In this document: positions 1 through 18,616 of the stretch, one piece after another | How the letters are laid out: each line of letters begins with the position of its first letter | Position numbering within the stretch: the first letter of the stretch is position 1 | Source of the DNA: a virus | Lineage: Duplodnaviria; Heunggongvirae; Uroviricota; Caudoviricetes | Length of the DNA: 18,616 nt | Virus record (IMG/VR): IMGVR_UViG_2711768037_000018 | Location: 1-18,616 of that record | Direction: 5' to 3' (one strand) | Translations under genes and position numbers: made by a program | The notes under the pieces: model-generated | Told to the model about the DNA's origin: nothing | What the model saw: the letters and a program-made list of their open reading frames with translations, nothing else | The model's database searches: none

Positions 1-540
1 ATTGGTGAGTCCGGGGATTACGGTTTGCCCGTGCTGTTCAAGGCGTTCAATTCTCGCCAGTAGCTGAGGCTTCTTAATTTTTCCCCAGCGATTAAGCAGG
101 CGGCCTGACATGCTGGCAACATCCTTCTCTTTCATGTACTCCAGCATTACGGCATTTCTCTCTTCTTCAAATTGACGATGACCAACCTGAAGCATGGCGT
201 ACATCCAGTTGAATGCGTTGATGTAAGCAATTTTGATACGCATTGCTTCTTTTTTGGTGTAGGACATAACCAAAAGCATCAACCCATCCTTGCGGAGACG
301 GTAGAATTTTTGCGGCTTACCATTCTGTAACTCATTGTTTTTATAGCAAAGCTCAAAGTTGAGCTTTGTATCAAACTCAGGAGGGCAAGCTTCTATGGTT
401 CGTTCAATGTCACGAACCACGTTCTTCGGCAGCTTTCCAAATGCTTTTGCCACCATAAAAGAATCTGTAACCGGATCGTTGTTTGCTACAAAAATTAGGT
501 CTCTGAAATCTATATCGTTAACAACGGTTGGGTAGTTCAT
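1..540 (-). CDS. Rha-family phage regulatory protein, partial (ATG at 538-540; C-terminus lies beyond window start)
   Basis: Minus-strand ORF open to position 1; translation begins MNYPTVVNDIDFRDLIFVANNDPVTDSFMVAKAFGKLPKNVVRDIERTIE, a Phage_pRha-like motif resembling the N-terminus of the 4021-4743 protein. Not in the ORF track because it is truncated by the window edge. Confidence 0.65.
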   Translation of the reverse strand, partial: MNYPTVVNDIDFRDLIFVANNDPVTDSFMVAKAFGKLPKNVVRDIERTIEACPPEFDTKLNFELCYKNNELQNGKPQKFYRLRKDGLMLLVMSYTKKEAMRIKIAYINAFNWMYAMLQVGHRQFEEERNAVMLEYMKEKDVASMSGRLLNRWGKIKKPQLLARIERLEQHGQTVIPGLTN

Positions 541-685
541 TGCGTCTTTACCTTTTAGAAAGATGAGCCTGTTCGCACAGAAAAGCCGCCCCGAGATGGT
601 CGCCACCATATACGGCAGTTCTCAGGCTCAGCTTTCTGAAAGACTCGGGATTGTTACGCGCTGCGATGCGCGGTTTACTGCAGAT

Positions 686-711
686 ATAAAAAAGCCCCGC
701 GAATGCGAGGC
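686..711 (-). terminator. Rho-independent terminator downstream of Rz
   Basis: On minus strand: GCCUCGC-AUUC-GCGGGGC stem-loop (one G-U pair) followed by UUUUUU. Confidence 0.5.
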
Positions 712-885
712 TAAATCCTGGTATTTGTAATGACTGGCTCTTATCTCAACGCAGCCCCTTACCGCGCGCCAGATGCTCAATATCAAGCATCAGCAATGAG
801 ATGTTTAATCTGGATTCACTCCAGAAGTGATCACCACCCTGTCTACAGAGCCAGATGTGAAGGATGATGAGTAAAATTATCGCTA

Positions 886-1353
886 TCATCGAAGGCATTG
901 CGTCCTAATGTATTCCTGAAGCGTTCTCAGTGCTGTTTGGTCGCGGATAATTCCGTCCCGGATATCGAGAACGTTTCGTCCAGCAACTGGAGAGAGTTCG
1001 ACGGTGGCATCATTGCCCATGCCGGAGGCGCTGGAGGTTTCGGCAGAGGATGGCACAGGGCATTTTCCTTTGACGAGCACCCTGCCACCATTATCAAGCT
1101 TCCGCAGAAGAGCATCATTTTCAGCTTTCGCATCAGCTAACTCCTTCGTGTATTTTGCATCGAGCGCAGCAACATCACGTTGGCGCACCTGCATGTCAGT
1201 AATTGTCGAGTTCGCCAGCTTCAGTTCTCTGGCATTTTTGTCGCGCTGCTCTTTGTAGGCGATGGCGTTATCACGGTAATGATTAACAGCCCATAACAGG
1301 CAGACGATGATGCAGATAACCAGAGCGGAAATAATCGCGGTGACTCTGCTCAT
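886..1353 (-). CDS. Rz: Rz i-spanin (inner-membrane spanin subunit)
   Basis: 155 aa with N-terminal TM helix and coiled-coil body; immediately follows R endolysin with overlapping stop/start; close match to lambda Rz from memory. Confidence 0.9.
927..1133 (-). CDS. Rz1: Rz1 o-spanin (outer-membrane lipoprotein), embedded in Rz in a different frame
   Basis: 68-aa ORF inside Rz, out of frame; lipobox-like VAGCSS, proline-rich [11 protein letters not shown] typical of Rz1. Confidence 0.8.
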
Positions 1354-1826
1354 ACCTCAATCTCTCTGACCGTTCCGCCAGCCTCTTTGAATTTTGCAAT
1401 CAGGTTGTCAGCCTTATGCTCGAACTGACCATAACCAGCACCCGGCAGTGAAGCCCAGATATTGCTGCAACGGTCAATTGCCTGACGAATATCACCGCGA
1501 TCAATCATCGGTAAAGCGCCACGCTCTTTAATCTGCTGCAATGCCACAGCGTCCTGGCTTTTCGGAGAGAAGTCTTTCAGGCCAAGCTGCTTACGATAGG
1601 CATCCCACCAACGGGAAAGAAGCTGGTAGCGCCCGGCTGCTGTTGATTTGAGTTTTGGGTTTAGCGTGACAAGTTTGCGAGGGTGATCGGAGTAATCAGT
1701 GAATAGCTCTCCGCCTACAATGACGTCATAACCATGATTTCTGGTTTTCTGACGTCCGTTATCAGTTCCCTCTGACCACGCCAGCATATCGAGGAACGCC
1801 TTACGTTGATTATTGATTTCCACCAT
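1350..1826 (-). CDS. R: Endolysin R (lytic transglycosylase)
   Basis: 158 aa [39 protein letters not shown]..., essentially lambda R as recalled. Confidence 0.95.
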
Positions 1827-2133
1827 CTTCTACTCCGGCTTTTTTAGCAGCGAAGCGTTTGATAAGCGAACCAATCGAGTCAGTACCGATGTAGCCGATG
1901 AACACGCTCGTTATATAAGCGAGATTGCTACTTAGTCCGGCGAAGTCGAGAAGGTCACGAATGAACCAGGCGATAATGGCGCACATCGTTGCGTCGATTA
2001 CTGTTTTTGTAAACGCACCGCCATTATATCTGCCGCGAAGGTACGCCATTGCAAACGCAAGGATTGCCCCGATGCCTTGTTCCTTTGCCGCGAGAATGGC
2101 GGCTAACAGGTCATGTTTTTCTGGCATCTTCAT
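1810..2133 (-). CDS. S: Holin/antiholin S (class I holin with dual start)
   Basis: 107 aa starting [10 protein letters not shown] (Met1/Met3 dual-start motif of lambda S107/S105); overlaps R start. Confidence 0.95.
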
Positions 2134-2424
2134 GTCTTACCCCCAATAAGGGGATTTGCTCTATTTAATTAGGAATAAGGTCGATTACTGATAGAACAAA
2201 TCCAGGCTACTGTGTTTAGTAATCAGATTTGTTCGTGACCGATATGCACGGGCAAAACGGCAGGAGGTTGTTAGCGCAACCTCTTGCCACCCGCTTTCAC
2301 GAAGCCAGCCATTGAGCTGGTTTTCTTTTATGCAAAGCACACCGCACCGTAGCCACAGCGGATAAGGTGATTATTTTTGTCTGTCTGGTATTTGGTTTGA
2401 TGTGCTTTCAGAAAGGCCGTGCTT

Positions 2425-2463
2425 AAAACGCAAAAAGCCCCGAGCTATTAACTCAGGGCTTTA
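2425..2463 (-). terminator. tR'-like intrinsic terminator about 30-60 nt downstream of the pR' start
   Basis: Minus-strand RNA: GCCCUGAG-UUAAUAG-CUCGGGGC (8-bp stem, one G-U) followed by UUUUUGCGUUUU. Confidence 0.6.
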
Positions 2464-2495
2464 TTTAACGAGTGCATTTATCCATCGTTGAGTCA

Positions 2496-2524
2496 AATTT
2501 ACCCAATTTTATTCAATAAGTCAA
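2496..2524 (-). promoter_or_regulatory. Late promoter pR' with Q-utilisation (qut) region
   Basis: Minus strand reads TTGACT-N17-TAAATT followed by TGACTCAACGATGG, matching lambda pR' -35/-10 and the initial transcribed pause region as recalled; about 78 nt downstream of the Q stop. Confidence 0.7.
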
Positions 2525-2566
2525 TATTATGCCGTTAATATGTTGCCATCCGTGGCAATCATGCTG

Positions 2567-3190
2567 CTAACGTGTGACCGTATTCAAAATGCTGTCTGCG
2601 ATTGACTCTTCTTTGTGGCATTGCACCACCAGAGCGTCATACAGCGGCTTAACAGTGCGTGACCAGGTGGGTTGGGTAAGATTTGGGATTAGCATCGTCA
2701 CAGCGCGATATGCGGCGCTTGCTGGCATCCTTGAATAGCCGACACCTTTGCATCTTCCGCATTCTTTCTCAACAACTCTCCCCCACTGCTCTGTTTTTGC
2801 TATATCAACCGCACGGCCTGTACCGTGACAATCTCTGCATCTTGCGCCAGGCGTCGCGGCACTACGGCAATAATCCGCATAAGCGAATGTTGCGAGCACT
2901 TGCAGTACCTTTGCCTTAGTATTTCCTTCAAGCTTTGCCACACCACGGTATTTCCCCGATACCTTGTGTGCAAATTGCATCAGATAGTTGATAGCTTTTT
3001 GTTTGTCATTCTGGCTGAGTTCGTGCTTGCCGCAGAATGCAGCCATACCGAATCCGGCTTGTGATTGCGCCATCCCCATAGCAGCCATCACATCAGTACC
3101 GGAAAGAGAGTCAGAAGCCGTGGCCCGTGGTGAGTCGCTCATCATCGGGCTTTTTGGCGAATGAAATTTAGCTACGCTTTCGAGTCTCAT
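2567..3190 (-). CDS. Q: Late gene antiterminator Q
   Basis: 207 aa MRLESVAKFHSPKSPMMSDSPRATASDSL..., near-identical to lambda Q as recalled, including the Cys-rich zinc-binding region. Confidence 0.95.
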   Translation of the reverse strand: MRLESVAKFHSPKSPMMSDSPRATASDSLSGTDVMAAMGMAQSQAGFGMAAFCGKHELSQNDKQKAINYLMQFAHKVSGKYRGVAKLEGNTKAKVLQVLATFAYADYCRSAATPGARCRDCHGTGRAVDIAKTEQWGRVVEKECGRCKGVGYSRMPASAAYRAVTMLIPNLTQPTWSRTVKPLYDALVVQCHKEESIADSILNTVTR

Positions 3191-3375
3191 CGTCTTCCCC
3201 TCTTGCCCTGTTTGACCATCAGGACGCCGTTAACTATTACATGACGCTCGCCTTTGCTGTCTCGGTTGTACTTGAGCACTGTTCCTCTTGCGCAGGAAAG
3301 CATCCTCGCCACTTCGGTCTGATTGCCTCGTGTCTGGATAAGAAGCTCTGGTATCGTTTGAATTGTGGCGTTCAT
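3187..3375 (-). CDS. ninH: NinH-like small DNA-binding protein
   Basis: 62 aa; NQTEVAR-L-C-RGTV-KY ... H-IVN-VLMV pattern matches lambda NinH; ATGA start/stop overlap with rusA and Q. Confidence 0.75.
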   Translation of the reverse strand: MNATIQTIPELLIQTRGNQTEVARMLSCARGTVLKYNRDSKGERHVIVNGVLMVKQGKRGRR

Positions 3376-3734
3376 GCGTTCTCCAGTTCGGTGATTTTTA
3401 TTCCAAGCCGTCCGCCTGGTACTTTCACACCACGAATTACGCGAATGTCATCGAATTGCTCGTCGTCTTCCGCAAATCCGGCATGGATAAGGGAGTCGAG
3501 TAAACCCTTCAGGATGTTATCTAGGTCGCGGCGGCGGGAGTCTGGAACGTCTGCGATTACTTTGATGCGGAGTCGTGATTTGGTGAAAATATCTAACTTG
3601 AGTTGGTGGATGATTTGCTGAACGTCTTTTCGGTATTTCTGGCCTTTATCGCTGATGTAGTATTGGCTTCCCCGTCTTCGCCAGTAGGTATTCACCGACG
3701 GCGGGTATGGAAGCACAAACTGATATTCGTTCAT
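3372..3734 (-). CDS. rusA: Holliday junction resolvase RusA
   Basis: 120 aa; LPYPPSVN..., RRRDLDN and AGF..DD motifs characteristic of the RusA family. Confidence 0.9.
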   Translation of the reverse strand: MNEYQFVLPYPPSVNTYWRRRGSQYYISDKGQKYRKDVQQIIHQLKLDIFTKSRLRIKVIADVPDSRRRDLDNILKGLLDSLIHAGFAEDDEQFDDIRVIRGVKVPGGRLGIKITELENA

Positions 3735-4021
3735 GACTTAATCTTCCCCTCCTTCAGCAGTATCGCCTGCGTCCTGATCACGCCTTCGAGGTGGTAAAGT
3801 CTGGCGTCTTTGTTGTCGAGGTTATGGGTGCGTCGGTCGATCTCCGCGTGGCAGTCACTACAAGCCCATGCGCCGATCAGGTCGTCAGGCTTCATTCCCG
3901 TTCCGCAAATTCCAGCCATCCGGTAATGTGCCAGAACTGTAGTTTCAGGATTGCCATTGCATACGCCGTAAATACGTACCTGGCATTCTCTGTTGCGCGC
4001 TTCTTTGCGCAGGTTAGCCAT
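3731..4021 (-). CDS. ybcO: YbcO-like DUF1364 protein (predicted metal-binding nuclease)
   Basis: 96 aa MANLRKEARNRECQVRIYGVCNGNPETTVLAH...CSDCHAEIDRR; resembles E. coli DLP12 YbcO, which also sits directly upstream of rusA. Confidence 0.8.
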   Translation of the reverse strand: MANLRKEARNRECQVRIYGVCNGNPETTVLAHYRMAGICGTGMKPDDLIGAWACSDCHAEIDRRTHNLDNKDARLYHLEGVIRTQAILLKEGKIKS

Positions 4022-4743
4022 TAAGCAGCCTCCCCTGTTACTTTCAGCATTCCGTTATCGAGCAGCTTTCTGGTCAGCCACTGTTGACCACGCCCGGTGA
4101 TTTTTGTGGTGAACGATATCTGTATTCCGTGATTTGTGTTGACTGCTGTTTCTTTCACTGTGAAATAGCCGCGATCCATATATTCCTGCATTGGCACATT
4201 GCGCCGGGAACCTGAAGCAATAAGGATTTTGTGATCGCGCATCCACGCAAACAGTTTGTTTGGACCAATTCCAACAACCTTTGCAAAGTTTCCAATCAAA
4301 ATTCCACTGGCCTCGCCAACGCGATCGGCAAACTCAACTTTAGGTGCGGCAATTGCGAGCTGGTTTTCCAGTTGCATTTTCTGCTCAGCAAGGTCAGCAG
4401 CAAGGCGCAACGCTTCTGGTAGCGTTTTTGGGATATTAACCGCAGATTCTTCAAGCTCTCGCCAACGGTCAACAAGGCGAGCGGTGAATTCCGGCGACAA
4501 CTGGGCAACAACGACAATACTGTCTCGCTTACCTTGTTCGCCTTCGAAGACGTAATGCTCGTACTGAACATTGAACCCTAAGTTATTGATTCTTCCGGAA
4601 ACCTCAATTTGAGGAAGCCGGATAACACCATTTTTAGCCAGCGTTTCGATGGTACGTTTCACATTGTCATGACGCTTACCAACCAACTCAGCAATTTCAA
4701 TGCTTGTCATTTTGATGGCATTGCCATTCATTAACTCATTCAT
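4021..4743 (-). CDS. Phage antirepressor-like protein (N-terminal Rha domain + C-terminal KilAC/ANT domain)
   Basis: 240 aa; N-terminus MTSIEIAELVGKRHDNVKRTIETL (Rha signature); C-terminal region ...NFAKVVGIGPNKLFAWMRDHKILIASG... typical of KilAC domain. Occupies the position of ninG in lambda. Confidence 0.85.
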   Translation of the reverse strand: MNELMNGNAIKMTSIEIAELVGKRHDNVKRTIETLAKNGVIRLPQIEVSGRINNLGFNVQYEHYVFEGEQGKRDSIVVVAQLSPEFTARLVDRWRELEESAVNIPKTLPEALRLAADLAEQKMQLENQLAIAAPKVEFADRVGEASGILIGNFAKVVGIGPNKLFAWMRDHKILIASGSRRNVPMQEYMDRGYFTVKETAVNTNHGIQISFTTKITGRGQQWLTRKLLDNGMLKVTGEAA

Positions 4744-4906
4744 CGTCTTCTTCCTCGTACATTGAGCTATTCGGATCGCTCATCAGTTCTGCGCAGCAGT
4801 GCTCACACACGTGAACTTCCAGCACATGCAGCTTCTGACCGCAGTTAGCGCACGTTAAAGCTCGCTCGACGCTTTCTTGTTCGTAACTTCGATTTGGGTC
4901 AATCAC
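4736..4906 (-). CDS. ninF: NinF-like small Cys-rich protein (GTG start; alternative ATG at 4928-4930)
   Basis: C-terminal portion of the 153-aa track [59 protein letters not shown] matches lambda NinF; GTG preceded by GAGGAA; GTGA overlap with ninE stop. Confidence 0.75.
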   Translation of the reverse strand: MIDPNRSYEQESVERALTCANCGQKLHVLEVHVCEHCCAELMSDPNSSMYEEEDDE

Positions 4907-5079
4907 CTTGTTTTCCTCATGCGGTTCCATTTGGCCTGTAACAGCCCGTAGACATAATCGAATGTCTTTACCTGGCTTTCTGTGGGGATTGGTTTCTTGC
5001 GGGATCTGGTGCGTTTGGTAGGAGTAAAAATCAGGTTGTCTAACGCTATTTGAGTAATGCTTCGTCGCTGTATCGCCAC
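4903..5079 (-). CDS. ninE: NinE-like protein (58 aa, putative GTG start; not in ORF track)
   Basis: Hand translation of minus strand gives (V)[57 protein letters not shown], similar to lambda NinE (..RRQRRSIT..LPTKRTRNKPKPIP..VKTF..ARKTR); GGAGGA precedes the GTG with a short spacer. Confidence 0.55.
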
Positions 5080-5219
5080 ACGTCCTCCTTTTCCTGCGGT
5101 AGTGGTAACACCCCTGTTGGTGTTCTTTCACACCGGAGACACCATCGATTCCAGTAAGGTTGATTTGGTCGGAAGCGGTTATCTTCTTTGCATTCACCGC
5201 ACCGATAACATCGCATCAT
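5046..5219 (-). CDS. ninD: NinD-like zinc-ribbon protein (57 aa)
   Basis: [56 protein letters not shown]; start ATG overlaps ninB stop (ATGA); the 77-aa track ORF is an upstream extension into ninB. Confidence 0.7.
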
Positions 5220-5656
5220 GCTGCCCGGTCTCCCCATCTTGCTTTCCACTCCAGAGCCAGTCGCGCTTCGTCTGACCACTTAACGCCACGCTCTGTACCG
5301 AATGCCTGTATAAGCTCTAATAGCTCCGCAAATTCGCTTACACGCATCCTGCTGGTTGACTGGCCTATTACCACAAAGCCATTCCCGGCAAGGTTAGGAA
5401 CAACATCCTGCTGCTTTAATGCTGCGGTAAACACACACTTCCAGCTTTCTGCATCCAGCCAGCGACCATGCCATTCAACCTGACGAGAGACGTCACCAAG
5501 GCAAGCCCAAAGCTTTCGATTCTGGTCTAAGCTGCGGTTGCGTTCCTGAATGGTTACTACGATTGGTTTGGTTGGGTCTGGAAGAATTTGCTGTACCGCG
5601 TGAATAGCGTTTTGCTGATGTGCTGGAGATCGAATTTCAAAGGTTAGTTTTTTCAT
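5216..5656 (-). CDS. ninB: NinB recombination protein (Orf family)
   Basis: 146 aa from [50 protein letters not shown]..., essentially lambda NinB; SD GGGAGAGGGAAG upstream. Confidence 0.9.
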
Positions 5657-5732
5657 GACTTCCCTCTCCCCCAAATAAAAAGGCCTGCGATTACCAGCAG
5701 GCCTGTTATTAGCTCAGTGATGTAGATGGTCA

Positions 5733-7169
5733 TCAGAATCCTCCTTTCTTCTTGGACTGCGGTTCCTCACGTTCACGGCGGCGCATTTCAGCAGACTGTT
5801 GGTCTGTGTCATAAATAGCGCCATTTGCCTGAATGCAATACACCGTGCCGGTATTGCCATGACGATTGAGGCGAAGGATTAGTTCGGTTTCACCAGGAGG
5901 AACGCTGTCATCAAAAGCACCTTCACGATGGATCCCCACCCAATAATCGCAATCCTGTTCAATCTGCCCTGTATCTCGTGAGTCACTTGGTAATGGGCGT
6001 TTATTGGTTCGGCTTTCCAGTGCGCGGTTAAGCTGTGTCAGAAGCACAACAACGCAATCAAGCTCTTTGGCAAGGTTCTTCAGTCCTTTGGTGATCATGC
6101 CGTAAGCAAGGTCGTTGCGATCGGCCTTTTCAGCGGTCATTAGTGTCAGGTAATCGACCAGAATCATGCCAACACATCCTTTTTCTCGCTTGATTCGACG
6201 GCTTTCGCTGACGATTTGAGCCAGAGATAATCCCGGCGTGTCGTCGATGTAAAGCAGGTCGATTTCACTCAAGCGATTGGCTGTTTCGATCGCCCTGTTG
6301 AAGTCACCATCGTAATCACCCTGATAGCCGTCATCAGCGTCATTTGTCGCCGGAAGGTAAAAAATATTCGGGTTAACACCTGACTTCTGTCCTACCAGTT
6401 TTTCCAGTATCTGGTCACCTGGCATTTCAAGGCTGAACATCAGAGCGGGCTTTTTCTCATGCACTGCGCAGTTGATTGCCATCTGGCTGTATAGGGTTGT
6501 CTTGCCCATCTTAGGGCGAGCGCCAATGACAAACAGAGAGCCTTTCACCAGGCCTTTCGGTGACAGCATCCTGTCCAGCGATGGGATCCCTGTGCTCATT
6601 CCTCGTTGTTCGCCTGACGGGTCAAATCGCTTCTCAAGGTCGCTAACCCAGTCTTCCATGACCTCACCAAATGAGCGAAGGCCGCGACGCGATCCGGTTT
6701 TTGCATGGTCTGTCAGTTGCGTGAAAATCGCCTGAATAGCTTCGTACTTCTGCGTTGCAGTCATTCCGTTGCGGGAATAGAGCAATTCCGTCGCTTCAGT
6801 CATGCGGTTGATGGCGTAGCGTTCCATTGCGGTTTCACGAACCTGCATTGCATAGGCAACGATGTTTGCTGCGCTTGGCGTGTTCTTTGCGATCTCAGCG
6901 ATATAAGCAAAACCTCCAACAGACGCCGTTAACGATTTGCGCTCCAGTTCATCGAAAAGCGTCAGCCCATCTACTGGCTTTTGCTCCCGGTGCATTCTGG
7001 TTATTTCTTCGAAAAGGATTTTGTGTGGTCGGCTGTAAAATGAATCAGGCTTCAGCATCGCCAGAACTTTCCGGACGCGCTCACTGCTGTCATCATCCAG
7101 AAGCAATCCACCAATCACCGCCTGCTCTGCCTCGATGCTATGGGGCGGCGCATAAAAATTATCGGTCAT
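5733..7169 (-). CDS. Replicative DNA helicase, DnaB family (P22 gene 12-like)
   Basis: About 478 aa from ATG 7167-7169; Walker A GARPKMGKTT, DnaB-like N-terminal domain (SIEAEQAVIGGLL) and RecA-like core; the track start at 7184 is a GTG extension. Confidence 0.9.
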   Translation of the reverse strand: MTDNFYAPPHSIEAEQAVIGGLLLDDDSSERVRKVLAMLKPDSFYSRPHKILFEEITRMHREQKPVDGLTLFDELERKSLTASVGGFAYIAEIAKNTPSAANIVAYAMQVRETAMERYAINRMTEATELLYSRNGMTATQKYEAIQAIFTQLTDHAKTGSRRGLRSFGEVMEDWVSDLEKRFDPSGEQRGMSTGIPSLDRMLSPKGLVKGSLFVIGARPKMGKTTLYSQMAINCAVHEKKPALMFSLEMPGDQILEKLVGQKSGVNPNIFYLPATNDADDGYQGDYDGDFNRAIETANRLSEIDLLYIDDTPGLSLAQIVSESRRIKREKGCVGMILVDYLTLMTAEKADRNDLAYGMITKGLKNLAKELDCVVVLLTQLNRALESRTNKRPLPSDSRDTGQIEQDCDYWVGIHREGAFDDSVPPGETELILRLNRHGNTGTVYCIQANGAIYDTDQQSAEMRRREREEPQSKKKGGF

Positions 7170-8049
7170 CGTGTTCACCCTCACGAACTTTCAGGTAGGT
7201 ATTATCGTTAAGCAGGAAATCAAATCCCTTTTTGTGCCAGACGGTTCCGCGTTGATGGTTTGGGCGCTCTTCGAACATCCATCGGCAATTTTCGCCTACG
7301 TAGCTCAAATAATTTCTCCAGTCCTGCATCGTGAACCCATGCCCGTCAAGCTGGCGGGTTATCACTCCGGCTTTGCGCCAGAACGTTCGGATCTGGTTTT
7401 TACGCTTGTCATTCAGTGCGCGGATTCTTGGCGCTTCAGGAAGGATTTCGTGGTAAGCATCGACAACATCCTGACAGCTAACGGAAGGTTTTTTCTTGTC
7501 AGACTTTTTGTCTGCTGTGGCACTCTCTAATACGTCAGTATTAGAGATATTATTTATATTATTGTTTATGGACAACCGTTGGACAACCGTTGGACAATCT
7601 CCGCTGAGAGCCGCGCCATTACTGGTGTTTGCGTTGGACAACCGTTGGACAACCGTTGGACAATTTTTTGCCTGAAAATCGTCATATTTAACGATTGTAA
7701 ACAGGCTAAATTTCTTCCCCATCGCGCAAATATTAAGCATCCCTTTCGACTCAAAAGTCCGTAATAAGCTCCGAACTTTGTTGTCGGGGATGAATGTTTC
7801 TCTGACCAGCGACGGGCGTCCAGTTATCATCTGACCGCGATCAACAGTTATCGGACCGATATCCGTATTGACGACAGTAGATTCGTGATTAGCCTTGAGG
7901 ATTAAGTGAAGCCAAAGATGTACTGCCTGAGAGTCCTTATAGAGCCTGCTGTCCATAAACTGGCGGTGTATAGAGACATACCCCATACTGGATGCCTCCT
8001 GATGTTGTACAGGGTTATGCCTGTAATCAGCTAACTTAACGACGCCCAT
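7159..8049 (-). CDS. Replication initiation protein (lambda O / P22 gp18 functional analogue) containing the origin iterons; alternative start ATG 7984-7986
   Basis: Lies between cII and the helicase; iteron cluster plus AT-rich tract in the middle of the ORF (translated as repeated CPTVVQRLS), as in lambda ori within O; both candidate ATGs have AGGAG-type SDs. Confidence 0.8.
   Translation of the reverse strand: MGVVKLADYRHNPVQHQEASSMGYVSIHRQFMDSRLYKDSQAVHLWLHLILKANHESTVVNTDIGPITVDRGQMITGRPSLVRETFIPDNKVRSLLRTFESKGMLNICAMGKKFSLFTIVKYDDFQAKNCPTVVQRLSNANTSNGAALSGDCPTVVQRLSINNNINNISNTDVLESATADKKSDKKKPSVSCQDVVDAYHEILPEAPRIRALNDKRKNQIRTFWRKAGVITRQLDGHGFTMQDWRNYLSYVGENCRWMFEERPNHQRGTVWHKKGFDFLLNDNTYLKVREGEHDDR
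7521..7663 (-). repeat. Putative replication origin: two clusters of 11-bp direct repeats (GGACAACCGTT x2.5 each) followed on the gene strand by an AT-rich tract
   Basis: Repeats at 7570-7597 and 7636-7663; AT-rich 7521-7569; arrangement mirrors lambda ori (iterons then AT-rich region inside the initiator gene). Confidence 0.7.
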
Positions 8050-8198
8050 GTTTCACTCCTGCTTTGGCTAGTCTGTAAACACCAACAAGGCGCTCTGCGA
8101 ACGCCCTGTTATTTGCTGCGGCTACCACTAATCCCTCAGGTGAATCAGGGTGTCGAATCTCTTCTTTTTCCTGGTATTTCTTACGACGTTTTGTCATA
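8036..8198 (-). CDS. Hypothetical small basic protein (53 aa), between cII and the initiator gene
   Basis: Hand-translated MTKRRKKYQEKEEIRHPDSPEGLVVAAANNRAFAERLVGVYRLAKAGVKHGRR; AGGAG 5 nt upstream of ATG; no recognised homology. Confidence 0.3.
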
Positions 8199-8231
8199 AT
8201 TACTCCTGTGGATTGATCCAGTCTTTCTACA

Positions 8232-8510
8232 TCAGGCCTCGAAGAATTCGCCGTTCTTCGGGGCTTTTTCTTTTGTCAGCATTCTGGCTACTTTCTTAGC
8301 CAGTTCCGCCAACTCCTCGTCTTCAACACCCCACTCCAGCACAGCCAGAAGCATGGCCATCTTTGGGATAAAGCTGTCTTTCCATCGCGAAATTTGCGAT
8401 TCATTGATCCCTAATGCATCAGCAACCTTTCGCTGACCACGTACAGCAATTCGATTTAGGATGTTGCTTGTAATTGCATTCGCTTTCTTGCGAGTACTTG
8501 TAAGTTGCAT
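8232..8510 (-). CDS. cII: CII transcriptional activator
   Basis: 92 aa from internal ATG: MQLTSTRKKANAITSNILNRIAVRGQRKVADALGINESQISRWKDSFIPKMAMLLAVLEWGV..., aligns with lambda CII (..SQISRWKRDWIPKFSMLLAVLEWGV..). Confidence 0.85.
   Translation of the reverse strand: MQLTSTRKKANAITSNILNRIAVRGQRKVADALGINESQISRWKDSFIPKMAMLLAVLEWGVEDEELAELAKKVARMLTKEKAPKNGEFFEA
8236..8274 (+). terminator. Intrinsic terminator on the strand antisense to the cII 3' end (oop-RNA-like terminator)
   Basis: Plus strand: GCCTCGAAGAA-TTCGCCG-TTCTTCGGGGC (11-bp stem with one G-U) followed by TTTTTCTTTT; sits just inside the cII C-terminal codons, as lambda oop does. Confidence 0.6.
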
Positions 8511-8520
8511 ATGTAAGTAT
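8488..8520 (+). promoter_or_regulatory. pRE-like CII-dependent promoter (TTGC-N6-TTGT at -35, AAGTAT -10)
   Basis: TTGCGAGTACTTGTAAGTTGCATATGTAAGTATTTCC closely resembles lambda pRE (TTGCGTTTGTTTGCACGAACCATATGTAAGTATTTCC) as recalled; reads toward cro/cI. Confidence 0.55.
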
Positions 8521-8568
8521 TTCCTTAACAAATAAGAAGTTATGCGCACCAACTGATGCGCGTTGTAT

Positions 8569-8612
8569 TCCCGCATTTCGGCGGGAATGAGGACCATGAC
8601 TGTTAAAGAGCG
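8569..8612 (-). promoter_or_regulatory. nutR: boxA (CGCTCTTTAACA) + boxB hairpin (TCCCGC-CGAAAT-GCGGGA)
   Basis: Between cro and cII on the minus strand; boxA matches the consensus; boxB is identical to the hairpin in nutL. Confidence 0.7.
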
Positions 8613-8619
8613 GTGTTAC

Positions 8620-8844
8620 TTATGCTGCCTGATTCGGTTTTGGAAACAGGTGTGGCAAATCGGGGCGAATTTCGTAAGCCTTGATCTGCCCTCCAGTGGC
8701 GTTAACGATGGCGGTAACTTTCTCTGGAGAGACCAACCCGCCTTTCAGCCATTTGTGTACTGCTGGCTGCGTTACACCACACTTGTCGGCAAGGCGCTTT
8801 TGGCTACCGACAATTTTCAAGGCTCGTTGAATTACTAAATTCAT
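8620..8844 (-). CDS. cro: Cro-like repressor, YdaS-type HTH (74 aa from third in-frame ATG)
   Basis: HTH segment QKRLADKCGVTQPAVHKWLKG and ...ATGGQIKAYEIRPDL resemble the YdaS/Cro family; divergent from cI across an operator region; AGAGG 7 nt upstream of the chosen ATG. Confidence 0.8.
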   Translation of the reverse strand: MNLVIQRALKIVGSQKRLADKCGVTQPAVHKWLKGGLVSPEKVTAIVNATGGQIKAYEIRPDLPHLFPKPNQAA

Positions 8845-8877
8845 GAGCATACCTCTTGTGGTCATTACTTATAACCA

Positions 8878-8906
8878 AAGATAACTCAAGTTATAAAAAA
8901 TAGCAA
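8878..8906 (-). promoter_or_regulatory. pR promoter (TTGCTA-N17-TATCTT on minus strand)
   Basis: -10 overlaps operator 8881-8894, -35 abuts operator 8906-8919, as with lambda pR/OR1/OR2. Confidence 0.5.
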
Positions 8907-8943
8907 TAACCTTTGTTATTTTACTTTGGATAACCGTAGTTAT
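8881..8943. promoter_or_regulatory. OR operator cluster: three 14-bp inverted repeats ATAAC-N4-GTTAT
   Basis: ATAACTCAAGTTAT (8881-8894), ATAACCTTTGTTAT (8906-8919), ATAACCGTAGTTAT (8930-8943), centres about 24 bp apart between divergent cro and cI; pRM-like -10 TAGATT at 8943-8948 precedes the cI ATG by about 7 nt. Confidence 0.65.
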
Positions 8944-8955
8944 AGATTTGTGAGT

Positions 8956-9663
8956 ATGAAAACATTCGCAGAAAGACTAAATGCAGCCATGAGCTCAGCA
9001 GGGGTATCACAATCACAGCTTGCTGACATGGTTGGAATATCTCAGCCAGCCATACAGAAGATGTCGTCCGGTAAAACAAACGGATCTCGCAAGATGGTTG
9101 AATTAGCCAATGCTTTAAAAGTGCGTCCTGAATGGCTTAGTTCTGGTATTGGTGAAATGAGGGATGGTGCACATGAAGAACCATCCAATGTCCGTGAGTC
9201 ATCTTTAAAAGCTGTGGTATGGGAAGACATTAAAAGAAACGATGACGAGTTTGTTGCGTTGCCTCTTCTTAACGTTTCGCTTTCAGCTGGAAGCGGTAGC
9301 TGCGAGCTAGAGGAATCATCGGAGTTCTCTTTGGTTTTCAGAAAGCACTATCTGAAAAAGATGGGAGTATCAGAAAGATCAGCCAAGCTAGTTAGGGTTG
9401 TAGGGCAAAGCATGGAACCAACGCTTCACGATGGCGATGTTGTTGGTGTTAACACGCAAGATACCACAATCAGAGATGGTAAAACCTACGCTATTTGCCA
9501 GTCTGATTTGTTACGAGTAAAAACATTAATCGCCACCCCTACATCGGTGATAATCAGATCAATAAATCGCGAAGAGTACCCGGATGAAGTAATGGATAGA
9601 GATGAATTTCATGAAACCGTAAGGATTATTGGCAGAGTATTCTGGTCGTCTCATAGTTGGTAA
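8956..9663 (+). CDS. cI: CI-type prophage repressor (N-terminal HTH + C-terminal S24 LexA-like autopeptidase domain)
   Basis: 235 aa from ATG 8956 (track start 8926 is a TTG extension); HTH region SQSQLADMVGISQPAIQKM; C-terminal GQSMEPT (catalytic Ser) and downstream Lys; apparently leaderless start like lambda cI from pRM. Confidence 0.9.
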   Translation: MKTFAERLNAAMSSAGVSQSQLADMVGISQPAIQKMSSGKTNGSRKMVELANALKVRPEWLSSGIGEMRDGAHEEPSNVRESSLKAVVWEDIKRNDDEFVALPLLNVSLSAGSGSCELEESSEFSLVFRKHYLKKMGVSERSAKLVRVVGQSMEPTLHDGDVVGVNTQDTTIRDGKTYAICQSDLLRVKTLIATPTSVIIRSINREEYPDEVMDRDEFHETVRIIGRVFWSSHSW

Positions 9664-9703
9664 CCGATAATCAGAAGAAGACTTACGGAAGTGCGGAGGG
9701 ATA

Positions 9704-10000
9704 ATGGAATTTCTGATAGTTTTTGTTGTTGTTTTGGTCATCATTCTTTTTGTTTTGCTAAGCATTAGCAAAAAGCTATCTCAAATGATTGAACATAGCT
9801 CTAATCGCGCAAAAGAAGAAGAGCATCTAATTGATATAAAAGAGATTCTCTCTGATATAAAAATCACATTAGATGAAATAAAATACACAACAGATCTAAT
9901 TGAACAGTATAAAATACCAACCCCAAACGAGAGAAAAGCAATAGATCAATATCGTATTGACTTAGAAATCGACGAAATGCTAAGCAAAAGAAAAGACTAA
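9704..10000 (+). CDS. Hypothetical single-pass membrane protein (98 aa), AT-rich, co-oriented directly downstream of cI
   Basis: N-terminal TM helix EFLIVFVVVLVIILFVLLSI then charged helical region; GGAGGG SD; strongly AT-rich codon usage compared with neighbours; followed by an intrinsic terminator. Confidence 0.7.
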   Translation: MEFLIVFVVVLVIILFVLLSISKKLSQMIEHSSNRAKEEEHLIDIKEILSDIKITLDEIKYTTDLIEQYKIPTPNERKAIDQYRIDLEIDEMLSKRKD

Positions 10001-10004
10001 AAAC

Positions 10005-10034
10005 ACCCGGCCTCAGCGCCGGGTTTTCTTTTCC
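10005..10034 (+). terminator. Intrinsic terminator ending the cI transcription unit
   Basis: CCCGGC-CTCAGC-GCCGGG hairpin followed by TTTTCTTTTCC. Confidence 0.7.
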
Positions 10035-10197
10035 TGCCGTTCACCACCCAATCAACCATCCTCATCATAGACAAGCATCAAGCCAAAGGTAACACCTTCA
10101 CCCCGCACGTAAGCCCTCAAACACCAATCAATCAGCAACATTTACAAAAATAAAATACCTTTGTTATCCATCACTTATAACTTATTTACCATAAAAT

Positions 10198-10239
10198 ATA
10201 AATTAGGTTATTGACCACACCTATAACCTAGGTTATCTT
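10198..10239 (+). promoter_or_regulatory. pL promoter with OL operators (TTGACC-N17-TATCTT; operators ATAAATTAGGTTAT and ATAACCTAGGTTAT)
   Basis: Same ATAAC-N4-GTTAT operator type as OR; perfect palindrome at 10223-10236 overlaps spacer/-10; located upstream of nutL and N. Confidence 0.5.
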
Positions 10240-10284
10240 TAAGCCATCAGCAGGACGCTGGTAGCCAAACGGAACAGATTGGCA

Positions 10285-10326
10285 GGCTCTTTAACATTGA
10301 TGGGATTGTCCCGCCGAAATGCGGGA
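10285..10326 (+). promoter_or_regulatory. nutL: boxA (GGCTCTTTAACA) + boxB hairpin (TCCCGC-CGAAAT-GCGGGA)
   Basis: About 110 nt upstream of N; boxB identical to nutR. Confidence 0.7.
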
Positions 10327-10433
10327 ACCAAAGAGTAGTTGGCTTTGGGGTGACGTGAAGTGCAGCTGCACGACGGCAACCGGAAGATAAGCACCCGGCG
10401 CGTCACCGCCAAAGTCAATCATCGGAGGTCAAC

Positions 10434-10706
10434 ATGACAGTAGTCATTACATATCTGGCTGACGATAACGCCAGAAATCGCCGCAGAGCACGCAGACAGG
10501 CTCAACGTGAACAGGCAATGCAAGAGCAGCGACTGGCACGAAAAATTGCGCTAAAGCTCTCTGGTTGCGTCAGAGCAGATAAAGCAGCATCACTCGGAAG
10601 CCTTCGCTGCAAGAAGGCAGATGAATGCAGTGGAAGTATTTGCCTGCCAAACGTAGCCATTTACGCGGCAGGCTACCGGAAATCAAAACAACTGACGGCG
10701 AGGTAA
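10434..10706 (+). CDS. N: N-type antitermination protein (P22 gene 24-like)
   Basis: 90 aa; arginine-rich motif DNARNRRRARRQAQREQ; C-terminus LPNVAIYAAGYRKSKQLTAR resembles the P22 gp24 C-terminus as recalled; GGAGG SD. Confidence 0.85.
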   Translation: MTVVITYLADDNARNRRRARRQAQREQAMQEQRLARKIALKLSGCVRADKAASLGSLRCKKADECSGSICLPNVAIYAAGYRKSKQLTAR

Positions 10707-10709
10707 GTG

Positions 10710-10934
10710 ATGAATCAGACATACATTCCATCATGCTTGAGAAATCTGCCAAAGCAGAAAGCAAAGCCCCGCAAGCAAGCCATAAAGGACGCTAAGGCAG
10801 AGGTTATTGATCAAGCAATACAATTGCTCAGGGAGGAGTTAAGAAGTGGCAAGCTAGAAGGAATGATGATGCCCTATCAGCGCGGATATCTATCGGCGAT
10901 TAGTAAGTTGGAAGTATTGAAGAGTGAATTATGA
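10710..10934 (+). CDS. Hypothetical protein (74 aa)
   Basis: ORF immediately after N (N stop TAA, then ATG with GAGG SD); basic, helical; no recognised family. Confidence 0.5.
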   Translation: MNQTYIPSCLRNLPKQKAKPRKQAIKDAKAEVIDQAIQLLREELRSGKLEGMMMPYQRGYLSAISKLEVLKSEL

Positions 10935-10996
10935 GCTATCTGGAATTTCCGGATGGTTCATTGTTTTGGCAGCAAACCACTTATTTGAGGTGAGAT

Positions 10997-11467
10997 ATGA
11001 CAATATCATGGAGCGTACCTTTTCCTGAATCAGAAACTGAACATGATGGAATGCCTGTTTTCTGGAGATTCCAGGCGACAGTTGAAGAAGATGGAATCAA
11101 AATATTCGCACTTCAATATATAGCTTTTCATCAGACAGAGCATTATGCATGGTTGGTTCCTGCGCATTGGATTGTTAATTTTAAACCAGCACCAAATCAG
11201 TGGTTACAGGAATGGAAACAAAAGAGAAATAGATATGCAATTAAGAAAGTAGCAAAAAATGCAGAAAGATCTTTTGCATTCCCAACGAAGAAACTTGCCA
11301 TTGAAAGTTTATTGCGCCGGAAGAAATACCATTTAATGAGAATCAAACAAGATTTGGCTGTTGTATCAACTCTTGTTGATGGGATGAAGAATATTGATAC
11401 ATCAACACCAGATATTGAATATAACTTTGGACACAACCAAGAAACAGAAAACTGGGTGTTTTATTAG
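10997..11467 (+). CDS. Hypothetical protein (156 aa), AT-rich
   Basis: Clean ORF with GAGGTGAG SD; AT-rich composition; no recognised motif; occupies the ral/sieB position between N and cIII. Confidence 0.65.
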   Translation: MTISWSVPFPESETEHDGMPVFWRFQATVEEDGIKIFALQYIAFHQTEHYAWLVPAHWIVNFKPAPNQWLQEWKQKRNRYAIKKVAKNAERSFAFPTKKLAIESLLRRKKYHLMRIKQDLAVVSTLVDGMKNIDTSTPDIEYNFGHNQETENWVFY

Positions 11468-11571
11468 TACGAATAAGCACTGTGTATTCATTCCAACGAG
11501 TGAATACACGGAGCAATGTCGCTCGTAACTAAACAGGAGCCGACTTGTTCTGATTATTGGAAATCTTCTTT

Positions 11572-11599
11572 GCCCTCCAGTGTGAGGGCAATTTTTTTT
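11572..11599 (+). terminator. Intrinsic terminator (tL-like) inside the early-left operon
   Basis: GCCCTC-CAGTGT-GAGGGC hairpin followed by AATTTTTTTT. Confidence 0.65.
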
Positions 11600-11612
11600 G
11601 ACGGAGTAAACG

Positions 11613-11861
11613 ATGATAAAAACTGATTATCCTGCAGAACTTAAACAAAAAGTAATAACAGCAATTAAATGCTCTTTTATCTCATGTCGTACAGATGAAG
11701 AACGACATGTCGTTGAGTGTGCAATTGTCGAGTTTCTCACAGCGATGGAATTTACCGCTGCAGAATCAATAGATGTATTAAAGCAATCAGACGGAAATGA
11801 TATTGAAACGGATGATGTTATTGACCGACTAATAAAATCATTCGAAGAAGAAATAGAGTAG
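11613..11861 (+). CDS. Hypothetical small acidic protein (82 aa)
   Basis: GGAG SD; about 20 Asp/Glu versus 8 Lys/Arg; followed by a GC-rich hairpin (about 11862-11885). Confidence 0.6.
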   Translation: MIKTDYPAELKQKVITAIKCSFISCRTDEERHVVECAIVEFLTAMEFTAAESIDVLKQSDGNDIETDDVIDRLIKSFEEEIE

Positions 11862-11944
11862 CCGCCTGAGCGCGGCTTTACCGCATACCAATAATGCTTC
11901 ACGAGAGGCATTTTCGTTATGCAATCAAATATAAGGAGTTACCC

Positions 11945-12079
11945 ATGATGCACTTTCAGCTCGCGGGTAGCGGCGTCATGTCCGCTTTCTACCCGCACGA
12001 ATCTGAATTATCACGCCGAGTTAAACAATTAATCAGAGCAGCAAAGAAACAACTGGAGGCGTTATGCGCAATGAAATAG
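11945..12079 (+). CDS. cIII: CIII-like protein (putative FtsH inhibitor, 44 aa)
   Basis: MMHFQLAGSGVMSAFYPHESELSRRVKQLIRAAKKQLEAL resembles lambda CIII (MQYAIAGWPVAGCPSESLLERITRKLRDGWKRLIDIL); AAGGAG SD 6 nt upstream; the track ORF from 11894 is an upstream extension. Confidence 0.6.
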   Translation: MMHFQLAGSGVMSAFYPHESELSRRVKQLIRAAKKQLEALCAMK

Positions 12080-12215
12080 CCATCAATCACCAGATGCTTC
12101 GTGCAGCACAAAACAAAGCAGTAATAGCCAGATTTATTGGTGATTCCAAAATGTGGCTTGAAGCAAATAAAGCGATGAAATCAGCGATCAACATTCCGTG
12201 GTATCGCAGGAAATG
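12063..12215 (+). CDS. kil: Kil-like host-killing protein (50 aa, not in ORF track)
   Basis: MRNEIAINHQMLRAAQNKAVIARFIGDSKMWLEANKAMKSAINIPWYRRK; ARFIGDSKMW resembles lambda Kil ATFIGDEKMF; GGAGG SD; directly follows cIII as in lambda. Confidence 0.6.
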
Positions 12216-12297
12216 AGTTTTACAGATAACTGGTCAGACGAAGAATTCATTCGTCAGATGAACAAAATGCTCAATCAGCACAAAGAACAGGAGAAAG

Positions 12298-12609
12298 ATG
12301 ATGATTCTGACTCTGAATGATAAGCGTGAAATATCGCAAATCATCGCAAGTTTTACCGATGATGATTACGAACGAATCAACAGTGAAGTTGATCGCCTCT
12401 GCAAACGTTGCGACCCAATAAGCGAAATGCTTCGCTCATATAAACCAGATGAACACACTAAGGACGCTATCGACTGGCTGGAAGATGATGACTGTAACTA
12501 TCAGGAAAAAGCCGCTGAATGGTTCTGGGATGCAATAACCGAAAGAGTTAAGGCTGAATATGCCTTCGCAATATTCAAGCGCAGACACATTTTTGGAGAA
12601 GCAGCATGA
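12298..12609 (+). CDS. Hypothetical protein (103 aa) immediately upstream of recT
   Basis: AGGAGA SD; stop overlaps recT start (ATGA); acidic, Cys-containing; no recognised family. Confidence 0.6.
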   Translation: MMILTLNDKREISQIIASFTDDDYERINSEVDRLCKRCDPISEMLRSYKPDEHTKDAIDWLEDDDCNYQEKAAEWFWDAITERVKAEYAFAIFKRRHIFGEAA

Positions 12610-13508
12610 GCAATATCGTTGAATTCGTTAAACAGCAGGAGCAGTTATTCTGCGGAGCATTGACTGAACAGACGGTGACATGGGCTAAGGAAAGCCAGTT
12701 TGCAATTCAGTATTTCCAGAAAAACGATTACCTGGCTAAAACGGCACTGGCAAATCCAACCAGCGCACAGAACGCCATCATCAATGTTGCGGCGATCGGC
12801 ATCACCTTAAACCCGGCCAGCAAACTTGCTTATCTAGTTCCGCGCGACGGCATGGTTTGCCTTGATATCAGCTATATGGGATTACTTCACCTTGCACAGT
12901 CGACAGGATCAATTAAGTGGGGGCAATGCAAACTGGTGTACTCAAACGACACCTATGAATCAAACGGCCTTGATTCAGCACCAACCCACAAATACAACGC
13001 ATTTGGTGAGCGAGGCTCTATTGTTGGTGGTTATTGTACGGTTAAAACAGCAGATGGTGACTACCTCACTGAAGAAATGAGTCTGGCAGAAATTAAAGCT
13101 GTGGAAGCAACGAGCAAGGCAAAGAATGGACCGTGGAAGACATTCTGGGAAGAGATGGCGCGTAAAACAATAGTTAAACGCGCCAGCAAATACTGGCCTA
13201 AAGCCCAGCGACTGGATAATGCCATTCACCTGCTTAACGAAGATGAAGGTATGCATCAGGAACCAGTTATGCCGCACAAATCAGAGGAAGATATCCGCGA
13301 AGATGAACGGAAACGCCAGCAGGAAATAATGGATAAAGCACAACTTCTTTGCGATGAAATGGCTCAGGCAGAAAACATGGATGATTTGAAGCGATATTTT
13401 GCAGAAGCATATCGCCTGACATCTGGAATGAAATTGCAGCAGAACGTACAAGCCATTTACATAGAATGCAAAGCGAAACTGGAGGTTGCCAGTGAGCAAA
13501 CTGTATGA
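12606..13508 (+). CDS. recT: RecT-family single-strand annealing recombinase
   Basis: 300 aa; ...NPASKLAYLVPRDG... and NGPWKTFWEEMARKTIVKRASKYWP closely parallel E. coli RecT (NGPWVTHWEEMAKKTAIRRLFKYLP). Confidence 0.9.
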   Translation: MSNIVEFVKQQEQLFCGALTEQTVTWAKESQFAIQYFQKNDYLAKTALANPTSAQNAIINVAAIGITLNPASKLAYLVPRDGMVCLDISYMGLLHLAQSTGSIKWGQCKLVYSNDTYESNGLDSAPTHKYNAFGERGSIVGGYCTVKTADGDYLTEEMSLAEIKAVEATSKAKNGPWKTFWEEMARKTIVKRASKYWPKAQRLDNAIHLLNEDEGMHQEPVMPHKSEEDIREDERKRQQEIMDKAQLLCDEMAQAENMDDLKRYFAEAYRLTSGMKLQQNVQAIYIECKAKLEVASEQTV

Positions 13509-13974
13509 AATAGCCAATGAATACGCAAAGCTGATGGATTCAGATTTAGAGCCAGAGATGATTGCTGACACAATAGAAGGCATGGAAGGAGAATTTACCG
13601 ATAAAATAGAGCAACTTCTTGCCATTATTAAAAATGAATCTGGTTATGCTGAACGCCTCAAGGACGAGGCAAAGTCACTGAATGAACGAGCAGCAGTAAT
13701 TCAAAATAAGATTGATAGCATTATGGCATATATAGCGTCATCGCTTGAAATGGTTGGCAAGAAAAAGATTCGAGCAGGTATTCACCAGGTAACAATCCGC
13801 AAACCGTCAGAAACTGTAGAAATCATCGACTCAAGCGCCATTCCTCCTGAATACGTTGAGTTTGAAACGACAATTAAAGCCGACAAGTTGGCAATCAAAC
13901 ACCAACTAAAAGCAGGAATAAATATCCCCGGCGCTCAACTCAAAGTTGGGAAACCTTCACTTCTTATCAAATAA
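13492..13974 (+). CDS. Hypothetical coiled-coil protein (160 aa from GTG), possibly Siphovirus-Gp157-like
   Basis: GGAGG SD 6 nt before GTG; overlaps recT stop; helical/charged composition; family assignment is from memory and uncertain. Confidence 0.55.
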   Translation: MSKLYEIANEYAKLMDSDLEPEMIADTIEGMEGEFTDKIEQLLAIIKNESGYAERLKDEAKSLNERAAVIQNKIDSIMAYIASSLEMVGKKKIRAGIHQVTIRKPSETVEIIDSSAIPPEYVEFETTIKADKLAIKHQLKAGINIPGAQLKVGKPSLLIK

Positions 13975-13985
13975 CGGTATCGCCT

Positions 13986-14300
13986 ATGAAAAAGACTCCA
14001 TGGGAGAAATGGGAAGTCGATTTCTTGCGCGAAGTAGCGGCGACAATGCCAGTTGAAGTTATCGCTGAAAAACTGGAAAGGACTGAAAAAGCAGTTATGG
14101 CGAAAGCAACAAGGATTGGCGCTGACATTGTTAGCCGACTTCGTGGAAGACGCTGGACAAGAGCCGAAGTATCACTTTTCGGTAAGTTCTCCGCAGAAGA
14201 AATAGCAATTGCAACCTGCCGCTCAATTTATTCAGTAAGAGCTATGCGATACAAGCTAAAAAAACTCGATGAAGAAAGAGCAGGCATACGAATAAATTAA
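13986..14300 (+). CDS. Hypothetical protein (104 aa) with two tandem ~45-aa repeats, possible DNA-binding
   Basis: Repeats WEKWEVDFLREVAATMPVEVIAEKL... and RWTRAEVSLFGKFSAEEIAIATCRS...; basic C-terminus. Confidence 0.55.
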   Translation: MKKTPWEKWEVDFLREVAATMPVEVIAEKLERTEKAVMAKATRIGADIVSRLRGRRWTRAEVSLFGKFSAEEIAIATCRSIYSVRAMRYKLKKLDEERAGIRIN

Positions 14301-14316
14301 CATGGAGTAATTAACA

Positions 14317-14595
14317 ATGAAGCTAAACATCGACCTCGGAAAATACGTTATTACCGGAACCAAGCACGATCTGATTCTTAGCGAAAGAGGAATTATCAAA
14401 GAAGGCGAGAATGCAGGGAAAGAAACACTAAGTCGTATCGGTTATTACAGCAAGTTTGAGCATCTGGTTAAAGAGTTATGCAACCGTGAAATCATGTTAT
14501 CTCAGGCGCAGACGCTACAGGATATTCAGCAGCATATCTGGACTTTAGGTGAGTCACTTAGCATGGCTATTGACCAGTTCGTGGAGAGTAAATAA
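14317..14595 (+). CDS. Hypothetical protein (92 aa)
   Basis: Clean ORF with GGAG upstream; no recognised family. Confidence 0.55.
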
Positions 14596-14759
14596 TGAGA
14601 GGACTTGCATACAATCCCGGCATTCTTCCGGCAGAAATGATTATTCGCCAACGCGTAAAGCCAATGCCATCGAGAGAGGAATTGCTTAAAAGAAATAGTT
14701 TCGGTTCTGTTAATGACAACAAATATCTGAATGCAATGTGGCGGAGTGGGAAGAAATGA
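14595..14759 (+). CDS. Hypothetical small protein (54 aa, not in ORF track)
   Basis: Hand-translated [59 protein letters not shown] overlap with the upstream ORF and ATGA overlap with the downstream ORF; GGAGAG SD. Confidence 0.3.
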
Positions 14760-15295
14760 AACAAATGTCACTAATTGAGATGGATGGTTTTCTGAAAGGT
14801 AAATGCATCCCAAGTGATTTAAAGGTTAACGAAACAAACGCTGAATATCTGGTGCGTAAGTTCGGTGAACTTGAATCAAAACTAGAAACGGCGTTGCGTG
14901 AGTGTCGTTCTGCTGGAATCACGATTGATAACCTTGAGGCCAAGTGCGCGGCGCTTACGGCAGAGAATGCGGGGATGAAGTCTGATATTCCACTTGGTGC
15001 CATCGAGAATGGCATAGCGTTTGCAGACCGTTTAGAGAATTACCAGTTCGAGTGTGAAGGCGGAAATCTAAACATGTGCAGTGATTGGCAGGAGTTTCGC
15101 CGTTGCTTCGAGTACTTATCTGAATGGGCAATGCATAGCCAGACAGAGCACCCAGCCACCGACGCCTTCATGGCTGAAGTTCGGGCGCAGGGCGTGGAGA
15201 TGTTCGGTCAGTACCATAACTTCAGCGAAAAGCTATTCATCCAGAAAGAGGCACAGAAATTCGCCGCCCAGCTTCGCAAAGGAGGCAAACAGTGA
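14756..15295 (+). CDS. Hypothetical protein (179 aa from ATG; track start 14738 is GTG)
   Basis: Coiled-coil N-terminal region and Cys-containing C-terminal region; no recognised family. Confidence 0.6.

Positions 15296-18616: not shown

Follow-up and report, generated by a model that had tools for sequence, protein, structure and literature searches.

The gene at 4021–4743 on the minus strand of the window (the whole stretch of phage DNA analysed here, 18,616 nucleotides) is roi, an already known gene of the nin region of lambdoid and P22-like phages. As judged from its sequence, the product would be a two-part DNA-binding protein in which a variable Rha-type winged helix is followed by a nearly invariant KilAC domain, and the DNA encoding the winged helix contains a palindrome with an adjoining IHF consensus. 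We hold it to be likely that these parts belong together, that is, that roi is a known gene for a two-part DNA-binding protein that works, by the mechanism proposed below, with IHF at a site inside its own coding sequence.

The reading frame runs from ATG to TAA over 240 codons in the ORF listing, and its assignment as roi is based on homology and on PHROG 63. An earlier note on this DNA had described a 240-aa protein with Rha and KilAC domains and had suggested a domain search for Phage_pRha and ANT/KilAC; the reading frame is confirmed, and when the search was run with Pfam both assignments were supported, with scores above the curated cut-offs. Residues 12–99, encoded by 4447–4710 (minus strand), match Phage_pRha (PF09669) with 35.1 bits against a gathering threshold of 29.9, and residues 126–228, encoded by 4060–4368 (minus strand), match ANT/KilAC (PF03374) with 113.5 bits against a threshold of 25.3 (E 8e-33). 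The whole protein falls into PHROG 63, labelled ‘anti-repressor Ant’ (E 7e-99). Roi of phage HK022, a gene also annotated in HK97, HK620 and CUS-3, is a full-length homologue with the same Rha plus KilAC architecture (88% identity, 240/241 aa, E 3e-158), and the KilAC half of the two proteins is identical from residue 102 to the C-terminus. Identity rises to 98% with the product of the CUS-3 gene annotated as roi and to 100% with RefSeq WP_053265256.1 from Escherichia coli JKHS016. Homologues are abundant, with more than 7,000 database proteins at E≤1e-5 (the clusters at 90% identity include ones of 2,355 and 1,265 members) and 550 relatives in IMG/VR, and the nin segment of the window is matched in 2,362 of 5,426 complete E. 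coli genomes. As this is a known gene in a known place, we rate the feature itself as already known. In those parts of the literature citing roi that were accessible, Roi is described as a DNA-binding protein with an effect on lytic growth when IHF is mutant, and the phenotype of HK022 roi, given through that literature by the title of a 1996 paper, is a block to lytic growth in IHF-deficient hosts. Insertion of foreign DNA at roi was also considered and was rejected, there being no compositional anomaly (GC 0.44–0.50, against 0.47–0.54 in the flanks).

On the minus strand the genes are arranged in the order ninB, ninD, ninE, ninF, roi, ybcO, rusA, ninH, Q. The start of roi overlaps the end of ninF by 8 nt (ATGAATGA), and GAGGA is found 8 nt before the ATG; ninF itself (4736–4930, minus strand) was assigned from Pfam NinF and from the annotation of a 99.3% identical E. 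coli locus. At its other end roi shares one nucleotide with the start of ybcO/hkbD (DUF1364; 3731–4021, minus strand; Pfam YbcO, E 4e-42) in the sequence TAATG, and each of the next three nin junctions downstream has a 4-nt overlap. These stop/start overlaps suggest that translation of roi is coupled to that of its neighbours. Roi and ybcO are followed in the same transcription unit by the Holliday-junction resolvase gene rusA (3372–3734, minus strand; Pfam RusA) and by the antiterminator gene Q (2567–3190, minus strand; Pfam Antiterm, E 1e-57), after which the scans placed a promoter-like site and a terminator (2524–2434). A tR2-like terminator found by the terminator scan upstream of ninB (5681–5704, minus strand) marks the start of the nin region. 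Since roi is located between this terminator and Q, its assignment to a delayed-early nin operon is reasonable, and both the overlaps and this placement agree with the earlier description of a gene set between ninF and ybcO within that operon.

The same slot is occupied by roi in HK022, HK97, mEpX2, HK542 and CUS-3, the order in HK022 being ninF-roi-hkbD-rusA-ninH-Q. In P22 the order is ninF-ninG-ninY-ninH-ninZ-23, so that roi-ybcO-rusA stands in the place of ninG, and the earlier note had taken roi for the gene that replaces it. This is not correct: some relatives carry ninF-roi-ninG, and roi is therefore not a substitute for ninG. Among 80 IMG/VR loci with the roi allele of the window, 74 have ninF-roi-ybcO-rusA and 4 have ninF-roi-ninG, and ninG also directly follows roi in locus L097, which has another roi cassette type. 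It is the ybcO-rusA block that alternates with ninG, with rusA as the functional counterpart of ninG of lambda and P22, while roi forms a separate module of its own behind ninF. In a nearly identical prophage of E. coli MS20674 the roi slot holds an unrelated gene of 89 aa.

Alignment of roi alleles shows where the protein varies. At least nine cassette types are found among close homologues at approximately residues 22–65 (4549–4680, minus strand), while residues 1–21 and 66–240 stay 85–100% identical and the KilAC half is nearly invariant. The window and HK022 have different cassette types at residues 22–65. An AlphaFold2 model of Roi, built with 34 close homologues in the alignment, has a mean pLDDT of 46.6; block means are about 68–86 over residues 11–70 and drop below 60 by residue 80, and the KilAC half, at below 50, is unusable. 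The N-terminal domain is modelled as a strand (11–13), a helix (14–21), a second helix (25–37) and a β-hairpin (45–52/58–67), which is the order of elements in a winged helix. From this order the variable cassette is predicted to comprise the recognition helix and the wing, and it is with these elements that a winged helix would be expected to read DNA. A Foldseek search of the PDB with this poor model (mean pLDDT 46.6) returned no structure at E≤0.001, and a sequence search of the PDB with Roi returned no match.

The best palindrome in roi falls within this cassette. It is an imperfect palindrome of 14+1+14 nt, TCCGGCTTCCTCAA-A-TTGAGGTTTCCGGA (4594–4622; gene nt 122–150), in which 11 of 14 positions are complementary and which encodes residues 41–50. 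A perfect IHF consensus, AATCAATAACTTA (4579–4591, minus strand; gene nt 153–165), is located 17 nt downstream and is one of two matches to WATCAANNNNTTR in 18.6 kb. HK022 roi has an IHF consensus at the same gene offset, where it is the sole match in 10 kb, and the consensus is kept in seven of the nine cassette types and missing from the other two.

The palindrome itself is retained as the cassettes change. Types C and D differ in sequence from the window, and each has its best palindrome in exactly the window's register. For types E, F, G, H and I the same register was predicted first and the DNA fetched afterwards; in each of them the palindrome is centred on nt 136 with 10–11 of 14 positions complementary, and again the sequences differ. 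HK022 (type B), the sole roi allele studied experimentally, has the weakest palindrome, another sequence with 8 of 14 positions complementary as against 11 of 14 in the window and an inner CTGCA-T-TGCAG, and yet it is stronger than synonymous resampling of its protein sequence would give (P 0.001). In an alignment of the nine alleles, 77% of cells pair, compared with 58% in column shuffles (the observed value was reached in 0 of 500), and 12 of the 14 pairs have changed on both sides, that is, in a compensatory manner; when the palindrome alignment was slid by one to three columns, pairing was 27–52%. The roi and rha palindromes were also searched for elsewhere in the 18.6-kb window, as possible target operators, and no second copy of either was found. 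We consider the chances about evenly balanced that the palindrome at 4594–4622 is a self-encoded operator for Roi, some probability being left for roles other than an operator or an RNA element.

Clerget and Boccard are said to have reported in 1996 that the target of Roi lies in the roi gene itself, near an IHF site, that IHF stabilises the binding of Roi at this intragenic site, and that mutants able to grow on IHF-deficient hosts have Roi of lower affinity. The layout of palindrome and IHF consensus in the window matches that reported for the HK022 Roi and IHF sites, and the site mapped in HK022 may be this palindrome. We know of no description of a self-encoded palindrome beyond HK022 Roi, and a literature search of incomplete coverage found none for other genes of the Rha family.

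A second gene of this family lies at 1–540 (minus strand), downstream of Rz (886–1353), with a terminator-like hairpin between the two at 693–712 (minus strand; terminator scan). Its product matches Phage_pRha with 77.1 bits and ORF11CD3 with 91.2 bits in Pfam, which bears out the earlier proposal of a second Rha-family gene after the lysis genes, and it is matched by TIGR02681 in NCBIfam, a model that does not match Roi. The gene had been thought truncated. This proved wrong: the protein is 56% identical to P22 Rha over 180 aa and ends at the same final residue (...PGLTN), and the coding sequence is 543 bp (180 aa) in Sf101 and in E. coli MS20674, where the match starts right after the stop codon. 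The window edge thus removes the stop codon only, and the sequence comparison identifies the gene as a complete counterpart of P22 rha. P22 Rha (orf201) and phi80 Rha have the Rha and ORF11CD3 domains of this protein, whereas Roi shares only their Rha domain. In P22, too, rha is found between Rz/Rz1 and the packaging genes. Between the two Rha proteins the N-terminal head has diverged, in contrast to the C-terminal 60 aa, which are about 95% identical. As far as the accessible portion of the literature goes, P22 rha is described as a gene of the late operon that is detrimental to lytic growth without IHF. Two Rha-type genes are indeed present in one prophage, as the earlier note had it, but the arrangement is common rather than peculiar. 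CUS-3 carries both roi and, after Rz, a gene 100% identical to rha of the window, and a Stx2a-converting phage carries roi (81% identical) and rha (63% identical), the latter directly after Rz.

The palindrome scan of the window found a perfect palindrome of 10+2+10 nt inside rha as well, CAAAGCTCAA-CT-TTGAGCTTTG (347–368; gene nt 173–194), with P about 0.003–0.005 against synonymous resampling. In the protein alignment its position is equivalent to that of the palindrome in roi, immediately past the recognition helix. The 18.6 kb contain exactly two occurrences of the motif CTCAA-N1-2-TTGAG, of which one is in roi and the other in rha. In rha of the Stx2a phage the palindrome is kept through a compensatory change (CGCAA/TTGCG); in P22 rha, as distinct from the perfect palindrome of the window, the palindrome is weaker, and the IHF consensus that comes after it encodes the same EKINNLG peptide as in roi.

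The same feature was looked for in two further samples of the family. Of 14 distant members picked by hand, from phages of Bordetella, Pseudomonas, Paenibacillus, Bacillus, Vibrio, Acinetobacter, Paraburkholderia and Salmonella, 11 have the strongest palindrome of the whole gene 14–23 residues after the helix anchor. An independent sample was drawn from IMG/VR solely by the DNA pattern for the GKRHDNV...I helix and reduced to 41 representatives below 70% identity. It can be seen that in 28 of these 41 genes the strongest palindrome falls in the expected segment, where 5.1 would be expected for uniform position (binomial P 1e-16); resampling of codons with the protein kept gave a combined Fisher P of 3e-20. 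The palindromes have a core of the form CCT[C/G/T]AA-N1-2-TT[G/C/A]AGG, which encodes P-Q-I-E or L-N/K-F-E/Q, and flanks that vary, up to a perfect palindrome over 14+1+14 nt. For 17 strong sites the available flanking DNA, 1–14 kb, contained no second copy. It is possible, and we suggest it tentatively as somewhat short of an even prospect, that Rha-family genes from phages of both Gram-negative and Gram-positive bacteria encode the site of their own product in the DNA for the wing, with the core CCTNAA-N1-2-TTNAGG.

We propose that these elements work together as follows. Transcripts that start at the early rightward promoter would cover roi along with the nin genes, with N antitermination reading through. 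Roi would then bind, probably as a dimer, to the palindrome at 4594–4622 in its own coding sequence, and IHF would bind and bend the adjacent consensus at 4579–4591. The resulting nucleoprotein complex would be situated on early rightward DNA that is transcribed before Q, about 1.4 kb upstream of it, and would limit the expression of roi and/or slow the transcription that leads to Q. If IHF were lost, this balance would be upset and lytic growth blocked, in agreement with the published phenotype. With the site located in the DNA that encodes the reading head, specificity and site would move together, and recombination could diversify the cassettes by transferring both at once.

The palindrome might instead act in the nin transcript as an RNA hairpin, with a role in mRNA stability, in processing by RNase III or in a translational pause at the folding of the wing. 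Most alleles do fold stably, from −2.9 (HK022) to −19.5 kcal mol−1 with z-scores to −5.7, and the covariation that keeps the arms paired as the sequence changes would be expected of a hairpin; alleles C and G, for example, share their recognition helix and differ in the outer arms, each of which is self-complementary. However, G·U pairs on the sense strand are not in excess (13 G·U, 22 A·C and 33 other), and 23 of 32 palindromes have spacers of 0–2 nt, so that the innermost complementary bases would be unable to pair in RNA. In addition, the core CCTNAA..TTNAGG is conserved along with the RHDNV start of the recognition helix, HK022 folds at just −2.9 kcal mol−1, and the palindrome element has no match in Rfam. 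A hairpin role is on these grounds rather unlikely, and from the lack of a G·U excess, the short spacers, the conserved core and the absence of an Rfam match we favour a site in double-stranded DNA that would be read by a symmetric dimer. A further alternative is that Roi and Rha are exclusion functions, of the abortive-infection type, directed against other phages or against their own phage in unsuitable hosts, and that the site is incidental. Both first became known, according to the accessible part of the literature, for inhibiting phage growth in hosts deficient in IHF, and the mosaic slots they occupy are reminiscent of morons, being filled in relatives by the 89-aa gene in MS20674, by a GIY-YIG nuclease gene in JKHS016 and by a KilA-N gene in HK620. 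Against this, no PADLOC defence model matches, roi lies among lytic genes and is expressed together with them, not from the prophage state, and the positional conservation of the palindrome across the family is hard to call incidental; we judge the exclusion reading improbable.

The earlier note had gone further and assigned to the pair a role in anti-repression or in the cross-regulation of co-resident prophages. A true antirepressor would bind and inactivate, through its KilAC domain, a CI-type repressor of its own or of a co-resident prophage. Phage antirepressors gave the KilAC/ANT domain its name, PHROG 63 is labelled ‘anti-repressor Ant’, some relatives have directly upstream an Ant-like gene (ORF6N/P22_AR_C) or a further Rha gene, and ant adjoins roi in Stx phages according to the literature, as far as this was accessible. 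Roi also shares its C-terminal KilAC domain (PF03374) with the P1 Ant type of antirepressor and with P22 Ant, from which it differs in its N-terminal Rha winged helix and in the setting of its gene, which is outside an immI-like module, lacks its own promoter and is unlinked to repressor type. In the window and CUS-3 the Roi proteins are 98% identical but the cI proteins only 38% over a 68-aa HTH stretch, and the cro proteins are likewise unrelated; conversely, the MS20674 prophage has a cI protein 99% identical to that of the window and no roi. Comparison of these three elements shows that roi is not co-inherited with a repressor type and that it reassorts separately from the immunity region. 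Unrelated repressors can accompany the same Roi, one repressor can be present with or without roi, and phages that differ in immunity share an invariant KilAC half; these observations argue against a dedicated antirepressor. A consensus scan detected no promoter-like site upstream of roi, whose start codon is inside ninF. Without a promoter of its own and behind the tR2-like terminator of the delayed-early operon, roi would be made only after repression has already been lifted. The accessible parts of the citing literature speak of Roi as a DNA-binding protein, and no antirepressor model of PADLOC or NCBIfam matches it. The proposed role is therefore unsupported, and we consider an antirepressor function of Roi very improbable; the label derives only from the name of the KilAC domain and is not to be taken as a function. 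Neither roi nor rha is a demonstrated antirepressor, and rha has the same IHF-related phenotype and the same type of internal palindrome. The KilAC domain of Roi may interact with some conserved partner.

We return to the proposed binding of Roi to DNA within its own gene. Some autoregulators and centromere-binding proteins have their site inside their own gene, an example being parS within parB. By analogy, a cis site in the Rha family would be contained in the coding sequence of its presumed binder and inherited with it as one unit; the two systems are not homologous, and for the Rha family it is from the palindromes that we infer binding at the own site. If this holds, protein and operator would form one indivisible, exchangeable module, the cassette types of roi, at least nine in number, would be types in which the DNA-reading head and its site have changed together, and each phage would have a private pair of Roi and site on the path to the late-gene activator Q. 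To our knowledge, roi and rha have been without a mechanism since their description in 1985–1996. The two are an ordinary, widespread pair of already named genes, and the palindrome that covaries with the DNA-reading head and adjoins an IHF site offers a cheap hypothesis for them, of self-binding, autoregulation or a roadblock upstream of Q. The hypothesis may hold for all of the Rha family. Its members are annotated in thousands of phage genomes, among them those of Shiga-toxin phages, in which the release of toxin is controlled by when Q is expressed.

By its gene content, the entire window is the regulatory half of a CUS-3-like prophage of the P22 type (Lederbergvirus). The minus strand carries cro, cII, O-like and DnaB-like replication genes, the nin region, Q, a holin gene, a lysozyme gene, Rz and rha; the plus strand carries cI, N, an anti-restriction gene, RecT and ea-type genes. 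The attR core of CUS-3, GATTTGCAGGTTCGATTCC, was located at 16603–16621 by sequence match, where it abuts the prophage end, and can be read as a 3′ fragment of a tRNA gene, probably of the argW type. Beyond this core lie a torI-like excisionase gene at 16640–16840 and the host cscB gene at 17369–18616.

The second Rha-family gene of the window, rha (1-540, minus strand), contains at 347-368 a perfect 10+2+10 palindrome, CAAAGCTCAA-CT-TTGAGCTTTG. Alignment of the two proteins showed that its position is equivalent to that of the palindrome in roi, the Rha/KilAC gene of the nin region, and when the window was scanned for CTCAA-N1-2-TTGAG, these were the only two sites found in 18.6 kb. Across the Rha family (IMG/VR loci L110-L229, together with loci L100-L109), the strongest palindrome of the gene falls 14-25 aa past the recognition helix in 28 of 41 non-redundant genes from diverse phages, an excess over the expectation from protein sequence alone (Fisher P 3e-20). 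The family palindrome has the core CCTNAA-N1-2-TTNAGG, and no second copy of it lies in the flanking DNA.

The rha gene of P22 (L006) carries the IHF consensus AATCAATAACTTA at nt 260-272 of the annotated CDS, where it encodes EKINNLG. Both this peptide and its DNA motif are common to P22 rha and roi, whereas beyond EKINNLG the Rha domain is the only part that the two proteins share. IHF-related phenotypes are known for both genes.

The slots that roi and rha occupy are both mosaic. An unrelated 89-aa gene is found in the roi slot of E. coli MS20674 (L004, 6820-7089), while in the rha slot E. coli JKHS016 has a GIY-YIG nuclease (L001, 2398-2883) and HK620 a KilA-N protein (hkbK). In some relatives, the gene directly 5' of roi is either Ant-like (ORF6N/P22_AR_C) or a second, small one with a Rha domain (L095, 746-1426; L099, 1076-1504), and two database proteins of 304 aa each (P0001 and P0002) are fusions of an upstream-type Rha-like head to full Roi.

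A GC hairpin and T-run resembling a terminator (693-712, minus strand) separate Rz from rha, so that expression of rha would depend on Q-modified read-through, and such dependence would agree with the description of rha as a late-operon gene in P22.

The end of the prophage is marked by the CUS-3 attR core (16603-16621), which we read as a partial tRNA 3' end; ARAGORN detected no tRNA. Beyond the core lie a torI-like excisionase gene (16640-16840), which we read as belonging to another, decayed element, and, further on, the host gene for the sucrose transporter, cscB (17369-18616). No integrase gene is present within the window.

In lambdoid phages the interval from cI to the recombination genes often harbours exclusion or host-takeover genes. 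Two conserved phage ORFs of unassigned function lie in this interval, both on the plus strand (PHROG 18389, 9704-10000; PHROG 1636, 10997-11467), and an anti-restriction homologue is found at 11613-11861.

Follow-up and report, generated by a model that had tools for sequence, protein, structure and literature searches.

The initiator gene of this stretch of viral DNA (18,616 nt, hereafter the window) carries two clusters of short, nearly perfect repeats between the parts that encode its two domains, which raises the question of whether the repeats matter as DNA, as the site at which replication of the phage begins, or merely as a repetitive piece of protein. We find that they very probably are the replication origin of a lambdoid prophage module of the Sf6/HK620/HK022/L type, lying inside its own initiator gene. 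This agrees with the first-pass annotation, which had placed an origin within the initiator; the comparative evidence for it consists of the match of the gene to PHROG 345, the neighbouring helicase gene, annotated homologues, selection at the DNA level, an iteron type that follows the N-terminal and not the C-terminal domain, and an order of elements like that of lambda. The features concerned are as follows, in the direction of transcription.

7159–8049, minus strand: replication initiator gene (product of 296 aa), the counterpart of gene 43 in Sf6, gene 54 in HK022 and gene 18 in phage L
7660–7992, minus strand: N-terminal domain (about residues 20–130), putatively iteron-binding by homology to SPP1 G38P
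7631–7663, minus strand: iteron cluster 1, coding-strand units TTGTCCAACGG (7663 to 7653), TTGTCCAACGG (7652 to 7642) and TTGTCCAACGC (7641 to 7631)
7598–7630, minus strand: spacer between clusters, 33 bp (three unit lengths), its length kept and its sequence free
7565–7597, minus strand: iteron cluster 2, coding-strand units TTGTCCAACGG (7597 to 7587), TTGTCCAACGG (7586 to 7576) and TTGTCCATAAA (7575 to 7565)
7548–7569, minus strand: AT tract, coding strand ATAAACAATAATATAAATAATA, 21 of 22 positions A or T
7524–7547, no strand assigned: perfect palindrome, TCTCTAATAC-TGAC-GTATTAGAGA on the coding strand, 10-nt arms (7524–7533 and 7538–7547) around a 4-nt centre
7162–7480, minus strand: C-terminal domain (about residues 190–295), putatively helicase-recruiting, PHROG 24933
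5733–7169, minus strand: phage DnaB-family replicative helicase gene of the P22 gene 12 / Sf6 gene 44 type

A repeat search of the window returned exactly four copies of TGGACAACCGT on the plus strand (starting at 7569, 7580, 7635 and 7646), with a truncated copy, TGGACAAT, after each pair, and two identical copies of the 30-mer TGGACAACCGTTGGACAACCGTTGGACAAT (7569–7598 and 7635–7664), bearing out the two clusters of an 11-bp unit that had been described at first pass. The 30-mer was absent from all 200 dinucleotide-preserving shuffles, even with three mismatches tolerated. Read on the coding strand, each 30-bp block comprises three 11-bp-phased copies of TTGTCCAAC, and the 8-bp core of the iteron is TGTCCAAC. 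Successive units start at intervals of 11, 11, 44, 11 and 11 bp, and the clusters lie 66 bp apart from start to start, in agreement with the gap of about 38 bp given previously once the cluster edges are drawn as they were there. The last unit of cluster 2 is cut off after CCA in every lineage. Phased at 11 bp within clusters that are themselves 66 bp apart, the six cores therefore all occupy much the same face of the helix. The same spacing accounts for the peptide CPTVVQRLS, which the translation of the 7159–8049 frame confirms to be encoded twice by the repeats of this O-like gene (residues 130–138 and 152–160), as the earlier reading had it: three 11-bp units make 33 bp, or 11 codons, and the 66-bp offset is in frame, so the repetition of the peptide is a by-product.

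Other descriptions of the repeats were considered and set aside. The sequence CAACGGTTG at the unit junctions forms a partial dyad, a symmetry that is missing in the HK620, Klebsiella and Pantoea types; TTGTCCAAC, compared by eye with TTATCCACA for likeness to a DnaA box, agrees at only six of nine positions; and the promoter-like TGGACA-18-GACAAT scores 9 of 12, in a region whose four promoter-like matches do not differ significantly from the 2.0 ± 1.5 found in shuffled sequence. Single-strand folding of the iteron region was no better than that of shuffles (z = −1.4).

The repeats, the AT tract and the palindrome all sit in the central linker between the two domains of the initiator. The initiator reading frame matches PHROG 345, 'replication initiation O-like' (E = 1.3e-84), while searches with Pfam and NCBIfam gave no family above threshold, only a weak match to DUF7376, and a profile search against solved structures gave no match at E ≤ 1. 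For the N-terminal domain, the family profile over residues 20–130 aligned with residues 2–115 of SPP1 G38P at an hhalign probability of 97.8% (E = 7.5e-13), and tblastn of the initiator found SPP1 gene 38 (E = 5e-6) and Staphylococcus phage 'DnaD-like' proteins; a hint of Pfam Phage_rep_org_N was sub-threshold (E = 0.094) and came from the HK620 homologue only. An AlphaFold2 model built on an 18-sequence alignment (72–86% identity) reached a pLDDT of about 80 in the C-terminal domain, its only usable part, and stayed below 50 in the N-terminal domain and linker (residues 108–188 below 50). Foldseek of the model against the PDB gave nothing at E ≤ 0.001, the short insignificant matches including several small DNA-binding proteins (TubR, BlaI, PerR). 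With a low-confidence model, no significant fold match and no solved structure, DNA binding by the N-terminal domain is taken solely from its homology to G38P.

The C-terminal domain, which has no Pfam match in the window protein, recombines independently of the N-terminal domain and the iterons: HK620 shares a nearly identical C-terminal half despite a different N-terminal domain and different iterons. The linker between the domains is probably disordered, judging from the model. Natural variants show that it tolerates gains and losses of 22 aa, and one of them (P0039) even reads the spacer in another frame; it is dispensable as protein.

The initiator is preceded by cII-like and repressor genes, an arrangement shared with the lambda pR operon, and directly downstream lies the helicase gene, whose start at 7169 (an ATG adopted from the Sf6 annotation) overlaps the initiator stop at 7159. 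Its product scores 583 bits against TIGR03600 phage_DnaB (cut-off 499) and matches Pfam DnaB and DnaB_C. No reading frame intervenes between initiator and helicase, and hence no separate loader gene of the lambda P or G39P type is found there.

We used a set of about 36 homologues from Enterobacterales (36–95% identity), the diverse members of which came from a scan of GTDB genomes, to examine how selection acts on these elements; a scan of IMG/VR with the family profile returned relatives of 92–100% identity only, which served for polymorphism rather than diversity. The layout of three 11-bp units, a 33-bp spacer, three further units, an AT tract and a palindrome is present in about 34 of the 36, and it is filled by at least seven different iteron core sequences in different lineages. 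A motif caller cleanly recovered the spacing of 11, 11, 44, 11 and 11 in 26 of the 36, and a fixed 66-bp register fits all homologues except two (L107 and L108), in which the spacing is mostly 12 bp and the offset between clusters differs. Seven divergent genes of the window type show no variation at any of 16 third-codon sites in the cores, whereas 170 of 226 such sites differ in the two domains (p = 1e-9); within a cluster, each of the three units is translated in a frame of its own. The linkers between cores (8 of 12 sites variable) and the spacer class (21 of 36 sites across 7595–7630, which includes 3 nt of unit 4) are variable in the same genes, and the AT tract has 1 variable site in 19, where the flanking domains have 46% (p = 2e-4). 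Eighty near-identical prophages gave the same pattern, with a spacer rich in polymorphisms. From these site counts we conclude that purifying selection acts on the iteron cores and AT tract at the level of DNA, independent of reading frame. The identity of the six units to one another could be maintained by gene conversion and not by selection.

Another way to view the family is to ask which protein domain the iterons travel with. The identity of iteron consensus sequences correlates with that of the N-terminal domains (rho = 0.43, with a nominal p of 3e-25 from 528 non-independent pairs) and not with that of the C-terminal domains (rho = 0.003); the palindrome type, by comparison, goes with the C-terminal half of the protein. 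Physical linkage alone could explain the association of iteron type with N-terminal domain. Bacterial genomes also contain variants that have a single cluster (initiator of 274 aa) or three clusters (318 aa) instead of two (296 aa), and since such prophages persist, the exact array of three plus three units is not strictly required for prophage persistence.

Beyond the iterons, the first-pass annotation had noted an AT-rich tract of roughly 50 bp. The region is indeed AT-rich (G+C of 22–28% across 7520–7579), but it is really two elements, the 22-bp tract and the palindrome. The palindrome at 7524–7547 had not been singled out there. As single-stranded DNA it folds with z-scores of −4.5 and −4.25 for the two strands, and across the family it keeps perfect Watson–Crick symmetry through at least ten different sequences. 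In 14 distinct family sequences every one of the ten pairs has been altered on both sides in a compensatory way, with 97% of cells paired, and these pairing values were reached in none of 500 shuffles. On this covariation we consider the palindrome to be a conserved third element of the putative origin.

The palindrome and AT tract, taken apart from the iterons, might alternatively act as an intrinsic terminator of antisense transcription, or form an RNA hairpin in the pR message. A consensus scan does mark 7524–7547 plus the tail TATTATTTAT as a terminator-like site on the plus strand, the phage L record carries auto-predicted antisense terminators near this place (723–765 and 770–816 in L003, overlapping the palindrome at about 727–750), and lambda likewise has a palindrome followed by a T-rich run on the antisense strand. 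However, the stem contains only three G-C pairs and the tail is broken by A's, the AT tract is conserved far beyond the needs of a U-run, and the part of the initiator gene downstream of the palindrome offers no convincing antisense promoter, only weak promoter-like matches made by the iterons. Moreover, G-T or G-U pairs are absent from the inner nine pairs of all 14 distinct sequences, a pattern easier to reconcile with a constraint on both strands of DNA than with one on a single RNA. We therefore regard a role in transcription or RNA structure as unlikely.

For the palindrome as part of the origin, we offer a specific role tentatively, as a possibility that may well prove wrong: it may form structure, being extruded as a hairpin or cruciform upon melting of the AT tract, and could thereby mark or stabilise the site of helicase loading; it appears to co-evolve with the C-terminal domain and helicase and not with the iterons. 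To our knowledge, the role of the ori palindrome in lambdoid phages has never been settled, and if this proposal were true the initiator family would provide a natural covariation series for probing it.

A second alternative concerns the iterons themselves, which could bind the initiator mainly as a regulatory or titration site (in autoregulation, 'handcuffing' or inhibition of replication) while initiation takes place elsewhere. Cloned lambda iterons can inhibit rep-lambda phages in trans (PMC3349717), in SPP1 a further origin, oriR, lies some 13 kb away from that in gene 38 (PMC6316719), and the persistence of prophages with one or three clusters is also compatible with such a role. Against this, the conserved AT tract and palindrome that adjoin the iterons have the anatomy of an unwinding site and not of an operator, neither the 30-mer nor the exact 11-mer has any further copy outside the two clusters in the 18.6-kb window, and genetic data from phage L put the origin in the replication region (PMC8022706). 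A purely regulatory site is thus quite improbable. That the repeats have no function in cis at all, being a product of slippage or duplication in a disordered linker whose peptide is useful or harmless, is hardly credible and, from the synonymous-site comparison, close to refuted: the encoded linker is of low model confidence and cluster number does vary by unequal crossing over, but the 8-bp core is kept in three frames with zero synonymous change while surrounding third-codon sites are 70–81% variable, the 11-bp phasing and 66-bp offset are retained although the peptide changes by lineage (CPTVVQRLS, VPADYQQIT, VPTECQQSA and others), and P0039 reads its spacer in another frame.

If the repeats are the origin, initiation would proceed along the following lines. 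The N-terminal domain of the initiator would bind the cores as an ordered oligomer, distorting the DNA, and the adjoining AT tract, which we infer to be the DNA-unwinding element, would melt. The C-terminal domain would then recruit the phage's own DnaB-type helicase, the product of the next gene, after which host primase and polymerase would take over. Iteron core and N-terminal domain would together form a specificity module, and C-terminal domain, palindrome and helicase a second module, the two being swapped by crossing over in the AT tract, which would be the usual crossover point.

The module is widespread. Many phages of the P22-like and lambda-like kinds have it, among them Stx phages of the VT2-Sakai type, and 145 of the 5,426 complete E. 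coli genomes searched contain 80% or more of the 201-bp origin segment. With the origin and the determinants of its specificity in hand, one can better predict cross-activation or interference among prophages that reside together, and the same knowledge aids replicon design and the interpretation of defence systems that sense phage origins, of which Lamassu, sensing the phage origin at the lambda iterons, is an example (PMC12663957).

Among known systems, the closest is Shigella phage Sf6, to whose gene 43 the initiator gene is 99.4% identical in nucleotides. The rep_origin feature of Sf6 (AF547987, 28385–28480) maps to 7569–7664 of the window and is worded in GenBank as 'putative' and 'reminiscent of the phage lambda origin'; it is the same element, and nothing essential distinguishes the two copies, which differ by one base at each of two positions in the linkers that separate the cores. 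Features of the same kind stand at the equivalent place in HK620 gene O (NC_002730), where the layout is shared but the core (TTACCAGCA) and the N-terminal domain are its own, and in Salmonella phage L gene 18 (MW013502), where the core TGTCCAAC and the spacing are those of the window and the gene product, gp18, is 82% identical in amino acids to the window initiator. The six 11-bp repeats of L gene 18, TGTCCAACGGA, have been called 'likely the origin', and genetic data cited for phage L place the origin inside a replication region that is exchangeable as a whole (PMC8022706). In P22, genes 18 and 12 likewise encode an initiator and a DnaB-type helicase, with repeats within the initiator gene, but these number four, measure about 20 bp and differ in sequence, and the gp18 proteins of L and P22 share only 25% identity (PMC8022706). 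Our searches of the accessible literature turned up no functional study of an origin of the Sf6/HK620/L type, and each of the annotations reads 'putative' or 'likely'.

Since published phage genomes already carry this element under the label of a putative origin, ours is an ordinary find, and its identification as an origin adds nothing new to the same call made by the curators of Sf6, HK620 and L. Those annotations span the repeats only, without the AT tract or palindrome. What we add is modest. We provide a test of conservation independent of reading frame and a list of core types, describe the covariation of the palindrome and the differing number of clusters, and relate the initiator by homology to G38P rather than to lambda O.

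With SPP1 the likeness lies in the N-terminal origin-binding domain, which hhalign identifies as homologous in G38P and the window initiator. G38P (gp38) binds direct repeats of oriL inside its own gene, beside an AT-rich unwinding element (PMC6316719), and SPP1 gene 38 carries short direct repeats just past the part encoding the N-terminal domain, as the window gene does, although the repeat sequences are unrelated. The systems differ at the other end of the protein, where G38P has a Phg_2220_C domain (PF09524, 2e-20) that the window initiator lacks, and in helicase loading: SPP1 requires a separate loader, G39P (PMC6316719), whereas the window module has no gene of that type.

Lambda, whose ori we analysed with the same tools, resembles the window in arrangement and not in parts. 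Its four iterons are dyad-symmetric sites of about 19–20 bp spaced 20, 24 and 23 bp apart, whereas the window has two triplets of 11-bp direct repeats, six units in all. Lambda O is a member of Pfam Phage_rep_O (PF04492, E = 5.7e-36), a family for which the window initiator gave no match at E ≤ 0.01 with the whole protein or at E ≤ 5 with the N-terminal domain alone, and the initiator family aligned with lambda O at an hhalign probability of 0.06%, that is, with no detectable homology; on these profile comparisons we take the initiator for a functional analogue of lambda O only. The second replication gene differs too, lambda P being recorded merely as a 'DNA replication protein' where the window has a DnaB-type helicase; lambda P is a loader for host DnaB. 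The likeness to lambda ori architecture noted at first pass is borne out in the location and order of the elements, with the refinement that the iterons are of another kind and the initiator is an analogue of lambda O. In both phages the origin, putative in the window, falls inside the initiator gene and separates the parts that encode its two domains, in a pR operon that runs from cII to the initiator to the second replication gene, and in both the coding strand presents iterons, an A+T-rich tract and then a palindrome with a 4-nt centre, the lambda palindrome following its A-rich tract with arms of 12 nt where those of the window are 10.

The repeat clusters described in the first-pass annotation are present at the positions given there. 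TGGACAACCGT occurs as four mismatch-free copies on the plus strand of the window (at 7569, 7580, 7635 and 7646), with a truncated copy, TGGACAAT, after each pair of full units, and the resulting 30-nt blocks at 7569-7598 and 7635-7664 are identical to each other. A 30-nt block of this sequence had zero matches in shuffled windows, even with up to 3 mismatches. On the coding strand the unit reads TTGTCCAACGG. Both blocks lie within the minus-strand initiator ORF at 7159-8049 (296 aa), where, as had been proposed, CPTVVQRLS is encoded twice (residues 130-138 and 152-160). The AT-rich tract of roughly 50 bp that was said to follow them holds as a stretch of low G+C (22-28%, downstream of the iterons on the coding strand), but is composite, a 22-bp AT tract coming first and a palindrome after it. 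The elements are as follows.

7569-7598, within the initiator ORF (minus strand): iteron block, identical 30-nt repeat
7635-7664, within the initiator ORF (minus strand): iteron block, identical 30-nt repeat
7548-7569, downstream of the iterons on the coding strand: AT tract, 22 bp with one G/C
7524-7533 and 7538-7547, after the AT tract: arms of a perfect palindrome, 10-nt arms and 4-nt centre

The antisense strand of each iteron cluster carries a weak sigma-70-like match (TGGACA-18 nt-GACAAT, 9/12); promoter-like matches in the iteron region as a whole showed no excess over shuffles. A lone one-mismatch iteron unit (TGGATAACCGT) is found at 8927-8937 (plus strand), on the listed TTG start of a repressor-like ORF. 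Since the window holds 8 matches to the unit with 2 mismatches allowed, against 3.6 +/- 1.8 expected, this copy is probably due to chance.

The match of the initiator ORF to PHROG 345 ('replication initiation O-like', E = 1.3e-84) extends along the whole ORF. It is followed on the minus strand by the gene of a phage DnaB-family helicase (TIGR03600 at 583 bits, where the cut-off is 499; Pfam DnaB and DnaB_C). Three genes were noted upstream of the initiator.

53-aa ORF, PHROG 1331
CII-like gene
S24/HTH repressor gene, divergent

This gene order is that of the lambdoid phage right operon, and the closest relatives of the whole window are HK620-like and mEp-type coliphages (95-96% identity across about half of its length). 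The same region contains an oop-like antisense RNA unit (8190-8275, plus strand): the 33-nt motif ACTGGATCAATCCACAGGAGTAATTATGACAAA, given as the oop promoter and 5' end (PMC3349717), matches exactly at 8190-8222, and positions 8234-8266 (plus strand) hold a strong hairpin with TTTTCTTTT after it, in overlap with the end (3') of the cII-like gene. A tandem pair of 21-bp A-rich units (TGAAATAAAAAACACAACAGA, 77% match) is found at 9853-9895, immediately downstream of the repressor gene on the plus strand.

Both the element at this position and its reading as an origin are on record, in GenBank entries from the early 2000s and in a paper of 2020, and the first-pass annotation had independently rediscovered a known putative origin, a correct but ordinary result. 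The initiator gene is 99.2-99.7% identical to counterparts in HK106, mEp234, IME10, Sf6, HK75, HK629 and others. The rep_origin of the Sf6 record AF547987 (28385-28480), worded 'putative; repeat region reminiscent of the phage lambda origin; similar to phage HK620', maps exactly to window 7569-7664, and the HK620 and phage L records carry rep_origin features at the homologous place. In phage L gene 18, six 11-bp repeats with the same core as the window unit have been described as the likely origin and set against four ~20-bp repeats in P22 gene 18 and lambda O (PMC8022706). Literature searches returned no functional study of the origin. Our additions are incremental: frame-independent conservation, a catalogue of iteron cores, a covarying palindrome, a polymorphism in cluster number, and homology of the initiator to G38P instead of lambda O.

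We compared seven window-type genes, whose N-domain coding parts are 70-94% identical, to examine variation by site. Of the third-codon sites, 81% varied in the N-domain, 70% varied in the C-domain, and 0/16 varied within the six cores (Fisher p = 1e-9). Over all core sites only 2/48 varied, compared with 8/12 sites in the 3-nt linkers and 21/36 in the spacer (p = 2e-9 versus cores); the AT tract varied at 1/19. As 11 is not divisible by 3, each of the three units in a cluster falls in a reading frame of its own, and coding constraint therefore cannot account for the frozen cores. Among 80 near-identical prophages, which have 37 variants of the 186-bp stretch, changes are likewise concentrated in the linkers and spacer, with cores, AT tract and palindrome almost untouched.

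Homologues were taken from sequenced phages (L, ST160, HK620, ENT47670, and Klebsiella, Pantoea and Yersinia phages), together with 31 prophages from one-genome-per-species bacterial assemblies (36-95% identity). Nearly all follow a common plan after a conserved KYD(D/E)(F/Y)Q motif. Two triplets of 11-bp units are separated by a 33-bp spacer, and the second triplet closes with a unit cut short after CCA. An AT tract of ~20-25 bp comes next, and then a perfect palindrome whose arms (9-10 nt) enclose the 4-nt centre T(G/A)A(C/A). The cores themselves differ between lineages, and CCA is the sole element common to all types.

Iteron core types and where they occur
TGTCCAAC: window, L, ENT47670
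TTACCAGCA: HK620
RTGCCAACA: Klebsiella type
TTACCAACA: Pantoea
Mix of RTGCCAACA and TTACCAACA: Yersinia
TGTCCAGCC: further lineage type
AATCCAAR: further lineage type

The exceptions are two loci, from a Leclercia MAG (L107) and Silvania hatchlandensis (L108), in which ATTACCA units are mostly 12 bp apart (12, 12 and 12, 11) and the array lies ~48-150 nt past the KYDEY anchor. In these loci the clusters are offset by 68 bp and the first unit is preceded by 21 extra nt, so that the two clusters are read in different frames. Two close homologues of this enterobacterial prophage gene came from assemblies labelled as Bacteroidota (Chryseobacterium sp. 18061, 799-kb contig, 86% identity, with an identical TGTCCAAC origin) and Actinomycetota (Catenulispora yoronensis, 501-bp contig, 57% identity); these labels look like mislabelling or contamination, not true host range.

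Iteron consensus identity rises with N-domain identity (Spearman 0.43) and shows no correlation with C-domain identity (0.003). HK620 displays the module junction directly: its C-terminal half, the end of its AT tract and its palindrome are essentially as in the window, and its N-domain and iterons differ. Conversely, a single iteron type occurs with three different palindromes and C-domains (loci L099, L110 and L119). Thus, N-domain and iterons travel together, as do C-domain and palindrome, with crossovers in the conserved AT tract. Physical linkage by itself could generate this pattern. A specificity module joined to a module for helicase recruitment would nevertheless be expected to give this picture, which has a parallel in classical lambda O genetics.

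The number of clusters varies as well. Protein clusters come in lengths of 274, 296 and 318 aa, each step being exactly 22 aa (66 bp), equivalent to one, two and three iteron clusters. The L type has its own one-cluster version, a form of 277 aa from Salmonella; number variants were seen among proteins P0002, P0036, P0041 and P0097 and in L088, the three-cluster DNA (IMGVR_UViG_2579778784_000007, 1501-2454). All 26 of the 26 sequenced phages with the module have exactly two clusters (a 375-nt span versus the 441-nt three-cluster query), one- and three-cluster forms being seen only in bacterial or metagenome assemblies. A 292-aa protein (P0039) appears to have lost one 11-bp unit, with the frame restored later; its spacer is translated in another frame, as QTPVMARLSAE instead of ANTSNGAALSGD, which confirms that the amino-acid sequence of the linker is dispensable.

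The 14 distinct palindrome sequences align without gaps; each of the 10 pairs has changed at both of its positions, and 97% of cells are paired. The observed values were not reached in any of 500 shuffles, and shifting the partner by 1-3 columns reduced pairing to 28-51%. The encoded peptide, by comparison, varies freely (NTDVLE, LTNVRE, STDVEE, ISKDIE). No G-T/G-U pairs occur in the inner nine pairs of the 14 sequences, which fits a constraint on both DNA strands, for example from a cruciform, from a hairpin formed once the DNA is unwound, or from a protein site with dyad symmetry. That the palindrome and its T-rich tail form an antisense-strand terminator, as a simple consensus scan (weakly) and automatic predictions in the phage L record propose, is of low probability, a single RNA hairpin fitting less well with the missing G-U pairs.

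The sequence itself establishes which genes these are, the phased repeat array, the AT tract and the palindrome, and that these elements are conserved; the steps of a mechanism can be proposed from homology and the lambda and SPP1 paradigms. The N-domain would oligomerise on six sites kept in phase by spacings of 11 bp from unit to unit and 66 bp from cluster to cluster, the DNA would be bent or wrapped, and the AT tract next to the iterons would melt. As there is no loader gene between the initiator and helicase genes, the C-domain may recruit the phage-encoded DnaB-type helicase directly. The plasmid R1 parC centromere also has two clusters of 11-bp direct repeats, on which a small protein that binds DNA assembles into a helical array; the likeness is an architectural analogy only.

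Reading the lambda origin with the same tools gave four ~19-bp iterons, a ~40-bp A-rich tract and a palindrome (12-nt arms, 4-nt centre). The lambda-like architecture first suggested for the window therefore stands as a shared three-part order, but does not extend to the protein, which by profile comparison is not a lambda O homologue: Pfam Phage_rep_O, which matches lambda O at 5.7e-36, gave no match to the window protein or its N-domain, and a seven-member family profile aligned to lambda O with a probability of 0.06%. Structure prediction was confident for the C-domain alone (N-domain and linker, residues 108-188, pLDDT <50), and PDB fold and sequence searches gave no significant match. The seven-member family profile aligns residues 20-130 with residues 2-115 of SPP1 G38P (97.8% probability, E = 7.5e-13, 28% identity), and tblastn also reaches SPP1 gene 38 and Staphylococcus phage 'DnaD-like' proteins. 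In SPP1, G38P has been characterised by experiment as the protein that binds the origin; its targets are direct repeats of oriL, located inside gene 38 and adjoining an AT-rich unwinding element (PMC6316719). This homology is the strongest indirect support for an N-domain that would bind the iterons.

What the first reader, a model, noticed from the sequence alone, without database searches (positions are those of the whole stretch)
8199..8274. oop-like antisense RNA overlapping the 3' end of cII
A very strong plus-strand terminator (11-bp stem plus T-run) sits inside the last codons of cII on the antisense strand, preceded by a possible -10 CATAAT at 8195-8200. This is the arrangement of lambda oop RNA, which promotes cII mRNA decay. 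No gene is annotated for it in the track.
Basis: partly seen in the sequence, partly recalled or inferred. Interest (0 to 1): 0.45.

Follow-up and report, generated by a model that had tools for sequence, protein, structure and literature searches.

The report
Unannotated oop antisense RNA gene
This is the P22-type version of the oop antisense RNA of lambda-like phages, a roughly 65-base RNA made opposite the end of the lysogeny gene cII; it is real but unannotated, and it is textbook biology rather than a discovery.

Summary
A plus-strand hairpin at 8234-8266 (13-14 pairs, not 11) with a T-run at 8265-8274 is the strongest terminator-like site in the window. It lies inside the last 11 codons of a CII-family gene on the minus strand (8232-8510). 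CATAAT is at 8195-8200, preceded by TG, giving an extended -10.

The interpretation also holds. A 33-nt block (8190-8222) is nearly identical to lambda pO plus the first bases of oop, and lambda's oop start aligns to G8208. The rest matches P22 oop, whose 63-nt RNA has been seen by small-RNA sequencing. All 85 untruncated loci found through the CII protein carry the same promoter block and a terminator.

Both helices keep pairing through changes on both sides, and both fold better on the plus strand. The predicted RNA is 8208/8211 to about 8273, some 63-66 nt. It most likely pairs with the pR transcript and triggers RNase III-dependent loss of cII mRNA, favouring lysis; that step is inferred from lambda.

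The cII-oop-orf-O layout in lambdoid phages is already published. The gene is unannotated only because Rfam has no oop model. Interest is low.

The parts
8172..8177 (+). Weak -35-like hexamer TGGTAT, 17 bp upstream of the -10 element
   Evidence: Only 2 of 6 matches to TTGACA. The same position reads T[TG]G[TA][AC]N in front of lambda O (TTGAGT), P22 orf48 (TGGTCA) and several different genes downstream of cII in Pantoea, Kalamiella and Enterobacter prophages. The P22-pbi record starts its annotated promoter at the equivalent hexamer.
8192..8200 (+). pO promoter, extended -10 element TGTCATAAT. The CAT at 8195-8197 is the complement of the ATG of the 53-aa gene on the other strand.
   Evidence: Identical to lambda TGTCATAAT. 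[quoted passage not shown] CATAAT is present in 85 of 85 untruncated CII-family loci and TG in 83 of them.
8190..8222 (.). 33-bp block conserved among lambdoid phages. It holds the pO -10 element, the ribosome-binding site and start codon of the downstream gene, and the first 15 nt of oop.
   Evidence: 30 of 33 positions identical to lambda. It is annotated as 'bsq5; boundary sequence' in the Sf6 record. BLAST hits restricted to this block occur in Stx, Klebsiella and Yersinia phages. It is described in PMC3349717.
8206..8221 (.). CTG-N10-CAG palindrome core across the transcription start, a LexA-box-like site
   Evidence: Read directly from the sequence: CTGTGGATTGATCCAG. It matches the LexA consensus TACTGTATATATATACAGTA at 13 of 20 positions, against 15 of 20 for lambda. 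A LexA binding sequence within lambda oop-pO is cited in PMC5869508. Binding here is untested.
8208..8273 (+). Predicted oop RNA of about 63-66 nt. The 5' end is G8208 by lambda homology or G8211 by the P22 RNA-seq end. The 3' end falls in the U-run, about 8271-8274.
   Evidence: Lambda +1 (38675) aligns to 8208. The P22 63-nt RNA aligns to 8211-8273, with 53 of 66 alignment columns identical. No ORF with both a start and a stop lies inside the RNA.
8208..8230 (+). 5' stem-loop. Nt 1-5 (GUGGA) pair with nt 19-23 (UCUAC). It lies in the intergenic spacer between cII and the 53-aa gene.
   Evidence: 100% of cells paired across 13 distinct sequences. Two of the 5 pairs change on both sides. 0 of 500 shuffles reach the observed covariation score, and every slid register is worse. 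Variants are GUGAA/UUCGC and GUAUG/CAUAC.
8234..8274 (+). Intrinsic terminator tO: a 14-bp stem (8234-8247 with 8253-8266), loop TCGCC, then the U-run TTTTTCTTTT
   Evidence: Top-ranked terminator in the window; -19.5 kcal/mol. Relatives keep the stem through changes on both sides at outer pairs 2, 5 and 8, and P22-type phages replace the inner five pairs wholesale. The stem is weaker on the opposite strand, -12.6 kcal/mol.
8232..8510 (-). cII, the target gene. Its last 41-42 nt, stop codon included, are complementary to the RNA.
   Evidence: Pfam Phage_CII PF05269, E = 3.8e-42, covering 1-91 of 91 profile positions. Related phage records name the matching gene cII or CII-like transcriptional activator.
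8036..8197 (-). 53-aa gene between cII and the O-like gene (HK97 gp53 / P22 orf48 family). Its ribosome-binding site (AGGAG, complement of 8203-8207) abuts the oop start, and its first codons carry the pO promoter.
   Evidence: phrog_1331, E = 1.4e-37, function unknown. Sf6 gene 42 and ES18 gp58 are annotated as HK97 gene 53 homologs. PMC3349717 notes that lambda lacks this gene between oop and O.

Best explanation
The element is the oop gene (pO promoter, oop, tO terminator) of a P22/Sf6/HK620-like lambdoid phage or prophage.

Proposed mechanism, step by step:
1. RNA polymerase starts at an extended -10 promoter (TGTCATAAT, 8192-8200). This promoter sits on top of the translation start of the 53-aa gene encoded on the other strand.
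2. Transcription begins at about 8208-8211 and runs on the plus strand, against the pR operon.
3. It stops at the intrinsic terminator 8234-8274. The product is a non-coding RNA of about 63-66 nt with a small 5' stem-loop and a 14-bp terminator hairpin.
4. The RNA is perfectly complementary to the pR transcript across the last ~41 nt of cII and the 24-nt spacer that follows it.
5. By analogy with lambda OOP, the RNA-mRNA duplex is cut by RNase III, the cII part of the message is degraded, less CII is made, and the lysis-lysogeny decision shifts toward lysis.
6. Convergent firing of pO against pR may also dampen pR transcription entering the O-like gene and its origin.

Basis of each step: the sequence elements, their homology, their conservation and their covariation are shown here. 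Expression is shown only in the relatives P22, BTP1 and lambda. RNase III dependence, the effect on CII and any LexA control are inferred for this phage.
For: Anatomy:
- The terminator is the best in the window.
- The RNA folds at -27.2 kcal/mol, z = -4.9.
- The target gene is a full-length CII-family gene.

Homology:
- The 33-nt pO/oop block matches lambda at 30 of 33 positions, and lambda +1 aligns to 8208.
- The element is 82.6% identical to P22 over 113 nt, where the P22-pbi record annotates a promoter and a terminator.

Expression in relatives:
- A 63-nt P22 oop RNA was sequenced; its first 30 nt are identical to window 8211-8240.
- An OOP RNA was annotated in the BTP1 prophage transcriptome.

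Conservation without DNA-pattern bias:
- 85 of 85 untruncated loci retrieved through the CII protein have CATAAT, the block and a terminator with a U-tail.
- These include Pantoea, Kalamiella and Enterobacter prophages with 40-83% CII identity.

Structure:
- The 5' stem is 100% paired with changes on both sides; 0 of 500 shuffles reach the observed score.
- The terminator stem keeps pairing through changes on both sides at three outer pairs and a wholesale exchange of the inner five.
- G-U pairs make both helices specific to the plus strand: 22 of 22 pairs against 17 of 22 on the mRNA strand, and -27.2 against -17.9 kcal/mol.

Mechanism in lambda:
- RNase III-dependent action on cII mRNA.
- Mutations in the pO -10 element abolish OOP.
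Against: - No transcript data exist for this particular sequence.
- The -35 element is poor (TGGTAT, 2 of 6), so promoter strength rests on the extended -10.
- The conserved block also carries the ribosome-binding site and start codon of the downstream gene, and it is a known recombination boundary between phage modules. Its conservation is therefore not by itself proof of a promoter.
- The terminator lies in coding sequence, so part of its variation is tied to changes at the CII C-terminus.
- In lambda the physiological weight of OOP is debated. pO and oop mutants did not restore CII activity after SOS induction, and the mapped cleavage sites lie outside cII.
- The RNA-seq 5' end in P22 is 3 nt downstream of the lambda-equivalent start, so the exact +1 is uncertain.
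Confidence: 0.88

Rival explanations
1. The promoter matters more than the RNA. pO fires against pR, and the collision of polymerases or the resulting change in DNA topology tunes how much pR transcription reaches the O-like gene and its origin iterons (7569-7664). The short RNA is mostly a by-product, kept short by tO. This reading is not exclusive with the antisense role.
For: - For lambda, a pO -10 mutation lowers plasmid copy number and raises pR read-through. Raising the OOP RNA level several-fold through pcnB had no effect on copy number (PMC3985674).
- The geometry is the same here: pO lies between cII and the replication genes, and origin-like iterons lie about 550 bp away in the O-like gene.
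- The -35 position is conserved across different downstream genes.
Against: - The RNA body carries structure-preserving covariation in a 5' stem that is not needed just to terminate.
- Randomising oop nt 2-46 in lambda abolished its antisense and inhibition phenotypes.
- Here the replication module is of the O plus DnaB-helicase type rather than lambda O/P, so the lambda plasmid results may not transfer.
Confidence: 0.2
2. There is no dedicated RNA gene. The 33-bp block is conserved because it is the translation start region of the downstream gene and a recombination joint between phage modules. [quoted passage not shown]
For: - The Sf6 record calls 8190-8222 a 'boundary sequence'.
- BLAST hits restricted to this block join different cII types to different downstream genes.
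- The block contains AGGAG and ATG on the minus strand.
- A lambda/P22 hybrid phage crossed over inside it.
Against: - An RNA starting a few bases after the -10 element and ending in the U-run was sequenced in P22 and annotated in BTP1.
- Both helices contain G-U pairs that become C-A mismatches on the mRNA strand, which folds 9 kcal/mol worse.
- No T-run follows the hairpin on the minus strand.
- Mutations in the lambda -10 element abolish OOP.
Confidence: 0.04
3. The short leftward transcript primes leftward DNA synthesis from the nearby origin. This is the original 1970s idea for lambda oop.
For: The RNA lies close to and points away from the origin iterons in the O-like gene. The proposal is historical and is cited in PMC3985674.
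Against: For lambda, DnaG primase suffices and oop is dispensable for replication in vitro. The primer idea is described as unlikely (PMC3985674; PMC12197685).
Confidence: 0.02

Closest known systems
Phage P22 oop RNA (pO-oop-tO antisense to c1; Backhaus and Petri 1984; P22C-oop in PMC13397905) and OOP of prophage BTP1 (PMC7067206)
   Same: [quoted passage not shown]
- Same size class, about 63-66 nt.
- The first 30 sequenced nucleotides of the P22 RNA are identical to window 8211-8240.
- Same 5' stem, a 14-bp terminator and the same U-run.
- -10 hexamer identical, -35-like hexamer at the same position but different (TGGTCA in P22, TGGTAT here; see under differences).
   Different: - The terminator stem sequence differs. 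The inner five pairs are exchanged, outer pair 8 is G-C instead of A-U, and the loop is 5 nt rather than the 4 nt predicted for P22.
- This reflects a different allele of the CII C-terminus, the Sf6/HK620 type.
- The -35 is weaker here (TGGTAT against TGGTCA) and the extended -10 reads TGT rather than TGG.
Phage lambda OOP RNA (77 nt, pO, tO; Krinke and Wulff 1987, 1990)
   Same: - Same promoter, TGTCATAAT overlapping the start codon of the next gene.
- Same first ~15 nt (GUnGAUnGAUCCAGU).
- Same CTG-N10-CAG core over the start site.
- Same placement of the terminator inside the 3' end of cII.
- Same two-hairpin layout.
   Different: - Lambda OOP is 77 nt, overlaps cII by 55 nt (stop codon included) and has a long 5' stem-loop (AUCCAG/CUGGAU).
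- This RNA is about 12 nt shorter, overlaps cII by about 41 nt and has only a 5-bp 5' stem.
- Beyond nt 15 the sequences are not alignable.
- In lambda the downstream gene is O itself. Here a 53-aa gene intervenes.
Other phage cis-antisense RNAs at decision genes (P22 sar against ant, lambda aQ against Q, P22 sas against sieB)
   Same: Short, constitutive or conditionally made RNAs fully complementary to a regulatory phage mRNA.
   Different: They have different loci, targets and sequences. sar blocks translation initiation, whereas oop acts at the 3' end of its target through duplex cleavage.

Membership tests
lambdoid oop (pO-oop-tO) cis-antisense RNA | Lies antisense to the 3' end of a CII-family gene and spans the spacer to the next gene of the pR operon | tested here: met
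   cII at 8232-8510 (-) matches PF05269 at E = 3.8e-42. The RNA at 8208-8273 (+) covers 24 nt of spacer and about 41 nt of cII.
lambdoid oop (pO-oop-tO) cis-antisense RNA | Has its own promoter pO, homologous to lambda pO, with a -10 CATAAT element overlapping the start codon of the downstream gene | tested here: met
   TGTCATAAT is identical to lambda, and the 33-nt block matches at 30 of 33 positions. It is present in 85 of 85 CII-family loci. Promoter activity itself was not measured.
lambdoid oop (pO-oop-tO) cis-antisense RNA | Has an intrinsic terminator (tO) inside the cII coding region on the antisense strand | tested here: met
   A 14-bp stem plus U-run at 8234-8274, the best terminator in the window. 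It is conserved with compensatory changes and is specific to the plus strand.
lambdoid oop (pO-oop-tO) cis-antisense RNA | Short (about 60-80 nt) and non-coding | tested here: met
   Predicted length is 63-66 nt. No ORF with both a start and a stop lies inside it.
lambdoid oop (pO-oop-tO) cis-antisense RNA | Sequence homology of the RNA body to a characterised oop | tested here: met
   53 of 66 alignment columns are identical to the sequenced P22 oop RNA, and the first 30 nt are identical. Only nt 1-15 align with lambda. Rfam has no oop model, so no covariance-model test was possible.
lambdoid oop (pO-oop-tO) cis-antisense RNA | The transcript is actually made | not testable with these tools
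   Shown for P22, BTP1 and lambda. No expression data exist for this window.
lambdoid oop (pO-oop-tO) cis-antisense RNA | Lowers cII expression through RNase III-dependent processing of the duplex | not testable with these tools
   Documented for lambda only. Here the perfect 63-66-bp complementarity makes it plausible.
LexA-regulated (SOS) promoters | A LexA box (CTG-N10-CAG within a 20-nt palindrome close to TACTGTATATATATACAGTA) overlapping the promoter or the start site | tested here: inconclusive
   The CTG-N10-CAG core is present at 8206-8221, but only 13 of 20 positions match the consensus, against 15 of 20 for lambda. A LexA site in lambda oop-pO is cited in PMC5869508. Binding was not tested.

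The most novel reading that the evidence does not exclude
Because the first ~15-30 nt of oop and the 33-bp block are shared by heteroimmune lambdoid phages, OOP made by a resident prophage could pair with the cII-to-next-gene junction of the pR transcript of a different incoming or co-resident lambdoid phage. That would be a cross-phage antisense signal that pushes rivals toward lysis or interferes with their replication. The covarying short 5' stem of the P22-type RNA would be the element that presents this shared seed. Nothing here tests this. It is only not excluded. Plasmid-borne lambda OOP is known to channel lambda/P22 and lambda imm21 hybrid phages into lytic growth.
Probability: 0.08. 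Interest if true: 0.45.

Novelty: already known. Interest (0 to 1): 0.12.

Why it matters
The practical value is in annotation. The gene is missed by pipelines because Rfam has no oop family. RefSeq lists only 'lambda phage CII family protein | hypothetical protein' at identical copies, and 965 of 5426 complete E. coli genomes hold a match to this 151-nt stretch. A covariance model built from the lambda-type and P22-type variants collected here would let oop be annotated routinely in prophages.

Biologically it adds nothing unexpected. It confirms that the P22/Sf6/HK620-type CII allele carries its own co-evolved tO stem and a short covarying 5' stem.

Tried and rejected
- Rfam at gathering thresholds on the whole window gave no hit. 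A permissive search of 8100-8400 gave only chance-level hits (ctRNA_p42d at 19 bits against a threshold of 50; sX13 at 18 bits), and I rejected them.
- The first MAFFT alignment of window against lambda over 150 nt was out of register. I replaced it with a shorter, anchored alignment.
- MAFFT would not place the one-base length difference between window-type and P22-type hairpins in the loop. I therefore tabulated the terminator pairs from individual folds in a script instead of using count of structure pairs. Only the 5' stem was counted formally.
- The lambda RefSeq and J02459 records as held here do not annotate oop. The lambda coordinates 38675-38599 come from my own knowledge and are consistent with the 77-nt fold and with PMC3349717.
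- The supplementary files held for the BTP1 paper contain no OOP coordinates.
- A small peptide encoded on the RNA is rejected. Frame 1 stops after two codons, and the other two frames have no stop inside the RNA and no ribosome-binding site.
- A minus-strand terminator for the pR transcript is rejected. No T-run follows the hairpin on that strand, and the hairpin is 7 kcal/mol weaker there.
- The sigma-70 scan did not list pO because the -35 element is too weak for its 9-of-12 rule.

Full report
**Context**

The window is the early region of a mosaic lambdoid phage or prophage of E. coli, of the P22, Sf6 or HK620 type, with the pR operon on the minus strand. Its parts are:
- cI (8926-9663, +), with HTH and Peptidase_S24 domains;
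- a cro-like gene (about 8620-8844, -);
- cII (8232-8510, -), matching Pfam Phage_CII at E = 3.8e-42 over the whole profile;
- a 53-aa gene of the HK97 gp53 / P22 orf48 family (8036-8197, -; phrog_1331);
- an O-like initiator (7159-8049, -; phrog_345);
- a DnaB-type helicase (5733-7184, -).

The best whole-window matches are Escherichia phages vB_EcoP-683R2, mEpX2, Kapi1 and HK620, at 45-59% coverage and about 95-96% identity.

**The observation**

- The plus strand carries AGGCCTCGAAGAAT-TCGCC-GTTCTTCGGGGCTT at 8234-8266, followed by TTTTTCTTTT at 8265-8274.
- It is the top-ranked terminator-like site of the 39 found in the window.
- The stem has 14 pairs counting G-U, not 11. The isolated hairpin folds at -19.5 kcal/mol (z = -3.9). 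The 67-nt stretch 8208-8274 folds at -27.2 kcal/mol (z = -4.9), with 0 of 200 shuffles as good.
- CATAAT is at 8195-8200 and is preceded by TG, giving TGTCATAAT, an extended -10 element. As a bare motif it is not significant: 2 matches in the window against 0.78 expected.

**What it is**

- Homology to lambda. The lambda sequence read from NC_001416 shows tttgtcataatgactcctgttgatagatccagt. The window has tttgtcataattactcctgtggattgatccagt at 8190-8222, identical at 30 of 33 positions. The 5' G of the 77-nt lambda OOP RNA (lambda 38675, from my own knowledge, consistent with the fold) aligns with G8208, seven bases after the -10 element.
- Prior description. [quoted passage not shown] That is the arrangement seen here.
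- Homology to P22. Beyond nt 15 the window no longer resembles lambda but matches P22, at 82.6% identity over 113 nt. The P22-pbi GenBank record annotates a promoter and a terminator 'homologous with phage lambda' at the corresponding positions.
- Transcript evidence in relatives. A 2026 small-RNA-seq study of P22 infection recovered a 63-nt 'P22C-oop' RNA (PMC13397905). Its first 30 nt are identical to window 8211-8240, and 53 of 66 alignment columns are identical overall. An OOP RNA was also annotated in the transcriptome of the P22-like prophage BTP1 (PMC7067206).

**Conservation**

- DNA-pattern scan. A scan of IMG/VR for the block returned at least 120 contigs. Downstream of the block there are two classes. 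The lambda type is about 77 nt, with at least four different terminator stems. The P22 type is about 65 nt and includes the window's exact sequence.
- Protein-based retrieval. Loci were also retrieved through the CII protein, which does not presuppose the DNA block. All 85 untruncated loci of the 88 retrieved carry CATAAT, the block and a hairpin with a U-tail, and 83 have the TG. They include prophages of Pantoea conspicua, Pantoea eucrina, Kalamiella and Enterobacter with 40-83% CII identity.
- The -35 position. With a 17-bp spacer it reads T[TG]G[TA][AC]N in front of lambda O (TTGAGT), P22 orf48 (TGGTCA), the window's 53-aa gene (TGGTAT) and several different genes downstream of cII (TTGTAA, TTGTAC, TGGAAT). 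It is weak in the window, at 2 of 6.

**Structure**

- 5' stem. In an alignment of 13 distinct P22-type sequences, nt 1-5 pair with nt 19-23 in every sequence. The variants are GUGGA/UCUAC, GUGAA/UUCGC and GUAUG/CAUAC. Two of the five pairs change on both sides, 0 of 500 shuffles reach the covariation score, and all slid registers do worse. This stem lies in the non-coding spacer.
- Terminator stem. It keeps pairing through changes on both sides at outer pair 2 (G-U to C-G), pair 5 (C-G to G-C) and pair 8 (G-C to A-U). The inner five pairs are exchanged completely between the window type and the P22 type.
- Strand specificity. Both helices contain G-U pairs that become C-A mismatches on the mRNA strand: 22 of 22 pairs on the plus strand against 17 of 22 on the minus strand in the window. 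The energies are -27.2 against -17.9 kcal/mol. The structure therefore belongs to the plus-strand RNA.

**Mechanism**

- Shown here: the promoter-like element, the start-site homology, the terminator, their conservation and the strand-specific structure.
- Shown in relatives: the RNA exists in P22, BTP1 and lambda. Destroying the lambda -10 element (ATTAT to GCGCG, or a point mutation) abolishes OOP.
- Inferred for this phage: the 63-66-nt RNA pairs with the pR transcript over the last ~41 nt of cII and the 24-nt spacer, ending one base short of the ribosome-binding site of the 53-aa gene. RNase III cuts the duplex, and the cII message is then degraded, lowering CII and favouring lysis. This is the lambda mechanism of Krinke and Wulff as summarised.
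- A second, non-exclusive role is interference between pO and pR, which tunes transcription into the origin region. This is argued for lambda in PMC3985674. Origin-like iterons lie at 7569-7664.
- A CTG-N10-CAG core (8206-8221) spans the start site, as in lambda, where a LexA site in oop-pO has been reported. The match to the LexA consensus is only 13 of 20, so SOS control here is a possibility and not a finding.
- Caveat: in lambda, pO and oop mutants did not restore CII activity after SOS induction. The physiological weight of OOP is modest even in the model system.

**Comparison with what is known, and novelty**

The element meets every sequence-level defining feature of the lambdoid oop gene. 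It is closest to P22 oop, from which it differs in the terminator stem sequence, in the loop size (5 nt, against the 4 nt predicted for P22) and in a weaker -35. It differs from lambda OOP in three ways: it is about 12 nt shorter, it has a much smaller 5' stem-loop, and it lies next to a 53-aa gene rather than O.

Expression and RNase III dependence could not be tested. Nothing about it is unexpected, and the organisation is already described in the literature. It is unannotated for two reasons. Rfam has no oop family, and genome records label the flanking genes only; the Sf6 record calls the block a 'boundary sequence'.

**Verdict**

The element is already known, and interest is low (0.12).

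Noticed in passing
window 7569-7598 and 7635-7664: Two clusters of three tandem 11-bp repeats (TGGACAACCGT) lie inside the O-like gene. They are the presumed origin iterons, and the Sf6, HK620 and ES18 records annotate a replication origin at the equivalent place.
   Followed up: partly
window 9704-10000 (+) and 10005-10024: A 98-aa ORF with a hydrophobic N-terminus lies in a stretch of only 33% G+C between cI and the N-like gene. A hairpin that scores as a terminator on both strands follows it. This is the position where lambda has rex and P22 has sieB, so it may be an exclusion or accessory gene. It matches phrog_18389, function unknown.
   Followed up: partly
window 8172-8177 and equivalent positions in L004, L006, L130-L134: The -35 position of pO lies in codons 8-9 of whatever gene follows cII. 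It keeps the form T[TG]G[TA][AC]N even when the downstream gene is different (lambda O, orf48/gp53-like, others). This hints at selection on the DNA rather than on the protein.
   Followed up: partly
window 8207-8215: TGTGGATTG matches the complement of the DnaA-box consensus (TGTGNATAA) at 7 of 9 positions, just downstream of pO. DnaA-protected sites downstream of pO are reported for lambda (PMC3985674). Their equivalence to this site was not checked.
   Followed up: no
L127 (JAEZIN010000021.1, labelled 'MAG: Bacillota bacterium'): A 10.4-kb contig binned as Bacillota carries a cII gene 99% identical to the window, with the identical oop region. It is most likely an enterobacterial prophage contig that was mis-binned or is a contaminant.
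   Followed up: no
window 8488-8501: TTGCgagtacTTGT lies at the 5' end of cII. It is the CII/C1 binding site of the pRE promoter according to the Sf6 and HK620 records. pRE therefore fires on the same strand as oop, about 215 nt downstream of tO.
   Followed up: no
window 10434-10706 (+): A 90-aa ORF with an arginine-rich motif (NARNRRRARRQAQ) matches N-like antitermination proteins (phrog_271, E = 4e-34).
   Followed up: partly
window 8620-8844 (-): The cro-position gene scores best against Pfam 'YdaS_toxin' (E = 1e-17) and only weakly against P22_Cro. This is a naming oddity of the family, not evidence for a toxin.
   Followed up: no
window 2434-2462 (-): The second strongest terminator-like hairpin in the window (13 pairs, AAAGCCCTGAG...CTCGGGGCTTT plus a T-run) lies on the minus strand downstream of the replication and nin-like genes. 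It was not examined.
   Followed up: no

Follow-up and report, generated by a model that had tools for sequence, protein, structure and literature searches.

The DNA analysed here, referred to as the window, is an 18,616-nucleotide stretch of a tailed-virus record (Caudoviricetes; IMGVR_UViG_2711768037_000018). Between its divergent cro and cI genes lie three perfect ATAAC-N4-GTTAT palindromes, and two further sites of the same kind are found at pL. We suggest, with a probability of roughly 85%, that these sites are the OR and OL operators through which a lambda-like prophage of E. coli sets its CI/Cro immunity switch, a reading based on comparison of sequences. The module is a further widespread immunity specificity of the lambda/434 class and an ordinary member of that well-understood class. 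It is not new: its operator motif was predicted earlier in silico for the phage PA28.

A sequence-only reading of this DNA had described the three 14-bp inverted repeats at OR and a recurrence of their half-site at pL (10198-10236). On re-reading, the coordinates and sequences of the three repeats proved exact, and the recurrence at pL resolves into two sites, one perfect and one with a single mismatch. The sites are as follows.

8881-8894: OR1, ATAACTCAAGTTAT; read from the sequence and found by site scan; perfect in 27 of 27 OR variants.
8906-8919: OR2, ATAACCTTTGTTAT; sequence and site scan; one mismatch in several relatives.
8930-8943: OR3, ATAACCGTAGTTAT; sequence and site scan; perfect across all variants.
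10198-10211: OL2, ATAAATTAGGTTAT; one mismatch; position 5 off-consensus in every relative.
10223-10236: OL1, ATAACCTAGGTTAT; perfect match.
10154-10190: candidate degenerate OL4/OL3; half-sites GTTAT at 10163-10167 and ATAAC at 10177-10181; conserved in 44 OL variants.

The three OR sites are spaced 25 and 24 bp from start to start; in lambda, the operator centres are 24 and 23 bp apart. A search for ATAACNNNNGTTAT with at most one mismatch on both strands of the 18.6 kb returned exactly five sites, which are OR1-3 and OL1-2. Dinucleotide-preserving shuffles of the window gave a mean of 0.40 sites and a maximum of 3, and none of the 200 shuffles reached five. A comparison with Rfam identified no RNA family in the window.

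Relatives were collected as 80 IMG/VR loci, using the N-terminal domain of CI as the query, and six loci from GTDB genomes, using full-length CI. Every locus whose CI contains the sequence SQPAIQKM, comprising the 80 IMG/VR loci and three of the six genome loci, has three sites at approximately -75, -50 and -26 from the cI ATG. These loci come from E. coli, Kluyvera, Enterobacter and Entomohabitans and represent 27 distinct OR variants; most are close relatives, so that far fewer independent evolutionary events than loci are represented. At the fixed offsets the half-sites are nearly invariant (~90 loci), while spacers and flanks drift. In PA28, for example, the OR half-sites are kept and the spacers change from TCAA to ATGA in OR1, from CTTT to AATT in OR2 and from CGTA to CGTG in OR3.

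Part of the information content was calculated by choosing the best-matching position no more than 2 bp from where a site was expected, which makes it mildly circular. It amounts to 1.3-2.0 bits for positions 1-5 and 10-14, against 0.5-0.6 bits for the spacer and at most 0.26 bits for the flanks. Conservation is bounded exactly to positions 1-5 and 10-14, the pattern of a 14-bp two-fold symmetric operator. Within the spacer, a pyrimidine is preferred at position 6 and a purine at position 9. As a control, MAFFT was used to align 11 diverse OR regions. Invariant columns fall mainly in the half-sites, at -35 and -10 positions of pRM and on the ATG; elsewhere in the cro-cI interval of these 11 relatives, single invariant positions are scattered and form no additional block.

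Since the region is rich in A+T, where short palindromes occur often, one may ask whether the repeats arose by chance and have no regulatory role. We give this explanation practically no weight. The shuffles argue against it, as do the fixed offsets of the sites, the confinement of conservation to the half-sites across diverged relatives, and the recurrence of the motif at pL in 76 loci. The operator reading is instead strongly supported by half-site conservation across ~90 loci, together with the covariation of the recognition helices described below.

The individual sites differ in strength of match. The OR2 mismatches in relatives are as expected for a site whose occupancy would depend on cooperativity. 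The OL pair was found in 76 loci, representing 44 variants, and OL1 is essentially always perfect. Position 5 of OL2, in contrast to the consensus C, is A (rarely G) in every relative examined, which suggests that the weakness of OL2 is itself conserved. Upstream of OL2, the half-sites of the GTTAT-N9-ATAAC element point outward and lie 21 and 23 bp from the sites next to them. Some relatives have a near-complete site at the second outward half-site, giving an OL3 of ATAACTTATGTGAT; the two half-sites may be degenerate forms of OL3 and OL4. One homoimmune locus, from Entomohabitans (L008), has an extra ATAAC-N7-GTTAT upstream of OR1, at about 2895-2915; an ORF search of this locus identified no recognisable YdaS-type cro.

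The two proteins expected to read the sites are encoded on either side of OR.

8620-8844, minus strand: cro; 74 aa, YdaS/P22-Cro-type all-alpha helix-turn-helix (HTH) protein with recognition helix TQPAVHKW.
8852-8858, minus strand: Shine-Dalgarno sequence of cro, AAGAGGT, 7 nt ahead of the ATG at 8844; read from the sequence.
8956-9663, plus strand: cI; 235 aa, with HTH_3 and Peptidase_S24 domains (Pfam).

The YdaS-type cro beside OR that had been read from the sequence is confirmed by Pfam: Cro matches PF15943 (YdaS) with 64.0 bits against a cut-off of 30, over profile positions 1-60 of 65, and has a weaker match to P22_Cro. Its nearest solved structure is the all-alpha Xfaso1 Cro (3bd1), and the same 225-nt cro gene is called by PGAP in NC_013361. 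The N-terminal domain of CI is a 434-type HTH with helix 3 formed by S29-Q-P-A-I-Q-K35. Its closest solved homologue is the DNA-binding domain of the phage 434 repressor, to which it aligns without gaps over 60 residues (phmmer against the PDB: 1r69, 2or1 and 1per, E ~1e-7). The C-terminal domain is an S24 autopeptidase with A111-G112, S152 and K189 at the expected motifs. Because these residues are present, RecA-dependent induction is to be expected.

The recognition helices of both proteins change together with the palindrome.

Window and relatives: CI helix 3 SQPAIQK, Cro TQPAVHK; ATAAC-N4-GTTAT at OR and OL.
L009 (Izhakiella): CI SQAAIQKI, Cro TQQAVYKW; ACAAC-N4-GTTGT at OR and OL.
L010 (Erwinia): CI AQSSVNKL, Cro SQSTICDW; ATCGC-N4-GCGAT at OR and OL.

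ATAAC sites are absent from the three relatives that have a similar CI C-terminal domain and a different helix 3, and two of these three have another 5-4-5 palindrome in their place. Within the ATAAC group the recognition helices of CI and Cro are nearly the same. Short of wet-lab work, this covariation is the strongest evidence that CI and Cro may both read the sites. We also considered that the palindromes are bound by Cro or another factor only, and that CI reads a less obvious element in the same intergenic region. The Cro helix TQPAVHK also matches the sites, covariation alone cannot separate the two proteins, and the footprinted operators of the BAA2326 repressor are weakly symmetric (PMC5977221). 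Even so, we regard this arrangement as highly improbable. In L009 and L010, helix 3 of CI changes with the palindrome independently of similarity in the C-terminal domain; the 434 repressor, a homologue of the CI N-terminal domain, binds palindromes of 14 bp; and in the MAFFT alignment of 11 relatives the cro-cI interval shows no other conserved block beyond the pRM hexamers and the ATG. Recognition of the same palindrome by CI and Cro therefore remains the preferred reading.

The 434 system provides a structural frame for these changes. In 434 co-crystals, A1 is recognised by Q28, base pair 2 (C:G) by Q29 and base pairs 4-5 by Q33. In our alignment, T27-Q28-Q29-S30-I31-E32-Q33 of 434 corresponds to S29-Q30-P31-A32-I33-Q34-K35 of the window CI. 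Operator A1 is retained along with the conserved glutamine (Q28 in 434, Q30 here), and, along with the replacement of Q by P, base pair 2 is T instead of C. Helix 3 further differs from that of 434 in having Lys for Q33 as well as Pro for Q29, and C5 of the operator is strongly conserved here. The Cro of L009 carries Q at the counterpart of 434 Q29, and position 2 of the L009 operator is C. The operator changes thus appear to fit the 434 recognition code. The series could yield a simple code of its own, for example with Pro at the 434-Q29 position pairing with operator T2.

The palindromes lie over the predicted promoters that they would control.

10211-10239, plus strand: pL; TTGACC, 17-nt spacer, TATCTT; found by promoter scan, 9/12.
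8878-8883, minus strand: predicted pR -10, TATCTT; overlaps the outer half of OR1, in the register of the pL -10.
8901-8906, minus strand: predicted pR -35, TTGCTA; 17-nt spacer; begins at the last T of OR2.
8920-8925, plus strand: predicted pRM -35, TTTACT; adjoins OR2; its columns are largely invariant among the 11 diverse relatives aligned with MAFFT.
8943-8948, plus strand: predicted pRM -10, TAGATT; overlaps the last base of OR3; 17-nt spacer; TAnATT in all relatives.

At pL, OL1 covers the -10 and the last base of OL2 is the first T of the -35. The pR register on the minus strand repeats that of pL. In relatives, the pR -10 is conserved as TAT(C/T/G)(T/A)T and the counterpart of the -35 is TGGACA. 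An alternative pR -10, TATAAG at 8868-8873, is present in the window but not conserved. We infer the positions of pR and pRM from the conservation of their register and from the parallel with pL. The overlap of the operators with pR and pRM, also proposed from the sequence alone, is accordingly to be read as predicted: the sites lie over hexamers conserved in register, but each promoter matches the sigma-70 consensus at 8/12, below the threshold of the promoter scan, which called neither.

The same reading had placed TAGATT about 7 nt before the cI ATG, and this is correct (8943-8948, 7 nt, ATG at 8956). In all variants TAnATT is followed by 6-7 variable nucleotides and then by the cI ATG, with no conserved Shine-Dalgarno sequence, making it plausible that the cI mRNA is leaderless. 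We consider it probable that the transcript is leaderless or nearly so. In lambda, whose cI mRNA from pRM is leaderless, the pRM -10 is likewise TAGATT, followed after 6 nt by the cI ATG. Alternatively, the operators could be genuine and the maintenance transcript of cI could nevertheless carry a leader, with pRM elsewhere or further upstream and with a weak ribosome-binding site or another start codon. The 8/12 hexamers missed by the scan would allow this, as would two features of the window, the in-frame GTG 8950 and a stretch resembling GAG ahead of the ATG. We think it unlikely, since the TTTACT-17-TAnATT arrangement is register-conserved in all relatives at 6-7 nt from the ATG, the geometry is that of lambda pRM, and PGAP also chooses the ATG at 8956. 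The GTG and the purine run of the window are absent from relatives (the corresponding stretch is ACAGGT in PA28 and GATAAG in locus L089). The candidate starts TTG 8926 and GTG 8950 were rejected because they are not conserved. A leaderless or near-leaderless cI transcript thus remains the preferred reading. In the phage SH2026Stx1 (MG986485), cI is annotated at 6491-7060, about 140 nt (46 codons) past the conserved ATG, and the annotation omits the HTH; the gene caller probably lacked a ribosome-binding site at the true start.

If pRM transcription starts near 8955, the centre of OR2 would lie at approximately -43 and that of OR3 at approximately -19. Lambda CI activates and represses pRM from positions like these.

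In the switch that we propose, CI dimers, through the SQPAIQK helix, and Cro dimers, through TQPAVHK, would both recognise the 14-bp ATAAC-N4-GTTAT site. In a lysogen, CI at OR1 and OR2 would cover the -10 and -35 of pR and block expression of cro, cII and the replication genes, and CI at OL1 and OL2 would cover pL and block N. CI bound at OR2 would adjoin the pRM -35, with its centre near -43, the place that CI occupies in lambda when it activates pRM. Occupation of OR3, which lies over the pRM -10, would shut off cI at high CI concentration or upon binding of Cro. Transcription from pRM (TTTACT, 17 nt, TAGATT) probably begins at the cI AUG or within 1-2 nt of it, giving a leaderless or nearly leaderless mRNA. 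Upon SOS induction, RecA would stimulate CI to cleave itself at A111-G112 by means of its S152/K189 dyad.

The remaining elements of the control region surround this core.

8232-8510, minus strand: cII; true start at 8510, not the mechanical-ORF start at 8597; preceded by AAGGAAA.
8488-8520, plus strand: pRE-like promoter; TTGC-N6-TTGT, 13 nt, AAGTAT; overlaps the cII start.
8570-8611, minus strand: nutR; boxA 8602-8611, boxB 8570-8585; same 16-nt boxB as nutL.
9704-10000, plus strand: orf98; small predicted membrane protein, hydrophobic near its N-terminus; belongs to phrog_18389, of unknown function.
10005-10033, plus strand: intrinsic terminator, tIMM-like; ends the cI-orf98 operon.
10286-10325, plus strand: nutL; boxA GCTCTTTAAC at 10286-10295, boxB CCCGCCGAAATGCGGG at 10310-10325.
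10434-10706, plus strand: N antiterminator; Pfam N_peptide, 58 bits.

With cI, cro, CII, N, the nut sites, the pRE-like element and the terminator all located, the region is a complete lambda-style early control region with its rightward operon on the minus strand. The Phage_CII profile of Pfam matches residues 30-120 of the long cII ORF (8232-8597), and PGAP calls cII as a 279-nt gene in NC_013361. Lambda pRE has the form TTGC-N6-TTGY, 13 nt, AAGTAT, and the pRE-like element has the same spacing. A second TTGC-N6-TTGC is located inside cII, at 8464-8477. The N protein has an arginine-rich N-terminus, RNRRRARRQ, matching the boxA and boxB elements of nutL and nutR. Between cI and the terminator, and co-oriented with cI, orf98 occupies the slot of lambda rexAB; it has no match in Pfam. 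In the relatives, 836 to 2658 bp separate the cI start from OL2, indicating that this slot carries variable cargo.

Two ORFs placed like a late antiterminator (2567-3190) and a holin (1810-2133), and assigned solely by the order matching the annotated prophage of NC_013361, are only ~430 bp apart. This distance leaves no room for an stx operon. Most likely, the window represents a lambdoid prophage of the non-Stx kind, with an immunity module in common with Stx phages.

The closest parallels to the switch are found in phages 434 and lambda. Like 434, the system has 14-bp two-fold symmetric operators, three of them at OR, and near-identical recognition helices in CI and Cro. It differs in the operator sequence, which in 434 is ACAA-N6-TTGT with half-site ACAA(G/T) and here is ATAAC in a 5-4-5 arrangement. 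The Cro protein belongs to the all-alpha YdaS/P22-Cro/Xfaso1 family and not to the 434 Cro type, and at the nucleotide level neither the CI C-terminal domain nor the cI-cro DNA is related to 434. Identity with imm434 itself, which would call for ACAA...TTGT operators and the helix TQQSIEQ, was rejected; ATAAC with SQPAIQK is a different specificity. With lambda, the module shares gene order and strand logic, an OR2 that abuts the predicted pRM -35, and in CI the Ala-Gly cleavage site and the Ser/Lys dyad. Lambda differs in having 17-bp operators of unrelated sequence, an alpha+beta Cro, rexAB where orf98 sits here, and a CI N-terminal fold of a different subtype with an N-terminal arm.

Among Stx phages, PA28 has the same operator consensus and layout, an identical CI helix 3 and a CI that is 84.8% identical. 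It differs in its spacers and flanks and in an OR2 mismatch (GTTGT). We infer that the window phage and PA28 are homoimmune. Two other lambdoid phages with a tripartite OR, H-19B and HK620, were considered and rejected as carriers of the same immunity. H-19B, the classic Stx1 phage for which four OR sites are reported (PMC8065619), has no significant similarity in CI or Cro and has other operators and another intergenic sequence (AF034975). HK620 has AATAC-N5-GTATT 17-mers as operators and a different CI and Cro. HK620 (L094) does share DNA with the window, found by megablast at ~90% identity through nutL into N; mEpX2 and HF4s show about the same identity. It begins right after OL1, from window position 10237 onward, placing the mosaic junction of the immunity module at the operator edge.

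The 1.85-kb cro-to-N segment is 99.3% identical to the Stx1a phage Stx1a_10051, 94% identical to SH2026Stx1 over the cro-cI part only, and 78.7% identical to PA28, a Stx2a phage, and to a group of Stx1a phages from O157. In a tblastn search, a CI more than 60% identical was found in only 20 phage records, and the next match, from a Yersinia phage, is 41% identical. The OR-cI segment is present in 163 of 5426 complete E. coli genomes, including O26:H11 strain 11368 and strain H19. In strain 11368 it is part of a P22-like prophage in which the starts of cI, cro and cII given by PGAP are the ones inferred here; no stx gene is annotated in the 25-kb stretch of this prophage that was examined.

Operators of this type were predicted in silico for the PST3 phage PA28 (Table S5, Additional file 6; Yin et al. 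2015, PMC4587872). Five of the six sites in that table are reverse complements of the PA28 sites found here. The sixth, a 13-mer, falls between two other half-sites, also conserved, on the upstream side of OL2. Judged by gene order, the table has its OR and OL labels swapped, with 'OL1-3' lying between cro and cI. A 2022 survey of Stx-phage regulatory regions defined CI clades and gave no operators (PMC8951638). In the literature searched, we found no footprinting, EMSA or transcript mapping of this immunity type, and a search with the operator motif string returned nothing relevant. The claim that the operator specificity is unfamiliar thus holds in part: the sequence does differ from that of 434, but the architecture and the CI domain are of the 434 type and the motif had been predicted for PA28 in 2015.

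Mechanistically, the module brings nothing unexpected to what is established for lambda and 434. What it chiefly contributes is a clean, naturally occurring covariation series for DNA recognition of the 434 type. The module, carried by ~3% of complete E. coli genomes, is found in Stx1a and Stx2a phages and in non-Stx P22-like O26:H11 prophages (11368, H19). With the operators known, cross-immunity of resident prophages against incoming Stx phages becomes predictable, reporter or decoy constructs can be designed, and induction thresholds can be compared with those of the hair-trigger 933W and BAA2326 switches. The GTTAT-N9-ATAAC element and the sub-consensus OL2 may act as tuned weak sites, the former as OL3/OL4, that set looping and hence the induction threshold of the Stx phages. 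That both hold jointly, the CI/Cro series being matched 434-type specificity switches and the OL half-sites and OL2 being tuned for OL-OR looping, is a possibility that we regard as somewhat doubtful.

An additional ATAAC half-site is located at 8871-8875, exactly 10 bp outside OR1 and covering the predicted pR start. It is kept in the E. coli sublineage and in PA28 and not in other homoimmune relatives. A fourth OR site at 8871-8884, ATAACCAAAGATAA, with two mismatches, was rejected as part of the core switch: it is confined to the E. coli sublineage and missing from other homoimmune relatives. The O104:H4 phage BAA2326 was likewise set aside as a carrier of the same immunity. Its operators hold ATAAC/GGTTAT strings, but its repressor is 61% identical to lambda CI. 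On the minus strand around 8871-8875, the sequence CTTTGGTTATAAGTAAT resembles CCTTTGGTTATATGTAAT, the footprinted 'OR3' of the unrelated BAA2326 repressor (PMC5977221). The likeness of this 'OR3' to window positions 8867-8884 looks like sequence shared at the pR start region.

What the first reader, a model, noticed from the sequence alone, without database searches (positions are those of the whole stretch)
9704..10034. AT-rich membrane-protein gene co-transcribed with cI (rexAB-position moron)
A 98-aa single-pass membrane protein with sharply AT-rich codon usage sits directly after cI on the same strand and is closed by a strong intrinsic terminator. This is the position where lambda carries rexAB and other prophages carry abortive-infection or superinfection-exclusion genes expressed in the lysogen. 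Its composition suggests recent acquisition and it has no family I recognise, making it a candidate lysogen-expressed defence or exclusion factor.
Basis: inference. Interest (0 to 1): 0.65.

Follow-up and report, generated by a model that had tools for sequence, protein, structure and literature searches.

The report
Small membrane gene riding behind cI
A real but uncharacterised 98-residue membrane-anchored protein sits in the accessory-gene slot directly behind the repressor of an E. coli lambda-like prophage, which makes it a plausible, still untested, candidate for protecting the lysogen against other phages.

Summary
ORF 9704-10000 (+) lies 40 nt after cI and has a GGAGG ribosome site. 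It is 30% GC against 43% for cI. A 7-bp GC hairpin with a T-run (10005-10033) follows it, and it lies between the OR and OL operators, upstream of pL and N. It is a real gene: dN/dS is about 0.17 against Citrobacter orthologues. It belongs to a small family (PHROG 18389, function unknown) with an N-terminal anchor helix and a conserved acidic C-terminal helical hairpin carrying the motif IKYxTDxIExYKLPxxxERxxID. Charge distribution in all 19 members predicts N-out/C-in. Family members sit 1-40 nt behind cI in eight loci with at least six repressor types, and behind an Mnt-type repressor in two more. Prophages of the same immunity type carry other cargo in this slot (DUF3024 = PADLOC candidate PDC-S43, and a PDC-M24-like pair) or none, so the gene is accessory. 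It has no homology to Rex, to known exclusion proteins or to any PADLOC, Pfam or PDB entry. A defence or exclusion role is inferred from position only, and expression was not tested. The low GC is conserved at dS about 0.8, so it does not indicate recent acquisition. Verdict: a solid, moderately interesting candidate.

The parts
8881..8943 (.). OR: three operator palindromes ATAAC-N4-GTTAT (8881-8894, 8906-8919, 8930-8943) between cro and cI
   Evidence: 5 matches in the window against 0.4 expected
8956..9663 (+). cI-type repressor (HTH_3 + Peptidase_S24). The mechanical ORF starts at TTG 8926, but RefSeq homologues start at ATG 8956, and the third operator overlaps 8926
9664..9703 (+). 40-nt cI-ORF98 spacer with Shine-Dalgarno GGAGGG at 9695-9700. 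It holds no terminator-like hairpin
9704..10000 (+). ORF98: 98-aa protein with an N-terminal membrane anchor (residues 3-21, nt 9710-9766), a variable linker (about residues 27-42) and a conserved acidic helical hairpin (residues 43-98, nt 9830-9997)
10005..10033 (.). Intrinsic terminator (tIMM-like): 7-bp GC stem at 10005-10024 plus a T-run. It is flanked by an A-run, so it is bidirectional. Conserved after the gene in 7 of 8 loci
10198..10239 (+). OL operators (10198-10211, 10223-10236) overlapping a pL-like promoter TTGACC-17-TATCTT (10211-10239)
10434..10706 (+). N antiterminator (Pfam N_peptide, E 1e-15). It marks the far side of the cI-N slot

Best explanation
ORF98 is a genuine accessory (moron-type) gene of the prophage immunity module. 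It is most likely transcribed with cI from pRM in the lysogen (and from pRE during establishment), translated from its own strong ribosome site, and its transcript ends at the tIMM-like hairpin just before OL/pL. The product is a bitopic inner-membrane protein. The N-terminal helix is only an anchor. The short N-terminus faces the periplasm, and the conserved acidic helical hairpin (IKYxTDxIExYKLPxxxERxxID) sits on the cytoplasmic face. I propose that it protects the lysogen from superinfecting phages. The proposed mechanism is protein-protein binding at the inner face of the membrane: either blocking a host inner-membrane component that incoming phages need, or capturing an early or ejected phage protein. 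Forming a pore itself seems less likely. Shown: gene reality, architecture, position, accessory status, and conserved linkage to lysogeny repressors. Inferred: co-transcription, topology, the defence role and the binding mechanism.
For: The gene is under purifying selection, strongest in the C-terminal domain. The architecture and motif are conserved down to 24% identity. All 19 members have no K/R before the membrane helix and 1-3 K/R just after it, and an acidic C-domain with pI 4.2-5.4. The helix is conserved only in hydrophobicity and contains no charged residue, which suggests an anchor. The gene sits 1-40 nt behind cI in the window and in L002, L004, L006, L037, L038, L044, L045 and L048, with at least six different repressor DNA-binding domains. 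In L046 and L047 it follows an Arc/Mnt-type repressor. A terminator follows in 7 of 8 loci. Within E. coli, cro-OR-cI-ORF98-terminator-OL moves as one mosaic block. The slot is a cargo slot: same-immunity prophages carry DUF3024 (PADLOC PDC-S43, E 1.5e-41) plus PDC-M24A/B-like genes, or DUF3024 plus another gene, and one related prophage has nothing on that strand. Published precedent for defence genes in this slot: rexAB in lambda and bstA in BTP1, with the cI-N region described as a mosaic hotspot (PMC8585504), and a BsuBI restriction-modification system beside cI in an O104:H4 Stx phage (PMC5977221).
Against: No experiment or transcript data were available. There is no hit to any PADLOC model, and none to a PHROG annotated as exclusion or defence. 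The fold is a generic helical hairpin, so structure searches say nothing. Small prophage membrane proteins also do other jobs. The most distant homologues (Pseudomonas, Pelagicoccus, metagenomes) sit among small unknown genes with no repressor and no recognisable defence neighbours. PDC-S43 and PDC-M24 are themselves only candidate systems. Everything between cI and OL is inherited with the immunity module, so part of the linkage to cI is forced by geometry.
Confidence: 0.45

Rival explanations
1. It modulates the prophage's own switch or induction, as proposed for RexA/RexB and for 434 Hex. A membrane-tethered factor made with cI would tune repressor stability, FtsH/HflKC or other protease activity, or the commitment to lysis.
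For: It is made from the same predicted transcript as cI and is also expected from pRE during establishment (gene order). Other genes co-expressed with cI have such roles: 434 Hex (PMC3564112 abstract) and RexA/RexB (bioRxiv 10.1101/2021.04.19.439022 abstract). The cytoplasmic orientation suits an intracellular regulatory target.
Against: The gene is paired with at least six unrelated repressor specificities and two unrelated repressor C-terminal domains, and also with an Mnt-type repressor. Same-immunity prophages do without it or replace it with unrelated cargo. Distant homologues occur away from any repressor. None of this fits a function tied to a particular switch.
Confidence: 0.15
2. It is a lysogenic-conversion or host-fitness factor unrelated to phages, for example tolerance of envelope or membrane stress, or a colonisation trait, in the manner of bor and lom.
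For: It is a lysogen-expressed, AT-rich membrane protein. It is common in Stx1 prophages of O26:H11 and in strain H19. Distant members lie in chromosomal contexts that are not phage-like, one of them next to a sigma54-type AAA+ activator.
Against: There is no similarity to PspB or to any envelope-stress family in Pfam or NCBIfam. The cargo that replaces it in sister prophages consists of defence candidates.
Confidence: 0.2
3. It is a membrane toxin: either a triggered abortive-infection effector that oligomerises into a pore, like RexB or a holin, or an addiction-type toxin.
For: It is a small, very hydrophobic N-terminal helix followed by coiled-coil-like helices that could drive oligomerisation. 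RexB in the same slot acts on membrane potential (PMC8585504).
Against: It has a single helix with no polar or charged residues, and that helix is conserved only in hydrophobicity, while the selected part is the soluble hairpin. No partner sensor or antitoxin gene lies in the slot. Constitutive expression with cI would require tight post-translational control.
Confidence: 0.12
4. It is not a functional gene: a chance ORF in AT-rich spacer DNA, or decaying cargo.
For: There are a few truncated variants lacking the membrane helix (P0010; strain 3CM). The gene is unannotated in the one INPHARED phage record.
Against: dN/dS is 0.16-0.18. A full-length PHROG match has E 5e-62. Homologues exist down to 24% identity with invariant Y69, P72, D81 and E88. 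It has a strong Shine-Dalgarno sequence.
Confidence: 0.02

Closest known systems
Lambda rexA-rexB (abortive infection system in the cI-pL slot)
   Same: Same position and predicted expression logic: downstream of cI, inside the immunity region, ending at a terminator before OL/pL. One membrane component is involved.
   Different: ORF98 is a single 98-aa gene with one membrane helix. Rex is a two-gene sensor plus a multi-pass RexB channel. There is no sequence similarity in the PHROGs, Pfam or PADLOC scans.
BstA of Salmonella prophage BTP1 (PMC8585504)
   Same: A single-gene defence encoded directly downstream of the prophage repressor. It is conserved in that position across diverse prophages and followed by its own Rho-independent terminator.
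   Different: BstA is a large soluble DNA-associated protein with an aba self-immunity element. ORF98 is small and membrane-anchored and shows no homology. No aba-like element was looked for.
Small membrane superinfection-exclusion proteins (HK97 gp15, T4 Imm and Sp, P22 SieA) - from my own knowledge and PMC10883804, PMC11436027
   Same: Small, prophage- or phage-encoded inner-membrane proteins that act without partners encoded next to them. HK97 gp15 is likewise a moron with a single helix.
   Different: There is no sequence relation: no hit to any PHROG annotated as exclusion. The conserved domain of ORF98 is predicted to be cytoplasmic. The genomic slot also differs, since gp15 lies among tail genes.
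PADLOC candidates PDC-S43 (DUF3024) and PDC-M24
   Same: They occupy exactly the same slot behind the same-immunity cI in sister E. coli prophages.
   Different: They are unrelated proteins, and they are themselves only candidate defence systems.
PHROG 18389
   Same: Full-length match, E 5e-62. This is the family that ORF98 belongs to.
   Different: The PHROG has no functional annotation, and only one phage record in INPHARED carries the gene, unannotated.

Membership tests
PHROG 18389 (unknown function) | Full-length profile match | tested here: met
   E 5.2e-62, residues 1-98 against profile positions 1-98 of 98
Lambda RexAB | Location between cI and OL/pL, same strand as cI | tested here: met
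   Gene order with Pfam-confirmed cI and N, plus OR and OL operators
Lambda RexAB | Two genes: RexA sensor plus multi-pass RexB; sequence homology | tested here: not met
   A single ORF fills the slot. It has one hydrophobic segment. There is no Rex hit in Pfam, PHROGs or PADLOC
Lambda RexAB | Exclusion phenotype (for example against T4 rII) with loss of membrane potential | not testable with these tools
   Needs plaque and membrane-potential assays
Known superinfection-exclusion proteins (HK97 gp15, T4 Imm/Sp, P22 SieA/SieB, Cor) | Sequence or profile similarity | tested here: not met
   The only significant PHROG is 18389. No exclusion-annotated PHROG appears at E<=1, and there is no Pfam or NCBIfam hit
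Known superinfection-exclusion proteins | Inner-membrane localisation | tested here: inconclusive
   Predicted only: a hydrophobic helix at residues 3-21 and the charge distribution
Known superinfection-exclusion proteins | Block of DNA entry by a superinfecting phage | not testable with these tools
   Needs infection assays
Moron (accessory gene unit of lambdoid phages; my own knowledge of the Hendrix/Juhala definition) | Present in some but not all closely related phages at the same site | tested here: met
   Same-immunity prophages L040 and L042 carry other genes, and L041 carries none on that strand
Moron | Base composition distinct from its neighbours | tested here: met
   GC 0.30 against 0.43 (cI) and 0.46 (window). 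The same holds in five other loci
Moron | Own terminator | tested here: met
   Hairpin plus T-run at 10005-10033, conserved in 7 of 8 loci
Moron | Own promoter | tested here: inconclusive
   Only one weak promoter-like site (9629-9657, 9 of 12 matches), which is no more than chance gives. The 1-20 nt gaps in other loci argue for read-through from cI
PADLOC-DB v2 defence systems | Profile match to any known or candidate defence protein | tested here: not met
   Only ZorB at E 0.009, 13.5 bits, over the membrane helix
PspB / envelope-stress small membrane proteins | Pfam or NCBIfam family match | tested here: not met
   None of the 19 family members matches at E<=0.05;

The most novel reading that the evidence does not exclude
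The ORF98 family is a previously unrecognised single-gene anti-phage protein that phages have repeatedly wired to their lysogeny repressors, both cI-type and Mnt-type. It would act by a mechanism not yet described for this slot: a cytoplasm-facing, membrane-tethered acidic helical hairpin that intercepts a phage or host component at the site of genome entry. It would be carried by, among others, Stx1 prophages of EHEC O26 and strain H19.
Probability: 0.3. Interest if true: 0.6.

Novelty: new variant of a known kind. Interest (0 to 1): 0.42.

Why it matters
The cI-N slot of lambdoid prophages is where RexAB, BstA and a restriction-modification system are encoded, and the cI promoter is highly transcribed in lysogens (PMC8585504; PMC5977221). 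This work defines a compact, conserved and uncharacterised protein family that is tied to that slot across many immunity types. It identifies the part under selection, a cytoplasmic hairpin with invariant Y69, P72, D81 and E88. It also shows that sister prophages swap the gene for candidate defence genes. Together these make a cheap, direct experiment possible. The gene is present in about 2% of complete E. coli genomes, including Stx1 prophages of O26:H11. A phenotype would therefore bear on phage resistance and on Stx-phage ecology in EHEC. If it is not a defence gene, it would still be an unexplained function expressed with the repressor.

Tried and rejected
Homology searches that gave nothing useful:
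- Pfam, NCBIfam and PADLOC on ORF98, and Pfam on all 19 family members.
- Profile search of PDB sequences.
- Foldseek against PDB and BFVD: zero hits.
- The afdb50 library was not available.

Locus searches:
- The search for related loci with the broad alignment failed because no conserved stretch was found.
- The two genome-contig scans gave only one locus.

Literature:
- No paper mentions the protein accessions, locus tag or PHROG number.
- Searches for expression data on this prophage type found nothing specific.
- The HK97 gp15 paper is not held.

Ideas rejected:
- 'Recently acquired because AT-rich': the low GC is conserved at dS about 0.8.
- An independent promoter for ORF98: the scan is at chance level.
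- Minus-strand ORFs 9559-9771 and 9781-9888 as genes: there is no support for them, and they overlap a plus-strand frame that is under selection.
- PADLOC scans of the neighbours of distant homologues found no defence-island context.

Full report

Yes. The window holds an ATG-initiated ORF of 98 codons at 9704-10000 on the + strand. Pfam scans of the surrounding ORFs confirm a lambdoid immunity region:
- cII at 8232-8597 (-), Phage_CII, E 7e-42
- a Cro-type regulator at 8620-8865 (-)
- a cI-type repressor ending at 9663 (+), HTH_3 plus Peptidase_S24
- an N antiterminator at 10434-10706 (+), N_peptide, E 1e-15

The palindrome ATAAC-N4-GTTAT occurs five times in the window, against 0.4 expected. 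Three copies lie between cro and cI (8881-8943) and two lie at 10198-10236, overlapping a pL-like promoter at 10211-10239. ORF98 therefore lies inside the immunity region, between OR and OL, which is exactly where lambda has rexA-rexB.

The 40-nt spacer after cI carries a GGAGGG ribosome site 3-4 nt before the ATG and no hairpin. Five bases after the stop codon there is a 7-bp, six-G-C hairpin followed by TTTTCTTTT (10005-10033). Its free energy is -13.7 kcal/mol, z = -2.5 against shuffles. An A-run on the other side makes it bidirectional. GC is 0.303 (GC3 0.273), against 0.434 for cI and 0.458 for the window.

The protein has one very hydrophobic segment at residues 3-21 and no other. AlphaFold2 on ten homologues gives a long helix at 2-38, a low-confidence linker, and two helices at 45-68 and 74-96, with mean pLDDT 82.

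**2. Is it a gene?**

Yes. Against three Citrobacter or metagenomic orthologues (73-77% protein identity), dS is 0.74-0.81 and dN is 0.13-0.14. That gives dN/dS of 0.16-0.18, and 0.07-0.10 in the C-terminal domain.

The protein matches PHROG 18389 (unknown function) end to end, E 5e-62. An exhaustive profile search of 1.84 billion representative proteins found 14 further clusters down to 24% identity. All have the same plan: a short N-terminus, one hydrophobic helix, a variable linker, and a conserved motif around I-K-Y-x-T-D-x-I-E-x-Y-K-L-P-x3-E-R-x2-I-D-x6-E. Y69, P72, D81 and E88 are invariant. The family is small. It includes about 190 sequences in the main E. coli cluster, a few in Citrobacter, and rare distant members that include Pseudomonas and Pelagicoccus.

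**3. What is around it elsewhere?**

Within E. coli, the gene is present in 99 of 5,426 complete genomes. These include O26:H11 strain 11368 and strain H19. From my own knowledge, H19 is the source of Stx1 phage H-19B. The gene is also in the Stx1a phage Stx1a_10051, where it is not annotated.

In 31 related loci, the block cro-OR-cI-spacer-ORF98-terminator-OL is 95-100% identical while the replication genes, nutL/N and the pL operon vary. It therefore travels as part of the immunity cassette.

The family is not tied to one repressor. Members sit directly behind cI in L002, L004, L006, L037, L038, L044, L045 and L048, with gaps of 1-20 nt. In two loci the junction reads TAG-T-ATG. These cI proteins have at least six mutually dissimilar DNA-binding domains and two unrelated C-terminal domains. 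A GC hairpin plus T-run follows the gene in 7 of 8 loci.

Two more distant members (L046, L047) lie directly after an Arc/Mnt-type repressor gene (Pfam Arc E 3e-18, Repressor_Mnt E 9e-9) near tail genes. From my own knowledge of P22, Mnt is also a lysogen-expressed maintenance repressor. The recurring feature is thus 'immediately downstream of a lysogeny repressor'.

The most distant members (L043, L049, L050, L051) lie among small unknown genes without a repressor and without PADLOC-recognisable neighbours. The one exception is a sigma54-type AAA+ activator fragment next to L051.

**4. Is it accessory?**

Yes. The same cI at 90% nucleotide identity or more occurs in 113 genomes, against 99 with ORF98. 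Three loci behind cI genes that are diverged from the window's (92-94% and 79% nucleotide identity) were examined:
- STEC299 (cI 92% identical, identical Cro protein) has DUF3024, a DUF6978 protein and a DUF1828 protein in the slot.
- FDAARGOS_944 (cI 94%) has DUF3024 plus a 177-aa protein.
- An O157:H7 prophage with a 79% identical cI has no gene on that strand.

The DUF3024 protein matches the PADLOC candidate PDC-S43 (E 1.5e-41). The other two match PDC-M24A and PDC-M24B (E 4e-7 and 3e-11).

Published work describes the cI-N interval of lambdoid phages as a mosaic hotspot that holds rexAB in lambda and the abortive-infection gene bstA in BTP1. Both are presumed to share the highly active repressor promoter (PMC8585504). 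A BsuBI restriction-modification system lies beside cI in an O104:H4 Stx phage (PMC5977221).

**5. How does it most likely work?**

*Shown:* a conserved bitopic architecture. None of the 19 members has K or R before the helix, and all have 1-3 K/R within 12 residues after it. The C-domain is acidic, pI 4.2-5.4. By the positive-inside rule (established knowledge), this predicts N-out/C-in, which places the conserved hairpin in the cytoplasm. The helix has no charged residues and is conserved only in hydrophobicity, whereas selection is tightest on the hairpin.

*Inferred:* the helix is an anchor, and the hairpin is a protein-binding module held at the inner face of the membrane. The position, the accessory status and the nature of the alternative cargo all point the same way. 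My best estimate (0.45) is a lysogen-expressed exclusion or defence protein that acts by binding a host inner-membrane component or an incoming phage protein. A pore-forming role seems less likely.

*Rivals:* a host-fitness or conversion factor (0.20); a modulator of the prophage's own switch, like Hex or the newer role proposed for Rex (0.15); a triggered or addictive membrane toxin (0.12); a non-functional ORF (0.02).

Nothing here tests expression or phenotype.

**6. Comparison with what is known**

ORF98 works from the same place as RexAB and BstA but is a member of neither. It is one gene with one helix and has no profile similarity to them. It resembles small exclusion proteins such as HK97 gp15 or T4 Imm and Sp only in size and membrane anchoring. 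No exclusion-annotated PHROG matches it, and its conserved domain is predicted to face the cytoplasm. Structure searches returned nothing specific.

It meets the moron criteria of patchy presence, deviant composition and its own terminator. It does not clearly have its own promoter.

**7.

The AT-richness is real but is not evidence of recent acquisition. Orthologues separated by dS of about 0.8 keep 30% GC, and more distant members keep 34-36%, in loci of 46-49% GC.

**8. Verdict**

The positional interpretation (rex-slot moron, co-transcribed with cI) is well supported in silico. The defence role is plausible but unproven.

The kind of element is known. This protein family and its predicted cytoplasm-facing design are not described. 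Interest is moderate (0.42): a specialist would not be surprised to find a moron here, but the family is a clean candidate that can be tested directly.

Noticed in passing
window 7558-7675: There are two clusters of three 11-bp-phased repeats (TGGACAACCGT) inside the O-like replication gene 7159-8049 (-). They look like origin iterons.
   Followed up: partly
window 8926-8956: The mechanical cI ORF starts at TTG 8926, but the third OR palindrome (8930-8943) overlaps it and RefSeq homologues start at ATG 8956. The repressor is therefore probably 235 aa, possibly with a very short leader, as for lambda pRM.
   Followed up: partly
L040 3246-4911; L042 3246-4310: Prophages of the same immunity type carry DUF3024 (PADLOC candidate PDC-S43), alone or with a PDC-M24A/B-like pair (DUF6978 + DUF1828), in the ORF98 slot. 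These are untested defence candidates in a repressor-driven position.
   Followed up: partly
L002 6324-6530 (-), L004/L006 6324-6548 (-), L041 3361-3570 (-): A convergent 67-74-aa ORF lies between the bidirectional terminator and pL in the Citrobacter-type loci and in an O157:H7 prophage. The versions are only weakly related to each other (E 2e-4 over 20 residues), have no Pfam or PADLOC hit, and are absent from the window.
   Followed up: partly
L046 2637-3269; L047 2125-2736: Distant ORF98 homologues sit immediately after an Arc/Mnt-type repressor gene, next to a convergent large ORF (863-893 aa) that I read as transglycosylase-like, with a large tail-fibre-like ORF further upstream. This is a second, independent 'behind a lysogeny repressor' context.
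   Followed up: partly
L051 1-1293: A distant homologue (P0022) lies downstream of a sigma54-type AAA+ activator fragment (PADLOC RtcR/PspF-like, E 1e-114). It is a single short contig, and its significance is unknown.
   Followed up: no
window 11613-11861 (+) and 10997-11467 (+): Two early pL-operon ORFs were scanned. The 82-aa ORF matches PHROG 14587, annotated 'anti-restriction protein' (E 9e-48). The 156-aa ORF matches PHROG 1636 (unknown), and it is present or absent independently of the immunity block in related loci.
   Followed up: no
P0010 (75 aa); E. coli strain 3CM, hit H97: Some variants of ORF98 have the membrane helix replaced or missing while the C-terminal hairpin is intact. 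They may be decaying copies or soluble forms.
   Followed up: no
window 17369-18616 (-): The right end of the window runs into a host oligosaccharide or sucrose MFS transporter gene, so the prophage boundary (att site) lies within roughly 16.5-17.4 kb. No tRNA gene was found in the window. No complete E. coli genome matches 80% or more of the window, which shows that it is a mosaic.
   Followed up: no

Follow-up and report, generated by a model that had tools for sequence, protein, structure and literature searches.

The best-described parallels to the locus reported here come from the early-left operons of lambdoid phages. In lambda the interval between N and the terminator tL2a houses ral and sieB, and these known occupants deal with conflict between phage and host or between phages. 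Ral, which alleviates type I restriction or enhances modification when expressed, is a small, Cys-rich early product encoded on the pL strand, and is dispensable. SieB, for superinfection exclusion B, lies between N and ral as a 184-aa ORF with hydrophobic segments, on the strand opposite to pL; the class is characterised by membrane association, a length of about 180–190 aa and expression from its own promoter in the lysogen. Further small, dispensable early proteins of the pL operon, namely Abc2 of P22 and HK97 (anti-RecBCD) and Gam and Kil of lambda, neutralise host proteins by binding to them. The lambda interval ends at LPR1/PreS, an Hfq-dependent sRNA of about 88 nt that is processed to about 68 nt, is confined to the lytic cycle and, by activating translation of dnaN, raises host DnaN for phage replication; a GC-rich terminator stem and a poly-U tail are likewise described for it (bioRxiv 10.1101/2024.10.31.621285).

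The DNA analysed here (the window, 18,616 nt from the IMG/VR virus record IMGVR_UViG_2711768037_000018) contains a region that we read as lambdoid prophage DNA, namely the N-proximal stretch of its early-left (pL) operon, the probability of our best explanation as a whole being roughly 0.55. The order along the operon is pL, nutL, N, ORF74, ORF156, a conserved hairpin, LPR1/PreS ending in tL2a, ORF82 and cIII. The features are:

10211–10239, + strand: pL-like promoter (promoter scan: TTGACC, 17-nt spacer, TATCTT)
10286–10326, + strand: nutL, with boxA GCTCTTTA at 10286–10293, then a boxB-like hairpin at 10309–10326
10434–10706, + strand: N, antitermination protein, 90 aa (PF25694, E = 1.1e-15; phrog_271, E = 4e-34)
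10710–10934, + strand: ORF74, basic, 74 aa, from the ATG at 10710 to the stop at 10934 (phrog_5305)
10931–10961, + strand: 14-bp hairpin overlapping the ORF74 stop codon (−20.3 kcal/mol, z = −4.4), with the weak U tract UGUUUUGG after it
10997–11467, + strand: ORF156, 156 aa (phrog_1636; same family as HK97 gp45 and 933W L0079)
11482–11509, + strand: conserved hairpin of 12 bp (9 perfect pairs and an extension including one G-U; loop CAAC)
11510–11599, + strand: LPR1/PreS homologue (3' end at tL2a; 5' end estimated from the published length)
11570–11599, + strand: tL2a intrinsic terminator from the terminator scan (stem 11570–11591, 8 bp with 5 GC pairs; T8 at 11592–11599)
11613–11861, + strand: ORF82, acidic, 82 aa, pI 4.35 (phrog_14587, E = 9e-48)
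11894–12079, + strand: cIII, the downstream landmark of the slot (PF08134, E = 4.6e-30)

The early-left transcript carrying N through cIII begins at the pL-like promoter, and the leader from about position 10238 can be aligned with the pL leader of phage 21, where a transcription start is annotated. The boxA of nutL has exactly the sequence annotated as boxA-L in phage 21. The hairpin that follows was weak in the fold computation (z = −1.75) and is presumably boxB, given its position. The N protein has an arginine-rich N-terminus. On the + strand from 10240 to 12218 the promoter scan found no promoter-like site; a gene without a consensus sigma-70 promoter may still be expressed in a lysogen. 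ORF82 is the first gene past tL2a and holds the position of ea10 in lambda. The labels ‘anti-restriction’ and ‘ral’ attached to it were dropped as a clue, ORF82 having no similarity to lambda Ral.

The position of the slot is defined by the element 3' of ORF156. Residues 11477–11597 of the window are 99.2% identical over 121 nt to lambda 33925–34045, the spacer between ral and ea10, and the block can be aligned column by column with lambda, 933W, phage 21 and ECP1. Judged by this alignment, the hairpin and terminator at 11477–11599 are the tL2a terminator and LPR1/PreS locus described in lambda. The hairpin (−18.8 kcal/mol, z = −6.3) lies within this pan-lambdoid conserved block, directly 5' of the LPR1/PreS-equivalent stretch, and is the same in lambda, 933W and ECP1, phage 21 differing in one base of the loop. 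Shared with lambda are a GC-rich stem, a U tail and a location at the end of the accessory slot, before the following gene. The U tract is T8 here and T6-A-T in lambda, and the neighbours differ, with ORF156 upstream and ORF82 downstream here as opposed to ral and ea10. The whole window gave no match in Rfam, which holds no family for PreS. The right border of the slot is this highly conserved tL2a/PreS block, and in lambda and phage 21 it is ral that fills this interval, followed by the same element, so that the two ORFs had been placed correctly at the ral/sieB position by the preliminary description.

That description had further regarded the 9-bp perfect-stem hairpin and the intrinsic terminator after ORF156 as setting off a possible N-dependent accessory cassette. 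Both structures are present; they are the conserved tL2a/PreS sRNA locus and no cassette boundary, a likely misreading that is corrected here, since the locus occurs with or without ORF156. It is kept in ECP1, which has no ORF156, and 2237 of 5426 complete E. coli genomes carry it. The proposed N-dependence is, if anything, reversed. Transcription from pL would pass both ORFs before reaching the first strong intrinsic terminator, and it is therefore the genes downstream of it (ORF82, cIII and beyond) that need read-through by N, while ORF74 and ORF156, lying before tL2a, would need N less than these. A Rho-dependent site after N is possible. The tL2a/PreS block is probably a homology anchor that allows recombination to swap the genes upstream of it. 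Because the element regulates host dnaN during induction, a function known from lambda, it merits marking by annotators of Stx prophages.

The contents of the slot were surveyed in 102 IMG/VR contigs with the tL2a stem, of which 75 also have N. In these 75 the interval from N to tL2a is hypervariable: it measures 382–1863 bp, and its ORFs form 53 groups, at least about 15 of which are plausible gene families. Its commonest occupants are Ral (23/75, counted with a tblastn panel with lambda Ral, the Ral ORF being separate from ORF74 and ORF156) and ORF156 (20/75). ORF74 occurs in 8 of the 75, every time directly after N, and all copies of both ORFs lie on the pL strand. At least four types of N precede ORF156, usually without ORF74, which accompanies it in 2 of its 20 contigs; 6 of the 8 contigs with ORF74 lack ORF156. 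In phi367, ral sits between the two genes, inserted at 10993/10981. Homology to 933W is confined to 10965–11597, and in both 933W and HK97 ORF156 follows N directly. ECP1 carries ORF74 alone, 11000–11475 being missing and the sequence from 11476 onward kept.

These arrangements bear directly on the notion, implied by the pairing of the two ORFs in the preliminary description, that the two are inherited together as one N-dependent cassette with a hairpin and terminator of its own at the end. The order N-ORF74-ORF156-terminator does recur in E. coli 2018-05-5CC (L003) and in IMG/VR contig L054. Against this stand the counts of co-carriage, the ral gene between the two in phi367 and a terminator block that lambda, phage 21 and ECP1, all without ORF156, share at 99% identity; a single genome of the 5426 covers at least 80% of 10400–11900 in one piece. 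The mosaic analysis thus refutes the cassette, which we regard as highly improbable, and ORF74 and ORF156 behave as two separate mosaic modules that assort independently. Features of a moron or an autonomous cassette were likewise not found, the scanned strand offering no promoter-like site from 10240 to 12218 and the terminator being shared and present without ORF156.

ORF74 and ORF156 are real conserved genes between N and cIII. The 74-aa basic protein and the 156-aa AT-rich protein of the preliminary description are both present, and their conservation in the slot, on which that description had made its reading depend, was found. The ATG of ORF74 lies 4 nt beyond the stop codon of N and is preceded by a Shine-Dalgarno GAGG 5 nt upstream. 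The product has a pI of 9.7 (K+R 14, D+E 8) and matches phrog_5305, a family of ‘unknown function’, with residues 1–74 on 71 of 71 profile positions (E = 4.6e-38). The predicted structure (pLDDT 85) pairs two helices in a hairpin behind a basic N-terminal tail; the model is a generic helical hairpin and gave no Foldseek match below E = 0.9. The gene is carried by 149 of the 5426 E. coli genomes and is rarer than ORF156, yet it extends to non-lambdoid coliphages, and outside the lambdoid group its relatives include those in Bas81, Sasha, D10, PS-1 and Vibrio phages. Homology of phi367 and ECP1 continues through the 14-bp hairpin at the ORF74 stop codon, up to 10993–10999, and this continuity assigns the hairpin to the ORF74 module, where it may act as a partial terminator or stabilise the 3' end of the mRNA. 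A 34-aa ORF at 10924–11028, annotated in phi367, was rejected as spurious; it crosses the mosaic joint and the start of ORF156.

ORF156 has a GC content of 36.1%, compared with 45.8% for the window, and a Shine-Dalgarno sequence, GAGGTGA, 5' of its ATG. It matches phrog_1636, also of ‘unknown function’, over residues 1–156 and 156 of 156 profile positions (E = 3e-111). HK97 gp45, 933W L0079 and the H-19B ORF after N are 98–99% identical to it in protein sequence, HK97 gp45 at 98%, have the same length of 156 aa and lie at the same site, directly upstream of the tL2a block; they belong to the same family without any difference, and their records read ‘hypothetical’ or ‘Gp45’. ORF156 is carried by 598 of the 5426 complete E. 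coli genomes (about 11%) and was found in most of the sampled Stx1 and Stx2 converting phages. A gene so common, and present in the model phage HK97, is nevertheless without annotation, fold match or literature that we could find.

Both genes are dispensable across lambdoid phages and have no known function, as would be expected of decaying or functionless passengers kept solely through linkage to N and to tL2a/PreS. We consider this hardly credible. None of 28 copies of ORF156 and none of 9 copies of ORF74 contains an internal stop, and both genes have good Shine-Dalgarno sites. The variant codons of ORF156 comprise 23 synonymous and 15 nonsynonymous ones, a synonymous fraction of 0.61 as against a random expectation of 0.19, and this excess indicates purifying selection. 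Full-length homologues of both proteins are spread across Enterobacterales at 55–98% identity (55–65% in other genera), and ORF156 has in addition a wider family of 130–155 aa with conserved motifs.

Scans of ORF74 and ORF156 against Pfam and NCBIfam gave sub-threshold noise only. The best matches in PADLOC-DB (PDC-S05 and Cas1_II) had E values of about 0.01–0.015 over 14–46 residues and were treated as noise, and searches of the PDB with single sequences and family profiles returned nothing below E = 0.04. There was no match to any Ral family in Pfam or NCBIfam at E ≤ 1, no match to the SieB Pfam family and no tblastn similarity to lambda SieB; neither protein contains a membrane or hydrophobic segment or a catalytic motif. 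Literature searches by accession, locus name and peptide string, including HK97 gp45 and L0079, brought up nothing relevant on either protein. To the depth of these comparisons, the two families have no detectable relationship to a characterised family or a solved fold. The preliminary description, which had seen no recognisable motif, is borne out by the Pfam, NCBIfam, PADLOC, PDB and fold searches, and these revealed no known non-defence homologue either. For ORF156 the structure model is of mediocre quality (pLDDT 68, pTM 0.42), and a fold relationship may have been missed for this reason.

The layout of ORF156 is suggestive in itself. An acidic, beta-rich N-terminal part is followed by a strongly basic centre (residues 61–120, net +13) that terminates in a long helix, and then by an invariant aromatic-acidic C-terminal tail of the pattern FGHNxETxxWxF. 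The basic centre suggests binding of nucleic acid, and the tail suggests docking on a partner. The segment RSFAFPTKKLAIESLLRRKK may resemble beta-beta-alpha DNA-binding motifs of the AP2 or integrase-arm type, a likeness that we mention without claiming it. When 1.84 billion representatives were searched with a profile, the family grew to 88 members. Across this wide family the basic positions K84, K87, R91, R107, K109 and R115 are conserved; the 51 members that were scanned have no Pfam domain and all fall into PHROGs of unknown function. Distant relatives lie between the recombination genes and the integrase of other temperate phages. They adjoin genes for RecT, YqaJ, RdgC or SSB, or are near DNA methyltransferase genes, as in the Pantoea phage LIET2, where the relative is beside one.

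ORF156 might accordingly be a nucleic-acid-binding protein for the phage's own DNA metabolism or regulation, serving replication, recombination or the handling of transcripts and not counter-immunity. The net charge of +13 and the conserved basic positions are in keeping with such a role, as are the neighbours of the distant relatives and the location of ORF156 directly upstream of PreS, the booster of host DnaN. We nonetheless hold it to be rather unlikely, since ORF156 is dispensable, being absent from 55 of the 75 contigs and from lambda, and matches no DNA- or RNA-binding Pfam family or solved structure. The neighbourhoods themselves are long runs of mixed small genes, and as such weak evidence.

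Lambda sieB lies in the same interval, and 6 of the 75 contigs have a membrane ORF resembling SieB on the strand opposite to pL. One or both of our ORFs could then be superinfection-exclusion or defence genes that protect the lysogen, analogues of SieB or Rex expressed from the prophage. Defence genes often sit in the accessory slots of prophages, and ORF156 is AT-rich, as are many morons. This alternative is quite unlikely. ORF74 and ORF156 differ from SieB in lying on the pL strand, in being soluble (as predicted), in having no promoter-like site of their own and in sequence; located downstream of N, they should be silenced by the repressor. Neither has a membrane segment, and neither has a significant PADLOC match. 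Members of both families are also found outside the lambdoid group, in phages of which we take some to be virulent, and in a virulent phage a gene for exclusion by the lysogen would make little sense. The sieB-like role implied by the preliminary description is therefore disfavoured.

We favour instead a role in the lytic cycle. Being on the pL strand and without a promoter-like site of their own, ORF74 and ORF156 would be silent in the repressed lysogen and would be expressed from pL together with N once the phage grows lytically or the prophage is induced. In non-lambdoid phages, members of both families are embedded in blocks of small early or accessory genes, and the two proteins lack membrane segments and catalytic motifs; for these reasons we infer that they are small binding proteins acting for the phage early in infection, as lytic-cycle accessories. 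Counter-defence analogous to that of Ral is our leading guess for their activity, a tentative one made from position, timing and analogy. General host takeover or modulation of DNA metabolism comes next. Their location beside genes of the Ral and SieB type makes both ORFs cheap and well-placed candidates for counter-defence or host-takeover activities. In a fuller version, which is possible if somewhat improbable, ORF156 would found a new counter-defence family with an unseen fold, alternating with Ral next to tL2a, with distant members across phages of Proteobacteria, and would use its basic centre and C-terminal tail to bind nucleic acid or a protein of host immunity; ORF74, translationally coupled to N, would add a second inhibitor, acting independently. 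Apart from these two orphan genes the region is ordinary, and the current view of lambdoid genome organisation is left standing.

The likeness of ORF156 to lambda Ral is one of setting. Both are small, dispensable early pL products encoded on the same strand in the interval between N and tL2a/PreS, and they are the two commonest occupants of the place next to tL2a. They share no sequence similarity, and ORF156 is 2.4 times larger and cysteine-free, whereas Ral is rich in cysteine. In the 75 contigs the two were never found together, while about 6 co-occurrences were expected (hypergeometric P = 1.6e-4, the contigs not being independent). This exclusion may be mere competition for the position next to tL2a. 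Ral and ORF156 do occur together in phi367 and in O111 E. coli strains, and are therefore not simple functional alternatives. Abc2, Gam and Kil, to which ORF74 and ORF156 have no homology, may be likened to them in kind, and in HK97 gp45 and an Abc2 homologue are encoded in one operon.

ORF74 and ORF156, the basic 74-aa and the AT-rich 156-aa ORFs between N and cIII, are best read as conserved orphans among the early accessory genes, each independent of the other, within a hypervariable locus that extends from N to the lambda intrinsic terminator tL2a. The surrounding region is the immunity and early-left part of a lambdoid prophage, with a RecT gene further left, beyond cIII. Its features are the following.

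Features of the immunity and early-left region
8232-8597, minus strand, cII
8620-8865, minus strand, cro
8926-9663, plus strand, S24 cI repressor
9704-10000, plus strand, 98-aa membrane ORF in rex position
10005-10024, bidirectional intrinsic terminator after the 98-aa ORF
10211-10239, plus strand, pL-like promoter
10286-10293, plus strand, boxA of nutL, GCTCTTTA, matching phage 21
10309-10326, plus strand, boxB-like hairpin
10434-10706, plus strand, N
10710-10934, plus strand, ORF74
10931-10961, plus strand, hairpin at the ORF74 stop codon
10997-11467, plus strand, ORF156
11482-11509, plus strand, hairpin 3' of ORF156
11570-11599, plus strand, intrinsic terminator
11613-11861, plus strand, ORF82 (82 aa, acidic)
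11894-12079, plus strand, cIII

All features named in the preliminary description were found in place, and its characterisation of ORF74 (74 aa, basic, pI 9.7) and ORF156 (156 aa, GC 36% vs 46% for the window) was borne out. The perfect 9-bp stem 3' of ORF156 was confirmed, its pairing extending to 12 bp. The pL leader, boxA included, matches phage 21 throughout. The boxB hairpin (10309-10326), by contrast, is unlike that of phage 21 and N is similar only in part, as if the arginine-rich motif and boxB had been swapped as a pair.

Both ORFs are real genes. They match families of unknown function over their full length (ORF74, phrog_5305, 5e-38; ORF156, phrog_1636, 3e-111), and full-length homologues at 55–98% identity, with many invariant columns in both alignments, were found in Enterobacter, Citrobacter and Leclercia for ORF74 and in Escherichia, Cronobacter, Pectobacterium, Brenneria and Rosenbergiella for ORF156. 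Each has a good Shine-Dalgarno sequence, and the ORF74 start lies 4 nt from the N stop codon. The fetched loci contained 21 distinct ORF156 alleles, whose variant codons were synonymous in 23 cases and nonsynonymous in 15 (synonymous fraction 0.61 vs 0.19 expected at random), and internal stops were absent from every copy.

The locus was surveyed in 102 IMG/VR contigs with the tL2a stem (L011-L112), on which a protein panel was placed; counts were restricted to the 75 that also have an N gene. The N-to-tL2a interval ranges from 382 to 1863 bp (median 780 bp) and its ORFs fall into 53 clusters, at least about 15 of which look like real genes. Ral was present in 23 of the 75 contigs, and 6 had an opposite-strand membrane ORF resembling SieB. 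The earlier assignment to the ral/sieB position was right. ORF156 (20/75), in most cases the neighbour of tL2a, occurs together with four or more N types; ORF74 (8/75) is always directly 3' of N, again of several types. The two were together in 2/75 contigs only, one of which (L054) has the same arrangement as the window, and the phage ECP1 carries the terminator block without ORF156; the proposed accessory cassette therefore has to be given up. Ral and ORF156 co-occurred in none of these 75 contigs, which are not independent, vs about 6 expected (hypergeometric P 1.6e-4); both are present in phi367 and O111 strains. Pairwise comparisons located the mosaic joints. Phi367 matches at 10400-10993, followed by a 323-bp ral insertion and a further match at 10981-11596; 933W, with a different N, matches only at 10965-11597; and E. 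coli 2018-05-5CC matches at 10400-11610 and diverges thereafter.

Other recurrent occupants of the slot, all unannotated, are families of 83–115 aa (13 contigs) and 212 aa (8 contigs), several families of 62–107 aa, and one of 121–149 aa (9 contigs) in which a hydrophobic segment appears to be present. The 212-aa family follows ORF74 in 8 other contigs (e.g. L065), and a 20-codon frame at 10932-10994 (plus strand; MSYLEFPDGSLFWQQTTYLR and stop) matches its N-terminal extension. The frame may be a linker conserved within the ORF74 module, or else what remained of the 212-aa gene after its replacement by ORF156.

The sequence 3' of ORF156 (11477-11597) is 99.2% identical to lambda 33925-34045, the spacer between ral (end 34087) and ea10 (start 33904), and an alignment of lambda, 933W, phage 21 and ECP1 is near-invariant from the base before the hairpin through the U tract. 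A terminator is annotated at this site in the phage 21 and HK97 records. In lambda the spacer encodes the Hfq-dependent sRNA LPR1 (PreS), of about 88 nt processed to about 68 nt, which ends at tL2a, is produced in the lytic but not the lysogenic cycle and activates dnaN translation; its deletion reduces phage DNA replication and spontaneous phage yield (bioRxiv 10.1101/2024.10.31.621285). Judged from the alignments, the hairpin and terminator are this already described sRNA-terminator. Counting the published 88 nt back from the U tract would put the PreS 5' end at about 11511, the base after the hairpin, so that the hairpin would flank the sRNA. The block occurs in 2237 of 5426 complete E. coli genomes and 327 phage records. 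Since ECP1 keeps it from 11476 onward, with about 205 bp of unrelated sequence replacing ORF156, the tL2a/PreS element is not a property of ORF156.

ORF74 and ORF156 lie on the pL strand, as do all surveyed copies, and a scan of that strand from pL to 12219 gave no promoter-like site. They should therefore be silent under repression in the lysogen and be expressed with N after induction or infection. The N-dependence previously suggested is, as regards intrinsic terminators, mistaken: both genes precede the first strong one, so that ORF82, cIII and the recombination genes should depend more on N read-through than ORF74 and ORF156 do. A possible Rho-dependent counterpart of lambda tL1 is one caveat, and the strong hairpin at 10931-10961 (plus strand) is another. 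It overlaps the ORF74 stop, has 14 bp at −20.3 kcal/mol (z = −4.4) and is followed by UGUUUUGG, a weak U tract; phi367 and ECP1 have it together with the rest of the ORF74 module. It might attenuate the transcription that reaches ORF156, and its role between ORF74 and the next gene may be that of a partial terminator or of an mRNA stabiliser. The 98-aa ORF (9704-10000; GC 30%, N-terminal hydrophobic helix, phrog_18389 of unknown function) occupies the rexAB position immediately 3' of cI. Since it would share the cI transcript, it is a stronger candidate than ORF74 or ORF156 for an exclusion or defence gene expressed in the lysogen.

For ORF74 the predicted structure, of good confidence (pLDDT 85), is a two-helix hairpin behind a basic tail. 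In ORF156 the first 60 residues are acidic and beta-rich; they are followed by a centre of net charge +13 ending in a helix of about 34 residues, and an invariant C-terminal tail, F-x-H-N-x-E-T-x-x-W-x-F. A profile search enlarged its family to 88 proteins of 130–155 aa (Pfam domains were absent from all 51 scanned), which share the HET motif, the basic positions, R-x-A-F ... A ... L ... R-K ... H-L-x-R and the aromatic-acidic C-terminus. Distant members lie between RecT/YqaJ/RdgC or YqaJ/SSB genes and the integrase of other temperate phages, or stand as a lone opposite-strand gene amid structural genes; the one in Pantoea phage LIET2 belongs to a run of small genes and has a cytosine methyltransferase next to it. 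The 940-aa protein P0097 gave seven tandem matches to positions 8-56 of the ORF156 family profile, so the N-terminal beta-hairpin region may be a repeat-like unit that other proteins also contain. Relatives of ORF74 occur, often close to the genome end, in the non-lambdoid phages Bas81, swi2, Sasha, D10, Henu8 and PS-1 and in Vibrio phages, several of which we take to be virulent; a lytic-cycle function therefore fits better than protection of the lysogen. We regard both as small binding proteins acting for the phage in lytic growth, and propose counter-defence as the single most likely class, at a probability of roughly one in three.

ORF156 is 98% identical to HK97 gp45, the sole gene between N and the terminator in that phage, and is the same protein as 933W L0079 and as the product of the ORF that comes after N in H-19B. 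It is carried by 598 of the 5426 E. coli genomes and 88 phage records; for ORF74 the figures are 149 and 44, including mEp213, mEpX2, mEp506, ECP1 and phi367. Every record labels them hypothetical, and full-text literature searches by accession, locus name, peptide and HK97 gp45 returned no functional study. As a finding this is of an ordinary kind, with one attraction: in ORF156 the model phages HK97 and 933W have a very common and wholly uncharacterised protein that could be tested directly.

In the surveyed contigs ea10, whose position is occupied here by ORF82, is much rarer 3' of tL2a than a 322-aa protein or a 103-aa ‘superinfection exclusion protein’. ORF82 is labelled ‘anti-restriction protein’ in PHROG 14587 and ‘ral’ in the ECP1 record; BLASTP against lambda Ral gave E = 16, and an annotation error or a guess seems to lie behind the label. 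ORF82 is strongly acidic (pI 4.35, 20 D+E in 82 aa), which would fit an inhibitor of the DNA-mimic type.
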